This document shows, in pieces, positions 1 through 64,000 of a stretch of 64,000 nt of DNA; position 1 is the stretch's first letter; each line of letters opens with the position of its first letter. Source of the stretch: Propionibacteriaceae bacterium (GTDB taxonomy: Bacteria; Actinomycetota; Actinomycetes; Propionibacteriales; Propionibacteriaceae); assembly GCA_009781145.1 (NCBI GenBank), contig WQYR01000001.1:25339-89338 (forward strand), in the 5' to 3' direction. The notes beneath the pieces were generated by a model. It did no database searches. It saw nothing but the letters and a program-made list of their open reading frames with translations, and had not been told where the DNA came from. Made by a program: the position numbers and the translations under genes.

Positions 1-5
1 ACGGT

Positions 6-965
6 TCATGCCTGCCAGATCAAGTCCGTCGCCGTCAGCGGGGTCTTCAGGTAGCCTTTATCGGTCATCCAGGTCAACACATCGGTGACTTGCTGAGCCG
101 GGGGAGCGCCAGCCGCCGGGTACTGGCGCACCTGATAGGTGGTGTCCAGCGGTGAGGGCAAGTTGGCATTGGCTGCCAGCAGGGCGCGCTGGGCGCTGGG
201 GTCGGCGTTGATCACGTCAACGGCCTTGTCCCACTGTGCCAGCAGAGTTGTGATGGCGTCCGCGGCGCCGGGCTGGTCCAGCCACTTCTGGCTGACAGTG
301 AACACCGTCGAGGTGTAACCACCCACCTGGTCGATTCCGAGCACCGGCACGGCGCCCTGGGCGACGGCCAACTGGAACAGCGTCCACGGCAGCGCCGCAG
401 CCTTGATCTGGCCGGACGTCAACATCTGCAGGCGCACCGGCAGCGACTTGATCTCGGTGATCTTGATCTGGTCGGCTGGCACACCGGCGTCAGCCAGTGC
501 CTTGTCGTAGATGAACTCCAGAATGGTCGGCGATGCGCAGCCCGTCTCGACCCCTGCCAGGTCGGCGGCCGTCGTGATGCCAGTGTTGGCACCCGCAACG
601 ACTCCAGCCGGAGCACCCTGCATGAGGGTGACGTAGCGCATTGGGGTGCCGCCGGCACTCAGCTGGGCGCCAACAACCATGTCCGTCATTATGGCGTCGA
701 TCTGGCCGGCTGTGACGGCGGCAATCTGGTCTTGGGCCGACTGGAACGTCGTGATCGTCACGTCAAGGCCGGCGGACTGCAGCATCCCTTGGTCCTGGGC
801 TACCCACAACGGCAACAGATCGTCCGTCTGCAAGGTACCCACCCGCAGCGTCGGAGCGGCTGCCTCAGACGCGGTGGTAGGTGGGGGCGTCGATGACGAG
901 CACCCCGTCAAGGTCAAAGCTCCCAGGGTGGCCAGGGCAAAAAGTGACAGCGCGGCGCGCTTCAT
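6..965 (-). CDS. ABC transporter substrate-binding lipoprotein (NMT1/THI5-like, NitT/TauT type)
   Basis: ORF 6..1028. The internal ATG at 965 is preceded by GAGAGGAAA and followed by a signal peptide with lipobox LTLTGC. The rest of the sequence resembles a periplasmic binding protein. Confidence 0.7.
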   Translation of the reverse strand: MKRAALSLFALATLGALTLTGCSSSTPPPTTASEAAAPTLRVGTLQTDDLLPLWVAQDQGMLQSAGLDVTITTFQSAQDQIAAVTAGQIDAIMTDMVVGAQLSAGGTPMRYVTLMQGAPAGVVAGANTGITTAADLAGVETGCASPTILEFIYDKALADAGVPADQIKITEIKSLPVRLQMLTSGQIKAAALPWTLFQLAVAQGAVPVLGIDQVGGYTSTVFTVSQKWLDQPGAADAITTLLAQWDKAVDVINADPSAQRALLAANANLPSPLDTTYQVRQYPAAGAPPAQQVTDVLTWMTDKGYLKTPLTATDLIWQA

Positions 966-1048
966 GGGTTTCCTCTCGTCGGCAACAGACAATGACACAA
1001 GCTTAGGCGATCCATTCAAGCCAGTCACAGCTGGCCTTCATGGACCGC

Positions 1049-3631
1049 TCAGCTTTCGGGCGCAGGCTGATCGTCGGCGGTGGGGGTGACGGCACCAGCA
1101 ATAATGTCCTCCAATGGCGCGACATCAGGCGTCTCGCCTTTCGGAATGCCCTTAAAGATAAAGGCTTCCCCCTCAGTTGCCGTCTCGCCCTCAGCGGGCA
1201 CGTCAACCACCACAATTGAGCCGGGGACAAGTTCGCCATAAAGTATGCGTTCCGCCAGCGGGTCCTCGATATCGCGCTGAATGGCGCGACGAAGGGGCCG
1301 GGCACCCAGCACCGGGTCATAACCGCGCTTGGCGATCAGGGCCTTGGCGGCCGGGGTCAACTCAATACCCATGTCTTTGTCCGCCAGGCGCTGCTCCAAC
1401 TGGCCGATCATGAGGTCGACGATGTTTTCGATATCGTCGGTGGTGAGCTGGTGGAAAACAATCACTTCGTCGACGCGGTTCAAGAACTCGGGGCGGAAGT
1501 GCTGCTTCAGTTCGTCAGTCACCTTGGCTTTCATGGTCTCATAGGTGGACGTCTCGTCGCCCGCCCGTGTGAACCCCAAATTGACCGACTTGGAGATGTC
1601 GCGGGTGCCGAGGTTGGTGGTCATCACGATAACGGTGTTCTTGAAATCGACGACACGGCCCTGCGCGTCCGTCAGGCGACCCTCATCGAGAATCTGCAAA
1701 AGCGAATTGAAGATGTCGGGGTGAGCCTTTTCAATCTCGTCGAAAAGCACAACAGAGAATGGCTTGCGGCGCACCTTTTCCGTCAACTGGCCACCCTCTT
1801 CATAGCCGACATAACCAGGCGGTGAACCGAACATTCTCGACGCCGTATGCTTTTCGGAATACTCGCTCATGTCCAAGGTGATGAGTGCGTCCTCGTCGCC
1901 GAACAAGAATTCGGTTAGAGCCTTCGTCAACTCCGTCTTGCCGACACCCGATGGGCCGGCGAAAATGAACGAGCCGCTGGGGCGCTTGGGGTCTTTGAGG
2001 CCAGCGCGCGTGCGGCGAATAGAGCGCGCCAGAGCTTTTACGGCATCCGTTTGGCCGATATAGCGTTTGCCGATTTCGGCCTCCATTTGAAGCAGACGGG
2101 CCGATTCCTCCTCGGTCAAGCGCGAAACCGGCACACCTGTGCTGGACGAAAGCACCTGGGCGATTTCTTCTTCCGTGATCACGGCCGGTGTGGTGTCTTC
2201 ACCGTCATGCCAGGCCTTCTCCTGCTCGACCCGCTTTTCGCCGAGAATTCGTTCCTCATCGCGGAACTTGGCGGCAACCTCGAAATCCTGGGCGTCGATG
2301 GCGGCCTCTTTCTGGGCACGCACCGCGGCGATTTTCTCGTCGATTTCACGCAGGTCAGGTGGCGCCGTCATCTTGGAAATACGCATCCGGGCACCGGCCT
2401 CGTCGATCAGATCGATAGCCTTGTCCGGCAGGAAGCGATCCTGCACATAACGGTCGGCCAGGTTGGCGGCCGCCACCAGGGCCTCGTCAGTGATGGTGAC
2501 GCGGTGGTGCGCCTCGTAACGGTCGCGCAGACCCTTGAGAATGTCGACAGTCAAAGCGATTGACGGCTGTTCAACCTGAATGGGCTGGAAACGACGCTCC
2601 AGGGCAGCGTCTTTCTCAATATGCTTGCGGTATTCATCAAGCGTTGTGGCGCCAATGGTTTGAAGCTCGCCGCGGGCCAGCATCGGTTTAAGAATGGACG
2701 ACGCGTCGACAGCGCCTTCAGCGGCGCCGGCCCCGACAAGGGTGTGAATCTCGTCGATGAATAGCATGACGTCACCGCGGGTCTTGATTTCTTTAAGTAC
2801 CTTCTTCAGGCGCTCCTCAAAATCGCCGCGATAACGCGAACCAGCAATCAAGGCGCCCAAATCGAGGGTGTAGATCTGCTTATCTCGCAGTGTCTCAGGT
2901 ACATCGCCGCGGACGATGGCTTGCGCCAGACCCTCGACGACGGCGGTCTTGCCCACACCGGGCTGACCGATCAACACGGGATTGTTCTTGGTGCGACGGC
3001 TCAGCACCGTCATAACCCGTTCGATTTCTTTCTCGCGACCGATGACCGGATCAAGTTTGTTTTCGCGGGCAGCCTGCGTCAGGTTGCGCCCGAATTGGTC
3101 AAGCACAGAATTACCGGACGGGTTGGCACCCACCCGGCCACCAACACCGGCGCCGACCTCGACGGGTTCGGGGCCGCGAGCCTCGCCTTCCTGACCAGTG
3201 CCCTGCATCAACTGCATGACGGTGCTGCGCACCCGCCCCAAGTCGATACCAAGCTTGATCAGCACCTGGGCTGCCACGCCCTCACCTTCACGGCAAATTC
3301 CTAGCAAAACATGCTCGGTACCGATGTAGGAATGGTTCATTTGAAGAGCTTCGCGCAACGACAGCTCCAAAACCTTCTTCGCCCGCGGCGTGAAAGGGAT
3401 GTGACCGGTTGGCGGGTTCTGGCCATGGCCGATGATCTCTTCGAGCTGCGTTCGCACCTTTTCCAGAGTGACACCCAACTGCTCCAGCGCCTGAGCCGCG
3501 ACCCCTTCGCCCTCGTGAATCAGCCCAAGCAGAATGTGCTCGGTGCCGATGTAGTTGTGGTTCAGCAGTTTGGCTTCATCTTGGGCCAGCACGATGACCC
3601 GGCGGGCCCGGTCCGTAAATCGTTCAAACAT
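1049..3631 (-). CDS. clpC1: ATP-dependent Clp protease ATP-binding subunit ClpC1
   Basis: 860 aa. The N-terminus [20 protein letters not shown] matches the Clp_N repeats. Two AAA+ modules are present (GQPGVGKT and GPSGVGKT Walker A). Synteny with lsr2 is as in mycobacteria. Confidence 0.97.
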
Positions 3632-3671
3632 GTCTCTTTTTTCTCCTCAGCGGCGACCAACCACCCATTCT

Positions 3672-3720
3672 ACCCTGGGATGGCTCATCGCCACCCTGGG
3701 ATGGCTTGTCGCCACCCTCG
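3672..3720 (-). repeat. Tandem 21-bp direct repeat (2.3 copies) in the clpC1 upstream region
   Basis: ACCCTGGGATGGCTCATCGCC (3672-3692), ACCCTGGGATGGCTTGTCGCC (3693-3713), and a partial ACCCTCG. The repeats lie 40-90 nt upstream of the clpC1 start. Confidence 0.8.
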
Positions 3721-3729
3721 AACAACGCA

Positions 3730-3760
3730 CAGCGAGCCGGGGATGTTCCCCGGCTCGCTG
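3730..3760 (-). terminator. Hairpin terminator downstream of lsr2
   Basis: Perfect 14-bp stem CAGCGAGCCGGGGA / TCCCCGGCTCGCTG with a 3-nt loop. It lies 13 nt after the lsr2 stop and is followed on the minus strand by TGCGTTGTT. Confidence 0.75.
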
Positions 3761-3772
3761 TAAGAGGTGTTT

Positions 3773-4225
3773 TCAGATGGCGGCTTTGATGGCAGCCTTG
3801 GCTGCCAAGAATTGCTCGACGAGTGCCGGTGCAATGCGCCCGCGATCGGCGACCTTGATGCCCTGCTCGGTGGCCCAGGCGCGGACCTCGGACGGGCTCG
3901 GGCCATTCTTCTTGGTCACGCGGCGATGCGGCTTGGCAGCGGCCTTGGTCTTGGCGGCAGCCTTGGCAGCTGGCTTTGCAGCAGCCTTCGGTGCGGCCTT
4001 GGCGGCGGGTGCAGCAGCGGCAGCAGGCACAGCCTTTTGACGACCACCATAGCGCTCGCGCCTGGCAAGCTTGGCCCAACGGTCAAAATCGGCCTTCATG
4101 CTGGCGGCATGGGCATCGTTCAGGTCAATGTGGTACTTGTACCCTGCCCAAGAAAAGGTGAACGTCTTGGTGGCGGGGGAGCCGTCGATATCGTCAACTT
4201 TGTGGACGACTGTCTTAATGGCCAT
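3773..4225 (-). CDS. lsr2: Lsr2-family nucleoid-associated protein
   Basis: 150 aa. The N-terminal dimerisation domain (MAIKTVVHKVDDIDGS...) is followed by an Ala/Lys/Pro linker and a C-terminal DNA-binding motif (IRAWA..QG..V.DRGRI). It sits next to clpC1. Confidence 0.9.
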   Translation of the reverse strand: MAIKTVVHKVDDIDGSPATKTFTFSWAGYKYHIDLNDAHAASMKADFDRWAKLARRERYGGRQKAVPAAAAAPAAKAAPKAAAKPAAKAAAKTKAAAKPHRRVTKKNGPSPSEVRAWATEQGIKVADRGRIAPALVEQFLAAKAAIKAAI

Positions 4226-4362
4226 GTATGAGACTCCTTAACTGGATATGTTGACGTTCGAATATCGTCGCAAACCAGTATATGATAATCGGCTTGCCAC
4301 TACACCCGTTTATTTGTGTATTTGGTTTGTTTTTCCCGCAATTTGGCCAGAATGCGCCTCCA

Positions 4363-5217
4363 TCACCAGATTGGTGACAATTTGGAGACCGGTTTTGTAT
4401 CCGACGACGCCACCAAATCGGCGATCAGACCTTGCGGCAACCTTGCGCTTGGGGCGATCTCGGCCCAGGGTATCAAGACAAATGCCCTTTGCCAGGCCCG
4501 GGGGTGGGGTAGTGCCAACTCGTCGTCAGTGACCGTGACCTCGCCGAATGCGATGATATCGACATCGATGATGCGTGGTGCGTGCGGATAGGGGCGGGTG
4601 CGTCCCAGTGTGTGTTCAATGGACGCCGTTTGACGCAACAACTCGTGAGGCGTCAGTGTCGTCAACCCAATTACCACCAAGTTGTGATAATCGGGTTGGT
4701 GTTCGTCACCGACCTCGACTGGGGCCGTGCGGTAGATGCTGGAAAAGGCCATCAAATCGATGCCGGGTGTTTCCGCCAAGGCCTTCAATCCTTGACGCAG
4801 ATTGTTGTCAAGATCACCCAAATTGGTGCCGAGACTCAGCACGAATTCGGTGGCCGGGCAGCTATCACGCCGCCTTTTTACCCGGCAGATCACGTCGTCG
4901 AAAGGCACTTTGAGCGGCGCATTTGGTTTGTGCACCGTGATGCACACGGACCGCAACGATGGGTGGTCCCGCAGAAGCTGGCCAGCGATGGTACCGGCCA
5001 GTGTCTCGATCAAATCGACAGGGTGGCCTTGAATGGCATCGGTGACAATGTTGGCAATTCGCGAATAATCGACGGTGGCTGGCAGTGCGTCGACAGACGG
5101 TTCCGGACGATTCAATGTGACATCAACGACGAATTCCTGGCCGTCCCGACGTTCATAATCCCTGACGCCATGAAAGCCGACGGCGCGTAGCCCATTAATG
5201 TCAATTCGCATTTTCAC
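4363..5217 (-). CDS. folB-folK: Bifunctional dihydroneopterin aldolase / 6-hydroxymethyldihydropterin pyrophosphokinase (FolB-FolK fusion)
   Basis: 284 aa. The N-terminal ~120 aa resemble FolB (GLRAVGFHGV..E...GQEFVVDV). The C-terminal ~160 aa resemble FolK (LSLGTNLGD..., RIIDVDII..., LPHPRAWQRAFVL). Confidence 0.9.
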   Translation of the reverse strand: MKMRIDINGLRAVGFHGVRDYERRDGQEFVVDVTLNRPEPSVDALPATVDYSRIANIVTDAIQGHPVDLIETLAGTIAGQLLRDHPSLRSVCITVHKPNAPLKVPFDDVICRVKRRRDSCPATEFVLSLGTNLGDLDNNLRQGLKALAETPGIDLMAFSSIYRTAPVEVGDEHQPDYHNLVVIGLTTLTPHELLRQTASIEHTLGRTRPYPHAPRIIDVDIIAFGEVTVTDDELALPHPRAWQRAFVLIPWAEIAPSARLPQGLIADLVASSDTKPVSKLSPIW

Positions 5218-6005
5218 CTCTTTATTCGGCTCATCACGGCAATGGCCTGCTTATGGTCGGCGACCGTGTGCGTGCGAACCGCCCAAACGCCCTGGCTTGC
5301 ACACCAGGTGGTAATAGCTATGTTCGACGTTTCAACAGCCCAGTCGGCATTGCTGCCGGCCTGTTGCACAAACCGTTTGTTGGACGCGCCGACAAGTACC
5401 CGGTGGGGAAGTGCGGTGAAGGCGTCAATATGGGTCAAGATATTCCAGTCATCTTGCAGGTCGCCGCCAAAACCCAGACCGGGATCCAAAATGATGTGTG
5501 CTGTTTCAATACCGGCGTCGATGCAGGCGTCGCGGCGCCAGAGCAAATCGTCCAGTGTGGCTCGCCAATCAGTGGCGGCCAGGCCGCGTCGCCAACTTTG
5601 GCAAACGTAATCGACGCCGGCCTGGGCGACAACATCAAGCATCGCGGCGTCACCGTCACCGCCGCTGACGTCATTGATGATTGTTGCCCCGGCCGATATC
5701 GCGGCATGGGCGACCGTGGCGTCACGGGTGTCTACAGATATCGGCACGCCGGCCGATTCCAGCCCGTGCAAGACGGGCAATAGTCGGCGTAATTGCTCAT
5801 CGGTGGGCACCGGCTCGAAACCCGGTCTGGTTGATTCGGCACCGATATCCAGAATGTCGGCTCCGGCCGCCACAAGATCCAAACCATGATCGATGGCGGC
5901 AACTTGGTTGCTCCATTGGCCGCCGTCAAAGAACGAGTCAGGCGTCACGTTGATAATGCCCATCACCTTGGTGGGGTGCTCGGCCGCGTCAGGGGCATAT
6001 GTCAT
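5214..6005 (-). CDS. folP: Dihydropteroate synthase
   Basis: The motif [16 protein letters not shown] is present. The start was moved to the ATG at 6005, which overlaps the folE stop (ATGA). The longer ORF-track N-terminus is Arg-rich and does not look like protein. Confidence 0.93.
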
Positions 6006-6595
6006 CGCTGGCTGCCCATGATCAGGCTCATGGCCTCGGCGCGCGTCGCCGGGCTGCGCAACAGGCCGCGCACAGCGGAGGTGACGGTGTGAGACCCGGG
6101 CTTTTTGACCCCACGCATCGTCATGCAGAGGTGCTCGCAATCGACGACGACCAGCACGCCGCGGGCGCCCAGTTGTGTGGTCAAAGCGTCGGCTATCTGT
6201 GTTGTCAGACGTTCTTGCACCTGGGGACGTCGGGCATAGACGTCAACCAGACGCGCCAACTTGGACAAGCCGGTGATACGGCCGTTGGCGGGCGGAATGT
6301 AGGCCACATGAGCCACGCCCTCGAAAGGCAGAAGGTGATGCTCGCAAATCGAGTGGACGTCGATGTCGCGCACCAGCACCATCTCGTCATGGCTGGCATC
6401 AAAGGTGGTGGCGAGCACCTGTGTGGCGTCCTCGCGCAACCCCGCAAAAATCTCTTCGCAAGCCCGGGCGACGCGCGCCGGCGTGTCCGCCAGGCCATCG
6501 CGGTCGGGGTCCTCGCCGATGCCGATCAGGAACTCCCGCACGGCCGCCTGCACCCGCTGATGGTCGATTTGGCCGGCCTGGTTGGTATTGCTCAT
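6002..6595 (-). CDS. folE: GTP cyclohydrolase I
   Basis: Motifs CEHHLLPF and [10 protein letters not shown] are present. The start is placed at the ATG at 6595, after GCGAGGACGAG. An alternative ATG exists at 6616. Confidence 0.93.
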
Positions 6596-6699
6596 CTCGT
6601 CCTCGCTTAGCTGCATTCCAGTCAAGCCTACCGGTGTCTCCCGCTGAAGTGGGTTTGACCGGTATTGTTGGGTGATAATCGCAACAACTGGAGGTGGCT

Positions 6700-7380
6700 G
6701 TGGCCAGGATTCTGCTGGTGAGCCCGGCAAATCAGCGTGCCGGTGTGCCGCTGCCTGCCCTGGACATGCTGCCGCACGAGGTGGTTCCGGTTCGCGGCGC
6801 CGATGCTGCGCTCAGTCACCCGGGTGTGGCCGATCTTGTCGTGGTGGACGGCCGCGCCGACCTGGTGCAGGCCCGCACCACCTGTCAGCTTTTGGTGACG
6901 GCCAGCCAAAACAGGGTCCTGCTGATCGTCCCGGTGGCGTCGCTGCCGGTGCTGACAAGTGGCTGGGGCATTGACGATTTCGTCGTCGACACCGTCACAG
7001 CCGCCGAGATGGACGCCCGCGTGCGCCTGCTGATCGAGTCGACCCCCGAATCGTCGGCCCTCGTGGCTGGCCCGCTGACAATCGACGACGCCAGCTACAC
7101 GGCCACCGCCTACGGAAACTCGATCGACCTGACATACACCGAGTTCGAACTGCTGAAGTACATGGTGAGCCACGAGGGAAGGGTGTTGACCCGCGAGCAG
7201 TTGTTGTCGGACGTGTGGGGCTACGACTATTTTGGCGGTACGCGCACCGTCGATGTACATATCAGGCGACTGCGGGCCAAGCTGGGCCCCCGCTTGGAAC
7301 ACTGTATCCAGACTGTGCGTAACGTGGGATACCGCTTTAGCCCCGTCCGAACACCTGACGGCACGAAAGAGAACGAGTAG
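6700..7380 (+). CDS. glnR: OmpR-family winged-helix regulator with atypical receiver, GlnR-like
   Basis: Matches the remembered GlnR pattern: [69 protein letters not shown]. The acidic DD pocket and the conserved Lys are absent. The GTG at 6700 follows a GGAGG; an alternative GTG is at 6694. Confidence 0.75.
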
Positions 7381-7445
7381 CCTTGTTTGGGGAGGTGAAT
7401 GACCACTGTCCCCGATTGACAATCGTCCCCATGATGAAGGAGATC

Positions 7446-9620
7446 ATGCACATGGATGCAGTGCCCGATGAGGTGACACCGGCGGTGCCGGTGCGTACGA
7501 CGCCTGATCTGCCGGCAAGGCCACCACAGCCGGTGGCGGTGCCGCAGGACGACGACGCACCCCTGCCGGTTGACCGCTACGGCGACCGCGAACTCGGTTG
7601 GCTGGCGTTCAACAACCGTGTGCTCGACCTGGCCAAAGACCAGGCGCGCGTGCCTTTGTTGGAACGAGCCCGCTTCATGGCTATCTTCAGTTCGAATCTG
7701 GACGAGTTCTTCATGGTGCGGGTGGCTGGCCTCAAGCGTCGCATCGACGCCGGGGTGGCTGTGCCGTCGACCAATGGCATGGGGCCGCGCGAACTGCACG
7801 CCGCCATCCTGACCCGTACCCACGAGTTGGTCGACGATCTGCAGGACGTGTACTTCAACCAGGTGGCGCCCGAGTTGGCTGCCAACGGCATTCAGGTGGT
7901 GGATTGCGCTGACCTTGACGGGGACGAGCGCGAGCGCATGAATCTGCTGTTCGCCGACCGGATTTTCCCCGTCCTGACGCCGCTGACGGTCGACCCGTCC
8001 CACCCGTTCCCCTACATTTCGGGGCTCAGCCTGAACATCGCGGTGCTGCTGCGCAACCCGTCCACCGGGGCCCGGCAGTTCGCGCGAATCAAAGTGCCCA
8101 CGATCCTGGATCGTTTCATACCGATCGGCGGCGGACGTTTCGTGCCGCTGGAATCGGTGATGATTCATCACCTCGACAAGGTGTTCACCGGAATGCAGAT
8201 TCTGCAGCACACCACATTCCGGGTGACACGCAACGAGGACATCGAGGTCGAGGAAGACGACGCCGAGAACCTGCTGTATGCCTTGGAGACGGAACTGCTG
8301 CGCCGCCGAACGGGACGTCCCCCGGTGCGCCTGGAGGTCGAGAAAGACATCGACGACGAGATGCTCGAAATGCTGGTGCGCCAGCTAAACGTCACCGAGC
8401 GCGAGGTTTTCCGGCTGCCTGCCCCGCTCGATTTGACGGCCCTGTTCTCGATCGCCGACATCGACCGTGAAGACCTCAAATACCCCAACTTCTTGCCCAA
8501 GACACACCCGCACCTGGCCGAGGTGGAAACCGCCCGGTCGGCCGACGTTTTTGCGGCCATGCGCAAGAGGGACGTCCTGCTGCACCACCCTTACGATTCT
8601 TTCGCCACCAGCGTCCAGAGGCTTGTCGAGCAGGCCGCTGCAGACCCGAAGGTGCTGGCCATCAAGTTGACGCTGTACCGCACCAGCGGCGATTCGCCGA
8701 TCGTCGACGCTTTGATCGAGGCTGCCAAGGCCGGCAAGCAGGTGCTGGCCGTGGTCGAAATCAAGGCCCGGTTCGACGAGGAGGCCAACATTGCGTGGGC
8801 CCGCAAGCTGGAAAAGTACGGCGTTCACGTGGTCTACGGCATGGTGGGTTTGAAGACGCACTGCAAGCTCATCCTGATTGTGCGCGACGAGGCAGAGGGC
8901 CTGCGCCGCTACGCCCACGTCGGCACCGGAAACTACAACCCAAAGACGGCCCGCCTGTACGAGGATATGGGCCTGCTGACGGCCAACCCGATAATTACCG
9001 ACGATGTGTCGCGGCTGTTCAACCATCTTTCGGGCATGAGCCACGAGTCGAATTACCGCCGCCTGATGGTTGCCCCGGCCGGGGTGCGTGTCGGTCTGTT
9101 GGAGAGCATCGAGCGGGAGATCGAAAACCACCGCGCCGGGCTGCCTGCCCGTGTTCGCATGAAGGTCAACTCGATTGTTGACGAGGCCATCATCGACGCG
9201 CTTTACCGAGCAAGCCAGGCGGGTGTCCAGGTGCAGTTGTGGGTGCGTGGAACCTGCACGATCAGGCCAGGCGTGCCGGGCTTGAGCGACAACATTGAGA
9301 TCATTTCGATCCTCGGGCGTTTCCTGGAACACTCGCGCCTGTATTGGTTTGAGAATGCCGGAAAGCCGGCGGTCGGCATCGGGTCGGCCGACATGATGCA
9401 CCGGAATCTTGACCGCCGCGTCGAGGTGATTGTTGGCATCACGCACGCCGCGCACATCGCCGAGATCGGTGACCTGTTCGATATCGCGTTCGACCCGGGA
9501 ACCGTCACCTGGCGGCTGCACGACCTTGAATGGTCGCCGCGCACACTCGATCAGGACGGTAGGCCGCTGCGTGACATGCAGGAGTATTTGATCAACGCCA
9601 TGGCCGGACGTCGCCGCTGA
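7446..9620 (+). CDS. ppk: Polyphosphate kinase 1
   Basis: [13 protein letters not shown]...[11 protein letters not shown], plus two PLD-like C-terminal domains. The start is uncertain among 7431, 7446 and 7452; AAGGAG lies at 7438-7443. Confidence 0.95.
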
Positions 9621-10525
9621 TGGCCGCCGTAGTGGGGCGTCCAGTCGTCAGGGCAGCAGGGTTGGTGGTGTGGCGCCAAGGCGCCAGCGGTACCGAGGTG
9701 TTGACGGTGCATCGTCCCGCCTGGCAGGACTGGGTGCTGCCTAAAGGTCACATCGACGAGGGTGAGCTGCCACCCGTGACGGCCTGCCGCGAGTTCACTG
9801 AGGAAAGCGGGTATCGAGGCGTGGCGGCCCGCCCGGTGGCCGTCATGGATTACCCGGTGAAGAACACCACCAAGCGGGTGCATTGGTGGGTCGGGCGCTT
9901 GATCGGTTCGTCTAGTCGGCCGCCGGCCGATCCGCGCGAAATCGATGCCGTGGTGTGGCGTCCGGTGGCTGACGCGTTGGCGGTGCTGACCTACGCGGAC
10001 GAGCGCCAAGTGTTGACGAAAGCCCTCGCCCTGGGCTCCAGCCGCACATTGGTGATCGTTCGTCATGCCAAGGCGGCGCCGCGGGAAACCTGGACGAAGG
10101 CCGACTCACTGCGCCCACTCAGCGAGCGGGGTCAGCGCCAGGCCAAGAAGCTGCGCGAACTGCTGGCCGCTTACGGCGTCGGCGCCTTGATGGCATCCCC
10201 AGCGGCACGCTGCAAGCAGACGCTGCGGCCATATTCGCAAAGCCGTCACGTCAAAATTGAACTTAGGCCCGAGCTTTCCGACGAGGCTGTCCGTCCGTCC
10301 GACCTCGCCCGGCTGATGCGCGAGCTGCGCGCCGACTTGCTGGCCGACAGTGTGCCCCGTGCCATCTGCGGTCATCTGCCGAGCCTGCCCGCGATGGCCG
10401 CGTCCTTGGGTTGGGGAGAAGACATTGAGACGGTGCCGATGAAGACGGCTGAGGCGTTGGTGCTACATCTTGACGCCAGGACGGGCTCGGTGCAGGCCAG
10501 CGAGCGCTATCGCTGCTTACTTTGA
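9620..10525 (+). CDS. mutT1: NUDIX hydrolase fused to a histidine-phosphatase domain (MutT1-like)
   Basis: Nudix box GHIDEGELPPVTACREFTEESG. The C-terminal half begins LVIVRHAKA, an RHG-type phosphatase motif. The ATG overlaps the ppk stop (ATGA). Confidence 0.8.
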   Translation: MAAVVGRPVVRAAGLVVWRQGASGTEVLTVHRPAWQDWVLPKGHIDEGELPPVTACREFTEESGYRGVAARPVAVMDYPVKNTTKRVHWWVGRLIGSSSRPPADPREIDAVVWRPVADALAVLTYADERQVLTKALALGSSRTLVIVRHAKAAPRETWTKADSLRPLSERGQRQAKKLRELLAAYGVGALMASPAARCKQTLRPYSQSRHVKIELRPELSDEAVRPSDLARLMRELRADLLADSVPRAICGHLPSLPAMAASLGWGEDIETVPMKTAEALVLHLDARTGSVQASERYRCLL

Positions 10526-11409
10526 ACCTGGGCATCCAGGGCCGCGCGGCTGACCCAGGCCGTCAGTGCCACACCCGCAATGGCTGCCAACGCCAGGGCG
10601 ATCAAGCCGAACGAGGGCCCGGGGGTCAGCAGGCGTCCCTCGCCCAGCACCACGATGCCGAACGTCACCGAAATCACAGGCGCCGTGACGGTGGTACAGG
10701 CCACCACCACATGCGCCGCACCGGTGGCATAGCCCTGCTGGATCATCAGGCCGGCCACCCCGCTGCCAGCCAGAAGGACGGCGATGATGCCCCAGATGAT
10801 CGGTTGTTGCCACCACCGGTGGTCGGCGGCGTATTCCAAAATGACCTTCACCACGGCGGCTTCCAGCCCGTAGAGCATGGCGCCGCCGGAACCCCAGAAC
10901 AAGGGCCGCCACCCGTGCGGGCCGTGCGAACCAAGCAGCGCCATAAGGCCGACCAGCGCATAGACGACCCCGGCCGCCACGATGATGCGGGTGGGGCGCA
11001 GATCAATCGTGGTTGTGGAATGGGCCGACACCAGCAGGACGAAGGCCGCGATCGCCGCAACAGTGCCAATTGTGGGCGCGATCACCCGCTTGGGGTTTGG
11101 TCCCAGGGCCTTGGCAGTCAGCACAATCGACCAGGGAAACGCCATCAGGCCCACCGGTTGCACGACGGACACAGGTGCCATGTAAAGGCCGAGAACCTGG
11201 CACACCAGCGATACCGTCATCAAACCGACACCCAGCCACCACTTCGGGTCGAGCAGCAGATAGATAATCTGGCGCACGTTCATTCGCTTGTTGGCGGTGT
11301 TCTCGCGAACCTGAACGCGCACCGCCGAGCGTTGCACCTTGGCGGCCAGGGCATAACAGAACGACCCGAACATAACCAGTCCGACGGCGAAGGGGATGTT
11401 CTGATGCAC
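10507..11409 (-). CDS. Multi-pass (about 9-10 TM) membrane protein, DMT/NIPA-like
   Basis: 300 aa and strongly hydrophobic throughout. No family-specific motif was recognised with certainty. Confidence 0.5.
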   Translation of the reverse strand: MHQNIPFAVGLVMFGSFCYALAAKVQRSAVRVQVRENTANKRMNVRQIIYLLLDPKWWLGVGLMTVSLVCQVLGLYMAPVSVVQPVGLMAFPWSIVLTAKALGPNPKRVIAPTIGTVAAIAAFVLLVSAHSTTTIDLRPTRIIVAAGVVYALVGLMALLGSHGPHGWRPLFWGSGGAMLYGLEAAVVKVILEYAADHRWWQQPIIWGIIAVLLAGSGVAGLMIQQGYATGAAHVVVACTTVTAPVISVTFGIVVLGEGRLLTPGPSFGLIALALAAIAGVALTAWVSRAALDAQVQSKQR

Positions 11410-11417
11410 TTAGGTCC

Positions 11418-12470
11418 CTAGTTGAAGTGGAAAAGCCGTTGGGCAGCACGATAGCACGCCACTGTGATGTGTCGTCCTACCCGCCCGGGCAGGTTCGAAC
11501 CCCAGACCAGGGTTTGACGCATCAGGCGCGTCGCCAGTTGAGGGTTGACGCTGCGGATGTGGTTCCACATGTGCTCACGCCTGGCCAGGGCCTCACGGGT
11601 GTTCGCCAGCGAGGCGAACACCGACGATATCGTCACTGTGATGCCCAGGAAGTGCTCCAAGTAGGAAGCCAGTTTGGGGTCCGGGGCGTCGTCGGGCAGG
11701 TTCACGGAGGACGCCATGATCTCGGTGACAAGGAAATGCTCATCGAGCCGCCCCAGCAGTGAGCTTTCGGTCACCGACTGGTCGTCCCGTCCAATGAAAT
11801 ACCGGTACAGGTCGACCGGCAGATAGAACAGCGTCTTGGTGTGCGGCAGCGGCACATAGACGAAAATGTTGTCAACGTAGAAGGTGTTCTCTGGCAGCAC
11901 CAAGCCGATGTCCTTTAGCAACTGTGTGCGATAGATCGCCGAGTGCATCGTTATGTAGTGTCCGACCGCGAACATTCCGGTCTGGCCCCAGGTGAACACG
12001 CGGTTGTGGGGCAGCGCGCCACGGTAGCCGATCACCTTGCGTTCGCCGCTGGCCACATGCTCGTAGACATAGTTGACGATCAGCAGGTCGACCACTTGGC
12101 CGTGCTTGATGAACCCACGCAACCGGGCCAGTGTGACGCTGAAGGCGTCGTCGTCCAGCCAGTCGTCCGAATCGACCACATAGACGTATTCCCCACGCGC
12201 GGCTGCCAGGCCGGTCATGACGGCCCCGCCGTGCCCCTTGTTCGGCTGGTGGATGGCTTTGACGATGTCAGGATGCTCGGCCTGCCACCTGTCTGCTTTG
12301 GATGCGGTCTCATCGGTCGAACCGTCATCGACGACCAACACTTCGACGTCGTCCCACTGCCCAACAAGCGAACCGATGCAGTGGTCCATGTAGGCGGCCG
12401 AGTTGAAACATGGCACGATCACACTGATGGTTTTGCCGCCGGGTGGGCTGGTGTCGGGTGGTGCCTTCAA
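11418..12470 (-). CDS. Family 2 glycosyltransferase
   Basis: ISVIVPCFNSAAYMDHCIGSL...VLVVDDGSTDET and a DSDD motif. The start is TTG, after GGAGAA. Confidence 0.85.
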   Translation of the reverse strand: MKAPPDTSPPGGKTISVIVPCFNSAAYMDHCIGSLVGQWDDVEVLVVDDGSTDETASKADRWQAEHPDIVKAIHQPNKGHGGAVMTGLAAARGEYVYVVDSDDWLDDDAFSVTLARLRGFIKHGQVVDLLIVNYVYEHVASGERKVIGYRGALPHNRVFTWGQTGMFAVGHYITMHSAIYRTQLLKDIGLVLPENTFYVDNIFVYVPLPHTKTLFYLPVDLYRYFIGRDDQSVTESSLLGRLDEHFLVTEIMASSVNLPDDAPDPKLASYLEHFLGITVTISSVFASLANTREALARREHMWNHIRSVNPQLATRLMRQTLVWGSNLPGRVGRHITVACYRAAQRLFHFN

Positions 12471-12501
12471 TTCAGTTCTCCGTCAGCTCAATACCTGTGG
12501 C

Positions 12502-13350
12502 CTATGCCTTGACGTCGGTGCTCGCGACACGCGCCCAAGCCAACGACCCGAACACGGCAACCCAGGCCAGTTGGACCACCAGTCCCTGCCTGATCAGTGC
12601 GACGTCCGGCTGGGCAAACAGGAATGTTGTGAGGTCCAGCCAGTGATAGGTTAACAGGCCTGGCTGGATGGCCTGCAACTGGGGCACCGCCAGCAAAACG
12701 GTGCACACCGCCGGGACGATGGCCGTGCCAGCCATCGCCACGATCGGCACATCAGTCAGGGACGAGATGAACAAACCCACGGCGACAAGCCCGAGCTCCG
12801 ACGCGACCACGTACACCGACATCAGGGCTATGCGCCCAACACCGGCCCACGGGCTGATGGTGTCACCTGACAGCAGCGTCATTCCGTTGATGCCGAACAG
12901 AGCGAACCCGGCCACCAGCGACACGACCAACACCGTCGCCACCCCGACGATGACGAAAGCCAGCAACCCGACGGCCTTCATCGCCAGCCATTTTGTGCGT
13001 GACACCGGCAGGATCATGGCATAGCGGGTGGTGCCCAGTTGTGTCTCGGAGGCCAGTGCGTCACCGGCCACCACCGAAATCACCAGCGGCAGAAACAGTG
13101 GCATCGACACGACGAAAACAACGGCCGCCAGGAAAAGCCCCGAGTTGGTGATTCGCGTGATCAGGCCGGCGCCGCCGCCCACCTGCGAACTGACCAGCTT
13201 CACCGCCAGCCCGATGACAATCGGCAACGCCGCCAGCCCGGCCAGCAGCACCTGGTTGCGGCGGCGCCGCAACACCAACCCGATCTCGCTGCCTAGGCAG
13301 CGCCACACAGCTCCGGATACCGCCTCAAACCTGTTCTCAACCTGCGACAT
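12502..13350 (-). CDS. ABC-2 type exporter permease
   Basis: 282 aa with about 6 TM segments. It overlaps the 3' end of the upstream ATPase gene by 14 nt. Confidence 0.75.
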   Translation of the reverse strand: MSQVENRFEAVSGAVWRCLGSEIGLVLRRRRNQVLLAGLAALPIVIGLAVKLVSSQVGGGAGLITRITNSGLFLAAVVFVVSMPLFLPLVISVVAGDALASETQLGTTRYAMILPVSRTKWLAMKAVGLLAFVIVGVATVLVVSLVAGFALFGINGMTLLSGDTISPWAGVGRIALMSVYVVASELGLVAVGLFISSLTDVPIVAMAGTAIVPAVCTVLLAVPQLQAIQPGLLTYHWLDLTTFLFAQPDVALIRQGLVVQLAWVAVFGSLAWARVASTDVKA

Positions 13351-14302
13351 CGAACCCCACCCCCGTCAGTTCGACGAAAATGTCCTCCAGGCCAGGTTGT
13401 TCGACGCTCAGGCCAAGGATGTCGGCGCCCGCGTCAACCAGCGCCTTGGCGATCTTGGGGACGGGCACATCACCGATGGTGACGAGCATGTGTGCCGGGT
13501 CGGTGCCTTCTGGCTTCAACTTGAGTTTGGTCAAGGCTTTTCGGGCTGCGGTGGCCGTCGAACTGGTCACCTGCACGCTCAAACGTGGCACCCGGGCTGT
13601 GCGCAGATCGTCCATCGATTTCTGGGCGATCAGCCTTCCGCGCGACATGATGCCGACGTGGGTGCACACCTGCTCGACCTCCGACAGAAGGTGTGACGAG
13701 ACGATGACGGTGGCGCCGTCGGCGTGTAGGCCGCGGATTAGGTTGCGGATCTCGCGGGTGCCCTGAGGGTCAAGCCCGTTGGTTGGTTCGTCGAGAATCA
13801 GCAGGTCGCGCGGCCGCATCAGGGCCCCGGCGATGCCTAGCCGTTGCTTCATGCCCAGCGAATAGTGGTGGTAGGGCTTGCGGGCCGCCGCCGTCAAGCC
13901 AACGCGTTCCAGGGCCTCAGCCCGGCGCACGCGGGCGGTGCGAGGGTCGTCCGTCTTGTCGATGGCCTGCAGGCGCGCCAGGTTGGCGTCCCCCGAAAGG
14001 TAGGGGAAGAACGCAGGGCCCTCGACAACGGCACCGACCCTTGGCAGCACTTTAGAAGCGGCCTTGGGCATTGGTTGGCTGAACAGTTGGATGGTGCCGG
14101 CATCGGCGCCCAGCAGGCCGAGCAGAAGACGGATGGTGGTGGTTTTCCCGGAACCGTTGGGCCCCAAGAAACCGAAGACGGACCCGCTGGGCACGGCCAG
14201 ATCGATGCCGTCGACAGCTACTTGTTTGCCGAATCGGCGCACCAAACCGGTGGTTGTGACGACTGCGTCAGCCGTCACGTTCGCGTCGTCGGCCTGGCTC
14301 AC
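13337..14302 (-). CDS. ABC transporter ATP-binding protein
   Basis: Walker A GPNGSGKTT, signature YSLGMKQRL, Walker B LLILDEP. The start was moved to the GTG at 14302, which overlaps the upstream stop (GTGA). The ORF-track N-terminus (to 14587) runs through the preceding gene. Confidence 0.92.
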   Translation of the reverse strand: MSQADDANVTADAVVTTTGLVRRFGKQVAVDGIDLAVPSGSVFGFLGPNGSGKTTTIRLLLGLLGADAGTIQLFSQPMPKAASKVLPRVGAVVEGPAFFPYLSGDANLARLQAIDKTDDPRTARVRRAEALERVGLTAAARKPYHHYSLGMKQRLGIAGALMRPRDLLILDEPTNGLDPQGTREIRNLIRGLHADGATVIVSSHLLSEVEQVCTHVGIMSRGRLIAQKSMDDLRTARVPRLSVQVTSSTATAARKALTKLKLKPEGTDPAHMLVTIGDVPVPKIAKALVDAGADILGLSVEQPGLEDIFVELTGVGFDVAG

Positions 14303-15453
14303 TGGCTCGCGGCGGCGGCCGATTCGAGGTACGATACCGGCACTGCGCCAGCGAAGACGTTGCCGCCAGGTGTCACCAGCACCGAGCCCAGGTAGGTCGA
14401 GTAGGCCGTACCCTGCGACGTCGTCTGGGCAAGGCTGCCAAACAACTGCGACAAGTCGCCTGCCCGGCCCGGCCGGCCGTAGCTGTTGATGTCGCCACCG
14501 CCCAAAATGCTGGCCACCTGCGACGGATCGGACAACGCGGCGGTCACGTCTGCGGGCAAGCCCGTCACCTCCACAACGGACGCCCAACCTTCACCGGCGA
14601 CCACTTTGGCCAACGGCTGGAAGGTCGGGGCGCTGTTGACCTGGTCGGGGACATCTGGTGCCGGCTGGCCGAGGTCGACGGTGTCAACCGTCGCGCCCGG
14701 CGGGGCAGTGAAGCTGAACAGCGCGGCGCTAGGCGTGGAATAGGAAAGCGAGGTGAACTTGGCGCTCAAACTGGCCTTGTCGGTGAGTTGAGTCGACCAG
14801 ACCTCGACACCCAACGGCATCCAGGTTGTGGCATCGACCATCACGTCGACGGACGAGATCAAGCTGCCGACATCCTTCGGGGTCATGACAAGGGTGTAGG
14901 CGGCGCGCCCTGCAACGGTTGTGGTGCGCGCCACTGTGAAATCGGTGCTGGGGGATGCCGCATCAATCAGCTTATTGGCCAGGTCTTCCGGCGTCATGGG
15001 CGCGGGGTCGCCAAGGGTATCTGTGAGTGTCGGAGCCATCAGATGGGTCGCCGAGTTCGAATCGGACACATACACCCAGCCGTCGTTGTTGGCGACGTTG
15101 GCGACCGCCACCCAGGCGGACGTACTCGAGTCAATCTCGGCGCGGGCACCCGTCGCCGGGTCCACCGCCACCTTCACCTGCGTGGTGCCACCTAAAAGGG
15201 ACGTCAAGCCGCCCACCTGGGTACCAAGCAGATTCTGCAGGGAACTGAGGTCCGGCAGGCCAACATCGGTGGTGATGGCGACGGTGCCTGAGAAAGCCAC
15301 AGGCTGGGCCGAGGCAACATTGGTGACCAACTGTTGGGCCGTCACATCGGGCAGGGACGGGTCGGCCTGCGCGCTTGAAGAAAACGCCACCGCACCTGCG
15401 ATGGCTACGGCAACGCTGACAGGGGCCGCCCAATAGGCTAGGCGAGTCTTCAT
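14299..15453 (-). CDS. Secreted LolA/RseB-like (DUF2092-type) protein
   Basis: Signal peptide ending AQA. The pattern LPDVTAQQLV..V.....FSGTV....D.GLPDL matches what I remember of actinobacterial LolA-like proteins encoded next to ABC exporters. Confidence 0.6.
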   Translation of the reverse strand: MKTRLAYWAAPVSVAVAIAGAVAFSSSAQADPSLPDVTAQQLVTNVASAQPVAFSGTVAITTDVGLPDLSSLQNLLGTQVGGLTSLLGGTTQVKVAVDPATGARAEIDSSTSAWVAVANVANNDGWVYVSDSNSATHLMAPTLTDTLGDPAPMTPEDLANKLIDAASPSTDFTVARTTTVAGRAAYTLVMTPKDVGSLISSVDVMVDATTWMPLGVEVWSTQLTDKASLSAKFTSLSYSTPSAALFSFTAPPGATVDTVDLGQPAPDVPDQVNSAPTFQPLAKVVAGEGWASVVEVTGLPADVTAALSDPSQVASILGGGDINSYGRPGRAGDLSQLFGSLAQTTSQGTAYSTYLGSVLVTPGGNVFAGAVPVSYLESAAAASQ

Positions 15454-15529
15454 GTATCAACCCTAGCCCAAAGGCGGTGCGCTGAGCGGTGCCGTGGCAA
15501 TCAAGACGCTGTGAGTTGTTCTGGAGGTA

Positions 15530-16837
15530 TCAGGCGAGGGCGGGGGCCCACCAGCATTGCCAGGCGGTTTTCCCGTCCGCCCCGGGGACGCTGAACACCA
15601 AACCAGTTTCCTTCACGGCAATGGCGGGCGGGTACAGCCCAACCTGCAGAATGCTGCCGTCGGCGGCATTCAAGACGTAGGAAGCGTGGGTGTTGGGGTC
15701 GAACCCGTAAAGGTAGCCGCCGAAGAGCACAGGAGTGGAGGCGGATTCGGGCGTCTTGAAGGCGTGTTGCCAGGCGGTTGAGCCGTCCGCGAGCGAAACG
15801 CCGAAGGCCATGACCGGATCGTCTGTCAGCGTGCAAATCAGAACGTCGGATGGGCCCAGTTGGCAGCGGTCCAGGTTCGTTGCCTGAAGTCTGACAATTG
15901 GCTGGGGGGTCGCCGCCCCGGTGGACGCGGAGACCTGGTAGACGGTGGTGGTTGTGATCATGCCAGGCGTTTGGGCCAGCAGAAGCAGATTGTCGCCGGT
16001 GCGTCCGGCCAATTGGTAACGTCCTGCGAGTTGCGCCGAATTGGCGGTTTGCCAAAACGCCGGCCCGATCTCGCCGGTCGCCAGGTTGACGGGGCTGGCC
16101 TGGTAGAAGAACACGCCCATCGGTGTCGATATTGTGGCCAGCGCCACCGAGACGCCGAAGTCGGCACCGTCTGTGGCCAGCACGGCGGTGTTGGACTGCC
16201 ACACCGGCTGTCCGGATGACGGGTCAAGCATCCATGACCTGCTTGTGGTTGGGGTGCCAGGCGTTGCTTGGTCGGTCTGGCTCAAAGACAGCATCAGGCC
16301 CTGCTTCGTCAATGTGAGCGTGTTTGTCGCCGAACCGCAGTCGGCACCCGCCAGAATGTCGCTGGCCAGCGGTTGGAACGTCCAGGTCAACTCGCCGCTC
16401 CCACGATCGACGGCGCTGACGCGGAGGTCGACGGGGTCGGTCTCACTTAGCGTGACTGTGTAAACATGGCTGGGGTCAACCACCTGCTTCCAGCACGACG
16501 GGGCAGGGCCATCCAGCGGTGTGCTGAAGCCAACAGATCCGTCATGCACGTTGATGCCCCAAACGGTGTTGGCGTTCAACGTGATGAAGTAGTCGCCGCT
16601 CAAGACCCCAGTGTTCACCTGATCGACGGGGCTCAAACGCAGTGGGTGAACAAGGTCGAACTGGCGAGGTGGCGTTAACGTCGGCAGGTTCGGTGTCGGC
16701 GTCGGTGTGGGGGTGGGCGTGGCAGAAGGTGTTGGTGCCGTCGTTGTTGTCTGCGTCGGTTCATCAACCGGTGGGGTACAGCCCGTCAGTGCCAGCGTCA
16801 AGACGCCAGCGATCGCCACTAGGCCCGCTTTGTGCAC
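15530..16837 (-). CDS. Lipoprotein with PQQ/BamB-like beta-propeller repeats
   Basis: GTG start after AAGGGGA. Lipobox LALTGC, then a Pro/Thr linker and repeated G..W / W-containing blades. Confidence 0.6.
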   Translation of the reverse strand: MHKAGLVAIAGVLTLALTGCTPPVDEPTQTTTTAPTPSATPTPTPTPTPNLPTLTPPRQFDLVHPLRLSPVDQVNTGVLSGDYFITLNANTVWGINVHDGSVGFSTPLDGPAPSCWKQVVDPSHVYTVTLSETDPVDLRVSAVDRGSGELTWTFQPLASDILAGADCGSATNTLTLTKQGLMLSLSQTDQATPGTPTTSRSWMLDPSSGQPVWQSNTAVLATDGADFGVSVALATISTPMGVFFYQASPVNLATGEIGPAFWQTANSAQLAGRYQLAGRTGDNLLLLAQTPGMITTTTVYQVSASTGAATPQPIVRLQATNLDRCQLGPSDVLICTLTDDPVMAFGVSLADGSTAWQHAFKTPESASTPVLFGGYLYGFDPNTHASYVLNAADGSILQVGLYPPAIAVKETGLVFSVPGADGKTAWQCWWAPALA

Positions 16838-16878
16838 AGGTCCCCTTATCTGCTGCCGCAGCTATTCATGAAAAGCCA

Positions 16879-16916
16879 CGTCAGCGCCCCACCCGAGAAC
16901 GAGTGGGGCGCTGACG
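16879..16916 (-). terminator. Hairpin terminator downstream of pntB
   Basis: 14-bp stem CGTCAGCGCCCCAC / GTGGGGCGCTGACG with a 10-nt loop. It is followed on the minus strand by GGCTTTTC. Confidence 0.7.
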
Positions 16917-16925
16917 GGAATGTCG

Positions 16926-18371
<1,446 letters not shown>

Positions 18372-18380
18372 TTCTCAGAC

Positions 18381-19943
18381 CTAGCCTCTCCGGAACATGG
18401 ACAGCATCCGGTTGGTTACGGTGAACCCGCCGAACACGTTGATGGAAGCCACCAGAGTGGCGGCGCAAGCAATGATGCGAACCGCCCAGCTCAGTACGCT
18501 GTTGCCCTCGTTCAGGCCGACCAGTTGCAGCATGGCGCCAACCACGATGATGCCGCTGATGGCGTTTGTCTCGCTCATCAGCGGGGTGTGCAACGCGTGG
18601 TTGACGTTCCAGACGACGTAGTAGCCGACTACGCACGCCAGGACGAACACAGCCATCAAGTTCAGGAAACTGTTGGGTGCGAACGTCAGCAATGCGATCA
18701 GGGCGATAGCCGCGACGGCGACGATGGCGAACAGCTTGCGCCAATCGGCCGGTGGCTTGGGTGTCGCGACCGGGGCGGGGGCCGCGACGGGCGCGGCGGC
18801 CGGTGCGGCCGACACCTGGATAGGCGGCGGCGGGAAGGTGACTTCGCCGTCGCGCGTCACAGTGACGGTGCGGATGATCTCGTCATCGAAGTTGAGCACC
18901 AACTGGCCGTCCGGCTCGGGCGTCAGCAGTTTCATCAGGTTGACGAGGTTGGTGCCGTAAAGCTGCGACGACTGTGACGGCAGGCGCGACGCCAAGTCGG
19001 TGTAGCCGATGATCGTCACCGCGTTGTCGGTGACGAAGCTCTGGCCGGCCTTGGTCATCTCGCAGTTGCCGCCACCCAGGGCGGCCAGATCCACGATCAC
19101 CGAGCCCGGCGTCATGGTGGATACCATTTCGGCGGTCAGCAACTTGGGGCTGGGCTTGCCGGGGATGGCAGCCGTCGTGATGACGATGTCTGCCCACTTC
19201 ATCTGCTCGGCGTACATGACGGCCGCGCGCTGATTGAAGTCATCCGTCGTCTCTTTGGCGTAGCCATCGGACGAGACGCCTTGGTCGGCTTCGGACGGGG
19301 CGACATGGACGAAGCTTGCGCCCATCGATTCGACCTGTTCGGCCGTCTCGGGACGTACGTCCGTGGCCCTGACTTGGGCGCCCAGCGAGTTGGCGGCACC
19401 GATTGCCGCCAAGCCGGCGACGCCGGTGCCGATGACGAACACGTTGGCCGGCGGTACTTTGCCGGCTGCCGTCACCTGGCCGCCGAAGAAGCGCCCGAAG
19501 GTGTGGGCGGCTTCGACAACAGCCCGGTAGCCGGAGATGTTAGCCATCGAACTCAACGCGTCCATCGACTGGGCGCGGGACGTGCGGGGCACCATGTCCA
19601 TGGACAAGCCTGAGACCTTCTGGTCGGCTAGGGCTTTCACAAGGTCAGGTGCTTGGCGCGGGTTCAGGAACCCAATAATCGCGGCGCCGGCCTTCATTGA
19701 TTTCAGATCAGCCGCGGCGGGTTCGTTGACGGTCAATACAATATCGGAGCTCCAAGCCTGTTTCTTTGTGACGACGGCCGCCCCAGCAGCGAGATACTCG
19801 CTGTCGGGAAAGTCGGCCTTAGCGCCTGCCCCTTTCTCGACCAACACTTCGTAGCCGAGTTTGATAAGGGCGGGCACCGTCTTCGGAGTGGCTGCTACCC
19901 GGTTTTCACCGGCGAGGCTCTCTCGGGGGATGCCAATTTTCAT
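18381..19943 (-). CDS. pntA: NAD(P) transhydrogenase subunit alpha (fused dI plus membrane dII part)
   Basis: [20 protein letters not shown], a Rossmann motif [11 protein letters not shown], and C-terminal TM helices. The ATG at 19943 follows TTGGAG. Confidence 0.95.
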
Positions 19944-20008
19944 GACTCCAAGGGTAGTCGATGCCAGCAACGCTTCGGCGCGCGGCCCATCATTCAGTCA
20001 CCTGGGTC

Positions 20009-20100
20009 CTAGTGCACCGCAACAGAAATGGCTTGACGTCCGAATCGCATCGGATCGGGCGCCTGGCTGCGTTGTCGTCAATCGCGATAGCCCACTAGCG
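20009..20100 (+). mobile_element. Truncated copy (left ~92 nt) of the MITE-like element at 34188-34353
   Basis: About 85% identical by hand alignment to 34188-34280 (CTAGTGCACCG.AACAGAA.TGGCTTG...GATAGCCCACTA). No right-hand inverted repeat is present. Confidence 0.7.
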
Positions 20101-20526
20101 AGATGCGGCGCAAGCCTTCATGTATCGGCTCGAAGGTGGAAGTAGCAACAACACCAGTACCAACAGGTCGAAAACCAGGACGTAAATGATAAGGGGGTCT
20201 TGCAGGAACCCGAGGATGGCCAGCGACAGCACTGCCCACGCCAACCTGGCCCAGCCGAAGCCGTTGAGAACAAAAACCAGTGCAACAATTATGGCGACAC
20301 CGTAGGCGATGATCAAGGCGTCCATCCACCCCGGCAAGGGGTCGCCAAAACCGATCGCCACGGCCAGCAGCAGCAAGGTGACGAAAAGAACCCATAGGGT
20401 GGCGATGGCACAGGTCAGGGAAATGAGCCACGGGACGCCAGGCTTTTCCGTCTTGTCGCCACGCTTCTTCCGCGATCTCCCGGTGCTGTGTGGTGAAGAC
20501 ATGAACTTCCAGTAATTGAATGCCAT
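20095..20526 (-). CDS. Small membrane protein (3-4 TM), unknown function
   Basis: The ATG at 20526 is preceded by GAAGGAAAA. A basic N-terminus is followed by hydrophobic helices. Confidence 0.5.
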   Translation of the reverse strand: MAFNYWKFMSSPHSTGRSRKKRGDKTEKPGVPWLISLTCAIATLWVLFVTLLLLAVAIGFGDPLPGWMDALIIAYGVAIIVALVFVLNGFGWARLAWAVLSLAILGFLQDPLIIYVLVFDLLVLVLLLLPPSSRYMKACAASR

Positions 20527-20539
20527 GGTGTTTTCCTTC

Positions 20540-21202
20540 TCAGCGGAACTGCTCAAGCCGTCCGTAGACGATCTTGCCGGTATGTGAGGCGGGCAGGGCA
20601 GTCTTGCGGAAGGTGACCCAATCGGCGAAGGTGCGCTGGGAACCTGGCAGCCACGTCAGGACGGCGCCACCAAGAACCAATGGGACGGCCAGCCAGCCGA
20701 TGTTCGCCCAAATCGGTGCCAGCCATGATGCCCTGGACGCCGTCGGCGGAGTGACGACGAAGGTGGCGCAGGTCAACAGCAGCGCGACGACGGCCCACCA
20801 GCGGCTGGCTGATTGCCCGACCCAGGCCAGGTACCCGGTCACGATGGGGGTGGCGATCAGCAGCATGCCGATCAGCATCGTCGCCACAGCAATCAAGATG
20901 GACGCAATCGAGCCAGGGTTGGGGTTCGTCCAGCCGATCAGTCGGGCCGAGGTCGCGAAGGTATCCATGTGAATGGCTCGCCACCATGTCAACCCGATCG
21001 TGCCAGCCTCGGCCAGGCCCGCCAGAAGAAACAACCAGAAGGCCCAGCGGATGGTCCCGGCCCGGTGTGGTTCTCCGGTGTTTGGGTCAAGACGCAGGGT
21101 TGGCTGCAGTTTTTCGATAGGTGGCAGAGCAGCGATGGGCGTCGTTGGGGGCGTCCCCAATCCATATGTGGCGGCGTCTGGTACCGCCAACCCGGCTGTC
21201 AT
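20540..21202 (-). CDS. Membrane protein (about 5 TM), unknown function
   Basis: The start is placed at the ATG at 21202. The ORF-track extension to 21484 uses rare codons (CTA, TTA, ATA, AGG) and is Arg-rich. Confidence 0.5.
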   Translation of the reverse strand: MTAGLAVPDAATYGLGTPPTTPIAALPPIEKLQPTLRLDPNTGEPHRAGTIRWAFWLFLLAGLAEAGTIGLTWWRAIHMDTFATSARLIGWTNPNPGSIASILIAVATMLIGMLLIATPIVTGYLAWVGQSASRWWAVVALLLTCATFVVTPPTASRASWLAPIWANIGWLAVPLVLGGAVLTWLPGSQRTFADWVTFRKTALPASHTGKIVYGRLEQFR

Positions 21203-21524
21203 GGTCACGGTTATTAGCCTACCGGTTGTGCGCCGCCGGCTCGGGCATCCGCTCAAGACACACAGCAACACCCAAAAGTTGTGGGCAAACGTTTGTAATA
21301 GCCTGCGACTGGTATAAGATTCTTGTCCAGGTTCGCCGGGGGGTAGCTTGCTATGAACGGCGCACTTGACGCCCGAGGAATGAAACCTCTCCGACACCAC
21401 CACCTCGGGTGCCGCCAGTGACGGCGTCCCATCAGCCTGACCTGGCAGACTGCGCGCTCCGGGTACACCCAGCCTGTTGAGCACGCTGGCCGACAGCCAA
21501 GCAACAGCTGTCGTGCCCGATGAT

Positions 21525-21553
21525 GGCCGGGGGTGCCCACCACACCCCCGGCC
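21525..21553 (-). terminator. GC-rich hairpin downstream of the CDF gene
   Basis: 9-bp stem GGCCGGGGG / CCCCCGGCC, 13 nt after the stop at 21566. The T-tract is present only on the plus strand (GTCTTTTGCGTTT). Confidence 0.55.
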
Positions 21554-21565
21554 GTCTTTTGCGTT

Positions 21566-22507
21566 TCAGATGTCTAGATCTTCGTAGCTACGCGGATCGT
21601 CTCTTGGCTCCAGATGCGCGTCGATGCGCAAAGTTGGCATTCGGGCGACGATGTCATCGATCAGGTCTTCGGTAAGGTCATGGCCCCGCTTGACCGTCCA
21701 ATCGCCGGGCACCAGCACATGGAACGCGGCGAAGTGACGGTTGCCGGCGACGCGGGTGCGCACGGCGTGGAACGAAACCTCGGGGGTGGTGTGGGCATCC
21801 AACACCTCATTCAGTGTGGAGATTTCAGCTTCGGGCAACGCGGAATCCATAAGGGAATTGACGGAGTCGCGGATCAGTTTGAAACCCGTCCACATGATGT
21901 TGACGCCTGCCAGTAGTGCCACCACCGGGTCAAGCCAACCCAAATGCGTCAACGCCACCAGCGCGACGCCCAACAGCACCGCGCCCGAGGTGATGATGTC
22001 CGTCATCAGGTGCTTGCCGTCGGCCGTCAAGGCGGACGAATTGTGCTTACGTCCCTGCTTCAACATAACGAAAGCGACGGCACCGTTGACGCCTGAGGCG
22101 ATAACCGACACCCCCAGGCCGATACCCAGATGCTCCAGGGGTTGGGGGTGGATCAAGCGTTCGATGGCCGTGTAGACGATAAACACCGCCGCCACAAAGA
22201 TCATCGTGCCCTCGACGATCGCGGAGAAGTACTCGGCCTTCGAGTGGCCGTACGGGTGGTTTTCATCCGGCGGCTGGATCGCCACACGCAGCGCGAAAAG
22301 CGCGACCACCGCCGCCACCAGGTTGACGACGGTTTCCGCTGCGTCCGACAGCAGGCCGACCGACCCGGTCATCAGGGCGGCGGTGGTCTTCATCGACAGC
22401 GTGACAACGCCGGCGGCAATACTCAGCCAGGCGAACCGCGATAGATCGACGGGCGCTTGATAGCGGTGGTGGGGCAGCGTGGTGTCAGGTACAACAGGCG
22501 TGGACAT
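21566..22507 (-). CDS. Cation diffusion facilitator family exporter
   Basis: 313 aa. Motifs SLLSDAAETVVN and HPYGHSKAEY, six TM segments, and a C-terminal cytoplasmic domain. Confidence 0.9.
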   Translation of the reverse strand: MSTPVVPDTTLPHHRYQAPVDLSRFAWLSIAAGVVTLSMKTTAALMTGSVGLLSDAAETVVNLVAAVVALFALRVAIQPPDENHPYGHSKAEYFSAIVEGTMIFVAAVFIVYTAIERLIHPQPLEHLGIGLGVSVIASGVNGAVAFVMLKQGRKHNSSALTADGKHLMTDIITSGAVLLGVALVALTHLGWLDPVVALLAGVNIMWTGFKLIRDSVNSLMDSALPEAEISTLNEVLDAHTTPEVSFHAVRTRVAGNRHFAAFHVLVPGDWTVKRGHDLTEDLIDDIVARMPTLRIDAHLEPRDDPRSYEDLDI

Positions 22508-22909
22508 TGAACTAAGTATGCCATCGGAGAGCCCCAGCCTTCTGATTCGGGGCGCCCGCTCCGCGGGTTTGCCGCCGATCCTCTGCTACCGCCATCTGGG
22601 TGGATGGTTGCCGGCGGTGACCACATCTTCCGCGACGTCGTTGGCCGTCCTCGGGAAGCCGGTTGCGACAAGACCGCACCCAAACGTGCTGTTTGCGGTG
22701 GCTCAAGACGAAATAGTGACGCTGTGTAGCCTGACAGTGCCCTTTTCGGGGTAATACCGCACCCAATCGTGTGGGCGGTGCCCCAGGGCGACGTTTGGGT
22801 GGAGTTTGTACCTGCAGGCGTCGGTTCCTCAGTGCAAGAGTGACGGATGGGAGGGGACGAAGAGGACTGCCAAAAAAGATGCCGTTGTTCGCCAGTTACG
22901 CGGAGTGGA

Positions 22910-23015
22910 AACCTAAGAACTGCCCCAGCAACCTCATCGTCGAGATTGAAGTTTTCGTCCACCTGGATCCCGGATTTTGCGGTTTGGGGGACGACAAGTC
23001 CAATCTCGTGGTCGA
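22910..23015 (+). repeat. Copy 1 of the duplicated structured module (X 22910-22933 plus Y 22936-23015)
   Basis: Y folds into nested helices CGAGATTG/CAATCTCG and TCGTCC/GGACGA. See the finding at 22508-23491. Confidence 0.75.
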
Positions 23016-23217
23016 GAACTCCCGCGCCCGCCTTCGCGGGCTTGTGTCCCACGTCCCCTTCGGGGACTTGGATTGGAAAGCTTCTTCCGCAACTTGTCGC
23101 TACTACCCTTTTTGAGACGAGTTCGATGTCAACCGTCCCTTTTGCGGAACTCTGGTTACCGGTCACTTTGACTACTGGGAATCTGTCGGTACTGTTCATC
23201 AGTCAGTTTGGGGTGCA

Positions 23218-23399
23218 AACCAAGGAACTGCCCCAGCCACCAACTGACAGTACGGAACCCAGCCAACTTGCACCGAACGCAAGGACCACCCAGGCCAGGG
23301 GCCACCAATCCACTTGATCGTCGAGATTGGAGTTTTCGTCCACCTAGATGCCGGCGGATTTTGCGGTTTGGGGGACGACAAGTCCGATCTCGTGATCGG
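23218..23399 (+). repeat. Copy 2 of the duplicated module (X' 23218-23241, ~75-nt spacer, Y' 23317-23399)
   Basis: Y' differs from Y by 5 substitutions and one 3-nt insertion over ~80 nt (hand alignment). X' differs from X at 3 of 24 positions. Confidence 0.75.
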
Positions 23400-23491
23400 C
23401 AACGGCACCGGTGGTTGTGTTTGTCTTCTTTCGCAGTCGCCAATTGCTCTTTCATCGTCCGATGAGGCATGGCGTCTCGTAGACTTGACCT

Positions 23492-24886
23492 ATGGCCCGT
23501 CCGTCTTGGTTAGATCTGTTCATGCGAAATTCTGCGCCTCCTCCTGAGGTGGCGGCGCCTGAGGTGACGGGGCTGATTCTGTCTGGTGGTGGGGCCCGGG
23601 CCAGCTTCCATATTGGGGCTGCTCGGTACTTGTATGACGTGGTGGGGATCGCCCCGACCAGCATTCTGGGTACGTCGGCTGGCAGCATCGTCGCCTCGAT
23701 GTTGGCCCAATCGCTTGACCCGGCCGTCCAGTCGAGTGAACTGCGCGAGTTGGAGCGTCTTTGGATGGGCATGACCGCCACGTCCGACATGTTTGCCGAG
23801 CAAGCCTGGTTCACCAATCTGCGTGGGCAGTTGGAAGGCCTGGGCAGTCTGCTTGGAACCCATACGGACGATGCCGAGCCGGTGTTGGCGGGCGATGCTG
23901 ACGACCCGAGAGAGGTTGTCAAGCGGGCTTTGGACACCGATCCGTCTCGAGACATGGTGCTGTCGCCGACTGACATGTGGCAGTTGGCCGGCTCGCTGCT
24001 GCGGGTGGGCAGGGTCGGCGCGGGTTTGGCGACCTCGGTGCGTGGCGCGGAGCGAGCAGCATCCGCCTACCGGCCGGGCCCCATCGTCCACCGTCTGCTT
24101 TTCGAATCGACCTTCCGGTCAAGCCGCATCAACAACTCTGGGGTGAAGCTGCGGCTGGCCATTGTCGATCTCGACTCCGGCGAGTTGCGGTTCATGCGCC
24201 AAGACGGCATCATCGTCGACCGCGACGACCACCCGCTTGATGACGTCGCCTATGACGTGGCGCTTGGGGTGTGGGCGTCCTGTTCGATACCCGGAGTCTT
24301 CCGCCCCGTCAAACTGGGCAACGGCGTCTACGTGGACGGCGGCGTGCGCGAAAACCTGCCGATCGAGATGGCCGTCAAGAACCTGGGTGTCACAAAGCCG
24401 TACGTGGTGGTCGCCCAGCCGCCGGGGCTGCCGCCCGAAGATTTCGCCGCCAAAGACATGGTCTCGGTGCTTCTGCGTGTTGCATCGATCACGTTGGACG
24501 AGACGATCCAAGACGAGGTCGAGTGGGCCCGAACGGCGGGCGCTTGCGTCATCGAACCACACATTGACGTCCATGATGCCGGGACGGTTGAGCCCGCGCT
24601 GCTGCGAATCAACCGCGATTACGGCTGGACGCGGGCGGCTGAGGAAGTCACGGGGGCACCGTCGTCACTGCGCGACGTGAACGAGGCGATCTGCCAGACG
24701 CGTTGCGATTGGGCGGCTCTGTTGCACCCCAAGGCGACGCTCGGCATACCCAGCAAGCCCGAGCCCGTTGACGTCGATCCGGAGCAAATCTCCGCTCTCA
24801 GGTCGCAGTTGAGAGCTCTTTTGGCGCAAGCCGACGAAACGCTGCTACCGCCCGGCCACGAAACCTGGGCCGACGAGTTGGTGTGA
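23492..24886 (+). CDS. Patatin-like phospholipase family protein
   Basis: Oxyanion SGGGARASF, nucleophile elbow GTSAGS, and catalytic Asp in VDGGVRENLP. Confidence 0.88.
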   Translation: MARPSWLDLFMRNSAPPPEVAAPEVTGLILSGGGARASFHIGAARYLYDVVGIAPTSILGTSAGSIVASMLAQSLDPAVQSSELRELERLWMGMTATSDMFAEQAWFTNLRGQLEGLGSLLGTHTDDAEPVLAGDADDPREVVKRALDTDPSRDMVLSPTDMWQLAGSLLRVGRVGAGLATSVRGAERAASAYRPGPIVHRLLFESTFRSSRINNSGVKLRLAIVDLDSGELRFMRQDGIIVDRDDHPLDDVAYDVALGVWASCSIPGVFRPVKLGNGVYVDGGVRENLPIEMAVKNLGVTKPYVVVAQPPGLPPEDFAAKDMVSVLLRVASITLDETIQDEVEWARTAGACVIEPHIDVHDAGTVEPALLRINRDYGWTRAAEEVTGAPSSLRDVNEAICQTRCDWAALLHPKATLGIPSKPEPVDVDPEQISALRSQLRALLAQADETLLPPGHETWADELV

Positions 24887-24912
24887 CACCCAGGCCTGAC
24901 ACAATAGAGGCC

Positions 24913-25857
24913 ATGAGCCAGCATGAATTGCGCAACGATCATCTTTGGGCCACGATTGACACGCTAGGCGCCACGCTGTCGCGCCTGCGCGTCCGCCAGG
25001 GTGACGGTTGGCGCGACATCGCCTTGAGCAGCGCCGAAGACGCCTACATGGGACGCACCGTAGGACGCTTTGCCAACCGTCTGGCGGGCGGCCGGTTCAG
25101 CATTGACGGTGTCGACTATCAGGTTTCCGTCAACGAGCCACCCAACACGTTGCATGGCGGGGCGGACGGGTTCTCCGATCGCCAGTGGGAGGTCGTCGCC
25201 GCCGACAACACAACCGTGGCCTTGCGTTTGGTGTCGCCAGATGGCGATCAGGGCTTCCCGGGCGCCCTCGAGGCGGCAGCGGCCTTCGACCTGGGCGAGC
25301 ATGCCTTGACGCTGACCTACGCGGCCACCTGTGACGCGCCAACTATCGTCAACCTGACGCTGCACCCCTACTTCGATCTGGGTGCCGGCGGCATCGACGA
25401 CCTAGGGCTTTGGATCAACGCGCCCGAATACACGCCCACCCGCGCCGACGGAATACCGCTTGGTGTGGTTTTCGCGGCATCGGACGGCCTGGATTTCACG
25501 ACGCCACGCCAAGTCGGTGCCGCCCGCGCCGCCATGTTGGCAGCCGGCCAGGATCGCGGCGGCGCGATGGATCACAACTTCATGGTGCCGGGTGTGGGCC
25601 TGCGCGAGATGGTGCGCCTAAGCGGCGACGGCGTCGAGCTGACGGTTCTGAGCGACGCCCCGGCCGTCCAGATCTACGACGCGGCCGGTTTCGCAGGCAA
25701 AGCCCACGGCCCGGACGGCCAGGCATACAACCAACACGCCGGTCTGGCGATCGAGCCCCAAAGCCCGCCCGACGCCCCCAACCACCCCGCCTTCCCCAGC
25801 ACCGTCCTGCGTCCTGGTGAAACCTGGAGCCGGGTCATCACCTTCCTGGTGAGTTGA
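24913..25857 (+). CDS. galM: Aldose 1-epimerase (galactose mutarotase family)
   Basis: GRFANRLAGGRFSIDGVDYQVSVNEPPNTLHGG, LHPYF, and the family-typical C-terminus. The ATG at 24913 follows TAGAGG. An alternative GTG at 24883 overlaps the patatin stop. Confidence 0.85.
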   Translation: MSQHELRNDHLWATIDTLGATLSRLRVRQGDGWRDIALSSAEDAYMGRTVGRFANRLAGGRFSIDGVDYQVSVNEPPNTLHGGADGFSDRQWEVVAADNTTVALRLVSPDGDQGFPGALEAAAAFDLGEHALTLTYAATCDAPTIVNLTLHPYFDLGAGGIDDLGLWINAPEYTPTRADGIPLGVVFAASDGLDFTTPRQVGAARAAMLAAGQDRGGAMDHNFMVPGVGLREMVRLSGDGVELTVLSDAPAVQIYDAAGFAGKAHGPDGQAYNQHAGLAIEPQSPPDAPNHPAFPSTVLRPGETWSRVITFLVS

Positions 25858-25982
25858 ATTCGGCAATGCGCAAGATGACGGAGTTCCCTACCCGTCATGC
25901 TGCGCGGAACGTAGAGGAGTCGCAGTATCTGTAAAGGTGGAGCAGAGACCTTGGCCAGATCCTGCGACTGCGCTTCGCTTCG

Positions 25983-26059
25983 CGCAGGATGACGGGGACG
26001 GGGTGTTTCGCAGGATGACGGGGACAGGGTGTTCCGCGGATGACGGGGACGGGGTGTTC
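25983..26059 (+). repeat. Three tandem 25-26-nt G-run repeats
   Basis: CGCAGGATGACGGGGACGGGGTGTTT, CGCAGGATGACGGGGACAGGGTGTTC, CGCGGATGACGGGGACGGGGTGTTC. An inverted related copy lies at 25883-25910. Confidence 0.85.
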
Positions 26060-26096
26060 CGCGCAGACGAAAAGAGGGGTCCAGGGAAACGGGTGG

Positions 26097-27521
26097 CTAT
26101 TTGAGCGCTTGAACCACTTGCCTGAAGATGGGGGCGGCGGTGGCGCCGCCGGTTTGATCTTCGTTGGTGCCGGCGTTGGCGACGAAGACACACACCGCCA
26201 CATGGGGCTCAACAGCGTAGCCAGCGAACCAGGCGTATGGCGCACGGACTTTGTCGGATTGGGCGGTGCCCGTCTTGCCGCCGATCGTCAAGCCCGGCAC
26301 CTGGGCCCTTTTGCCGGTGCCGTTGGCGACGACGCTTTGCATCATCTGTTGGAGCTCGGCGGCGGTGGTGGCACTGACGGCCCGGCCGTTTGAGACGGGG
26401 CTGTGCGTCGAGATCACGTTGAGATCAGCCCCGACAACCTGTGAGACGAAGTAAGGCTGCATGGCCTTGCCGTCGTTGGCGATGGATGCCGCCACTACCG
26501 CCATCTGTAGCGGGCTGGCCGTCACGTCGTACTGCCCGATGGCGCTGAGCGCCGTCTGCGACTGGTCAAGGCCGGTGGGGAAGGATGACACTGCCGAGTT
26601 GACGTCACCACCGAAGGGCTTACCGAAGCCAAACTTGGCCGCCTGGGCGGCGAGGGCGTCTTGGCCGATGGTCAGGCCGATGTTGGCGAAGGCCGTGTTA
26701 CAACTGACTTGGAGGGCTTGCTGCAGCGAGATCTGGTCGCCGCCGCAGTTGCTGTCGTTGGTCAGTTGGGTGTTGGTGCCGGGCAGCGTCAACTGGGCGG
26801 GGGAGTCGACCATGGTGTCGGGCGTCCACCCGGCCTCAAGGGCGGCGGCCGCGGTCACCAGCTTGAAGGTCGATCCGGGCGGGTAGATTTCGCGTCCGGC
26901 CCGGTCTGCCATGGGGGCGGCGGGGTCGGCGTTCAACGTCGTCCAGGCGGTTTGGGTGGCGGCGAGGTCGCCGGACGACAGTTGGGCCGGGTCATAACTG
27001 GGGGTCGACACATAGGCCAGAATTGCGCCTGTCGTGTAGTCGAGCGCCACCACGGCCCCTTGCTTGCCCTGCAGCGCCTTCCATGCGGCCTGCTGCGCGG
27101 CCGGGTTGATGGTGGTTTGCAGTGAAGCCACCCCGCCCGGTTGGCCCGTCAGCGAGTTGATCAGTTGCTGAATGACCCGCGGGTCGGCCGAGCCGGTGAG
27201 GGCGGCGTTGTAGGCCTGCTCCAGTTTGTTGCGCCCATACATATACGAATAGAAACCCGTCACAGGGGCATACATGGGGCCGTTGGCGTAGGTTCGCAGG
27301 TACGGGAAGTCGCCACTGGCCGGCACCGACTGGGCAATCGGCGTGTTGCCAGCGAGGATGGTGCCGCGCGGCTGCGCGAATTGCGCCTGGAGCACACGCT
27401 GGTTCGCCGGGTTGTTGTTCAGCGAGTTGTTGCGCAGCAGGTATGACGCCGTGACGTTCAGCAGCAGGGCAAACACCAGAAGCCCGGCGACGACACCCAC
27501 ATGGCGGATAGCTCGGTTCAT
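26097..27521 (-). CDS. pbpA: Class B penicillin-binding protein (transpeptidase) PbpA
   Basis: N-terminal TM segment. Motifs STFK, SCN and KTGTA. The ATG overlaps the rodA stop (ATGA). Confidence 0.9.
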   Translation of the reverse strand: MNRAIRHVGVVAGLLVFALLLNVTASYLLRNNSLNNNPANQRVLQAQFAQPRGTILAGNTPIAQSVPASGDFPYLRTYANGPMYAPVTGFYSYMYGRNKLEQAYNAALTGSADPRVIQQLINSLTGQPGGVASLQTTINPAAQQAAWKALQGKQGAVVALDYTTGAILAYVSTPSYDPAQLSSGDLAATQTAWTTLNADPAAPMADRAGREIYPPGSTFKLVTAAAALEAGWTPDTMVDSPAQLTLPGTNTQLTNDSNCGGDQISLQQALQVSCNTAFANIGLTIGQDALAAQAAKFGFGKPFGGDVNSAVSSFPTGLDQSQTALSAIGQYDVTASPLQMAVVAASIANDGKAMQPYFVSQVVGADLNVISTHSPVSNGRAVSATTAAELQQMMQSVVANGTGKRAQVPGLTIGGKTGTAQSDKVRAPYAWFAGYAVEPHVAVCVFVANAGTNEDQTGGATAAPIFRQVVQALK

Positions 27522-28975
27522 TTGTCGCCCACCTTCAAATGTTGTGTGGTGTCGTCCTCCGAAGCCGACACGCGTGGCCCGACAGGGCCGTCCTCAAGGC
27601 TGCTCAAGTCGATGACGGCGGTCTGCTCGACGTCCAGGTCGACGAATGGTTCGAACTCGACGACCGGGCGGCGGGCCTGGTGGCTCACCACAATCAGGAT
27701 GGCCGCGATCGCCCAGTTGGCCACCAGGGACGATCCGCCCCGTGACAAGAAGGGTGTAGTCAGGCCAGTCAGGGGCAAAAGCCTTGTGACACCGCCGATG
27801 ATGGCCGTCACCTGAAGAACGAAGACGAAACTAAAGCCGGCCGTCAACAGCTTGCCGAAAGAGTCACGCACCAGCAAGGCGGTTTTCAAGCCCCGCGACA
27901 CAATCAAGGCATACAGCACGATGATGCCCACCAACCCGACCAGCCCGATCTCTTCGCCCAGCGCGGCCGAAATGAAGTCGGTGTTCGCCAGCGGCACGCG
28001 TGACGGTGACCCGAGGCCCCAGCCGCGCCCGAACAGCCCGCCCCAGGCCATGCCGAACTGGCCCTCGATTATCTGGTAGTTCTGGCTCATGTCCGAGAAG
28101 GGGTGCAGCCACGAGTCGACGCGCACCTGAACATGGCCGGCGAAACGGTAAATGACGGCCGCCGCACCGGCAAAAGCGAAAAGTCCACCGACGACCCAAC
28201 TGATGCGGTCTGTGGCTACGTACATCATGACGACGAACAGGCCGAAGAACAGCAAAGCTGTGCCCAGGTCGTTTTGGAACACCAGGACAACCACGCCCGC
28301 GGCCCACATGACAAACACCGGCACGATGTCACGCAGCCGGGGCAGCGTCAGGGCGCCAAGCTTCTTCCCTGCCGAGGCCAGCACATCACTGCGATCAGCC
28401 AGGTAGCTGGCGAAAGCCAGGGTCAGCACGATCTTGGCGACTTCGGCGGGCTGGAACGAATAGCCCGCGATGCGAATCCAAATACGTGAGCCGTTAATGT
28501 TCGTCCCGATGACCGGCATCAACGGCATGAGCAGCAGTATCATGCCAACGATGAACAGCAGGTAAGGGTAGCGCTGCAGCACACGGTAGTCGCGCAACCA
28601 GATGATGACGGCGGCAAACGCCGCCACCCCGATGACCATCCAGACAAGTTGGGTTCGGGCCACATCGGTGCCGCCGATCGCCATGTCCAGCCGGTTCAGC
28701 ATGGCCAACCCGAGCCCGCACAGCGTCACGACGACGGGCAGGATCACCGGGTCGGCGTAGGGCGTGCGCACCCGCACCACCACATGCGCCGCCAGAACCA
28801 GCAGGGCACACAGCGCGGGCACCAGCCACCATCTGGGCGGCAAAGCTCCGGTGCGGTTCAGATTGGTCAGCACGTACCCGCTGATGCCAACGGCCAGCGC
28901 TGGCACGAGCAGGCCAAGCTCGACCCACCGCCGGGTGGGTACCTTGGGTGGGGCTGCGGCGGCGACGGACGTCAC
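27518..28975 (-). CDS. rodA: SEDS-family peptidoglycan glycosyltransferase RodA/FtsW
   Basis: 10-TM FtsW/RodA/SpoVE pattern. The GTG at 28975 overlaps the pstP stop (GTGA); a TTG at 28981 is the alternative start. Confidence 0.92.
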   Translation of the reverse strand: MTSVAAAAPPKVPTRRWVELGLLVPALAVGISGYVLTNLNRTGALPPRWWLVPALCALLVLAAHVVVRVRTPYADPVILPVVVTLCGLGLAMLNRLDMAIGGTDVARTQLVWMVIGVAAFAAVIIWLRDYRVLQRYPYLLFIVGMILLLMPLMPVIGTNINGSRIWIRIAGYSFQPAEVAKIVLTLAFASYLADRSDVLASAGKKLGALTLPRLRDIVPVFVMWAAGVVVLVFQNDLGTALLFFGLFVVMMYVATDRISWVVGGLFAFAGAAAVIYRFAGHVQVRVDSWLHPFSDMSQNYQIIEGQFGMAWGGLFGRGWGLGSPSRVPLANTDFISAALGEEIGLVGLVGIIVLYALIVSRGLKTALLVRDSFGKLLTAGFSFVFVLQVTAIIGGVTRLLPLTGLTTPFLSRGGSSLVANWAIAAILIVVSHQARRPVVEFEPFVDLDVEQTAVIDLSSLEDGPVGPRVSASEDDTTQHLKVGDK

Positions 28976-30282
28976 GGGCAACCTTCGACGGGCGGCGTCA
29001 GGCCTTCCCGTGCGGCGATGCAGGCGTCCGCTTGCTGTTGTAGTGTCTGCAGCGACTCCTGGGCAGCCTGCATTGAGGGCGGCTTGATGTCCCAGGCCTG
29101 CACCTGGGTGGCGTAGTAACCGGGCAGGTCTGCCACGGCGACGGCGCTGGTCTGTTCGATGGTGTTCAGATACCAGGGGCCGATCCTGTAGGGCACGCCC
29201 TTGAAGATCGCGGCGTTGCCGTCAACCACCCCGATGAAGTATTGCGTGCGCGTCCAGGCGATGCCGCTGATCGCCGCGCCGATTACCACCAACGCCACCA
29301 CGCCGGCGACCAGGGCACGTAGCCGGGTGGCTTGATGCGTCGGCTTTTGTGTGGCGCGGCGCGGCGCGGGTGTGCGCGGCGCCACCTCTGTTGGGATGTG
29401 TGCGCCCCATTTGGCCAGTTCAGCGACTATGTTGTCCGACTCGTCCGCGTTGTCGGTGGGAGGTTCCATGGTTGACGCGGCCCCCCAAAGCTTCGGCCGG
29501 GCGGCGTCGAGTTCGTCCTCTTGGGCAACGATTTCTGTGCACACCACGGTCACATTGTCCGGTGCACCCGCTGAGGAAGCATCCGCCAACATGGCGTCGA
29601 CGGCCTCGTCAACGGTGGGCTTGGCGATGGCCTTCCTGATGGCGGCGGTGTCCACATAGCCGCTCAACCCGTCACTGCAAAACAGGTAGCGATCACCCAG
29701 TTGGGGGGCTTCGGTGAAGTGGTCGGGTGACCCGATCGGCGTGCCGTTGACGACCCGCAGCACCAGTGAGCGCCGCGGATGCACGCGGGCCTGCTCTTCC
29801 GTCAGGCTGCCCTGGTCGATCAACTGTTGGACAAACGAGTGGTCGTGGGTCAGTTGCTTCAGCTTGCCGGCCCGCCAACGATAGGCCCGCGAGTCGCCAA
29901 TGTGGACGATGTCGAGCTCGTGGCCGTCGAACAGTGCGGCGCAGATCGTCGTGCCCATGCCTTCAAGCGTCTTGTCGGCCTTCACCAGGGCGGCGATGTC
30001 GTCGCTGGCCGCCGCCACCGCGCCGACCAGCGAGGCAACGGACGGGTTGGCCGCCGCCATCCACAACCGCCGTGCCGCCACCATCGACGCCAGATCCCCG
30101 GCCGCTTCACCGCCCATGCCGTCGGCCACCCCGGCCACGCGGGGTGACGAGCAGGCTGAATCCTGGTTGTTGCGGCGAAGCAGCCCCACCCACGATGCCG
30201 CCGCTACCCGCCAGGAAAACCGGTCCACTGGGTCGGGTGTGTCGGGCAGGCGGGCTGTGCGCTCGTCGGTGTTTTCGCTCAC
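28972..30282 (-). CDS. pstP: PP2C-family Ser/Thr phosphatase PstP
   Basis: RRNNQDS, ADGMGG, DSRAY, CSDGL, then a TM helix and an extracellular tail. The GTG at 30282 overlaps the fhaB stop. The ORF-track N-terminal 138 aa lie inside fhaB and are Arg/Pro-rich. Confidence 0.9.
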   Translation of the reverse strand: MSENTDERTARLPDTPDPVDRFSWRVAAASWVGLLRRNNQDSACSSPRVAGVADGMGGEAAGDLASMVAARRLWMAAANPSVASLVGAVAAASDDIAALVKADKTLEGMGTTICAALFDGHELDIVHIGDSRAYRWRAGKLKQLTHDHSFVQQLIDQGSLTEEQARVHPRRSLVLRVVNGTPIGSPDHFTEAPQLGDRYLFCSDGLSGYVDTAAIRKAIAKPTVDEAVDAMLADASSAGAPDNVTVVCTEIVAQEDELDAARPKLWGAASTMEPPTDNADESDNIVAELAKWGAHIPTEVAPRTPAPRRATQKPTHQATRLRALVAGVVALVVIGAAISGIAWTRTQYFIGVVDGNAAIFKGVPYRIGPWYLNTIEQTSAVAVADLPGYYATQVQAWDIKPPSMQAAQESLQTLQQQADACIAAREGLTPPVEGCP

Positions 30283-30758
30283 GGCTCCACCACCTTGAGG
30301 TTGGTGCGCCCGACGCGAATGATGTCGCCGTCGCCGACCCGGGTGGGGCGGGCTATTCGCAGGCCATTGACGATCGTCCCGTTGGTGCTGCCCAGGTCGG
30401 CGACGATCCACGATTGGTCGTCGCGGTAGAACCGCGCATGGTGGCCGGATGCGTAGTCGTCGTTGACGTCGAGGGTGGCGTCGGCGGCCCGTCCCACAAC
30501 GAGTTCGCCTTGCAGCGGCACCGTGTCGCCTTTGCCGGCACCGTCGATGACGACCAGTTGCGGGCGCTGGGCGGCCCAGCCGCGCCGCTTCGGGTTGGGC
30601 GCGGCCGAGGCATGCGTCAGTGCCTTGGTTTCGCCCGGGGTTGTGACGAAGAAAAGGTCGCGCCGCACTACCACCGCTACCAGTGCTATGAATAGCCACA
30701 GTAGGGCGACGAAGGCGATCTTCAACCCGCCGATTAGTAGAGCAGACACGCTATTCAC
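30279..30758 (-). CDS. fhaB: FHA-domain membrane protein FhaB/FipA
   Basis: N-terminal TM segment and a C-terminal FHA domain (VGRAADATL..., GSTNGTIVNG). Confidence 0.85.
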   Translation of the reverse strand: MNSVSALLIGGLKIAFVALLWLFIALVAVVVRRDLFFVTTPGETKALTHASAAPNPKRRGWAAQRPQLVVIDGAGKGDTVPLQGELVVGRAADATLDVNDDYASGHHARFYRDDQSWIVADLGSTNGTIVNGLRIARPTRVGDGDIIRVGRTNLKVVEP

Positions 30759-31461
30759 CCACAGGCGAGTGGACGAGCATGCGCGTCGTGCCGATCTCGA
30801 TGCGTGACCCTTCCGTCAGTGGCACGGACCGCACTTTCTGCCCGTTGACCATCAAACCGTTGGTCGAGCCCAAATCGGTGATCGTCACGTTGACGGTATC
30901 GTCGCCGGCGTCCTCGACACTGATTTGGGCATGCAGCCGGGAAACGCCGGGGTCGTTGATGCGAAGGTCGGCCTCGGTGCCGCGTCCGATCGTGAAACCT
31001 GGCGGTGTCAAGGGGTGACGTACACCGTTGACTTCCAGCACCAGCAGGCGGTGGTGGCTGGCGGCCAGGGGCTCGGCGGCGTCGCTGACCCCCGCCCTTG
31101 TTGAACTGACGATCGCAAAACGTCCGGTGGTCAGCTTGTCGTCCAGTAGATAGGCAATGGTTATCGGGCCGTTGAACACGTAGCGCCGACTGGCGGCGTG
31201 CTCGCGCAACCCCGGGATGATCTCGGCGTTGAGTGTGCGCGAATAGGGAGCCAGACGGTCGTAATCGGCCCGCGCGAGAGAGACGCGGAAATCGTTCGGC
31301 ACAAGCATGCGGCCTTGGCTCAAGACCTTGGCTGCGGCATCCAGTTCTTTCTGAAGTGCCGTCGCGATTTCGACAGGCTCGACATCGCCCTTGAAGACGC
31401 TGGCGAACGCGCCATGGACGGCGGATTCAATTCCGCGTTCCATCTTGTCGAACAGCCCCAT
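30751..31461 (-). CDS. fhaA: FHA-domain protein FhaA (DUF3662 plus FHA)
   Basis: MGLFDKMERGIESAVHGAFA, typical of the FhaA N-terminus, and a C-terminal FHA domain (IGRGTEADL..., GSTNGLMVNG). The ATG at 31461 follows AAGGAGG. Confidence 0.85.
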   Translation of the reverse strand: MGLFDKMERGIESAVHGAFASVFKGDVEPVEIATALQKELDAAAKVLSQGRMLVPNDFRVSLARADYDRLAPYSRTLNAEIIPGLREHAASRRYVFNGPITIAYLLDDKLTTGRFAIVSSTRAGVSDAAEPLAASHHRLLVLEVNGVRHPLTPPGFTIGRGTEADLRINDPGVSRLHAQISVEDAGDDTVNVTITDLGSTNGLMVNGQKVRSVPLTEGSRIEIGTTRMLVHSPVGE

Positions 31462-31595
31462 GGGGTGCCTCCTTGACGTCTGGCCTGATATTGGAGGTCG
31501 CGACCTCATTGCCAGTCTAGTCTTGCGACCTAAGGAACACCCGGAAATCGCGGGTAAAGTTGAGCCGCCAGGCAGTCCAGGTACAAGGAGACATC

Positions 31596-32231
31596 ATGGC
31601 CAACGCCATCACGATCGGGCGCATGATCGTACTCTTCATCGTCTTGTGGGTGATGTACGGCGCCAACCCGTCTGTTGTGCAATGGTGCGGGCCAGCACTC
31701 GCGGTCGTCATCCTGCTGGACGGGCTGGACGGCTGGGTGGCCCGCCGGCGCCACGAGACCAGCCAGTTCGGCGCCATCTTCGATATCGTCGGGGATCGCG
31801 TGGTCGAAGTGGCCTGCTGGATCGTCTTCGCGAACCTGGGCCTGATCCCGGTGTGGGTGCCACTGCTGGTGGTGGCGCGGGCGTTCGTGGTGGACGGGCT
31901 GCGCTCGTCGTCATATTCGGACGGCATGACGGCCTTCGGTGAGAAAAACATGATGCGCTCAAAGTTTTCGGCGTGGCTGACGGCCGGACGCCCGATGCGG
32001 GCCATCTTCGGGGCCGCCAAGCTGTTGGCCTTCGTGTTCTTGGGCATTGAAGCCGCCTATGTGTTACCGGGGGGTGCTGGCACGCTGCTGGGGCAGACCT
32101 ACGGCTGGCCTGTCGTCCACTGGGTGGGCTGGGTTGTCGTCTGGGCGGCGGTCGCCTTGACTGTGATTCGGGCGCTGCCCGTCATCGTGGACGCCGTCGC
32201 ATATCTGCGCGAAAAAGACGCGACGGTGTGA
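31596..32231 (+). CDS. CDP-alcohol phosphatidyltransferase family protein
   Basis: Motif DGLDGWVARR...G..FD.VGDR. The ATG at 31596 follows AAGGAGA. Confidence 0.85.
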   Translation: MANAITIGRMIVLFIVLWVMYGANPSVVQWCGPALAVVILLDGLDGWVARRRHETSQFGAIFDIVGDRVVEVACWIVFANLGLIPVWVPLLVVARAFVVDGLRSSSYSDGMTAFGEKNMMRSKFSAWLTAGRPMRAIFGAAKLLAFVFLGIEAAYVLPGGAGTLLGQTYGWPVVHWVGWVVVWAAVALTVIRALPVIVDAVAYLREKDATV

Positions 32232-32450
32232 CCCTGGCGAATCGTTACCAAAAATTGACCGAAGCGGTACCACCGGCATAATGCCTTGTCAACGGCAGAT
32301 CGAATCGCGGCGAAAACCGGCGCGTAACAGGTCGGTAACAAAACTGTCGTGAAGCTGTTACCAATCCACAGCAGAATTGCTGCAATTCATCACTAATTCC
32401 CAGTGATCCACACGGCGCTGCGTCCGTAGCGCCCCCCAACAGGAGGTTGT

Positions 32451-34112
32451 ATGAAAACCACCAAGGTCGCCGTAGCTGGCGCCCTGTGCGCTGCGTTCGC
32501 TTTGACGCTCAGCGCCTGCTCAACCAACAACACAGTACCAACATCGACCGACAGCACGAGCGCGCCGGCGGCCACCACCAGCATCACCGTGCGTGGCTGC
32601 ACCCCTGGAGAAGCACTTATTCCAACGAACACCAACGAGGTGTGTGGCGGCAACGTGCTCGACGCTTCCGAGGCCAAGCTTGTTCATTACAACTCGGACA
32701 CCGCTGCCCCTGAGATGGACATCGCGACGTCGATTGACTCAACCGACGCCATCAACTGGACTGTTCACCTGCAACAGGGCTTCAAGTTCCAGGACGGCAC
32801 CGAGGTGAAGTCAAAGAACTTCGTCGATGCCTGGAACTGGGGTGCTGACTGCGCGAACGGTCTGCTCAACTCTTACTTCTTCGCCCCGATCGATGGCTTC
32901 AACGACCCTGAGGGCAACGGCTGCAACACCAACCCGACGATGAGCGGCCTGGTAATTGTGGACGACTACACGTTCACCATCAAGACCTCAACCCCGACGT
33001 CGAACCTGGTCGTGCGCCTCGGCTACACGGCCTTCGCGCCGCAGCCTGACGCCTTCTTCGCCGACACCTCCGATGGCAAGGCCGATTTCGCCAATACGCC
33101 GATCGCGGCCGGCCCCTACCAGATCGTCGAACACACCGACACGCAGATAGTGCTCAAGAAGTTCGCCGACTACTCGGGCAAGTACCCCGGTTCCGTCGAC
33201 CAGGTGACCTTCAAGATCTACAACGACATGAACGCCGCCTACACCGACGTCGTCGCCAACAATCTCGACGCCACCGACGTCATCCCGTCCGACCAGTTGG
33301 TCGGCGACGCCTGGAAGTCTGATCTGACGGCCGCCGATGGCTCGCCGCGTTGGGGCACCAAGGACACCGGCGTCATCCAGGTCCTGAGCTTCTCGCCGAT
33401 GGATCCTCAGGTTGACCCGCGCGACGCGAAGACCCTCAAGCTTCGTCAAGCCATCACGCAGGGCTTCGACCGCGCCAAGATCACGCAGGGCGTGTTCAAC
33501 GGCGCCCGCACCCCGGCCACCGGCTGGGTGTCGCCCGTCGTTGACGGCTACAAGGCTGGCGCGTGCCCCTTCTGCACGTTTGACGGCACTGCGGCCAAGG
33601 CCAACTATGACTCCGCCGGCGGCTACAAGGGCACGTTCCTCATCTGGGTTAACGGTGACGGCGGCCACGATGCGTGGGCCAATGCTGTGTGCAACGAACT
33701 CAAGAACAACCTCGGCATGGACTGCGCCGTGCAGGACACGCCTGACTTCAAGACGCTGCGCGGCATGATCAATGGGAAGGATCCGAAGTTGACCGGTTCG
33801 TTCCGTGGCGGCTGGCAGATGGACTACCCGTCGATCGAGAACTTCCTGACGCCCATCTACGCGACGGGTGCCTCCTCGAACGACTCGCAGTACTCCAACC
33901 CCCAGTTCGACGACCTGCTGAACCAGGCCGCCGCGGCAGACGCTGCCACGGCCAATGGCCTCTACCAGCAGGCCGAGGCTCTGCTGGGCCAGGATCAGCC
34001 AACCATGCCTTTGTGGTACCAGGCCAGCCAGTACGGGTGGTCGACCAAGGTTAAGTCGATCAAGATGACCCCGTTCTCGACGTGGGACTTCGGCTCAGTT
34101 GTCCTGAACTGA
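32451..34112 (+). CDS. ABC peptide/nickel-type (family 5) substrate-binding lipoprotein
   Basis: Lipobox LTLSAC, AGGAGG SD, 553 aa with SBP_bac_5-like sequence. It is followed by two permease and two ATPase genes. Confidence 0.88.
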   Translation: MKTTKVAVAGALCAAFALTLSACSTNNTVPTSTDSTSAPAATTSITVRGCTPGEALIPTNTNEVCGGNVLDASEAKLVHYNSDTAAPEMDIATSIDSTDAINWTVHLQQGFKFQDGTEVKSKNFVDAWNWGADCANGLLNSYFFAPIDGFNDPEGNGCNTNPTMSGLVIVDDYTFTIKTSTPTSNLVVRLGYTAFAPQPDAFFADTSDGKADFANTPIAAGPYQIVEHTDTQIVLKKFADYSGKYPGSVDQVTFKIYNDMNAAYTDVVANNLDATDVIPSDQLVGDAWKSDLTAADGSPRWGTKDTGVIQVLSFSPMDPQVDPRDAKTLKLRQAITQGFDRAKITQGVFNGARTPATGWVSPVVDGYKAGACPFCTFDGTAAKANYDSAGGYKGTFLIWVNGDGGHDAWANAVCNELKNNLGMDCAVQDTPDFKTLRGMINGKDPKLTGSFRGGWQMDYPSIENFLTPIYATGASSNDSQYSNPQFDDLLNQAAAADAATANGLYQQAEALLGQDQPTMPLWYQASQYGWSTKVKSIKMTPFSTWDFGSVVLN

Positions 34113-34130
34113 CGCATCGACCCTGTATGG

Positions 34131-34170
34131 GGGCGGTTCCAAATGGCTGAAAGGCCGGCGGGAACCGCCC
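34131..34170 (+). terminator. Hairpin after the substrate-binding protein gene (possible attenuator within the operon)
   Basis: 10-bp stem GGGCGGTTCC / GGAACCGCCC with a 20-nt loop, followed by TCATTGTCTT. Confidence 0.55.
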
Positions 34171-34187
34171 TCATTGTCTTAGGTAGG

Positions 34188-34353
34188 CTAGTGCACCGTA
34201 ACAGAATTGGCTTGCCATTCGGATCGCACCAGATCGGGCGTCTGGCTTCGTTGTCGTCGGTCACGATAGCCCACTATCGCTCCCTCCTCCGCCTTGCCAT
34301 CCATCCCGCCCGGCACGCCCGAACGTGAACCCAATTCTGTTACAGCACACTAG
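34188..34353 (+). mobile_element. MITE-like non-autonomous element with terminal inverted repeats
   Basis: Left end CTAGTGCACCGTAACAGAATTGG (34188-34210). The reverse complement of the right end is CTAGTGTGCTGTAACAGAATTGG (34331-34353), matching at 20 of 23 positions. No ORF inside. A second, partial copy is at 20009-20100. Confidence 0.7.
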
Positions 34354-34417
34354 CGCACCATTAGGCGTTGTGGGTTAAAATGTGAAAGTTCGTTCGCCAA
34401 CTTGGAGAGGTTATGCC

Positions 34418-35341
34418 ATGGGTAAGTTCGTCATCCGGCGTCTGCTGATGATGATCCCTACGTTTCTTGGCGCGACCTTCATCATCTTCTTCCTGAGCAT
34501 GGCCATGCCCGGCGACCCGACGGTGGGCCGCTGCGGTGAGCGCCCCTGCACGCAGGCCTACATTGACGCCTTCCGGGCTCGCTATGGGCTTGATCAGCCC
34601 TTGATCGTGCAGTACGGCATCTACCTGAAGCGCCTGTTGACGGGTGACTTGGGCATCAACTACTACAACAACTCGGTGATCCACGAGTTGGCCATCCGCT
34701 ACCCGACGACGTTGAAGCTGGCGGTTATCGCCATTCTGTGTGAGATTCTGATCGGTGTCAGCGCTGGCATTCTGGCCGGCATCCGTCGCGGCAAGTTCAT
34801 TGACTCGCTGGTGACGGTGTCGACGCTGGTCGTCATTGCTATTCCTGTGTTCGTGCTGGGCGGCCTGGCGCAGATGGTCTTCGGAATCAAGTTGCACTGG
34901 TTCCCCGTGACGGCCGGTGACGGTAGCTGGTATCAGCTCATCATGCCGGGGGTGGTGCTTGGAAGCCTGTATGTGGCCTATGTGGCCCGGCTGACTCGCA
35001 CGAACCTGGTGGATAACCTGCGGGCGGATTATGTGCGTACAGCCTATGCCAAGGGCATGATGCCCATGCGCGCCATCGGCCTGCACGCCATGCGCAACTC
35101 ACTGATACCGTCCATAACGTACATCGGTGCGTCCATTGGCGCGTTGACGTCCGGCGCTATCATCACTGAGCGGGTGTTCAACATCAACGGTGTGGGTTTT
35201 CTGATCTACCGATCCATCAACCAGCGCGATTTCACCACCCTGGTGGGCGCCATCCTCGTCATCGTCTTGATTTATATGTTTTTGACGCTGATTGTGGACG
35301 TCCTGTACGGCTACCTAGACCCGAGGATCGGCCATGAGTGA
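34418..35341 (+). CDS. ABC peptide transporter permease (DppB/OppB type)
   Basis: MGKFVIRRLLMMIPTFLG, typical of the family. The ATG follows GGAGAGG. Confidence 0.9.
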   Translation: MGKFVIRRLLMMIPTFLGATFIIFFLSMAMPGDPTVGRCGERPCTQAYIDAFRARYGLDQPLIVQYGIYLKRLLTGDLGINYYNNSVIHELAIRYPTTLKLAVIAILCEILIGVSAGILAGIRRGKFIDSLVTVSTLVVIAIPVFVLGGLAQMVFGIKLHWFPVTAGDGSWYQLIMPGVVLGSLYVAYVARLTRTNLVDNLRADYVRTAYAKGMMPMRAIGLHAMRNSLIPSITYIGASIGALTSGAIITERVFNINGVGFLIYRSINQRDFTTLVGAILVIVLIYMFLTLIVDVLYGYLDPRIGHE

Positions 35342-36374
35342 CGAACTGAACCCACTGGCCGAGGTGGTGGTTGAGGCTGAGATCGCGGCGGTGCCGAACA
35401 AGCTGCCGCGGATCCAACGTCACAATCTGCTGGTGCCGAATCTGTCCTCGGCTGGCAGCTCGGATTCTGGCGTGACCTTCGCTGGCGGTGCTCAGGGCGA
35501 AAAGCCTCGCTCACTGGGCCGCGACGCCTGGGACGACATGCGGCATCGCCCGCTGTTCTGGGTGGCGGCAGCGGTGGCGTTGGTGTTCATCCTGGCGGCC
35601 GCCTTCCCGCAGCTTTTCACATCTCAGGATCCAAAGTACTGCGATCTCATCTACTCGCGCCTGCCACCGCGCCCCGGTCACATCTTCGGCAATGATTTCC
35701 AAGGCTGCGACATTTTCGCCCGCACCGTCTACGGTGCCCGCGCGTCGATCCTGGTTGGCCTTTGCACGACAGCCGTGGCGGCCCTGATCGGTGGCTTGCT
35801 TGGCACGCTGGCAGGTTATCTGGGTGGGCCGCTTGACGCGGTGCTGTCGCGCATCGCGGACATCTTCTTCTCGATCCCCATGCTGCTGGCAGCAATGGTC
35901 GCCTTTGCCGTCCTGCCGGTGCCGCCCGGCGCGGCGCTACCAAGGGCCGTGATACAGATCGTGCTCGTGCTGGCCATCTTCGGCTGGCCCAATGTTTTCC
36001 GTCTGATGCGGGCAGCCGTCATCCAAACGAAGCCGCAGGAGTATGTGCTGGCGGCCCGTGCCCTGGGCGCTAGTCCGCTACGCCTGATCGGGTCCCACAT
36101 CGTGCCCAACTCGTTGACGCCGCTGCTGGTGGTGTCGACCATCGATCTGGGCGGCTACATCATCGCCGAGGCGTCCTTGAGCTTTCTCGGGTTGGGTCTG
36201 CCGAGCACGATCGTGGCGTGGGGGCGCGACATCTCGAACGCGTCTGGCCTGGGGTACATTCGCAACGCGCCGTTCATGTTGCTATTCCCGGCGGCGGCGC
36301 TGTGCCTGGCCGTCCTTGCCTTCATCATGTTGAGCGAAGTCGTGCGCGACGCGCTGGATCCGAAGTCGAGGTGA
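35334..36374 (+). CDS. ABC peptide transporter permease (DppC/OppC type)
   Basis: BPD_transp_1-like core with a long N-terminal extension. It overlaps the preceding gene by 8 nt. Confidence 0.9.
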   Translation: MSDELNPLAEVVVEAEIAAVPNKLPRIQRHNLLVPNLSSAGSSDSGVTFAGGAQGEKPRSLGRDAWDDMRHRPLFWVAAAVALVFILAAAFPQLFTSQDPKYCDLIYSRLPPRPGHIFGNDFQGCDIFARTVYGARASILVGLCTTAVAALIGGLLGTLAGYLGGPLDAVLSRIADIFFSIPMLLAAMVAFAVLPVPPGAALPRAVIQIVLVLAIFGWPNVFRLMRAAVIQTKPQEYVLAARALGASPLRLIGSHIVPNSLTPLLVVSTIDLGGYIIAEASLSFLGLGLPSTIVAWGRDISNASGLGYIRNAPFMLLFPAAALCLAVLAFIMLSEVVRDALDPKSR

Positions 36375-37420
36375 TGATGGCGGCCGACGATAAGACTTAT
36401 GAGCATCTGCTCGACGTGCGTGACCTGCATGTCGAGTTCCGCATGCGCACCGGCGTCGCCAAGGCAATCAACGGCGTGTCGTTCCATCTGAACGAGAAAG
36501 AAACGCTGGCCATCCTGGGCGAATCGGGTTCGGGCAAGTCGGTGACGGCACAAGCCATCATGGGCATTCTTGACAGCCCGCCAGGGTTCGTGACGGGCGG
36601 CGAGGTGCTGTTCCAGGGCGTCGACATGCTGAAAATGCCGCGCAAGGCGCGTGCGGCCATGCGGGGGCCGAAAATCTCGATGATTTTCCAGGACGCCCTT
36701 TCTGCCCTCAACCCGGTGTTCCCGGTGGGCTGGCAGATCGCCGAAATGTTCCGCATTCACCGTAAGACCAACAGTTCGGACGCCATGAAGGCCGCCATTT
36801 CGTTGATGGAGCAGGTGCATATCCCGGCCGCCAAGCAACGCTTCAAGGCGTACCCGCACCAGTTCTCCGGAGGCATGCGGCAGCGCATCATGATCGCCAT
36901 GGCCATCGCACTGGACCCCTGGATTCTGATCGCGGACGAGCCGACGACGGCCCTTGACGTCACGGTGCAAGCCCAGATCATGGCGCTGCTGAAGGAGCTT
37001 CAGGACGAGCACGATATGGGCCTGATTCTGATCACCCACGACCTTGGCGTGGTGGCCAATGTCGCCGACCGCATCGCCGTCATGTATGCCGGACGTCTGG
37101 TCGAGATGGCCCCGGTCGAAGAGGTATACGGGCAGCCCCGCCACCCATACACCATCGGTCTGCTCGAATCTGTGCCGCGGCTCGACACCAAGCGCGGCGG
37201 TGTGTTGCCGGCCATCGGCGGGTTGCCGCCGAACCTGCTGGCGATGCCGGGCGGGTGTCCGTTCAACCCACGATGCCGGTTTGCCGTCGACCGTTGCCGT
37301 CAGGGTACGCCGCCGCCGCTGGAGGCACTGGACGACGGGACGCGGTTCGCGGCCTGCTGGCGGGTGGACGACCCGGAAGTGGCCGATGAGGCGCATCGGG
37401 CGAGCGAGGGTGACCTATGA
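36374..37420 (+). CDS. ABC peptide transporter ATP-binding protein (DppD/OppD type)
   Basis: Walker A GESGSGKS, signature FSGGMRQR, and the C-terminal oligopeptide-type CPF.PRC motif. The ATG at 36374 overlaps the upstream stop. Confidence 0.92.
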   Translation: MMAADDKTYEHLLDVRDLHVEFRMRTGVAKAINGVSFHLNEKETLAILGESGSGKSVTAQAIMGILDSPPGFVTGGEVLFQGVDMLKMPRKARAAMRGPKISMIFQDALSALNPVFPVGWQIAEMFRIHRKTNSSDAMKAAISLMEQVHIPAAKQRFKAYPHQFSGGMRQRIMIAMAIALDPWILIADEPTTALDVTVQAQIMALLKELQDEHDMGLILITHDLGVVANVADRIAVMYAGRLVEMAPVEEVYGQPRHPYTIGLLESVPRLDTKRGGVLPAIGGLPPNLLAMPGGCPFNPRCRFAVDRCRQGTPPPLEALDDGTRFAACWRVDDPEVADEAHRASEGDL

Positions 37421-38451
37421 GCGGCGAAGTGATCCTTGAGGCCACCGACCTCGTCAAGTACTACCCGATCAAGACGGGCATCATCCAGCACACCACCGGC
37501 CATGTGCGGGCCGTCGACGGTGTGTCGTTCCAGCTTCACGCGGGGGAGACACTCGGTGTCGTCGGCGAGTCCGGCTGCGGTAAGTCGACGCTCGGGCGTC
37601 TGCTCGTCAGCCTGGAGAACCCGACCTCTGGGTCGGTCACCTTCGAAGGCCTTGACGTCTACAAGCAAAAAGGCGCTGCGATGCGCCATTTGCGTCGCGA
37701 CATCCAGATCGTCTTCCAGGACCCCTACACGTCTTTGAACCCCCGGAAGACCGTCGGTGATATCGTCGGGGAGCCTTTCGACATTCACCCTGAGGCCGCC
37801 CCCAAGGGGTCCAGGCAGGCTAAGGTGCAGGACCTGCTCGACATGGTCGGGCTGAGCCCAGAGCACATCAACCGTTACCCACACCAGTTCTCCGGTGGCC
37901 AGCGTCAGCGCATTGGCGTGGCCCGCGGCATCGCGTTGAATCCGAAGGTGCTGGTGTGCGACGAGCCGGTGTCGGCGCTTGATGTTTCGGTGCAGGCTCA
38001 GGTCGTCAACCTTCTGGAGCATCTGCAGAAAGAGCTGGGTCTCGCCTATATTTTCATTGCGCACGACCTGGCCGTGGTGCGCCACATCTCCGACCGTGTG
38101 GCCGTCATGTATCTCGGAAAGATCGTCGAAATGGGCGATGAGGCCGAAATCTACGACCACCCGACGCACCCATACACGCAGGCACTGCTGTCGGCGGTGC
38201 CAGTCCCTGACCCCACGCTGCGCGGCTCCCGCCAGCAGATCATGCTGACCGGCGACGTGCCCAGCCCGGCCAACCCACCCAGCGGGTGCCGCTTCCACAC
38301 GCGGTGCTGGAAGGCGCCTACCCTTGACGAAAAGGACGTCAAGGACGGTGTGCCAGCCGTCTGCGTTAACGCTGAACCCGAGTTGATCGAGCATCCCGAC
38401 GGAGTGTCGTCACACTGCAGCGCATGCCATTTCGCGGGCGAGTTGGGGTAG
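37417..38451 (+). CDS. ABC peptide transporter ATP-binding protein (DppF/OppF type)
   Basis: Walker [10 protein letters not shown], signature FSGGQRQR, and the GCRFHTRC motif. Its start overlaps the upstream stop (ATGA). Confidence 0.92.
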
Positions 38452-38528
38452 TTCCTCCTTGCCGCCAAACCGGTTGAATCCTGCGGCGGTCCGATCGATG
38501 ACCGCCATGCCTATGGGATAATTGACGG

Positions 38529-40058
38529 ATGGCACTCAACCTCGACACCCTTTTCCTGGCCGGTGCCGTTGTCGTGCTGATCGCTGTGGTGACGGCCCGC
38601 TTCGGGGCCCGTATCGGCATGCCTGCCCTGTTGCTGTTCCTTGGGCTGGGGATGCTGCTGGGGTCGAATCTGGTCAACATCGACTTTGAGAACGCCAAGT
38701 TGGCTCATGACCTGGGGTTCGTGGCGCTGGCGGTGATTCTCGCCGAAGGCGGCCTGACCACGAAGTGGAGCGACATTCGCAGCCACATAGGCCTAGCCGC
38801 CGTGCTGGCGACGCTAGGGGTTCTGGTGTCCATTGCATTGGTTGGCCTGTTCGGCTACTACGTGCTGCACCTGCCCGTGGGGGTGGCGGTGTTGTTGGGG
38901 GCCATCACCGCACCGACCGATGCGGCCGCCGTTTTCTCGGTGCTGCGCGGGTTGTCGTTGCCGCACAGGGTGCTGGCCGCATTGGAGGGCGAGTCGGGTT
39001 TGAACGACGCGCCGACCGTCCTTTTGGTGGTGGCGGCAACCCAATATGTCATGGGAGTGCCGCCCGAGGGCGGGCCTTGGGGCCTGGCCGGCATGATCGT
39101 CTTGGAGTTGGTCGGTGGCTTGGTGCTCGGCTTGGCCGTCGGTTTGGTTGGGCGAGGTCTGCTGCGTCGCGTCGCCTTGCCCTCCAGCGGGCTCTACCCA
39201 ATCGCCACCATGGCCTGGGCGGTAGTGGCGTACGGTTTGGGATCGGTCATCCATTTGTCGGGTTTTGCGGCCGTCTACATCTGCGCAGTGGTGCTTGGCA
39301 ACTCCGATCTGCCCCACCGGCACGCCACCCGCTCGTTCGCCGAGGGGGTTGGCTGGATCGCCCAGATCGGCTTGTTCGTCATGCTCGGCCTGCTGGCGGT
39401 GCACGAACACATCACCTGGCAGAGTGTGTTTTTGGCTGCCATCGCCGGGCTGTTCTTGACGCTGGTGGCCCGTCCCATCACTGTTTGGGTGTCGGCCGTG
39501 TGGTTTAAGGTGCCCTGGCGCGAGCAGATATTCCTGTCATGGGCGGGGCTGCGCGGCGCCGTCCCCATCATTTTGGCGACCGTGCCGCTGGCGGCCGGCA
39601 TAACAGATTCGCACCTGCTTTTCGGCATCGTGTTCGTCTTTGTCATCGTCTTCACAGCCATTCAGGCGCCGACCCTGCCGTGGGTGGCCAAGCGCCTCGG
39701 ACTGATCGACCCGTGGGCGCCATACGACCTCGACATCGAAGTGGCGCCGCTGGAGGAGCGGCGCGCCGACCTGCTACGCGTCTCGGTGCCGCAGGGCTCC
39801 AAGCTGGCGGGGCTGGCGGTCCGTGAGCTTCGACTGCCGCCGCACGTCATTATCGCCCTGGTCATGCGGGGTGACGAGTCGTTCGCGCCGCACGGTCACA
39901 CCATGTTGCGGGCTGGGGACGATCTACTTGTGGTGACGCCAGCCGATCTCCGCGAGGGTGTCGAGCGTCGCCTGGCCGAGTTGGGGCGCGGCGGCAGGCT
40001 GTCCCGCTGGCTGGGCCACGCCAAACCGTCAACCGACACACCAGGAGAAGCCAAATGA
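38529..40058 (+). CDS. K+/H+ antiporter, CPA1 family (NhaP2/CvrA-like) with a C-terminal TrkA_C domain
   Basis: Typical N-terminus (...ARFGARIGMPALLLFLGLGMLLG), about 12 TM segments, and a C-terminal regulatory domain (LAVRELRLPPHVIIALVMR). Confidence 0.85.
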   Translation: MALNLDTLFLAGAVVVLIAVVTARFGARIGMPALLLFLGLGMLLGSNLVNIDFENAKLAHDLGFVALAVILAEGGLTTKWSDIRSHIGLAAVLATLGVLVSIALVGLFGYYVLHLPVGVAVLLGAITAPTDAAAVFSVLRGLSLPHRVLAALEGESGLNDAPTVLLVVAATQYVMGVPPEGGPWGLAGMIVLELVGGLVLGLAVGLVGRGLLRRVALPSSGLYPIATMAWAVVAYGLGSVIHLSGFAAVYICAVVLGNSDLPHRHATRSFAEGVGWIAQIGLFVMLGLLAVHEHITWQSVFLAAIAGLFLTLVARPITVWVSAVWFKVPWREQIFLSWAGLRGAVPIILATVPLAAGITDSHLLFGIVFVFVIVFTAIQAPTLPWVAKRLGLIDPWAPYDLDIEVAPLEERRADLLRVSVPQGSKLAGLAVRELRLPPHVIIALVMRGDESFAPHGHTMLRAGDDLLVVTPADLREGVERRLAELGRGGRLSRWLGHAKPSTDTPGEAK

Positions 40059-41569
40059 CGAGCCGAATCGCCAATCCACGCTTTCTCTCGTTGGTGACCA
40101 ACGCCGACGAGGCCGCGTCCCTGATAGGTGACGGGGACGCCATCGGCATGTCTGGTTTCACCGGCTCGGGCTACCCGAAGGCCATGCCCGCCGCACTGGC
40201 GGCCCGAATTCGCGCGGCCCATGAGCGGGGCGAGCAGTTCGCCATCAAGATGTTCACCGGCGCATCGACCGCCCCCGATTGTGACGGAGTTCTGGCCGAG
40301 GTGGACGGCGTGTCCCTACGTGCCCCCTATCAGTCCGACCCGGTGATGCGGGCCAAAATCAACGACGGCACCAGCGGCTATGCCGACGTCCACCTGTCGC
40401 ATTTTCACCACCAGGTGGTTCAGGGGTTCTTCGGAAATCTCGACTGGGCGATAGTCGAGGCGACGGCCATCACGGCCGACGGTGAGCTCGTCCCGTCCAC
40501 TTCCTTGGGGTTGAACCGCACCTACCTGGAGCACGCCAGCCGCGTCATCATTGAGGTCAACCAGTGGCAGTCACCGGAGCTTTTCGGCCTGCACGACGTG
40601 TACTACGGCACCGAGGTCGCCCCGCCTGATCGACTGCCGATTCCGCTGACACGCCCCGGCGACATCATCGGGCAACCGACACTGCGGATCGACCCGTCCA
40701 AGGTGGCGGCTGTCGTGCTGACCGACCACCACGACCGCAACGCGCCCTTCAAGCCACCGGACGCGGACTCGGCGGCCATTGCCGGGTATCTGCTCGACTT
40801 CCTGGGCTTTGAGGTGAAGGCCGGGCGCCTGCCCGCCAATCTGGCGCCCATGCAATCGGGGGTCGGCAACATCGCCAACGCAGTGCTGGTCGGGCTGTTG
40901 GGCTCGGGGCTAACCGGGCTGGCCAGTTTCACCGAAGTGATCCAGGACGGGCTGATCGACCTGATCGACGCCGGCATAGTTGACGTGGCGTCGGCCACAG
41001 CATTTTCATTGAGCCCCGAGTACGCCGCGCGTCTGAACCAGCGGGCTCACGAGTATCGCGGGCGCGTGGTGCTGCGGCCCCAGGATGTGTCCAACAGCCC
41101 CGAAGTCATAAGGCGGTTGGGTTGCATCAGTTGCAACGGCATGATCGAGGCCGACATCTATGGCAACGTCAATTCGACGCACGTCGCCGGTACAAGGATG
41201 CAAAACGGCATCGGCGGGTCGGGTGATTTCACCCGCAACGCCTCGATTTCGTGTTTCGTTTCGCCGTCGACGGCCAAGAATGGCGCGATTTCGGCGATCG
41301 TCCCCATGGTCAGCCACCACGACCACACCGAGCACGATGTCCACGTCATCATCACCGAGCAGGGACTGGCCGATCTGCGCGGGCTGGCGCCCCGTCAGCG
41401 GGTGGCGCGAATCATCGACAACTGCGCCCACCCCAGCTATCGCCCGTTGCTGCACGAGTATTACGACCGTGCTTTGCGCGTCACCAAAGGCCTGCACACC
41501 CCGCACGACCTGGCCACGGCCCTCAGCTTCCACACCCGCTTCCTGGAGACGGGTTCAATGCAGCCTTGA
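40055..41569 (+). CDS. Acetyl-CoA hydrolase/transferase family enzyme (succinate/propionate CoA-transferase, ScpC/Cat1-like)
   Basis: Aligns end to end with remembered E. coli ScpC (GFTGSGYPKA, LQSGVGNIANAV, NSTHVAGTRMQNGIGGSGDF, VIITEQGLADLRGL, IDNCAHPSYR). Confidence 0.92.
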   Translation: MTSRIANPRFLSLVTNADEAASLIGDGDAIGMSGFTGSGYPKAMPAALAARIRAAHERGEQFAIKMFTGASTAPDCDGVLAEVDGVSLRAPYQSDPVMRAKINDGTSGYADVHLSHFHHQVVQGFFGNLDWAIVEATAITADGELVPSTSLGLNRTYLEHASRVIIEVNQWQSPELFGLHDVYYGTEVAPPDRLPIPLTRPGDIIGQPTLRIDPSKVAAVVLTDHHDRNAPFKPPDADSAAIAGYLLDFLGFEVKAGRLPANLAPMQSGVGNIANAVLVGLLGSGLTGLASFTEVIQDGLIDLIDAGIVDVASATAFSLSPEYAARLNQRAHEYRGRVVLRPQDVSNSPEVIRRLGCISCNGMIEADIYGNVNSTHVAGTRMQNGIGGSGDFTRNASISCFVSPSTAKNGAISAIVPMVSHHDHTEHDVHVIITEQGLADLRGLAPRQRVARIIDNCAHPSYRPLLHEYYDRALRVTKGLHTPHDLATALSFHTRFLETGSMQP

Positions 41570-41576
41570 CGGGCGC

Positions 41577-41876
41577 CTACTGCGTCACGGCGGCCCGGTG
41601 CTGTTCGGCGACGCTGGCGAATTCTTCATTCAGGCCGTAGGTGTCAACGGCCACGCGGTACACCTGCTCCGCGGCGTCCGCAGCATGTTTCACAAACCTT
41701 TCGGCTTTGGGGACACCCCAATCAAGGTCGAGCAACTGCTTGAGCGATCGGTCCGACGTGCTGGTCTGCAAGGGTGTGCCGTCCGATTGCCAAGGGTTGG
41801 GCACAACGTCAAATAATGGGGATGGGGCCCATTGGCCGTCGGCGTCTTGTAAGTCCAATGGACATACCAGGTGGGC
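41577..41876 (-). pseudogene. C-terminal remnant of a HipA-family toxin kinase
   Basis: The frame reads ...GQWAPSPLFDVVPNP...L.T......LDLDWGVPKAE...V..AV.....YGL..EF. This resembles the last ~90 aa of HipA-like proteins (W.LSPAFD.NP motif). No kinase core is present and no ATG or GTG start exists in frame; the only candidate is a TTG at 41858. Confidence 0.5.
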
Positions 41877-41877
41877 A

Positions 41878-42165
41878 TTACAACTCCTTCCTGGCTGCCG
41901 CCGTGAGCAGAGTCTGACCACGGATTGACTGGGTCGGGTCAATTGCGGCCGCTGTCGCCTCGTCCAGGCCAAGTACTGCCAGGACTGCCAGAAGGTTCTC
42001 AAAGCGAACTGTGCCCGGCTGGTTCTCGATGTCTCGCAAGGTTTTCCTGGTTATGCCAGCGCGATCCGCCACTCGGCTGGCGGTCAGTCCCTGCGCGATG
42101 CGCCAGGTCTTGAGGTCGGAGCCAATCTTGACGAGTAGCTTCTCGGTCTTGGGATGAAGATTCAT
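41878..42165 (-). CDS. XRE-family helix-turn-helix protein (HipB-like antitoxin)
   Basis: IGSDLKTWRIAQGLTASRVADRAGITRKTLRDIENQ HTH motif. The ATG at 42165 follows GGGAG; alternatives are at 42180 and 42198. Confidence 0.8.
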   Translation of the reverse strand: MNLHPKTEKLLVKIGSDLKTWRIAQGLTASRVADRAGITRKTLRDIENQPGTVRFENLLAVLAVLGLDEATAAAIDPTQSIRGQTLLTAAARKEL

Positions 42166-42185
42166 TTTTGGCACTCCCATGGCTA

Positions 42186-42222
42186 CTATAGTGATCAAAA
42201 TCAGTCTGTCTGATCACTATAG
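42186..42222 (-). promoter_or_regulatory. Perfect 12-bp inverted repeat, putative operator of the HTH gene
   Basis: CTATAGTGATCA (42186-42197), a 13-nt spacer, then TGATCACTATAG (42211-42222). It lies 20-55 nt upstream of the HTH start in an AT-rich stretch. Confidence 0.65.
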
Positions 42223-42248
42223 CATCCATGACCCATGCACAGGCGGCT

Positions 42249-42890
42249 TCAATTCATCAACAAGTCAGTCAGTTGGGTGACGTCGTTCGCCATGGCGTCG
42301 GGTGCCAGAGCTTGCAGTTCTTCAGCTAGGCCGGCACCCCAGGTGACGGCGATTATCGCCATGCCGGCGGCCTTTGCCGCCACGACATCATGGATGGCGT
42401 CACCCACATAGACGCAGTCTTCGGGACGGACACCGAGCTTGGCGGCCGCTGCCAGAAGCGGCTCGGGGTCGGGCTTGTGGGCGGTAGTGTCCTCCATGGC
42501 GCCCAGCAACTCGATCAGCCCTTCGACGCCGGCCTGACGCATCGTCACCAGCGCCACCTCGCGGCGTTTCGCCGTCACCACACCAATCACGGCGCCGGCG
42601 TCTGCCAGCGATACCAGCAATTCGGGCATGCCGGGGTAGCCGGCGATCTGGTCGACATGATCGGCGTAGTAGGCGCGGTAGACGACCTCCATATCGGGGC
42701 CATGGTCAGGCGCCTCGCGAGCATACGTCTGGCGCAGCGTCTCACCGATCCAGTGCAGCGCCACGTCTCGCTCGACCGTCCGTCCGATCGTGGCAAAAGC
42801 GGCTCGGTACGACGCGACCACCAAGTCGATGGAATTGGCCAAAGTGCCATCCAGGTCGAACAGGACGACGGGCCAGCGCAGGTTTGACAT
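42249..42890 (-). CDS. HAD-superfamily hydrolase (phosphoglycolate phosphatase/PpaX-like)
   Basis: Motif I VLFDLDGTLANS and motif IV VYVGDAIHDV. Confidence 0.85.
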   Translation of the reverse strand: MSNLRWPVVLFDLDGTLANSIDLVVASYRAAFATIGRTVERDVALHWIGETLRQTYAREAPDHGPDMEVVYRAYYADHVDQIAGYPGMPELLVSLADAGAVIGVVTAKRREVALVTMRQAGVEGLIELLGAMEDTTAHKPDPEPLLAAAAKLGVRPEDCVYVGDAIHDVVAAKAAGMAIIAVTWGAGLAEELQALAPDAMANDVTQLTDLLMN

Positions 42891-43108
42891 GCAGCCAGTC
42901 TATTGGGGTTTCGAATGCCGCCGCATCGACGCTTGAAATTGGGGTGTCATGCCGCGAGGCGGCGTTCAGTGACGCAATATTGGCTGATTTGGCACCACGC
43001 ATCACCGCTTCGGCGGTGGAAAACGTCGAAACGTCGCGTCCTCTGCGGCGCAAGAAGAACCAGCGATCAGTGTTACCCTAGAAGTTCGACCAAGAGACGG
43101 GATTAGCA

Positions 43109-44314
43109 ATGAAATTCGACCAGGCGGAGCGGTTACGGGGCGTGCGTTATGACGTGCGGGGCGCCAACATGGTCGAGGCCCAGCGCATGGAGGCCCTGGG
43201 CGAGCGCATCCTGAAACTCAACATCGGCAACCTGGCGCCCTTCGGTTTTGAGGCGCCAGAAACCATTGTTCGCGCGGTCGTTGCGCATTTACCTGAGTCA
43301 GAGGGCTATTCAGACGCGCGTGGCGTTTACAGCGCCCGCACTGCGGTGGCCAACTACTACCAAGAGCATGGCCTGAAAATCGACGTCGACCAGGTGTGGC
43401 TGGGCAACGGCGTCTCGGAGCTGATCGCCATGGTGCTGAGCGCCATGATCAACGCGGGGGACGAAATCTTGATCCCGGCACCCGACTACCCGTTGTGGAC
43501 GGCCCAGGCCACACTCTGCGGCGCCGAGGTGGTCCATTACCTGTGTGACGAGGCGAACGACTGGAACCCAGATGTCGCCGACATCGCCGCCAAGATCACA
43601 CCCAAGACGCGCGCCATCGTGTTGATCAACCCGAACAACCCGACCGGCGCCGTCTATGATCGCAAGACGGTGCAGGCCGTCGTCGATTTGGCCAGGGCCC
43701 ACAATCTGATCGTCTTGTCGGACGAGATTTACGAGAAGATCATCTATTCAGGCGAGCACACCTACACCGCCGAATTGACGGGCTCCGACGTGTTGTGCCT
43801 GACATTCTCGGGTCTGTCGAAGGCCTACCGGGCGTGCGGCTACCGGGCCGGCTGGGTGGTTGCCACGGGGCCGCTGGCGGCGGCATCCGGGTTGCTGGAC
43901 GGGCTGAACTTGCTTGCCAACATGCGGATGTGTGCCAATGTGCCGGCCCAGCACGCCATCCAAACGGCGCTTGGCGGGCATCAATCCGTCGACGCGTTCT
44001 GTGTGCCAGGTGGGCGTTTCTACGACCAGCTCCAACTGGCACATGAGTTGCTCGTCCAGATACCGGGCGTCACCTGCGTGCCGGCCAGCGGCGCGCTGTA
44101 CCTATTCCCGCGCCTTGACCCAGCCGTCTACCCGATCGACGACGACGAGGCCTGGGCGCTAGATCTTTTGCGCGCGGAGAAGATCCTCGTCAGCCACGGA
44201 CGAGGCTTCAACTGGCCCAACCCTGATCACTTCCGGCTTGTTGCACTGCCTGAAGAAGAGGTACTGCGCGACGCCATCGGCCGGCTGTCCAACTTCCTTG
44301 CCACGCAGCGGTAG
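43109..44314 (+). CDS. alaA: PLP-dependent aminotransferase, AlaA-type (alanine transaminase)
   Basis: Near-colinear with remembered E. coli AlaA (LKLNIGN.APFGF.AP, GNGVSELI, INPNNPTGAVY, SGLSKAYR, CANVPAQHAIQTALGG). Confidence 0.88.
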   Translation: MKFDQAERLRGVRYDVRGANMVEAQRMEALGERILKLNIGNLAPFGFEAPETIVRAVVAHLPESEGYSDARGVYSARTAVANYYQEHGLKIDVDQVWLGNGVSELIAMVLSAMINAGDEILIPAPDYPLWTAQATLCGAEVVHYLCDEANDWNPDVADIAAKITPKTRAIVLINPNNPTGAVYDRKTVQAVVDLARAHNLIVLSDEIYEKIIYSGEHTYTAELTGSDVLCLTFSGLSKAYRACGYRAGWVVATGPLAAASGLLDGLNLLANMRMCANVPAQHAIQTALGGHQSVDAFCVPGGRFYDQLQLAHELLVQIPGVTCVPASGALYLFPRLDPAVYPIDDDEAWALDLLRAEKILVSHGRGFNWPNPDHFRLVALPEEEVLRDAIGRLSNFLATQR

Positions 44315-44447
44315 GAATTTCGCTTTGGGTGTTATGAAACGCCCCGTCCGACCGTCTTTATTGATGTGTGTTGTCGCAGCAACGGCCAATAAGGGTTGGT
44401 CCGATGCTGCGGCAGGGGATAGCGCGCAGTCGCCCTAGGGAGAGCGA

Positions 44448-44473
44448 AGGGTGAGGCAGAAATGCCTCACCCT
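44448..44473 (+). terminator. Stem-loop with a GAAA tetraloop downstream of the aminotransferase gene
   Basis: 11-bp stem AGGGTGAGGCA / TGCCTCACCCT. No U-tract follows. Confidence 0.5.
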
Positions 44474-44532
44474 CTAAAGGCGAAAGCGAACAGACTAGAG
44501 AAAAGCAGGACAACACGGGGTAAGCTCGTCAG

Positions 44533-45855
44533 GTGGCCATGGATGATTTGGCATTGCTTGACGACGCTGCCCTGCTTGGGAGGGCCAGGGACGGTGTCGA
44601 TGGAGCATTCGAGACGCTGTGGACGCGGTATTACGCGTCAGCGTTCAACTATGCCAAAACGAGGGTCGGGGGACGCGGCTTTGACGCGGACGAGGTTGTC
44701 ACCGATGCCTACACCAGAATCTGGCGATCGCTTAATGACGGACGCGGACCGTCAACCAATTTCCGGGCTTACCTATATGCGGCCATCCGAACGGTGGCTT
44801 GGGACAGGGCCATACGCACGGATCAGTCGCTGGATGACGCTGGAGACCTGGCGGCGCCGCAGTTGGACGAGCCCAGCAGCGACGATGACACGGTGGCGCG
44901 GTGCTTCTATGCACTCAACGAGCGGTACAGGACGGTGCTGTGGCTCAGTGCTGTCGAGGGGTACAAGCCGGCGGAAATCGGCAAGGCTTTGGGCATCGAT
45001 GCCCGCAATGCTTCAGTGCTCATCATGCGGTCGAAGGAGTCCTTCCGCAAGATGTACATGGGTGAAACAAGCAATTTGGGAGACGATGTGAGCGAAGACG
45101 ATGCGCAGGCGAGGCCGCCGTCTGGGGTGCCCCAGACAGCGTCCAAACCTAAGGCGACCAGCGCTTTGGGTCGCCATTTACTTGGAGGGGTTGCAGGGCT
45201 TACAGTCGCCCAAGCCGCAGTTGCCGGGGCAAATTGGGCATCGGCTGCGGTTATAGTCAATCCACCATCTATGCCGGCCAGCATTATGTTGGCGGCCGGT
45301 GCTGCCGCAGCCGGGGGGGCTGCGGCAGCTTCCGGCAGTTCTGGCGCGACCGCGGGGTCGGGCTCGGCTGGCGCATCCTCAGGTGGGTCATCTGGTGGCG
45401 CATCGGGCGGAGCGTCCGCTGGGGCGGCAAGTGGTGGCGCGTCCACCGGCACAATGGTGGCTGTCGGTGTGGCTGTAGTGGCCGTCATCGGTGCGGCGGC
45501 TTTAGGCATCAGCGCACTGGTCAGGTCGAATGGCCCCAACCCGGCGCCTCCGCCAGTCGTCACCCAGACGTCGACGACGGCTCCGCCGTCCACAACCACG
45601 ACGCCGCCGGCCACCACACCGTCCGAGTCTCCTACGCCCGAGACGCCATCAGCGACGTCGACGACCCAGCCACCTCGCTCAACCACTACTACCCAGCCGC
45701 CGGTGAATCCACCTCCGCCACCCCCCACCACTACCCAGCCGCCGCCCACCGTCGACCCGACTGTGCCGTGGATCACCGACGGGTCGCAGTGCACCGGCTC
45801 TGATCAGTGGTACGGCCCATGGCCGGACGGTCCGTTCACCCATTGCCCGGCGTGA
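44533..45855 (+). CDS. ECF-type sigma-70 family factor fused to a membrane-spanning and Pro/Thr-rich C-terminal extension
   Basis: Region 2 (FETLWTRYY...DEVVTDAYTRIW) and region 4 (YRTVLWLSAVEGYKPAEIGKALGIDARNASVLIMRSKESF). These are followed by hydrophobic segments, a Gly/Ala/Ser tract, a PT-rich tail and two terminal Cys. An alternative ATG is at 44539. Confidence 0.8.
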   Translation: MAMDDLALLDDAALLGRARDGVDGAFETLWTRYYASAFNYAKTRVGGRGFDADEVVTDAYTRIWRSLNDGRGPSTNFRAYLYAAIRTVAWDRAIRTDQSLDDAGDLAAPQLDEPSSDDDTVARCFYALNERYRTVLWLSAVEGYKPAEIGKALGIDARNASVLIMRSKESFRKMYMGETSNLGDDVSEDDAQARPPSGVPQTASKPKATSALGRHLLGGVAGLTVAQAAVAGANWASAAVIVNPPSMPASIMLAAGAAAAGGAAAASGSSGATAGSGSAGASSGGSSGGASGGASAGAASGGASTGTMVAVGVAVVAVIGAAALGISALVRSNGPNPAPPPVVTQTSTTAPPSTTTTPPATTPSESPTPETPSATSTTQPPRSTTTTQPPVNPPPPPPTTTQPPPTVDPTVPWITDGSQCTGSDQWYGPWPDGPFTHCPA

Positions 45856-45876
45856 TAGGCACCACCCGCTAATATC

Positions 45877-47142
45877 TTGAGCGTGGATCTAATAGTGGTA
45901 GGCGCCGGTCCTTCCGGCTGCGCGGCGGCATTGACGGCGGCTCGTGCTGGCCTTGACGTGCTTCTTCTGGACAAAGCCGCAGCGATGCCCCGCGCGAAAA
46001 CATGTGGCGACGCGTTGACGCCAAGGGCTGTGGCTGCGCTGGCTGCCTTGGGCTTGGACATCCCGGCTCATTGGCACAGGTCGCAGGGCATCGCCGTCTA
46101 TGGTGACCACAACGGCCCATTTGTCTTCGAGTGGCCAGCCTCGTCCGGTTTGCCGACAGTGTCTTGTACGGTGCCGCGTTCCGAGTTTGATTACTTCATG
46201 CTTCAGGCAGCGCAGGCGGCCGGCGTCAAGGTCCGTCTGGGCGTGGCGATTCATGGGCCGATCACCGACGGCAGCCGGGTGGTTGGTGTCAGTGGCAATG
46301 GTGAAATCTGGTTGGCGCCGGTCGTCATAGATGCCACGGGCGCGTCCGCCCGTCTTGGCGTACCGGCCGGTATGCCGCGCCTGACGCAGCGTCCGATGGG
46401 AGTGGCGGCCCGCGGCTACATGCGCGCGCTTGGCCCCCAGGCGCCGGAGGAGAAGTGGCTGCATTCGTGGTTGGCAATGCCCGAGCCAGACTCGCCGACG
46501 GAGACACGTCTGGTGGGCTACGGCTGGGTGTTCCCAATGGGGGACGGGCTTTACAACGTGGGCATCGGGCAGCTATCGACGGGCGCCACTTTTGCGCGGA
46601 CTGACCATAAGGCGATGCTGGCGGATTGGGTCAAGACGCTGCCCGAGAAATGGGGCATGACCTGGGTGGACGCCGATGGCGCGCCGACTGACAAGCCGGA
46701 GGTTTTGAGCGCCGCCCTGCCGATGGGGCTGAACCGAAAGGTCGTGTACCGCAACGGCACGCTACTGGTGGGCGACGCCGCCGGCCTGGTAAGCCCGTAT
46801 GACGGCGAGGGTGTGTCCTGGGGCATGGAGTCGGGCATCTGGGCGGGCGAAGCGGTTGCCGCCGCCAAGGCCGCGGGCTTCGGCACGCCCGAAGGCGAGC
46901 AGGCGTTGCAGGGGTATCACTGGCGCGTCAAGGCCGAGATCGGACGCTACTACCGCGGCGGCGTGGTGTTCACCAAGCTGATGGGCAACCCAACCGTCCT
47001 GGCTGCCTGCCTGAAGTACGGCCTGCCCCGCAAGTGGGTGATGCGCATTGTCAACAAGATGATGGCCGACCTGATAGCGCCGAAGGGTGGCCCCCTGGAT
47101 GACAGAATCCTGCGTTTCCTGCTAAGGGTGGTCTTCCCCTAG
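45877..47142 (+). CDS. Geranylgeranyl reductase family FAD-dependent oxidoreductase (MenJ-like)
   Basis: DLIVVGAGPSGCAAA dinucleotide fold, KTCGDALTP, and the GDAAGLVSP motif. The start is TTG or GTG. Confidence 0.85.
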   Translation: MSVDLIVVGAGPSGCAAALTAARAGLDVLLLDKAAAMPRAKTCGDALTPRAVAALAALGLDIPAHWHRSQGIAVYGDHNGPFVFEWPASSGLPTVSCTVPRSEFDYFMLQAAQAAGVKVRLGVAIHGPITDGSRVVGVSGNGEIWLAPVVIDATGASARLGVPAGMPRLTQRPMGVAARGYMRALGPQAPEEKWLHSWLAMPEPDSPTETRLVGYGWVFPMGDGLYNVGIGQLSTGATFARTDHKAMLADWVKTLPEKWGMTWVDADGAPTDKPEVLSAALPMGLNRKVVYRNGTLLVGDAAGLVSPYDGEGVSWGMESGIWAGEAVAAAKAAGFGTPEGEQALQGYHWRVKAEIGRYYRGGVVFTKLMGNPTVLAACLKYGLPRKWVMRIVNKMMADLIAPKGGPLDDRILRFLLRVVFP

Positions 47143-47240
47143 GGCCGCCGACAAACCACCGGGGGTTATTGAGGTAGACTCGCTTGGGTCACACAAGCCG
47201 CCCCCCAGCGGACCTACCGGTCGACAAAGGAGATTCGTCC

Positions 47241-47600
47241 GTGAGCCCTTACATCCCAATTGTGGGTATGGTCGCCTTGGCGACGGTGTTCGTTGTTGCA
47301 GCCGTCGGACTGAGCGTCAAGGTTGGGCCGCGCCGCCGCAACCTCACCAAGGAAGACTCCTACGAGTGCGGCGTCGACCCGACGCCCGCGCCCGTCGGTG
47401 GTGGCCGTTTCTCGGTCAAGTACTACATAACAGCCATGCTGTTCATCATCTTCGACATTGAGATCGTCTTCCTGTACCCCTGGGCCGTCAGTTTCGACCG
47501 GCTGGGGCTCTTCGCAGTCGGCGCCATGGTGACTTTCATCGCGACGGTCTTCGTCGCGTATTTTTACGTGCTGCGCCGCGGCGGGTTGGAGTGGGACTGA
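47241..47600 (+). CDS. nuoA: NADH-quinone oxidoreductase subunit A
   Basis: GTG after AAGGAGA. YECG and FIIFDIE motifs. Confidence 0.93.
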
Positions 47601-48184
47601 TGGGCTTGGAAGAACGCTTGCCATCTGGCATCATCTTGACGACCCTGGAGCAGGTGGCTGGCTGGACCCGCCGTACCTCGTTTTGGCCTCTGACAATGGG
47701 TTTGGCCTGCTGTGCCATCGAAATGATCAGCTACGGCGGCCCCCGCGCCGACGCCGGCCGTTGGGGCCAAGAGGTGTTCCGCGCCTCACCCCGCCAGGCC
47801 GATCTGATGATCGTTGCCGGCCGGGTCAGCCAGAAAATGGCGCCCCTGGTGCGTCGCCTCTACGACCAGATGGCCGACCCCAAATGGGTCATCGCGATGG
47901 GCGCCTGCTCGTCGTCGGGCGGCATCTTCAACAACTATGCGGTCGTGCAGGGAGTCGACCATGTCGTCCCCGTCGACATGTACCTGCCGGGGTGCCCACC
48001 CCGCCCCGACCAGTTGATGGACGCCGTGTTCAAGCTGAAGGAAAATGAAGTCTTCCACGCACCCATTGGGGCAGACGATGTGGCCAACCGCAAGGCAGTT
48101 GAGGCCGCCAAACTGGTAGCCACCCCGTTGGGCGCATTGAACCCGGTGACGGGTGACGACACGAAGGCGGTGACTCATGTCTGA
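47600..48184 (+). CDS. nuoB: NADH-quinone oxidoreductase subunit B
   Basis: GLACCAIEM and CPPRP Fe-S motifs. The ATG overlaps the nuoA stop. Confidence 0.96.
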
Positions 48185-48866
48185 AACGCCCCCGGACGCA
48201 CTGCCGGTCGTCCCATTGCCGGACGTGCCGACCATCATCGACAGCCAGGAAGGCATCTGGGGCAACACCAGCCCCGACGTCTCGGGCTTCGGCGGGCTGG
48301 CCCGCCGCTATGACATGCCCGGCCAGGTGGCGCCGCCACTGGAAGGCTGGTTCGCCGTCGTCGATCAGGCGATCAGCGCCAAAGTGCCCGACGCCGTCTT
48401 GGCTCGTTTCGTCGACCGTGGCGAGTTGACGCTGCGGGTGCGCCCCGACCTTCTGCCAGAATTGGCGCGGGTGCTTCGTGACGACCCCTACCTGCGGTTC
48501 GAGGTCTGTGGGTCGGTGTCGGGGGTCCACTACCCGGCGCAGGTTGGCAGTGAACTGCACGCGGTGTATCACCTGCTGAGCATCACCCACAATCGGCGCC
48601 TGCGTCTCGAGGTGGCAGTGCCTGAAACGAACCCGCATGTGCCTTCAGTCACCGCCACATGGCCGATGGCAAACTGGCACGAGCGCGAAACCTACGACAT
48701 GTTCGGCATCATTTTCGACGGGCACCCTGGACTCACCCGCATACTCATGCCGGACGACTGGGTGGGCTGGCCGCAGCGCAAGGACTACCCACTTGGTGGC
48801 ATCGATGTGCAATTCAAGGGTGCCAGCACGCCGGCGGCCGACAATCGCAGGAGCTACGCCCGATGA
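48177..48866 (+). CDS. nuoC: NADH-quinone oxidoreductase subunit C
   Basis: [20 protein letters not shown] motif. Confidence 0.95.
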
Positions 48867-50188
48867 CCGACATTCACATGGAAAACCTGGGCAACCCCGA
48901 CGAGTTCGTCGCCGGGGGAGCCGACTGGGAAGATATCGTCACCGCCGCCAGGCAGAGGGCTGACGACACCATCGTCGTCAACATGGGCCCGCAGCATCCG
49001 TCCACGCATGGTGTGCTGCGCCTCGTGCTAGAGCTGGACGGCGAGACCGTCATCGGCGCCCGCCCCGCGATCGGGTTCTTGCACAGCGGCATCGAAAAGA
49101 CCACCGAGTTCCGCAGCTGGACGCAAGCGTGCGTGCTGCTGACGCGCACCAGCTACGTGGCGGGCATGCACAACGAGGCGGTCTATTCGTTGGCCGTCGA
49201 CAAACTGTTGGGCATCACGGCCGAGATGCCGGCCCGGGCCAACGCCTTGCGCGTCCTGATGATGGAGGTCAACCGCATCGCCTCGCACTTGACGGCGGTT
49301 GGTGCCTGTGGCCTCGAACTGGGCGCCACCTCCGTCCAAGAGGTCTGCCTGCGCGAACGCGAAAGAGTGCTGGAATTCACCGAGGCCGTCACTGGTTTGC
49401 GCATGAACAACGCCTACATCCGCCCCGGCGGTGTGGCCGTCGACCTGCCCGTCAACGGCGTCGACCTGATACGCGAACTTGTGAAGCAACTGCGCAAGAA
49501 CCTGCCCGAAGTTGGCCAGTTCACGCTGGAAAACCCCATCTTCAAAGCCCGCCTGCAAGGAGTGGGCTACATGGATCTGACGCAGTGCATGAGCCTGGGA
49601 ATGTCCGGTCCCGTGCTGCGCGCCACCGGCTACCCGTGGGACTTGCGCAAGACGCAACCGTACTGCGACTACGAGACATACGACTTCGACGTGTGCACAG
49701 CCGACACCTGCGATTCGTACGGCCGGTGGGTCATCCGTCTCAACGAGATGGAAGAGTCCGTCAAGATCATCGAGCAATGCGCAGTCAAACTGGAGGCCAC
49801 AGCCGGGCAGCCGTACCGCATTGAGGACGCCCGGCTGGCAGCCACATCGGATCTGTCCGTGGCCGCCGACGGCCAGGGCAACTCCCTGGCCCACGTCAAA
49901 CACATCATGGGCGACTCGATGGAAGGCCTGATTCACCACTTCAAGCGCAACACCCAAGGTTTCACAGTGCCACCTGGCCAGGTGTATCAGGCGATCGAGG
50001 CTCCGCCAGGCGAGTTGGGTTGTCACGTCGTCTCCGACGGTGGGGCACGTCCGTACCGCGTACACATGCGCGACCCAGGGTTCAATGCCTTGCAGGCCGT
50101 GCCGATGGTCTGCGAGGGTGGCATGTTGTCGGACGCCGTCGTGGCTCTGGGCAGCCTGGATACCGTGATGGGAGGTGTCGACCGATGA
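48863..50188 (+). CDS. nuoD: NADH-quinone oxidoreductase subunit D
   Basis: NMGPQHPSTHGVLRL. The ATG at 48863 overlaps the nuoC stop. The ORF-track N-terminus lies inside nuoC. Confidence 0.96.
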   Translation: MTDIHMENLGNPDEFVAGGADWEDIVTAARQRADDTIVVNMGPQHPSTHGVLRLVLELDGETVIGARPAIGFLHSGIEKTTEFRSWTQACVLLTRTSYVAGMHNEAVYSLAVDKLLGITAEMPARANALRVLMMEVNRIASHLTAVGACGLELGATSVQEVCLRERERVLEFTEAVTGLRMNNAYIRPGGVAVDLPVNGVDLIRELVKQLRKNLPEVGQFTLENPIFKARLQGVGYMDLTQCMSLGMSGPVLRATGYPWDLRKTQPYCDYETYDFDVCTADTCDSYGRWVIRLNEMEESVKIIEQCAVKLEATAGQPYRIEDARLAATSDLSVAADGQGNSLAHVKHIMGDSMEGLIHHFKRNTQGFTVPPGQVYQAIEAPPGELGCHVVSDGGARPYRVHMRDPGFNALQAVPMVCEGGMLSDAVVALGSLDTVMGGVDR

Positions 50189-50960
50189 GTGAACGGGCCT
50201 ATGAAGCCACACCGAAAGAGGTGCTGCCGCACGACTTCGATGAGAAGGGCAGCATCGACTGGACGGACGAGTCGACGGCTATCAACCAGAAGACGATGGA
50301 CGAACTGCGCGAACTGGCCGGCCGTTACCCGCGGCCTCGGTCAGCGCTGATGCCGATGCTGCACCTGGTGCAATCGGTTGATGAGCGGATCAGCCCGGCT
50401 GGTGTTCGGGCCTGTGCCGATATTCTCGGCATCCCCGTCGCCGAGGTTGTGGGTGTCGCCACCTTCTACACGCAGTTCCGTCGTCACCGCGGCGGCCAGC
50501 ATCACGTGGGCGTTTGCCGTACCGCGCTGTGCGCCGTCATGGGCGGCGACGAGATCATGGCGGCCGTCGAACAGCACCTGGGCATCGGCGACGACGAGGT
50601 GACGCCGGACGGCAAGTTCTCGCTCGAATCGGTCGAGTGCAACGCCGCCTGCGACTACGCGCCGGTGATGATGATCGACTGGGAATTCATGGACAACATG
50701 ACCCCAGGCAAAGCAATCGCCGCGCTCGACGACCTGGCAGCGGGCAAGCCCGTCAAGTCAACCCGCGGGCCGGTGCTGCCAGGCTGGGCTGCCAACGAGC
50801 GCATGCTGGCCGGTTTCGACGACGGGTTGGCTGACGATGGCCCGGCCGCCGGAGAGCCATCGCTGGCCGGGTTGAAGATCGCTCGCGCCAGAGGCTGGAA
50901 GGCGCCCGCGGCACCGAAACACAAGGCGGCCGCGCCGTCGGAGGCGAAGGGGGCGGGCGC

Positions 50961-50964
<4 letters not shown>
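50185..50964 (+). CDS. nuoE: NADH-quinone oxidoreductase subunit E
   Basis: 2Fe-2S Cys pattern (C....C...C.AAC). The ATG at 50185 overlaps the nuoD stop. An Ala/Pro-rich C-terminal tail is present. Confidence 0.94.
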
Positions 50965-52288
<1,324 letters not shown>

Positions 52289-52292
<4 letters not shown>

Positions 52293-54553
52293 CAGACGTG
52301 ACGCTTCACATTGACAATGTCGCCGTGACCGTGCCCAAGGGCACCAAGGTGATACGGGCGGCCGAGTCGGTTGGTATCGATATTCCGCGTTTCTGCGACC
52401 ATCCGCTGCTCGACCCGGTGGCGGCTTGCCGTCAGTGCATGGTTGACGTGCCGGACGCCGGCAACGGCCGGGGCATGAAGCCGCAGCCCGCCTGCGCGCT
52501 GGACGCCATGGACAACATGGTCATCAAGACGGCGGTCACATCAGACGTGGCCCGCAACGCCCAAGAGGGCATGCTGGAGTTCCTGCTGATCAACCATCCG
52601 CTCGATTGCCCCATGTGCGACAAGGGCGGCGAATGCCCGCTGCAAAACCAGGCCGTATCAAGCGGCCGGGGTGAATCCCGCTACGGCGGCATCAAGCGCA
52701 CCTACCCGAAGCCCACAAGGCTCACCGACATTCTGCTGCTCGACCGCGAGCGCTGCGTGCTTTGCCAGCGCTGCACGCGCTTCGGCGAACAGATCAGCGG
52801 CGACCAGCTACTGTCGCTCGTCGAGCGGGGTGCCGCCAGCCAGATCGGAACCAACCCGGAAGGTGACCAGGTCAGCTACTTCAGCGGCAACCTGGCCCAG
52901 ATTTGCCCGGTCGGCGCCATCACATCGGCCGACTACCGCTTCCAGTCCCGGCCTTTCGACCTGGTCTCGACCACAACAACATGCGACAACTGCGCCGCCG
53001 GTTGCTCGCTGCGGGTCGATCAGCGTCACGGCGACGTGCGCCGCCGCTTGGCCGCCACGAACATGGACGTCAACGAGGAGTGGAACTGCGACAGGGGACG
53101 GTTCGGTTTCCGCTCGGAGTCCGACGTCTTGACGTCCCCGCTGGTGCGGGTTGACGGCGAACTACAGCCGGCGTCTTGGCCGCAAGCCTTGAGTGCGGCA
53201 GCCACCGGGTTGAAGATCCTTAACTGTCAGGTGGGTGTTATCCCCGGCGGCCGGCTGACCATGGAAAACGCGTTGGCATACGCGCGTTTTGCCAGGGAGG
53301 TCCTAGGAACGGCCAGTATCGACGCCCGGGCCCGTCGCGGGGCCAGCGCCGAGGAGGCCGACTTCCTGCAGCGCCAGGTGCGCGGGGTGGGAGTCACCTA
53401 CGCCGACCTGGAGGCAGCCCGTCAGGTGGTTCTGGTGGCGCTGGAGCCGGAAGACGAATGCCCGATGATCTTCCTGCGGCTGCGCAAGGCCGTTCGAAAG
53501 GCTGGCCTGAGTGTCACGACGCTTGCCCCAGTGGCGTCTACCGGGTCGGCGAAACTCAAGGCAACAGTTGTGCCTACGGCACCAGGTGACGAGGCATCAG
53601 CGCTGGCCAACCTGAAGATGGACGCCAACACCATCGTCCTGGTGGGGGAGCGGGCCGGTGGTCTGCCAGGCATTTTGACGGGTGTTGAGGCGGCCGTCCA
53701 AGCTGCTGGGGCCCGGCTGGCTTGGGTACCGCGTCGTGCAGGCGAACTGGGCGCGCTGGTTGCCGGGTGCCTGCCATCGGGCAAGGGTTTGGCCGTCGAC
53801 GAAATGCTGGCGCAGGCCGCCCAGGGCAAGCTCGGCCTGGTGCTGGGTGGCGTCGATCTGGATGACCTGGCTGACCCGGTTGCGGCCCGTCAGGCCTTGG
53901 TACAGGCGCCTTTCGTGGTCAGTTTGGAAGCCCGCCCGAGCGCTGCCACCGAACTTGCCGACGTGGTGCTGCCGGTTGCACCGCTGGTGCAGCAGGCGGG
54001 CACATTCATGGACTGGACGCTGACCACGCGGCCCGTCGAGCCAGTTTTGAAGCCTCAGCCCATGACCGATCGCCGGGTGTTGGCCGAATTGGCCCGCCGC
54101 CTAGGTGCCGATCTTGGCCTGCCAAGCTTCGCCGCCGCACACGCAGCAGCCGAGCAGCTCGTCGCGGCACGAGGCGGGCTCGCTCGTGTGCCCGGGTCGC
54201 ACCACAAACCCGCGGCGGCGTCCGGTGCTCATGACGGCGCGCTGGTCCTTGCCACATGGCGCACCCTGCTGACGCCAGCTTCCCGGTGTCTCGACGGCGC
54301 CGATGTGACGGCCCGTCCCGCCACCGTCGTCGTCGGTTCGAAAGCGGCGGCACAAGCCAGGCTTACTGCCGGCACCCCGATTGTGGTGCGCGGACCGGGC
54401 GGGGCCGCGCTGACGGCACCCCTGGTTGTCGACCTGTTTGCTGCGGCCGGCGTCGTCTGGGCTCCCGATGCGCCTTGGGCGCCCGGCACCCCGGTCACAC
54501 TGGAACCGGCATCAACTACACCAACATCGGATGGCCAAGGAGGTGAACGATGA
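52289..54553 (+). CDS. nuoG: NADH-quinone oxidoreductase subunit G
   Basis: N-terminal 2Fe-2S and 4Fe-4S Cys clusters (CRQCMV, HPLDCPMCDKGGEC, CVLCQRC), followed by a molybdopterin-like domain. Confidence 0.95.
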
Positions 54554-55893
54554 ACGATCCTTGGTGGCTCGTGGTCATAAAGATTGTCGTCGTCTTCGTC
54601 GGCTTGCTCACCTGGACGATCTTCAACGTCTGGTTTGAGCGTCGCGAACTCGGCAAGATGCAGAACCGTCTCGGCCCAGTCATGAACGGCCCCCTGGGGC
54701 TCGGGCAGGCGGTCGGCGACGGGCTCAAACTGCTGTTCAAGGAAGACTTCCGGCCGGCCAAGACCGACGGCATTGTCTTCAACCTGGCGCCCTACCTGAC
54801 GGCGGTGGCGGCCTTCACCATGTGGACGGTAATACCCATTGGCGGGCAGGTCACCATTTTCGGGCACGTGACGAAACTGCAGATCGCCGATTTCCCTGTT
54901 TCCATGATCTTCGTCATGGCGATTTCGGGTCTGGGCATCTATGGGCTGGTGCTGGCCGGTTGGGCCAGTTCCAGCACCTACTCGCTGTTCGGCTCAATGC
55001 GGGCGACAGCGCAGCTTATCTCTTACGAGATCGCCATGGGCCTGTCGATCGTTGCGGTGGCAATGTACGCCAGCTCGATGTCGATGGGCGACATCGTGGG
55101 TGCGCAGTCGTCGACGATGCACTTCGGCAGCCTCAATGTGCCGCTACCCGGCTGGTATGGGCTGATCCTGTTGCCCAGCTTCATCACCTACGTCATCTCG
55201 ATGTTCGGCGAGACCAACCGTCTGCCCTTCGACCTGGCCGAGTGCGAGTCGGAGTTGCTGAGCGGCCACATCACCGACTATTCGGGCTTCCGCTACGCCA
55301 TCTACTTCCTGGCCGAGTACATCAACGTCGCCACCGTGTGCGCCGTAGCCACCACGCTGTTCCTGGGTGGCTACCGGGCGCCTTGGCCGTTCAATGTGCT
55401 TTGGGGCGGGGCTCTCGACCAGGGTTGGTTCACCGTCATCTGGTTCTTGCTGAAGGTGCAGGTGCTGATCTTCATCGTCGTGTGGGCCAGGGCCGCGCTG
55501 CCCAGGTTCCGCTACGACCACTTCATGTCGCTCGGCTGGAAGGTGCTGATACCGGCCAACCTGGGCTGGATCACCCTGATCGGCGTCTATCACAAGGCAT
55601 TGAACGGGTCGCTGCCAATGTATGTGCTGATCATCACAGCAGTGATAATCGCTGCGATCGTGCTGGCCGCGGTCTGGGCCAGCGATCGGCGCGGGGCGGC
55701 TGAAGAAAAGCGATCCCATACACAGACGGGCTCGACAGGCGATTTCGATGCCTTCGCAGGCGGCTACCCGGTGCCACCGATGCCGGGTGTTCAGTTACCC
55801 GAGTTGGCTGGGCTGGTGCCGGCAGCACTGGAGTACGAGGGCCAGGTGGCCTCCGCTCGCCGCACGGCCGACGAGACGGAAGGGGGCGACTGA
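54550..55893 (+). CDS. nuoH: NADH-quinone oxidoreductase subunit H
   Basis: [14 protein letters not shown] and [16 protein letters not shown] motifs. A long C-terminal tail is present. Confidence 0.96.
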
Positions 55894-55894
55894 C

Positions 55895-56446
55895 ATGGGC
55901 GCTTGGTCAGGTTTTTGGATCACGTTCAAGACGATGTTCCGTCCCACCTTCACGCAGGGCTACCCGCAGAAGGGCAAAGAAAAGATCACGGCACCGCGTT
56001 TCCATGGCCGTCATCAACTGAACCGCTGGCCAGACGGGCTCGAGAAGTGTGTGGGGTGCGAATTGTGTGCCTGGGCCTGCCCGTCCGACGCCATCTACGT
56101 TGAGGGTGGCGCCAACACCGACGAGGCCCGCTATTCGCCCGGTGAACGGTACGGGCGCGTCTACCAGATCAACTACCTGCGCTGCGTTTTCTGCGGTTTG
56201 TGCATCGAAGCGTGCCCCACAAGGGCGTTGACGATGACGAACGAGTTCAAGCTGGCGGACCGGACGCGGGAATCGCTGATCTACACGAAGGACGAGTTGC
56301 TGGCGCCGTTGTCGGCCGGCATGACGGCACCACCGCACCCGCGCCTGTTGGGCAGCGAGAAAGACTATTACGCCGGGCTGCCGGACGTCGGCGACGTCGA
56401 CACCCGGGTGCCAGCTTCTTCGGCAGTCATGGGGGGTGAAGCATGA
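55895..56446 (+). CDS. nuoI: NADH-quinone oxidoreductase subunit I
   Basis: Two CxxCxxCxxxCP ferredoxin motifs. The start was moved to the ATG at 55895. Confidence 0.96.
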
Positions 56447-57336
56447 TTGGTATGACCGTCAGCCTGACCGCCATAACGTTCTGGGTGTGTGCCCCGATCA
56501 TGGTGGTGTTGGGCTTCGGTATGGTGCTGGCCCGCAAGGTTGTTCATTCAGCCTTGTGCCTGGCCGGATTGATGGTGGCACTGGGTGTGCTTTACGCCAG
56601 CATCAACGCACCCTTCCTATTCGTCGCCCAGTTGATCGTCTACACCGGCTCGGTGATGATGCTGTTCCTGTTCACCATGATGCTGATTGGCGTAGACACG
56701 GCCGACGAGTTGAAAGAGACCATCAAAGGCCAGCGGGTGTCGGCGATCGTCATCGCGGTGGCCCTGGCCGGGTTACTCGGGTTCACCGTGCTGCACGCCA
56801 TCGTGGGCCAAAGTGGTGGGCTGTCTGTGATCAACAACGCGGCCGGGGGCAATGCCCAAGCCGTTGCCCAGTTGATCTTCGGACGTTACGCGGTGGCCTT
56901 CGAGGCCGCGTCCGCCCTGGTCATCACCGCAGCGCTTGCGGCCATGGTGTTGTCGCACGCCGAACGGTTGACACCGAAAGAACGCCAGCGTGAGCGCGCC
57001 GACCGTCGTGTGCGGCAATTCGCCAGCGACGCGCTTCCGGTGGCGCCCGATCCTGCGCCCGGCGTCTATGCCCGTCACAACGCGGCCACCTATCCGGCCC
57101 TGCTGCCCGACGGCACGGCGGCACCGGGTTCCGTCGCCCCCGCACTGGAGGCGCGCGGACAGGCCGTGCTCGCCGAACCGGCACTGAAGTTGCCGGCCCA
57201 GTCGCTGCACAATCGGTTGGCGGCCCAAGCCACTGAGCTGGACGGGCAACCGCGGCTGATGGCAGACCTGCCAGATGCCGCGCCGGCGCTGACGGCCAAG
57301 GCCGATGACGCCGAAGACCAGGAGGCGGCGAAATGA
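56443..57336 (+). CDS. nuoJ: NADH-quinone oxidoreductase subunit J
   Basis: Five TM segments with a ~120-aa hydrophilic C-terminal extension. Position in the operon supports the call. Confidence 0.9.
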
Positions 57337-57632
57337 ACGAGAACTACTACCTGGTGTTGGCCGCCATACTTTTCGCTATCGGCGTGGCCGGTTTCTTGAC
57401 GCGGCGCAACGCGCTGCTGATCTTCATGTCCATCGAGTTGATGCTCAATGCCGCCAACCTGACCCTGGTGACCTTCGCGGATGCCTTGGGTGACTTGACT
57501 GGCCAAATCATGGCCTTCTTTGTCATGGTGGTTGCGGCGGCCGAGGTGGTTGTCGGCCTTGCCATCATCATCACTATCGCAAGGTCGTTGCACACCGCCA
57601 GCATCGACGCTTCGAGTTGGTTGAGGCGCTGA
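57333..57632 (+). CDS. nuoK: NADH-quinone oxidoreductase subunit K
   Basis: 99 aa, three TM segments, motif [10 protein letters not shown]. Confidence 0.95.
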
Positions 57633-57633
57633 T

Positions 57634-59505
<1,872 letters not shown>

Positions 59506-59506
59506 C

Positions 59507-60979
59507 ATGCCGTGGCTAACAGTAATCGGATTGCTGCCGCTGGTCGGCGCGCTGGTGACGACTCTGGTCAAGGGTCACTCACGGGTGCCGATCGGATTCG
59601 TCTTCGCCGCCGTCACCTTCGGGCTGAGCGCCTGGGCGATCGGTGCGCGCGCTTCGCTGGACGAATCGTACACATGGATACCGCAGATCGGCGCCCACTA
59701 CGCGTTGCGCATGGACGGGCTGAGCGCTCTGCTGGTGATAGTGACCACATTCGTGACGGCCATCGTCATTCTGACCAGGTGGAAGACGCAGCGTTGGTTC
59801 AATTTGCCGCCGCTGGCGCTGGCGCTGGAAAGTGCCGCGTTGTTCACGTACCTGGCCAACGACATCCTCATCTTCTTCATCGCCTTCGAGGTGACGCTGA
59901 TACCGATGTACTTCCTGATCGCCTCGGGTGGCAAACCTAAGCGGTCGGCGGCGGCGCTGAAGTTCCTGTTGTTCTCCTTGGCCGGTGGTTTGGTTCTGCT
60001 GGGCGGTGTCATCTATGTCATGGCAATCGCCCCCTCTGGGCTGTCGTTCAGTGACCTGTCTGGGTTGGCGATGACACCAGGTGCCGAGAAGGTGCTGTTC
60101 CTCGTCTTCTTCGTGGCCTTCGCCTTCAAGTCACCGCTGGTGCCGCTGCACCCCTGGCTGCCCGACGCTGTCGAACAGGCCAGGCCGGCGGCGTCGGTCC
60201 TGTTGGTCGGCGTGCTGGACGGCATCGGTCTTTACGGAATGGTGCGCTTCTGCGTGGGCATCACACCGGGCGGTGCAACTTGGGCGGCCTACGGCATTGA
60301 GATAGCAGCCTTGGTGACAGTGGTCTACGGCGCCTTCGCTGCAATAGCCTCGCGCAGTCTGATGCGCATGGCGGCCTTCACATCGATAAGCCACGCGGGC
60401 TTCATGGTGCTTGGCTTGTTCGCTTTCACCAGCGCCAGCGTGAGCGGCGCCATGACTTATGTGGCGGCGCACGCGCTGAGCGCTACGGCGCTGATTCTGG
60501 CTGCCGGTTGGGCCGTCAAGCGGCGCGGCGACGACCTCACCAAGGGCGCGTTCGGCGGTTTGGCCCGTCGAGCCCCGGTTCTGGCCGGTGTGTTCCTGGT
60601 GTCTGGTTTGGCCACGCTGGCGTTGCCGGGCACGGCCAATTTTGCGGCAGAGCTTTCGATAATCATTGGAGCTTGGGGCCGTCACCCCGTGCTGGTGGCC
60701 GTCGCGCTGCTGGCAGTGCTGGGTGCCGGCGTCTACGTCATGTGGGCATATCAGCGCGTCTTCACCGGTGCCGCGGATGTTGCTGTGGACGAGATGCAAC
60801 CTGAGGGTGCCCCGCAGTTAGGTGATATCCGGCCAACATCACGTTGGGCCGCCGGTTTGGCACTGGTTGGGGTGATCGCCTTCGGCGTGTTCCCGGGTGC
60901 TATCCAGAACCTGGTGTCCGACACCGCTACGCAAACAATGTCGGTGGCCCAGATGAGCGATCCTGAGGGAGGTCGGTGA
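59507..60979 (+). CDS. nuoM: NADH-quinone oxidoreductase subunit M
   Basis: Antiporter-like subunit. Motif FAFKSPLVPLHPWLPDA. Confidence 0.95.
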   Translation: MPWLTVIGLLPLVGALVTTLVKGHSRVPIGFVFAAVTFGLSAWAIGARASLDESYTWIPQIGAHYALRMDGLSALLVIVTTFVTAIVILTRWKTQRWFNLPPLALALESAALFTYLANDILIFFIAFEVTLIPMYFLIASGGKPKRSAAALKFLLFSLAGGLVLLGGVIYVMAIAPSGLSFSDLSGLAMTPGAEKVLFLVFFVAFAFKSPLVPLHPWLPDAVEQARPAASVLLVGVLDGIGLYGMVRFCVGITPGGATWAAYGIEIAALVTVVYGAFAAIASRSLMRMAAFTSISHAGFMVLGLFAFTSASVSGAMTYVAAHALSATALILAAGWAVKRRGDDLTKGAFGGLARRAPVLAGVFLVSGLATLALPGTANFAAELSIIIGAWGRHPVLVAVALLAVLGAGVYVMWAYQRVFTGAADVAVDEMQPEGAPQLGDIRPTSRWAAGLALVGVIAFGVFPGAIQNLVSDTATQTMSVAQMSDPEGGR

Positions 60980-60980
60980 C

Positions 60981-62552
60981 ATGGCATACATAGCCCTATT
61001 GCCCCTGCTGGTAGTTGCCCTCGGCGCTCTGGTTGGCGTGCTGCTGGAGGCGCTGGTGCCGCGTCGGCACCGCTTCGTCACCCAGGCATGGTTCACGGCC
61101 GCCATCGTCGTGGTGGCGCTGGTGCGCGTCATCATCAACTGGAAGACGCCGTCTTCTCGCGTGTTGGCCGGTAATCTGTCGGTCAGCCTCGATAACGCCA
61201 CCTTGATCGTCTGGGCCGGGCTTTTGCTGTTCGCGCTCGGTTCCGTCGTCTTGGCGGCGCAACGTTTCGGCGGGGTCTCGTCGTTCACGCCAATGGCGGT
61301 CGCGGCCCCAGGGTCGTCCGACGAGCAGACCGCTGAGGCCGAGGGTGTTGAGCACACCGAGATATTCCCGCTGATGCTGTTCTCGTTGACCGGCATGCTG
61401 CTGTTTCCGGCGGCAACTGATCTGCTGACGGCTTTCATCGGCCTGGAGGTTCTGTCGCTGCCGCTTTATCTGATGACAGCACTGGCCCGGCGTCGTCGCC
61501 TGTTAAGCCACGAGGCGGCTTTGAAGTACTTCCTGCTCGGCGCCTTCAGTTCGGCTATCTTCTTGTACGGCGCGGCGTTGACCTACGGTTTCGCCGGTGG
61601 CGCGGACTATTCGGCCATCGACCGGGCTATCAGCCTTGGTCTGGCGCGTCAACCGTTGCTTCTGGCGGGCTTTGCGCTGCTGATGGTGGGCCTGCTGTTC
61701 AAGGTTGGTGCGGTGCCATTCCACGCCTGGGTGCCAGACGTGTATACCGGGGCGCCCACGCCGCTGACGGCCTACATGGCGGTCGGCACCAAGGTCGCGG
61801 CCTTTGGCGCGCTGATCCGCGTGCTCTACGTGGCGTTCGGTGGCCTTTCATGGACGTGGGCGGTGCCGCTGGGCATTGTGGCGGTGCTGACAATGGGTTT
61901 GGGCGCCATCTTCGGCTTGACGCAAACCAACATCAAACGCCTGATGGCATACTCGTCAATCGCCCATGCCGGCTTCGTCCTGGTGCCGATTGCGGCGGCC
62001 TTGGCGGTCACCACGGTTGGGGCGTTGAGCTCGATGACTGCCGCCGTGTACTACCTGGCTTCTTACGGGCTGGCCACTTTGGGTGCTTTTGCCGTCATCA
62101 TGCTGGTGCGGGACGGCACCGGCGAGGCGCCAGACCTGGCGTCGTGGGCAGGGCTGGGCCGTCGTCACCCCTGGGTGTCTGCCGCGATGACACTGTTCCT
62201 TTGCTCATTGGCCGGCATCCCGGCGACTGCCGGTTTCATCGGCAAGCTGGACGCCTTCGTCGTCGCTTGGCGCGGGGGCCTGGCCTGGCTGGTGATCCTT
62301 GGGCTGGCGTTCTCGCTTGTGGCCTTGGGCTTCTACATGCGCATCGTGCTGGTGATCTGGTTCGGCAAGCCGTCCATCGAACGGGCGGCGTCAGACTCCG
62401 CAGACACCCCCGATCAGCCGGCGGATATCGTCAAGGTGCCGGTGTCGCTTGGCATCCTGATGGCGCTGTGCGCGGTGGCCACACTGATCGGTGGGCTGGT
62501 ACCCAATTACTTCACCCACTTCGCGAGCTTGGCGGGGCAAATGCTCCGGTAA
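60981..62552 (+). CDS. nuoN: NADH-quinone oxidoreductase subunit N
   Basis: Antiporter-like subunit. Motif FKVGAVPFHAWVPDVYTGAPTP. Confidence 0.95.
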   Translation: MAYIALLPLLVVALGALVGVLLEALVPRRHRFVTQAWFTAAIVVVALVRVIINWKTPSSRVLAGNLSVSLDNATLIVWAGLLLFALGSVVLAAQRFGGVSSFTPMAVAAPGSSDEQTAEAEGVEHTEIFPLMLFSLTGMLLFPAATDLLTAFIGLEVLSLPLYLMTALARRRRLLSHEAALKYFLLGAFSSAIFLYGAALTYGFAGGADYSAIDRAISLGLARQPLLLAGFALLMVGLLFKVGAVPFHAWVPDVYTGAPTPLTAYMAVGTKVAAFGALIRVLYVAFGGLSWTWAVPLGIVAVLTMGLGAIFGLTQTNIKRLMAYSSIAHAGFVLVPIAAALAVTTVGALSSMTAAVYYLASYGLATLGAFAVIMLVRDGTGEAPDLASWAGLGRRHPWVSAAMTLFLCSLAGIPATAGFIGKLDAFVVAWRGGLAWLVILGLAFSLVALGFYMRIVLVIWFGKPSIERAASDSADTPDQPADIVKVPVSLGILMALCAVATLIGGLVPNYFTHFASLAGQMLR

Positions 62553-62573
62553 CATAGGGGGGTATCAACAACG

Positions 62574-63554
62574 ATGCCCTTGCTAGACAGGAGACGGCCG
62601 ATGGCCGGTGATACGACTGGTGACACCTCGGCGTGGCTTGCCCGCGTCGAATCGAAGCTGGCTGCCATAACGCAGGCCGACAGCCCGTTCGTCACCGATG
62701 CGTCGCATCACATCTTGATTGCCGGTGGCAAACGGCTGCGCCCGCTGCTGGTGGATCTGACATCGCAGATCGGTGATGGGCCGGTTGATCAAGACAACCT
62801 AGATTCGGCCGCGCTGGTGGTGGAGCTGACCCACGTCGCCAGCCTGTATCACGACGACGTGATGGATGAGGCGGTGCTGCGTCGCGGCGTCGAATCGGCG
62901 AATCTTCGCTATGGCAATACCGTCGCGATCTTGACCGGCGACTATCTTTTCGCGCGGGCATCCTGGTTGGTTGCGACCCTGGGCACCGAGTTTGTGGCGC
63001 TGCAGGCCGAAACATTCGCCCGGATGGTCCAAGGCCAGATCGCCGAGTTCAAGGGCCCCGCCACCGGCGAGGACGAGATGGATCACTACCTCAAGGTGTT
63101 GTCGGACAAGACGGCGGCGTTGATCTCGACGTCAGCAATGTTCGGTGGCATGGTCGCCAACCTGGACGCGCCGGTGTTGGCCGCGTTGGGACGGTTCGGC
63201 GAGGCCATGGGCATGGCCTTCCAGCTTCACGATGACGTGATCGACATTACCTCGGATGCGTCCGGCAAGAGCCCCGGCACCGACCTGCGCCAGGGGGTGA
63301 CGACGCTGCCCATCCTGCTGCTGAGACGCTCGGAGGACCCGGCCGACAAGCAACTGTTGGCCAGCCTTGGCCCCGGGATGACCGACGAACAGGTCGCCGA
63401 GACGGTGGCCGTGCTGCGTGCCCACCCCGTGCTGGACCAGGCGCGCGAAGTGGTGGCCGGCTATGCCCGTCAAGCCGATGCTGAGCTTGACATCCTGCCG
63501 CAGTGTGCCGCCAAAGACGCCCTGCTGGCGTTGACCGCCGAGATGACAAACTGA
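62574..63554 (+). CDS. Polyprenyl diphosphate synthase (menaquinone side-chain type)
   Basis: First DDxxD in LYHDDVMDE and second in FQLHDDVIDI. GKRLRP motif. Confidence 0.9.
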   Translation: MPLLDRRRPMAGDTTGDTSAWLARVESKLAAITQADSPFVTDASHHILIAGGKRLRPLLVDLTSQIGDGPVDQDNLDSAALVVELTHVASLYHDDVMDEAVLRRGVESANLRYGNTVAILTGDYLFARASWLVATLGTEFVALQAETFARMVQGQIAEFKGPATGEDEMDHYLKVLSDKTAALISTSAMFGGMVANLDAPVLAALGRFGEAMGMAFQLHDDVIDITSDASGKSPGTDLRQGVTTLPILLLRRSEDPADKQLLASLGPGMTDEQVAETVAVLRAHPVLDQAREVVAGYARQADAELDILPQCAAKDALLALTAEMTN

Positions 63555-64000
63555 TGAGCGGGCAGTCGTCGGACGCCGATGTTGCCGGCGAGGATGTGGC
63601 CGAAAAGGAATGGTGGGACGACCCCGGCATGCCGTGGCGTCACAAGCCCGGCAAAGCCGACATCGCCTGCCTGGCTTGGATCGGCATCGTCGGGGTGTGG
63701 GGCCTGGCGATGTTGCCGCTGCGCAGTTGGCTGATGGGCCTGAATGTGCCGTTGCTGGTGACGTTGACCGGGTCGCGCGCAGCCATAGCCGGGTTGGGGT
63801 CGCTGACCAGGGTTGGTGATTACGTCTCATGGTGGTGGCCAATGCTGGCCGGCCTGATCATGTCGATCAAGTTCGACTGGGTGTATTGGTGGGCCGGCAA
63901 GCTGTGGGGCCGAGGCATCATCGAGGTGTGGGCGGGGCAGTCGAAGCGCGCCGCCAAGAACTACGCCCGGGCCGAGCGCTGGGCGCTCCGCTGGGGGGCG
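63554..64000 (+). CDS. Membrane protein, unknown function (N-terminal part only; the ORF runs off the window)
   Basis: The ATG at 63554 overlaps the preceding stop (TGATG). The frame stays open for 149 codons to the window end, has Trp-rich hydrophobic segments, and shows high third-position GC. Confidence 0.5.
   Translation, partial: MSGQSSDADVAGEDVAEKEWWDDPGMPWRHKPGKADIACLAWIGIVGVWGLAMLPLRSWLMGLNVPLLVTLTGSRAAIAGLGSLTRVGDYVSWWWPMLAGLIMSIKFDWVYWWAGKLWGRGIIEVWAGQSKRAAKNYARAERWALRWGA

Follow-up and report, generated by a model that had tools for sequence, protein, structure and literature searches.

What kind of element lies between the CDF exporter gene (21566-22507, minus strand) and the patatin gene (23492-24886, plus strand) of this Propionibacteriaceae metagenome contig, and is it a gene, a regulatory leader or simply a repeat in the DNA? 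The spacer was noticed in a stretch of 64,000 nucleotides (the window, meaning the whole stretch analysed) as a gap of lower GC content holding two duplicated modules, X and Y, and several hairpins, and our analysis confirmed this observation together with its coordinates. GC content is 0.54-0.58 over positions 22800-23500 and 0.60-0.67 in the flanks. The description of the spacer as the largest gap in the window is consistent with a gene map in which the other large apparent gaps are covered by long ORFs, the map being GC3-based and too crude for a rigorous ranking of gaps. The features discussed below are collected in Table 1, together with their similarity to L004, a related locus.

Table 1. 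Features of the island and of its borders, in window positions
Feature	Positions	Strand	Remarks
Non-coding island	22508-23491		984 bp, between CDF exporter gene and patatin gene
258-aa ORF	22423-23199	-	gene call in ENA contig, judged spurious; matches only itself
Likely -10 box of leaderless CDF gene, CATACT	22515-22520	-	7 nt before ATG
5' part of island	22531-22851		moderate conservation, no excess structure
Motif ACCGCACCCAAACG, copy 1	22673-22686	+	kept in L004
Motif ACCGCACCCAATCG, copy 2	22756-22769	+	kept in L004
Inverted motif copy, ACTCCACCCAAACG on the minus strand	22792-22805	-	kept in L004
preX1, unstructured, strongly conserved, 5' of X1	22865-22901		35/37 identical to L004
78-aa ORF (protein P0002)	22879-23115	+	gene call in public catalogue; judged not real
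Module X, copy 1	22902-22933		core 24/25 identical to L004
Module Y, copy 1 (Y1), long imperfect hairpin	22936-23019		83% identical to Y of L004
Two GC stem-loops (23026-23041, 23053-23067) and linkers, most conserved block	23018-23080		62/63 identical to L004
Module X, copy 2 (X2)	23210-23241		72% identical to X of L004
X2-Y2 spacer	23242-23316		present in L004 (63 nt); deleted in copy 1
Module Y, copy 2 (Y2), best-formed hairpin	23317-23403		81% identical to Y of L004
T-rich tract after Y2	23415-23431	+	12 T in 17 nt, read from sequence
Likely -10 box of leaderless patatin gene, TAGACT	23480-23485	+	6 nt before ATG

The island is non-coding, as had been proposed: its indels do not come in threes, its substitutions look neutral, stops interrupt the minus frame and no real homolog was found. 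The 258-aa minus-strand ORF does run into the CDF gene out of frame, as had been noted. Its frame is stopped by a TAG in Y2 and by a TGA in the Y of L004, that is, in two of the three known Y copies, and among 5.8 billion proteins it matched only itself. Neither Pfam nor NCBIfam gave a match for the island ORFs searched (9-10 of them), exact look-ups of the 78-aa ORF and of P0007, the protein 100% identical to the patatin here, returned no record, and no homology to a frameshifted protein gene was found for the two frames compared with large databases.

Some features nevertheless resemble coding sequence, and they are the grounds for reading the island as the remnant of a protein gene, or as a live small gene (the 78-aa P0002), in which the X-Y unit would be a duplicated coding segment. 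The GC content by codon phase across Y is coding-like, with a middle phase of 0.35; the extra 3 nt of Y2 and the 63-nt spacer of L004 both keep the frame of the plus-strand ORF; both changes between the window and L004 within the first 16 codons are synonymous; the 78-aa ORF has been called as a gene; and phmmer gave, for a 114-aa plus-strand ORF, a match to itself and further matches at E values of 2e-11 to 8e-4. Those further matches, however, are surface proteins of the Bacteroidetes type IX secretion system that have a 14-20-residue motif in common with the query and nothing else, with scores summed over 4-8 near-identical repeats, and the best single segment, at 24.6 bits, falls short of significance for a library of 2.4e11 residues. 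We rejected a Bacteroidetes surface-protein repeat (motif EYFxDxDPGxG), of which only 14-20 of the approximately 76-80 repeat residues align. In either frame the substitutions in Y show a neutral pattern, with approximately 3 synonymous to 8 non-synonymous changes in the plus frame and 1 to 9, plus stops, in the minus frame. In addition, the plus-strand ORF has neither a Shine-Dalgarno sequence nor a -10 box, its 3' half is unconserved, its version in L004 is unterminated and continues 560 nt into patatin, the spacer of copy 2 in the window (73 nt) is out of frame, and the indels separating the 5' part from that of L004 (22, 20, 1 and 1 nt, in an alignment with 256 of 321 positions, or 80%, identical) are not multiples of three. 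A coding origin is therefore improbable.

The duplication itself was borne out. Module X occurs twice in copies that are 84% identical, module Y occurs twice with 5 substitutions and one insertion of 3 nt between the copies (approximately 90% identity), and each 29-30-nt repeat core is found exactly 2 times in the 64 kb, against 0 expected. The 73-nt difference in the X-to-Y distance between the two copies was likewise confirmed; the X2-Y2 spacer is 62% identical to its counterpart in L004, which is the background level. We conclude that the island arose by local duplication of a unit composed of preX-X, an optional spacer of 63-73 nt and Y. Base 23231, within X2, is C in the window and T in the public contig.

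Comparison with orthologous loci showed that the island is carried by the window and L004 only, and that the patatin of L004 is 90% identical. Most of the remaining loci lack the island and have spacers of approximately 53-190 nt; others hold unrelated inserts in its place. Among the termite-gut Propionibacteriaceae of this clade, the length of the spacer between the CDF exporter and patatin genes varies from approximately 53 nt to approximately 1.25 kb and its contents, mostly palindromes, comprise at least five unrelated inserts; it is therefore a hot spot for insertions. The island of L004 is 921 nt long, homologous and rearranged: in the window the blocks run preX-X-Y-GC hairpins, and in L004 they run GC hairpins-preX-X-spacer-Y. 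Given this difference in order, the island is not one conserved transcript. Three kinds of block are nevertheless conserved well above the island background, namely the GC stem-loop pair (62/63 identical), preX-X (approximately 95%) and Y (81-83%), compared with 45-63% for background segments; third codon positions of the flanking genes are 66-80% identical between the same two loci.

Folding analyses placed most of the structure of the island in two of these blocks. The coordinates previously given for helices P1 and P2 of Y are correct, and the consensus of Y is an imperfect hairpin of 32 pairs, of which Y1 forms 31 and Y2 all 32. Plus-strand folding energies are -32.2 kcal/mol for Y1 (z -2.6) and -41.1 kcal/mol for Y2 (z -4.6). 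A sliding z-score scan picked out Y1, Y2 and the GC hairpins, with a weaker signal at 23410-23499 (z -2.6) and nothing below -1.5 in the rest of the island. The X region is unstructured, the 90-nt window 22840-22929 folding worse than its shuffles (z +2.0), and the strongest hairpins of the island follow it. The two GC hairpins are where they had been predicted, but the second has no 4-nt loop: it is 15 nt long, with 6 bp and a 3-nt loop, and the cUUCGg tetraloop that we had considered for it as favouring a plus-strand RNA was withdrawn for this reason. Across the 5' part the folding z-score is approximately 0 on both strands; RNAalifold reported 'covariation' there, which we disregarded because only two sequences stand behind the signal.

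The sequences point to a genuine hairpin in Y, whose ability to fold has been retained over the sole divergence available. Over the three copies 96.9% of cells are paired, with one double compensatory and six one-sided changes, and the same 13 substitutions placed at random retain as many pairs in 0.2-1.4% of trials (P approximately 0.002-0.014), values that are biased in that the tested structure was derived from the same sequences. Covariation did not reach significance (159 of 500 column shuffles attained the observed score) because there are only two lineages and three Y copies, with one compensatory pair. Preservation of pairing was equal under Watson-Crick-only, plus-strand and minus-strand rules, and RNA is therefore not favoured over DNA. 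The original prediction had argued for the plus strand from a G-U pair. Free energies do favour that strand, but the composition-corrected z-scores (plus/minus -2.6/-2.9, -4.6/-2.0 and -2.5/-2.7) are not consistent as to strand, and an excess of G-U pairs as proof of a plus-strand RNA is weakened both by this inconsistency and by the equal fit of the three rules.

The borders of the island bear on whether it could belong to either neighbouring gene. In Mycobacterium tuberculosis, the centre of the TANNNT box lies 7-12 bp upstream of the transcription start, and many mRNAs are leaderless (PMC3898074). At the CDF gene, the window and L004, L006, L009, L010 and L015 share a conserved arrangement in which CATACT, TACACT or TAGACT is separated from the ATG by 7 nt. 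At the patatin gene, a TANNNT -10 box precedes the ATG by 6-7 nt in 16 of 16 orthologs and a Shine-Dalgarno sequence is missing, and from this proximity and the missing ribosome-binding site the patatin mRNA is most likely leaderless. Both flanking genes are thus probably leaderless, with promoters placed back-to-back, and the island is a lineage-specific non-coding insertion between them.

The first interpretation offered for this DNA, and the one its proposer preferred, was that Y acts in cis on the patatin gene, as a tandem regulatory leader or riboswitch. Y2 does lie upstream on the same strand and its fold is very stable, but with the -10 box 6-7 nt before the ATG, Y could not be the patatin leader: in all 16 orthologs the promoter adjoins a start codon that has no ribosome-binding site, which would leave no 5' UTR, and Y2 itself falls 90-175 nt upstream of the inferred transcription start. 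The element is also not conserved together with the gene, being missing from most orthologous loci, and the 68-nt stretch from Y2 to the patatin promoter is unalignable between the two lineages, with 45% identity. No match at gathering score to any Rfam family was obtained in the whole 64-kb window. For these reasons we regard a patatin leader as very unlikely. Actinobacterial 5' leaders and riboswitches are similar in being structured elements upstream of a gene on the same strand, but they differ in the two respects just given, the leaderless appearance of the patatin gene and the lack of the element in most orthologs.

An alternative is that the island serves the other neighbour, the minus-strand, MntE-like CDF exporter gene, either as regulatory DNA upstream of it or as a second, longer leader. 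Proteins would then bind the conserved 5' part with its three ACCGCACCCAAWCG motifs, or these sequences would be elements of the leader, and transcription towards the CDF gene would be driven by TAGGTT, a -10-like hexamer on the minus strand of X (22910-22915). This possibility draws on the 80% identity of the 5' part to L004, compared with the 45-63% background, on the motif, whose three copies all lie within the island and are conserved in L004, on the retention of TAGGTT in copy 1 of the window and in L004, and on the CDF protein, for which the best NCBIfam match is the manganese exporter MntE, at a score below the family cut-off. We consider it unlikely, since the CDF gene already has a conserved -10 box of its own, 7 nt from the ATG, and does without the island in most lineages, the 5' part has no folding signal on either strand, a -10-like hexamer should be conserved by chance approximately once in a 66-nt conserved block (our estimate), and neither a manganese riboswitch nor any other Rfam family was matched.

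The reading that we favour, as a best guess with a probability of roughly 0.4, is an accessory non-coding locus that encodes independent hairpin small RNAs. The conserved unit would be an accessory non-coding gene transcribed separately from the patatin mRNA, and its products would be one or two 'sibling' small RNAs, each with the conserved X left single-stranded and, after it, Y as a long hairpin that stabilises the RNA; plus-strand transcription would be ended ahead of the patatin promoter by the GC stem-loops and T-rich tails. Our terminator scan found one site, at 23395-23412 with the tail GGTTGTGTTT, compared with 1.6 expected by chance in shuffles, and the plus-strand tails of the GC hairpins are weak (TTGTGT and TTGGATTGG). 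Actinobacterial terminators often lack tails. The T5 run reported at 23109-23113 is present, approximately 42 nt beyond the second GC hairpin, and is not conserved in L004. As to initiation, no sigma-70-like promoter was found in the island, no conserved plus-strand TANNNT was found upstream of X in the comparison of the window with L004, and the only plus-strand -10-like hexamer conserved between them is that of patatin itself. Two points thus speak against the small-RNA reading: no promoter is common to the two lineages, and their block order differs.

Searches for relatives of the island were mostly negative. Rfam at E values up to 10 gave nothing inside the island and two weak matches in the CDF coding region, and for the island of L004 it gave only chance matches to miRNA and snoRNA models. 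A tRNA and tmRNA scan found nothing, and BLAST of the island against plasmids and phages gave no match. Y is not a dispersed REP or MITE within 183 kb (64 kb of this genome and 119 kb of relatives), where a covariance model and BLAST recovered only the three known copies. An exact 20-mer of Y had 0 matches in viral and JGI metagenome contigs; this 20-mer mismatches the Y of L004 at its last base, so the search could not have found even that copy and is little guide to diverged ones. A diversity-generating retroelement was rejected since the differences between copies are not adenine-specific and no reverse transcriptase is present, and an integron attC site and an IS200/IS605-type end were rejected in that neither a recombinase nor a transposase is nearby.

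Nearly as likely as the small-RNA reading, and thus a serious possibility, is a palindromic repeat at the DNA level that has no RNA function, with Y a low-copy or decayed REP/MITE-like palindrome sitting in a tolerant spacer. The local duplication would have come about by slippage or unequal recombination, the symmetry of the arms would be held by template switching or by gene conversion between arms and copies, and the high identity of some blocks would be a sign not of selection but of recent conversion, or of exchange among strains living side by side. Much in the sister lineages fits such a history. The spacer of L015 holds a long palindrome with an outer stem of approximately 24 bp (z -6.6/-6.9), that of L023 holds two palindromes (z -4.6 to -8.7), and the palindromes of L008 and L029 belong to a family that has members at other loci too, and at 25886-26001 of the window; furthermore, assemblies break at the spacer in L002, L023 and L025, and an inversion in L006 ends in it. 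Within the island, pairing is kept as well under Watson-Crick-only rules, no promoter was found, and copy 1 of the window is nearer to the copy of L004 than is the positional ortholog, copy 2, which fits conversion or transfer. Against this reading, the 183 kb searched yielded no further copy of Y, and the borders carry no terminal inverted repeats or target duplication, the sole border-spanning pair being inside the flanking genes. The 63-nt GC-hairpin block, in orthologous position and 62/63 identical, is bounded by a 3' flank of 63% identity and a 5' neighbour that differs between the genomes, which a conversion tract explains poorly. The conserved preX-X is not palindromic, and each of the three copies of Y retains eight G-T pairs on the plus strand, where A-C pairs number one at most.

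Known systems offer partial parallels for both of these readings. Tandem 'sibling' small RNAs include PrrF1/PrrF2 of Pseudomonas and OmrA/OmrB of E. coli, and the island resembles them in having two similar units in direct orientation in one intergenic region, a single-stranded conserved stretch followed by a stable hairpin in each unit, and a copy number that varies between close relatives. It is unlike them in that its order differs between lineages, in that no promoter was found and terminator-like sites do not exceed chance, in the 32-pair hairpin of Y, which is far longer than a typical small-RNA terminator, and in having no sequence or Rfam relationship to them. With REP/BIME, ERIC, Correia and MITE elements, Y shares the form of an approximately 80-nt, hairpin-forming imperfect palindrome in an intergenic spacer, and the spacers of sister lineages hold palindromes as well, one of them from a dispersed family; Y differs in being undispersed in 183 kb and without terminal repeats or target duplication, and the duplicated unit exceeds the palindrome and includes X. 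Quasipalindromes can be maintained by template-switch mutation. The arms of Y do change together, with one double and several wobble changes, and DNA rules fit them equally, but this mechanism leaves the conservation of preX-X and of the GC-hairpin linkers unexplained.

A more specific form of the small-RNA reading, which we hold to be doubtful, is that X-Y would represent a novel family of hairpin small RNAs, arranged as tandem 'siblings' and restricted to this clade of termite-gut Propionibacteriaceae, born in a hypervariable promoter spacer, in which X would be a single-stranded, conserved seed and Y the stabilising hairpin, acting in trans or on the manganese-exporter and patatin genes. 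The reach of the finding is narrow either way, with two metagenomic lineages, no known target and no long-standing question that hinges on the island. If the small RNA is real, the locus would be a case, from a gut actinobacterium that is uncultured, of a non-coding gene arising and duplicating in an insertion hot spot between two leaderless promoters; should the unit instead be a DNA palindrome, the orthologous loci would provide a clean natural series of spacers, from 53 nt to 1.25 kb, absorbing hairpin-forming DNA.

We anchored the search for related loci on the patatin and CDF proteins and gathered 28 from the JGI metagenome contig collection (Ga0123354, Ga0123357 and others, which we take to be termite-gut metagenomes). 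The two genes were divergent neighbours in most of these loci, and the length of the intervening spacer varied widely (see table). Sequence homologous to the island, the non-coding gap that occupies this spacer in the window, was found among them only in L004 (patatin 90% identical), and the remaining long or intermediate spacers held unrelated inserts. The spacer of L015 was almost wholly one long palindrome (2423-2537; outer stem of roughly 24 bp, z -6.6 for one strand and -6.9 for the other), whose arm GGTGACGGGGTGGGAA was similar to GATGACGGGGACGGGGTG repeats at window 25985-26065. A sister lineage with 89-90% identical patatin (L025 1-687 and L023 1-606, also L002 and L027) carried an unrelated spacer with several strong palindromes, two of them, in L002/L023/L025, built on GGTTTCCCATACCCAACCTCG and a further, larger one containing GAATTCCCC...GGGGAATTC; assemblies break within this spacer. 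The palindrome inserted in the spacer of L008/L029 belonged to a dispersed family with further copies in L021, L003, L009/L024 and at window 25886-26001. The 239-nt epimerase-PbpA gap of the window held, at 25886-26065, this family's palindrome, an inverted repeat with 46-nt arms, and three tandem copies of GCAGGATGACGGGGACGGGGTGTTYC. In L007 (1-400) the DNA upstream of patatin coded, in place of the CDF gene, for the final part of an XRE-like helix-turn-helix protein, and in L006 (5001-8324) the patatin-epimerase block was inverted relative to the CDF gene, with one breakpoint in the spacer, where 16 nt remained before the CDF start. We regard it as established that the island is a lineage-specific insertion that does not code for protein, and that the spacer it occupies, between two probably leaderless promoters, is an insertion hot spot.

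Features of the island, their identity to the homologous island of L004, and CDF-patatin spacer lengths
Feature	Window position	Length	Identity to L004	Remark
-10 box, CDF (predicted)	22515-22520			conserved in orthologous loci
-10 box, patatin (predicted)	23480-23485			conserved in orthologous loci
5' part			256/321 (80%)	
preX1			35/37	
X1	22902-22933		24/25 (core)	repeat search
Y1	22936-23019		83%	repeat search
GC hairpins with linkers			62/63	
Segment after GC hairpins			63%	
preX2			50%	
X2	23210-23241		72%	repeat search
X-Y spacer			62%	
Y2	23317-23403		81%	repeat search
Y2 to promoter			45%	
Spacer, L028		about 53 nt		
Spacers, L013, L014, L022		about 40-80 nt		
Spacer, L011		76 nt		
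Spacer, L010		105 nt		
Spacer, L015		173 nt		
Spacer, L009/L024		190 nt		
Spacer, L004		921 nt		
Spacer, window		984 nt		
Spacer, L025 + L023		about 1.25 kb		contigs overlap by 45 identical bases

The patatin protein (23492-24886) was identical throughout on one public contig of 173 kb (ENA metagenome assembly ERZ27257292, k141_267703), and its nearest named relatives were metagenome-assembled genomes labelled Propionibacteriaceae bacterium. The surrounding genes are in keeping with an actinobacterial chromosome: transhydrogenase, aldose epimerase, PbpA, RodA, PP2C phosphatase and FHA proteins. A 13.4-kb comparison of the window with the public contig showed a single difference, at 23231 within X2, where the window has C and the contig T. 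The public gene call gives a CDF gene of 275 aa that begins at 22393; a longer form beginning at 22507 (313 aa) was conserved in relatives from residue 1 and contained the first transmembrane segment. The top NCBIfam match of the CDF protein was the manganese exporter MntE, under the family cut-off. An inverted repeat at 42178-42230 (20-nt arms, 90% complementary, CATGGCTACTATAGTGATCA / TGATCACTATAGCATCCATG) looks like an operator site.

The original prediction described a real feature correctly, but its leading functional idea, a tandem cis-regulatory leader of the patatin gene, was refuted. A TANNNT hexamer stood 6-7 nt upstream of the patatin ATG, without a Shine-Dalgarno sequence, in 16/16 orthologs, and CATACT, TACACT or TAGACT preceded the CDF ATG by 7 nt. 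Leaderless mRNAs are abundant in Mycobacterium tuberculosis, where the centre of the TANNNT -10 box lies 7-12 bp upstream of transcription starts (PMC3898074). Judged from their sequence, both divergent genes look leaderless, and patatin transcription would start at or adjoining 23492, which would place Y2 upstream of the promoter and outside any 5' UTR. The minimal spacer, that of L028, consisted of little beyond two back-to-back -10 boxes. This probable leaderless start, and the fact that most orthologs lack the island, led us to reject the patatin leader as highly improbable. The CDF exporter is also unlikely to use the island as upstream regulatory DNA or as an alternative leader.

Within the island, all predicted features were found in place: the coding-free gap measured 984 nt as claimed, GC content was lower than in the flanks (0.54-0.58 vs 0.60-0.67), and the duplicated modules X and Y were recovered, with both Y cores occurring exactly twice in the window against 0 expected. 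The plus-strand fold of Y, an imperfect hairpin, was -32.2 kcal/mol (z -2.6) for Y1 and -41.1 kcal/mol (z -4.6) for Y2, and in a 90-nt sliding scan both copies and the GC hairpins clearly outfolded dinucleotide shuffles; the same scan gave a weaker plus-strand signal at 23410-23499 (z -2.6) and an X region less stable than shuffles (z +2.0). Both GC hairpins exist, but the second is 15 nt with a loop of 3 nt rather than the 4 nt described, and the proposed plus-strand preference held for free energies but not for composition-corrected z-scores, which had no consistent strand preference. A 14-nt motif, ACCGCACCCAAWCG, lay at 22673-22686 and 22756-22769 (direct) and 22792-22805 (inverted), nowhere in the window outside the island, and was kept in L004; these could be candidate protein-binding sites or alternative pairing partners.

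Third codon positions of three flanking genes were 66-80% identical between the window and L004, and the block identities in the table place several blocks clearly above the background level of the island itself. Over the three Y copies, 96.9% of pair cells were standard pairs, with one double compensatory change (U-A, U-G, G-C) and six one-sided wobble changes; covariation, from three sequences only, was not significant (159/500 in a column-shuffle control). When the 13 observed Y substitutions were put at random positions with the same base, an equal number of pairs was kept in only 0.2-1.4% of trials, with the caveat that the structure was itself derived from these sequences. Watson-Crick-only, plus-strand (G-U allowed) and minus-strand rules gave an equally strong result, so what the test shows is maintained hairpin symmetry rather than action of Y as RNA. 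Block order in the window was 5' part, preX-X-Y1 (preX being the segment just upstream of X), GC hairpins, about 140 nt, X2-spacer-Y2 and patatin promoter, and in L004 it was 5' part, a remnant of the Y 3' half (4485-4546), GC hairpins, about 90 nt, preX-X-spacer-Y and patatin promoter; the duplicated unit thus extended beyond Y to preX-X-(spacer)-Y. One intact preX-X copy was kept per lineage, copy 1 in the window and the promoter-proximal copy in L004. Local duplication, conserved blocks and a hairpin of maintained symmetry are thereby established for the island.

That the island is a coding remnant or small gene is improbable, although GC by codon phase was coding-like across Y and leaves a small residual probability of an ancient coding origin. 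The 5' part differed from L004 by indels of 22, 20, 1, 1 and 3 nt, and the X-to-Y spacers of copy 1, copy 2 and L004 were 0, 73 and 63 nt, respectively. Synonymous to non-synonymous changes in Y, L004 vs window copy 1, were about 3 to 8 in the plus frame and 1 to 9 in the minus frame, which was interrupted by TAG in Y2 and TGA in the Y of L004. No ORF of the island matched Pfam or NCBIfam, and the 258-aa minus-strand ORF annotated by a gene caller matched only itself among 5.8 billion proteins. These results agree with the non-coding status originally proposed. For the plus-frame ORF, which includes a 78-aa product listed in one catalogue (P0002), a full HMMER search returned four large Bacteroidetes surface proteins (E 2e-11 to 8e-4). 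We took this as chance: the matches were confined to a 14-20-residue motif, IVEIEYFxDxDPGFG, present 4-8 times per target, the best single segment scored 24.6 bits, not significant given the 2.4e11 residues searched, and these targets draw many spurious Pfam matches for the same reason.

We favour, tentatively and with a probability of about 0.4, an accessory non-coding locus whose unit would give rise, through transcription of its own, to one or two hairpin small RNAs. Such transcription would explain both the conserved unstructured segment adjoining a stable hairpin and the reciprocal keeping of one intact unit per lineage, but it comes without a promoter and without a fixed block order between lineages. 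A search of Rfam gave no match, in keeping with the original prediction, which had matched it to no RNA family, and neither tRNA nor tmRNA was found. Nearly as likely as a small RNA is a DNA-level palindromic repeat, its symmetry kept by template switching or conversion. The other palindromes at the same site in related lineages favour this repeat, and the conservation of non-palindromic blocks and the lack of other Y copies speak against it. A Y covariance model recovered the three known copies and no others across 183 kb of this genome and its relatives, and similarity searches against plasmids and phages gave no match. At one copy per 20 kb, a 64-kb stretch would by our estimate lack extra copies about 4% of the time, so a high-copy repeat is unlikely; Y may be a low-copy one. 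The CDF-regulatory, coding and patatin-leader readings rank below the small RNA and the DNA repeat. The island is an orphan non-coding locus in two metagenomic lineages, of modest interest.
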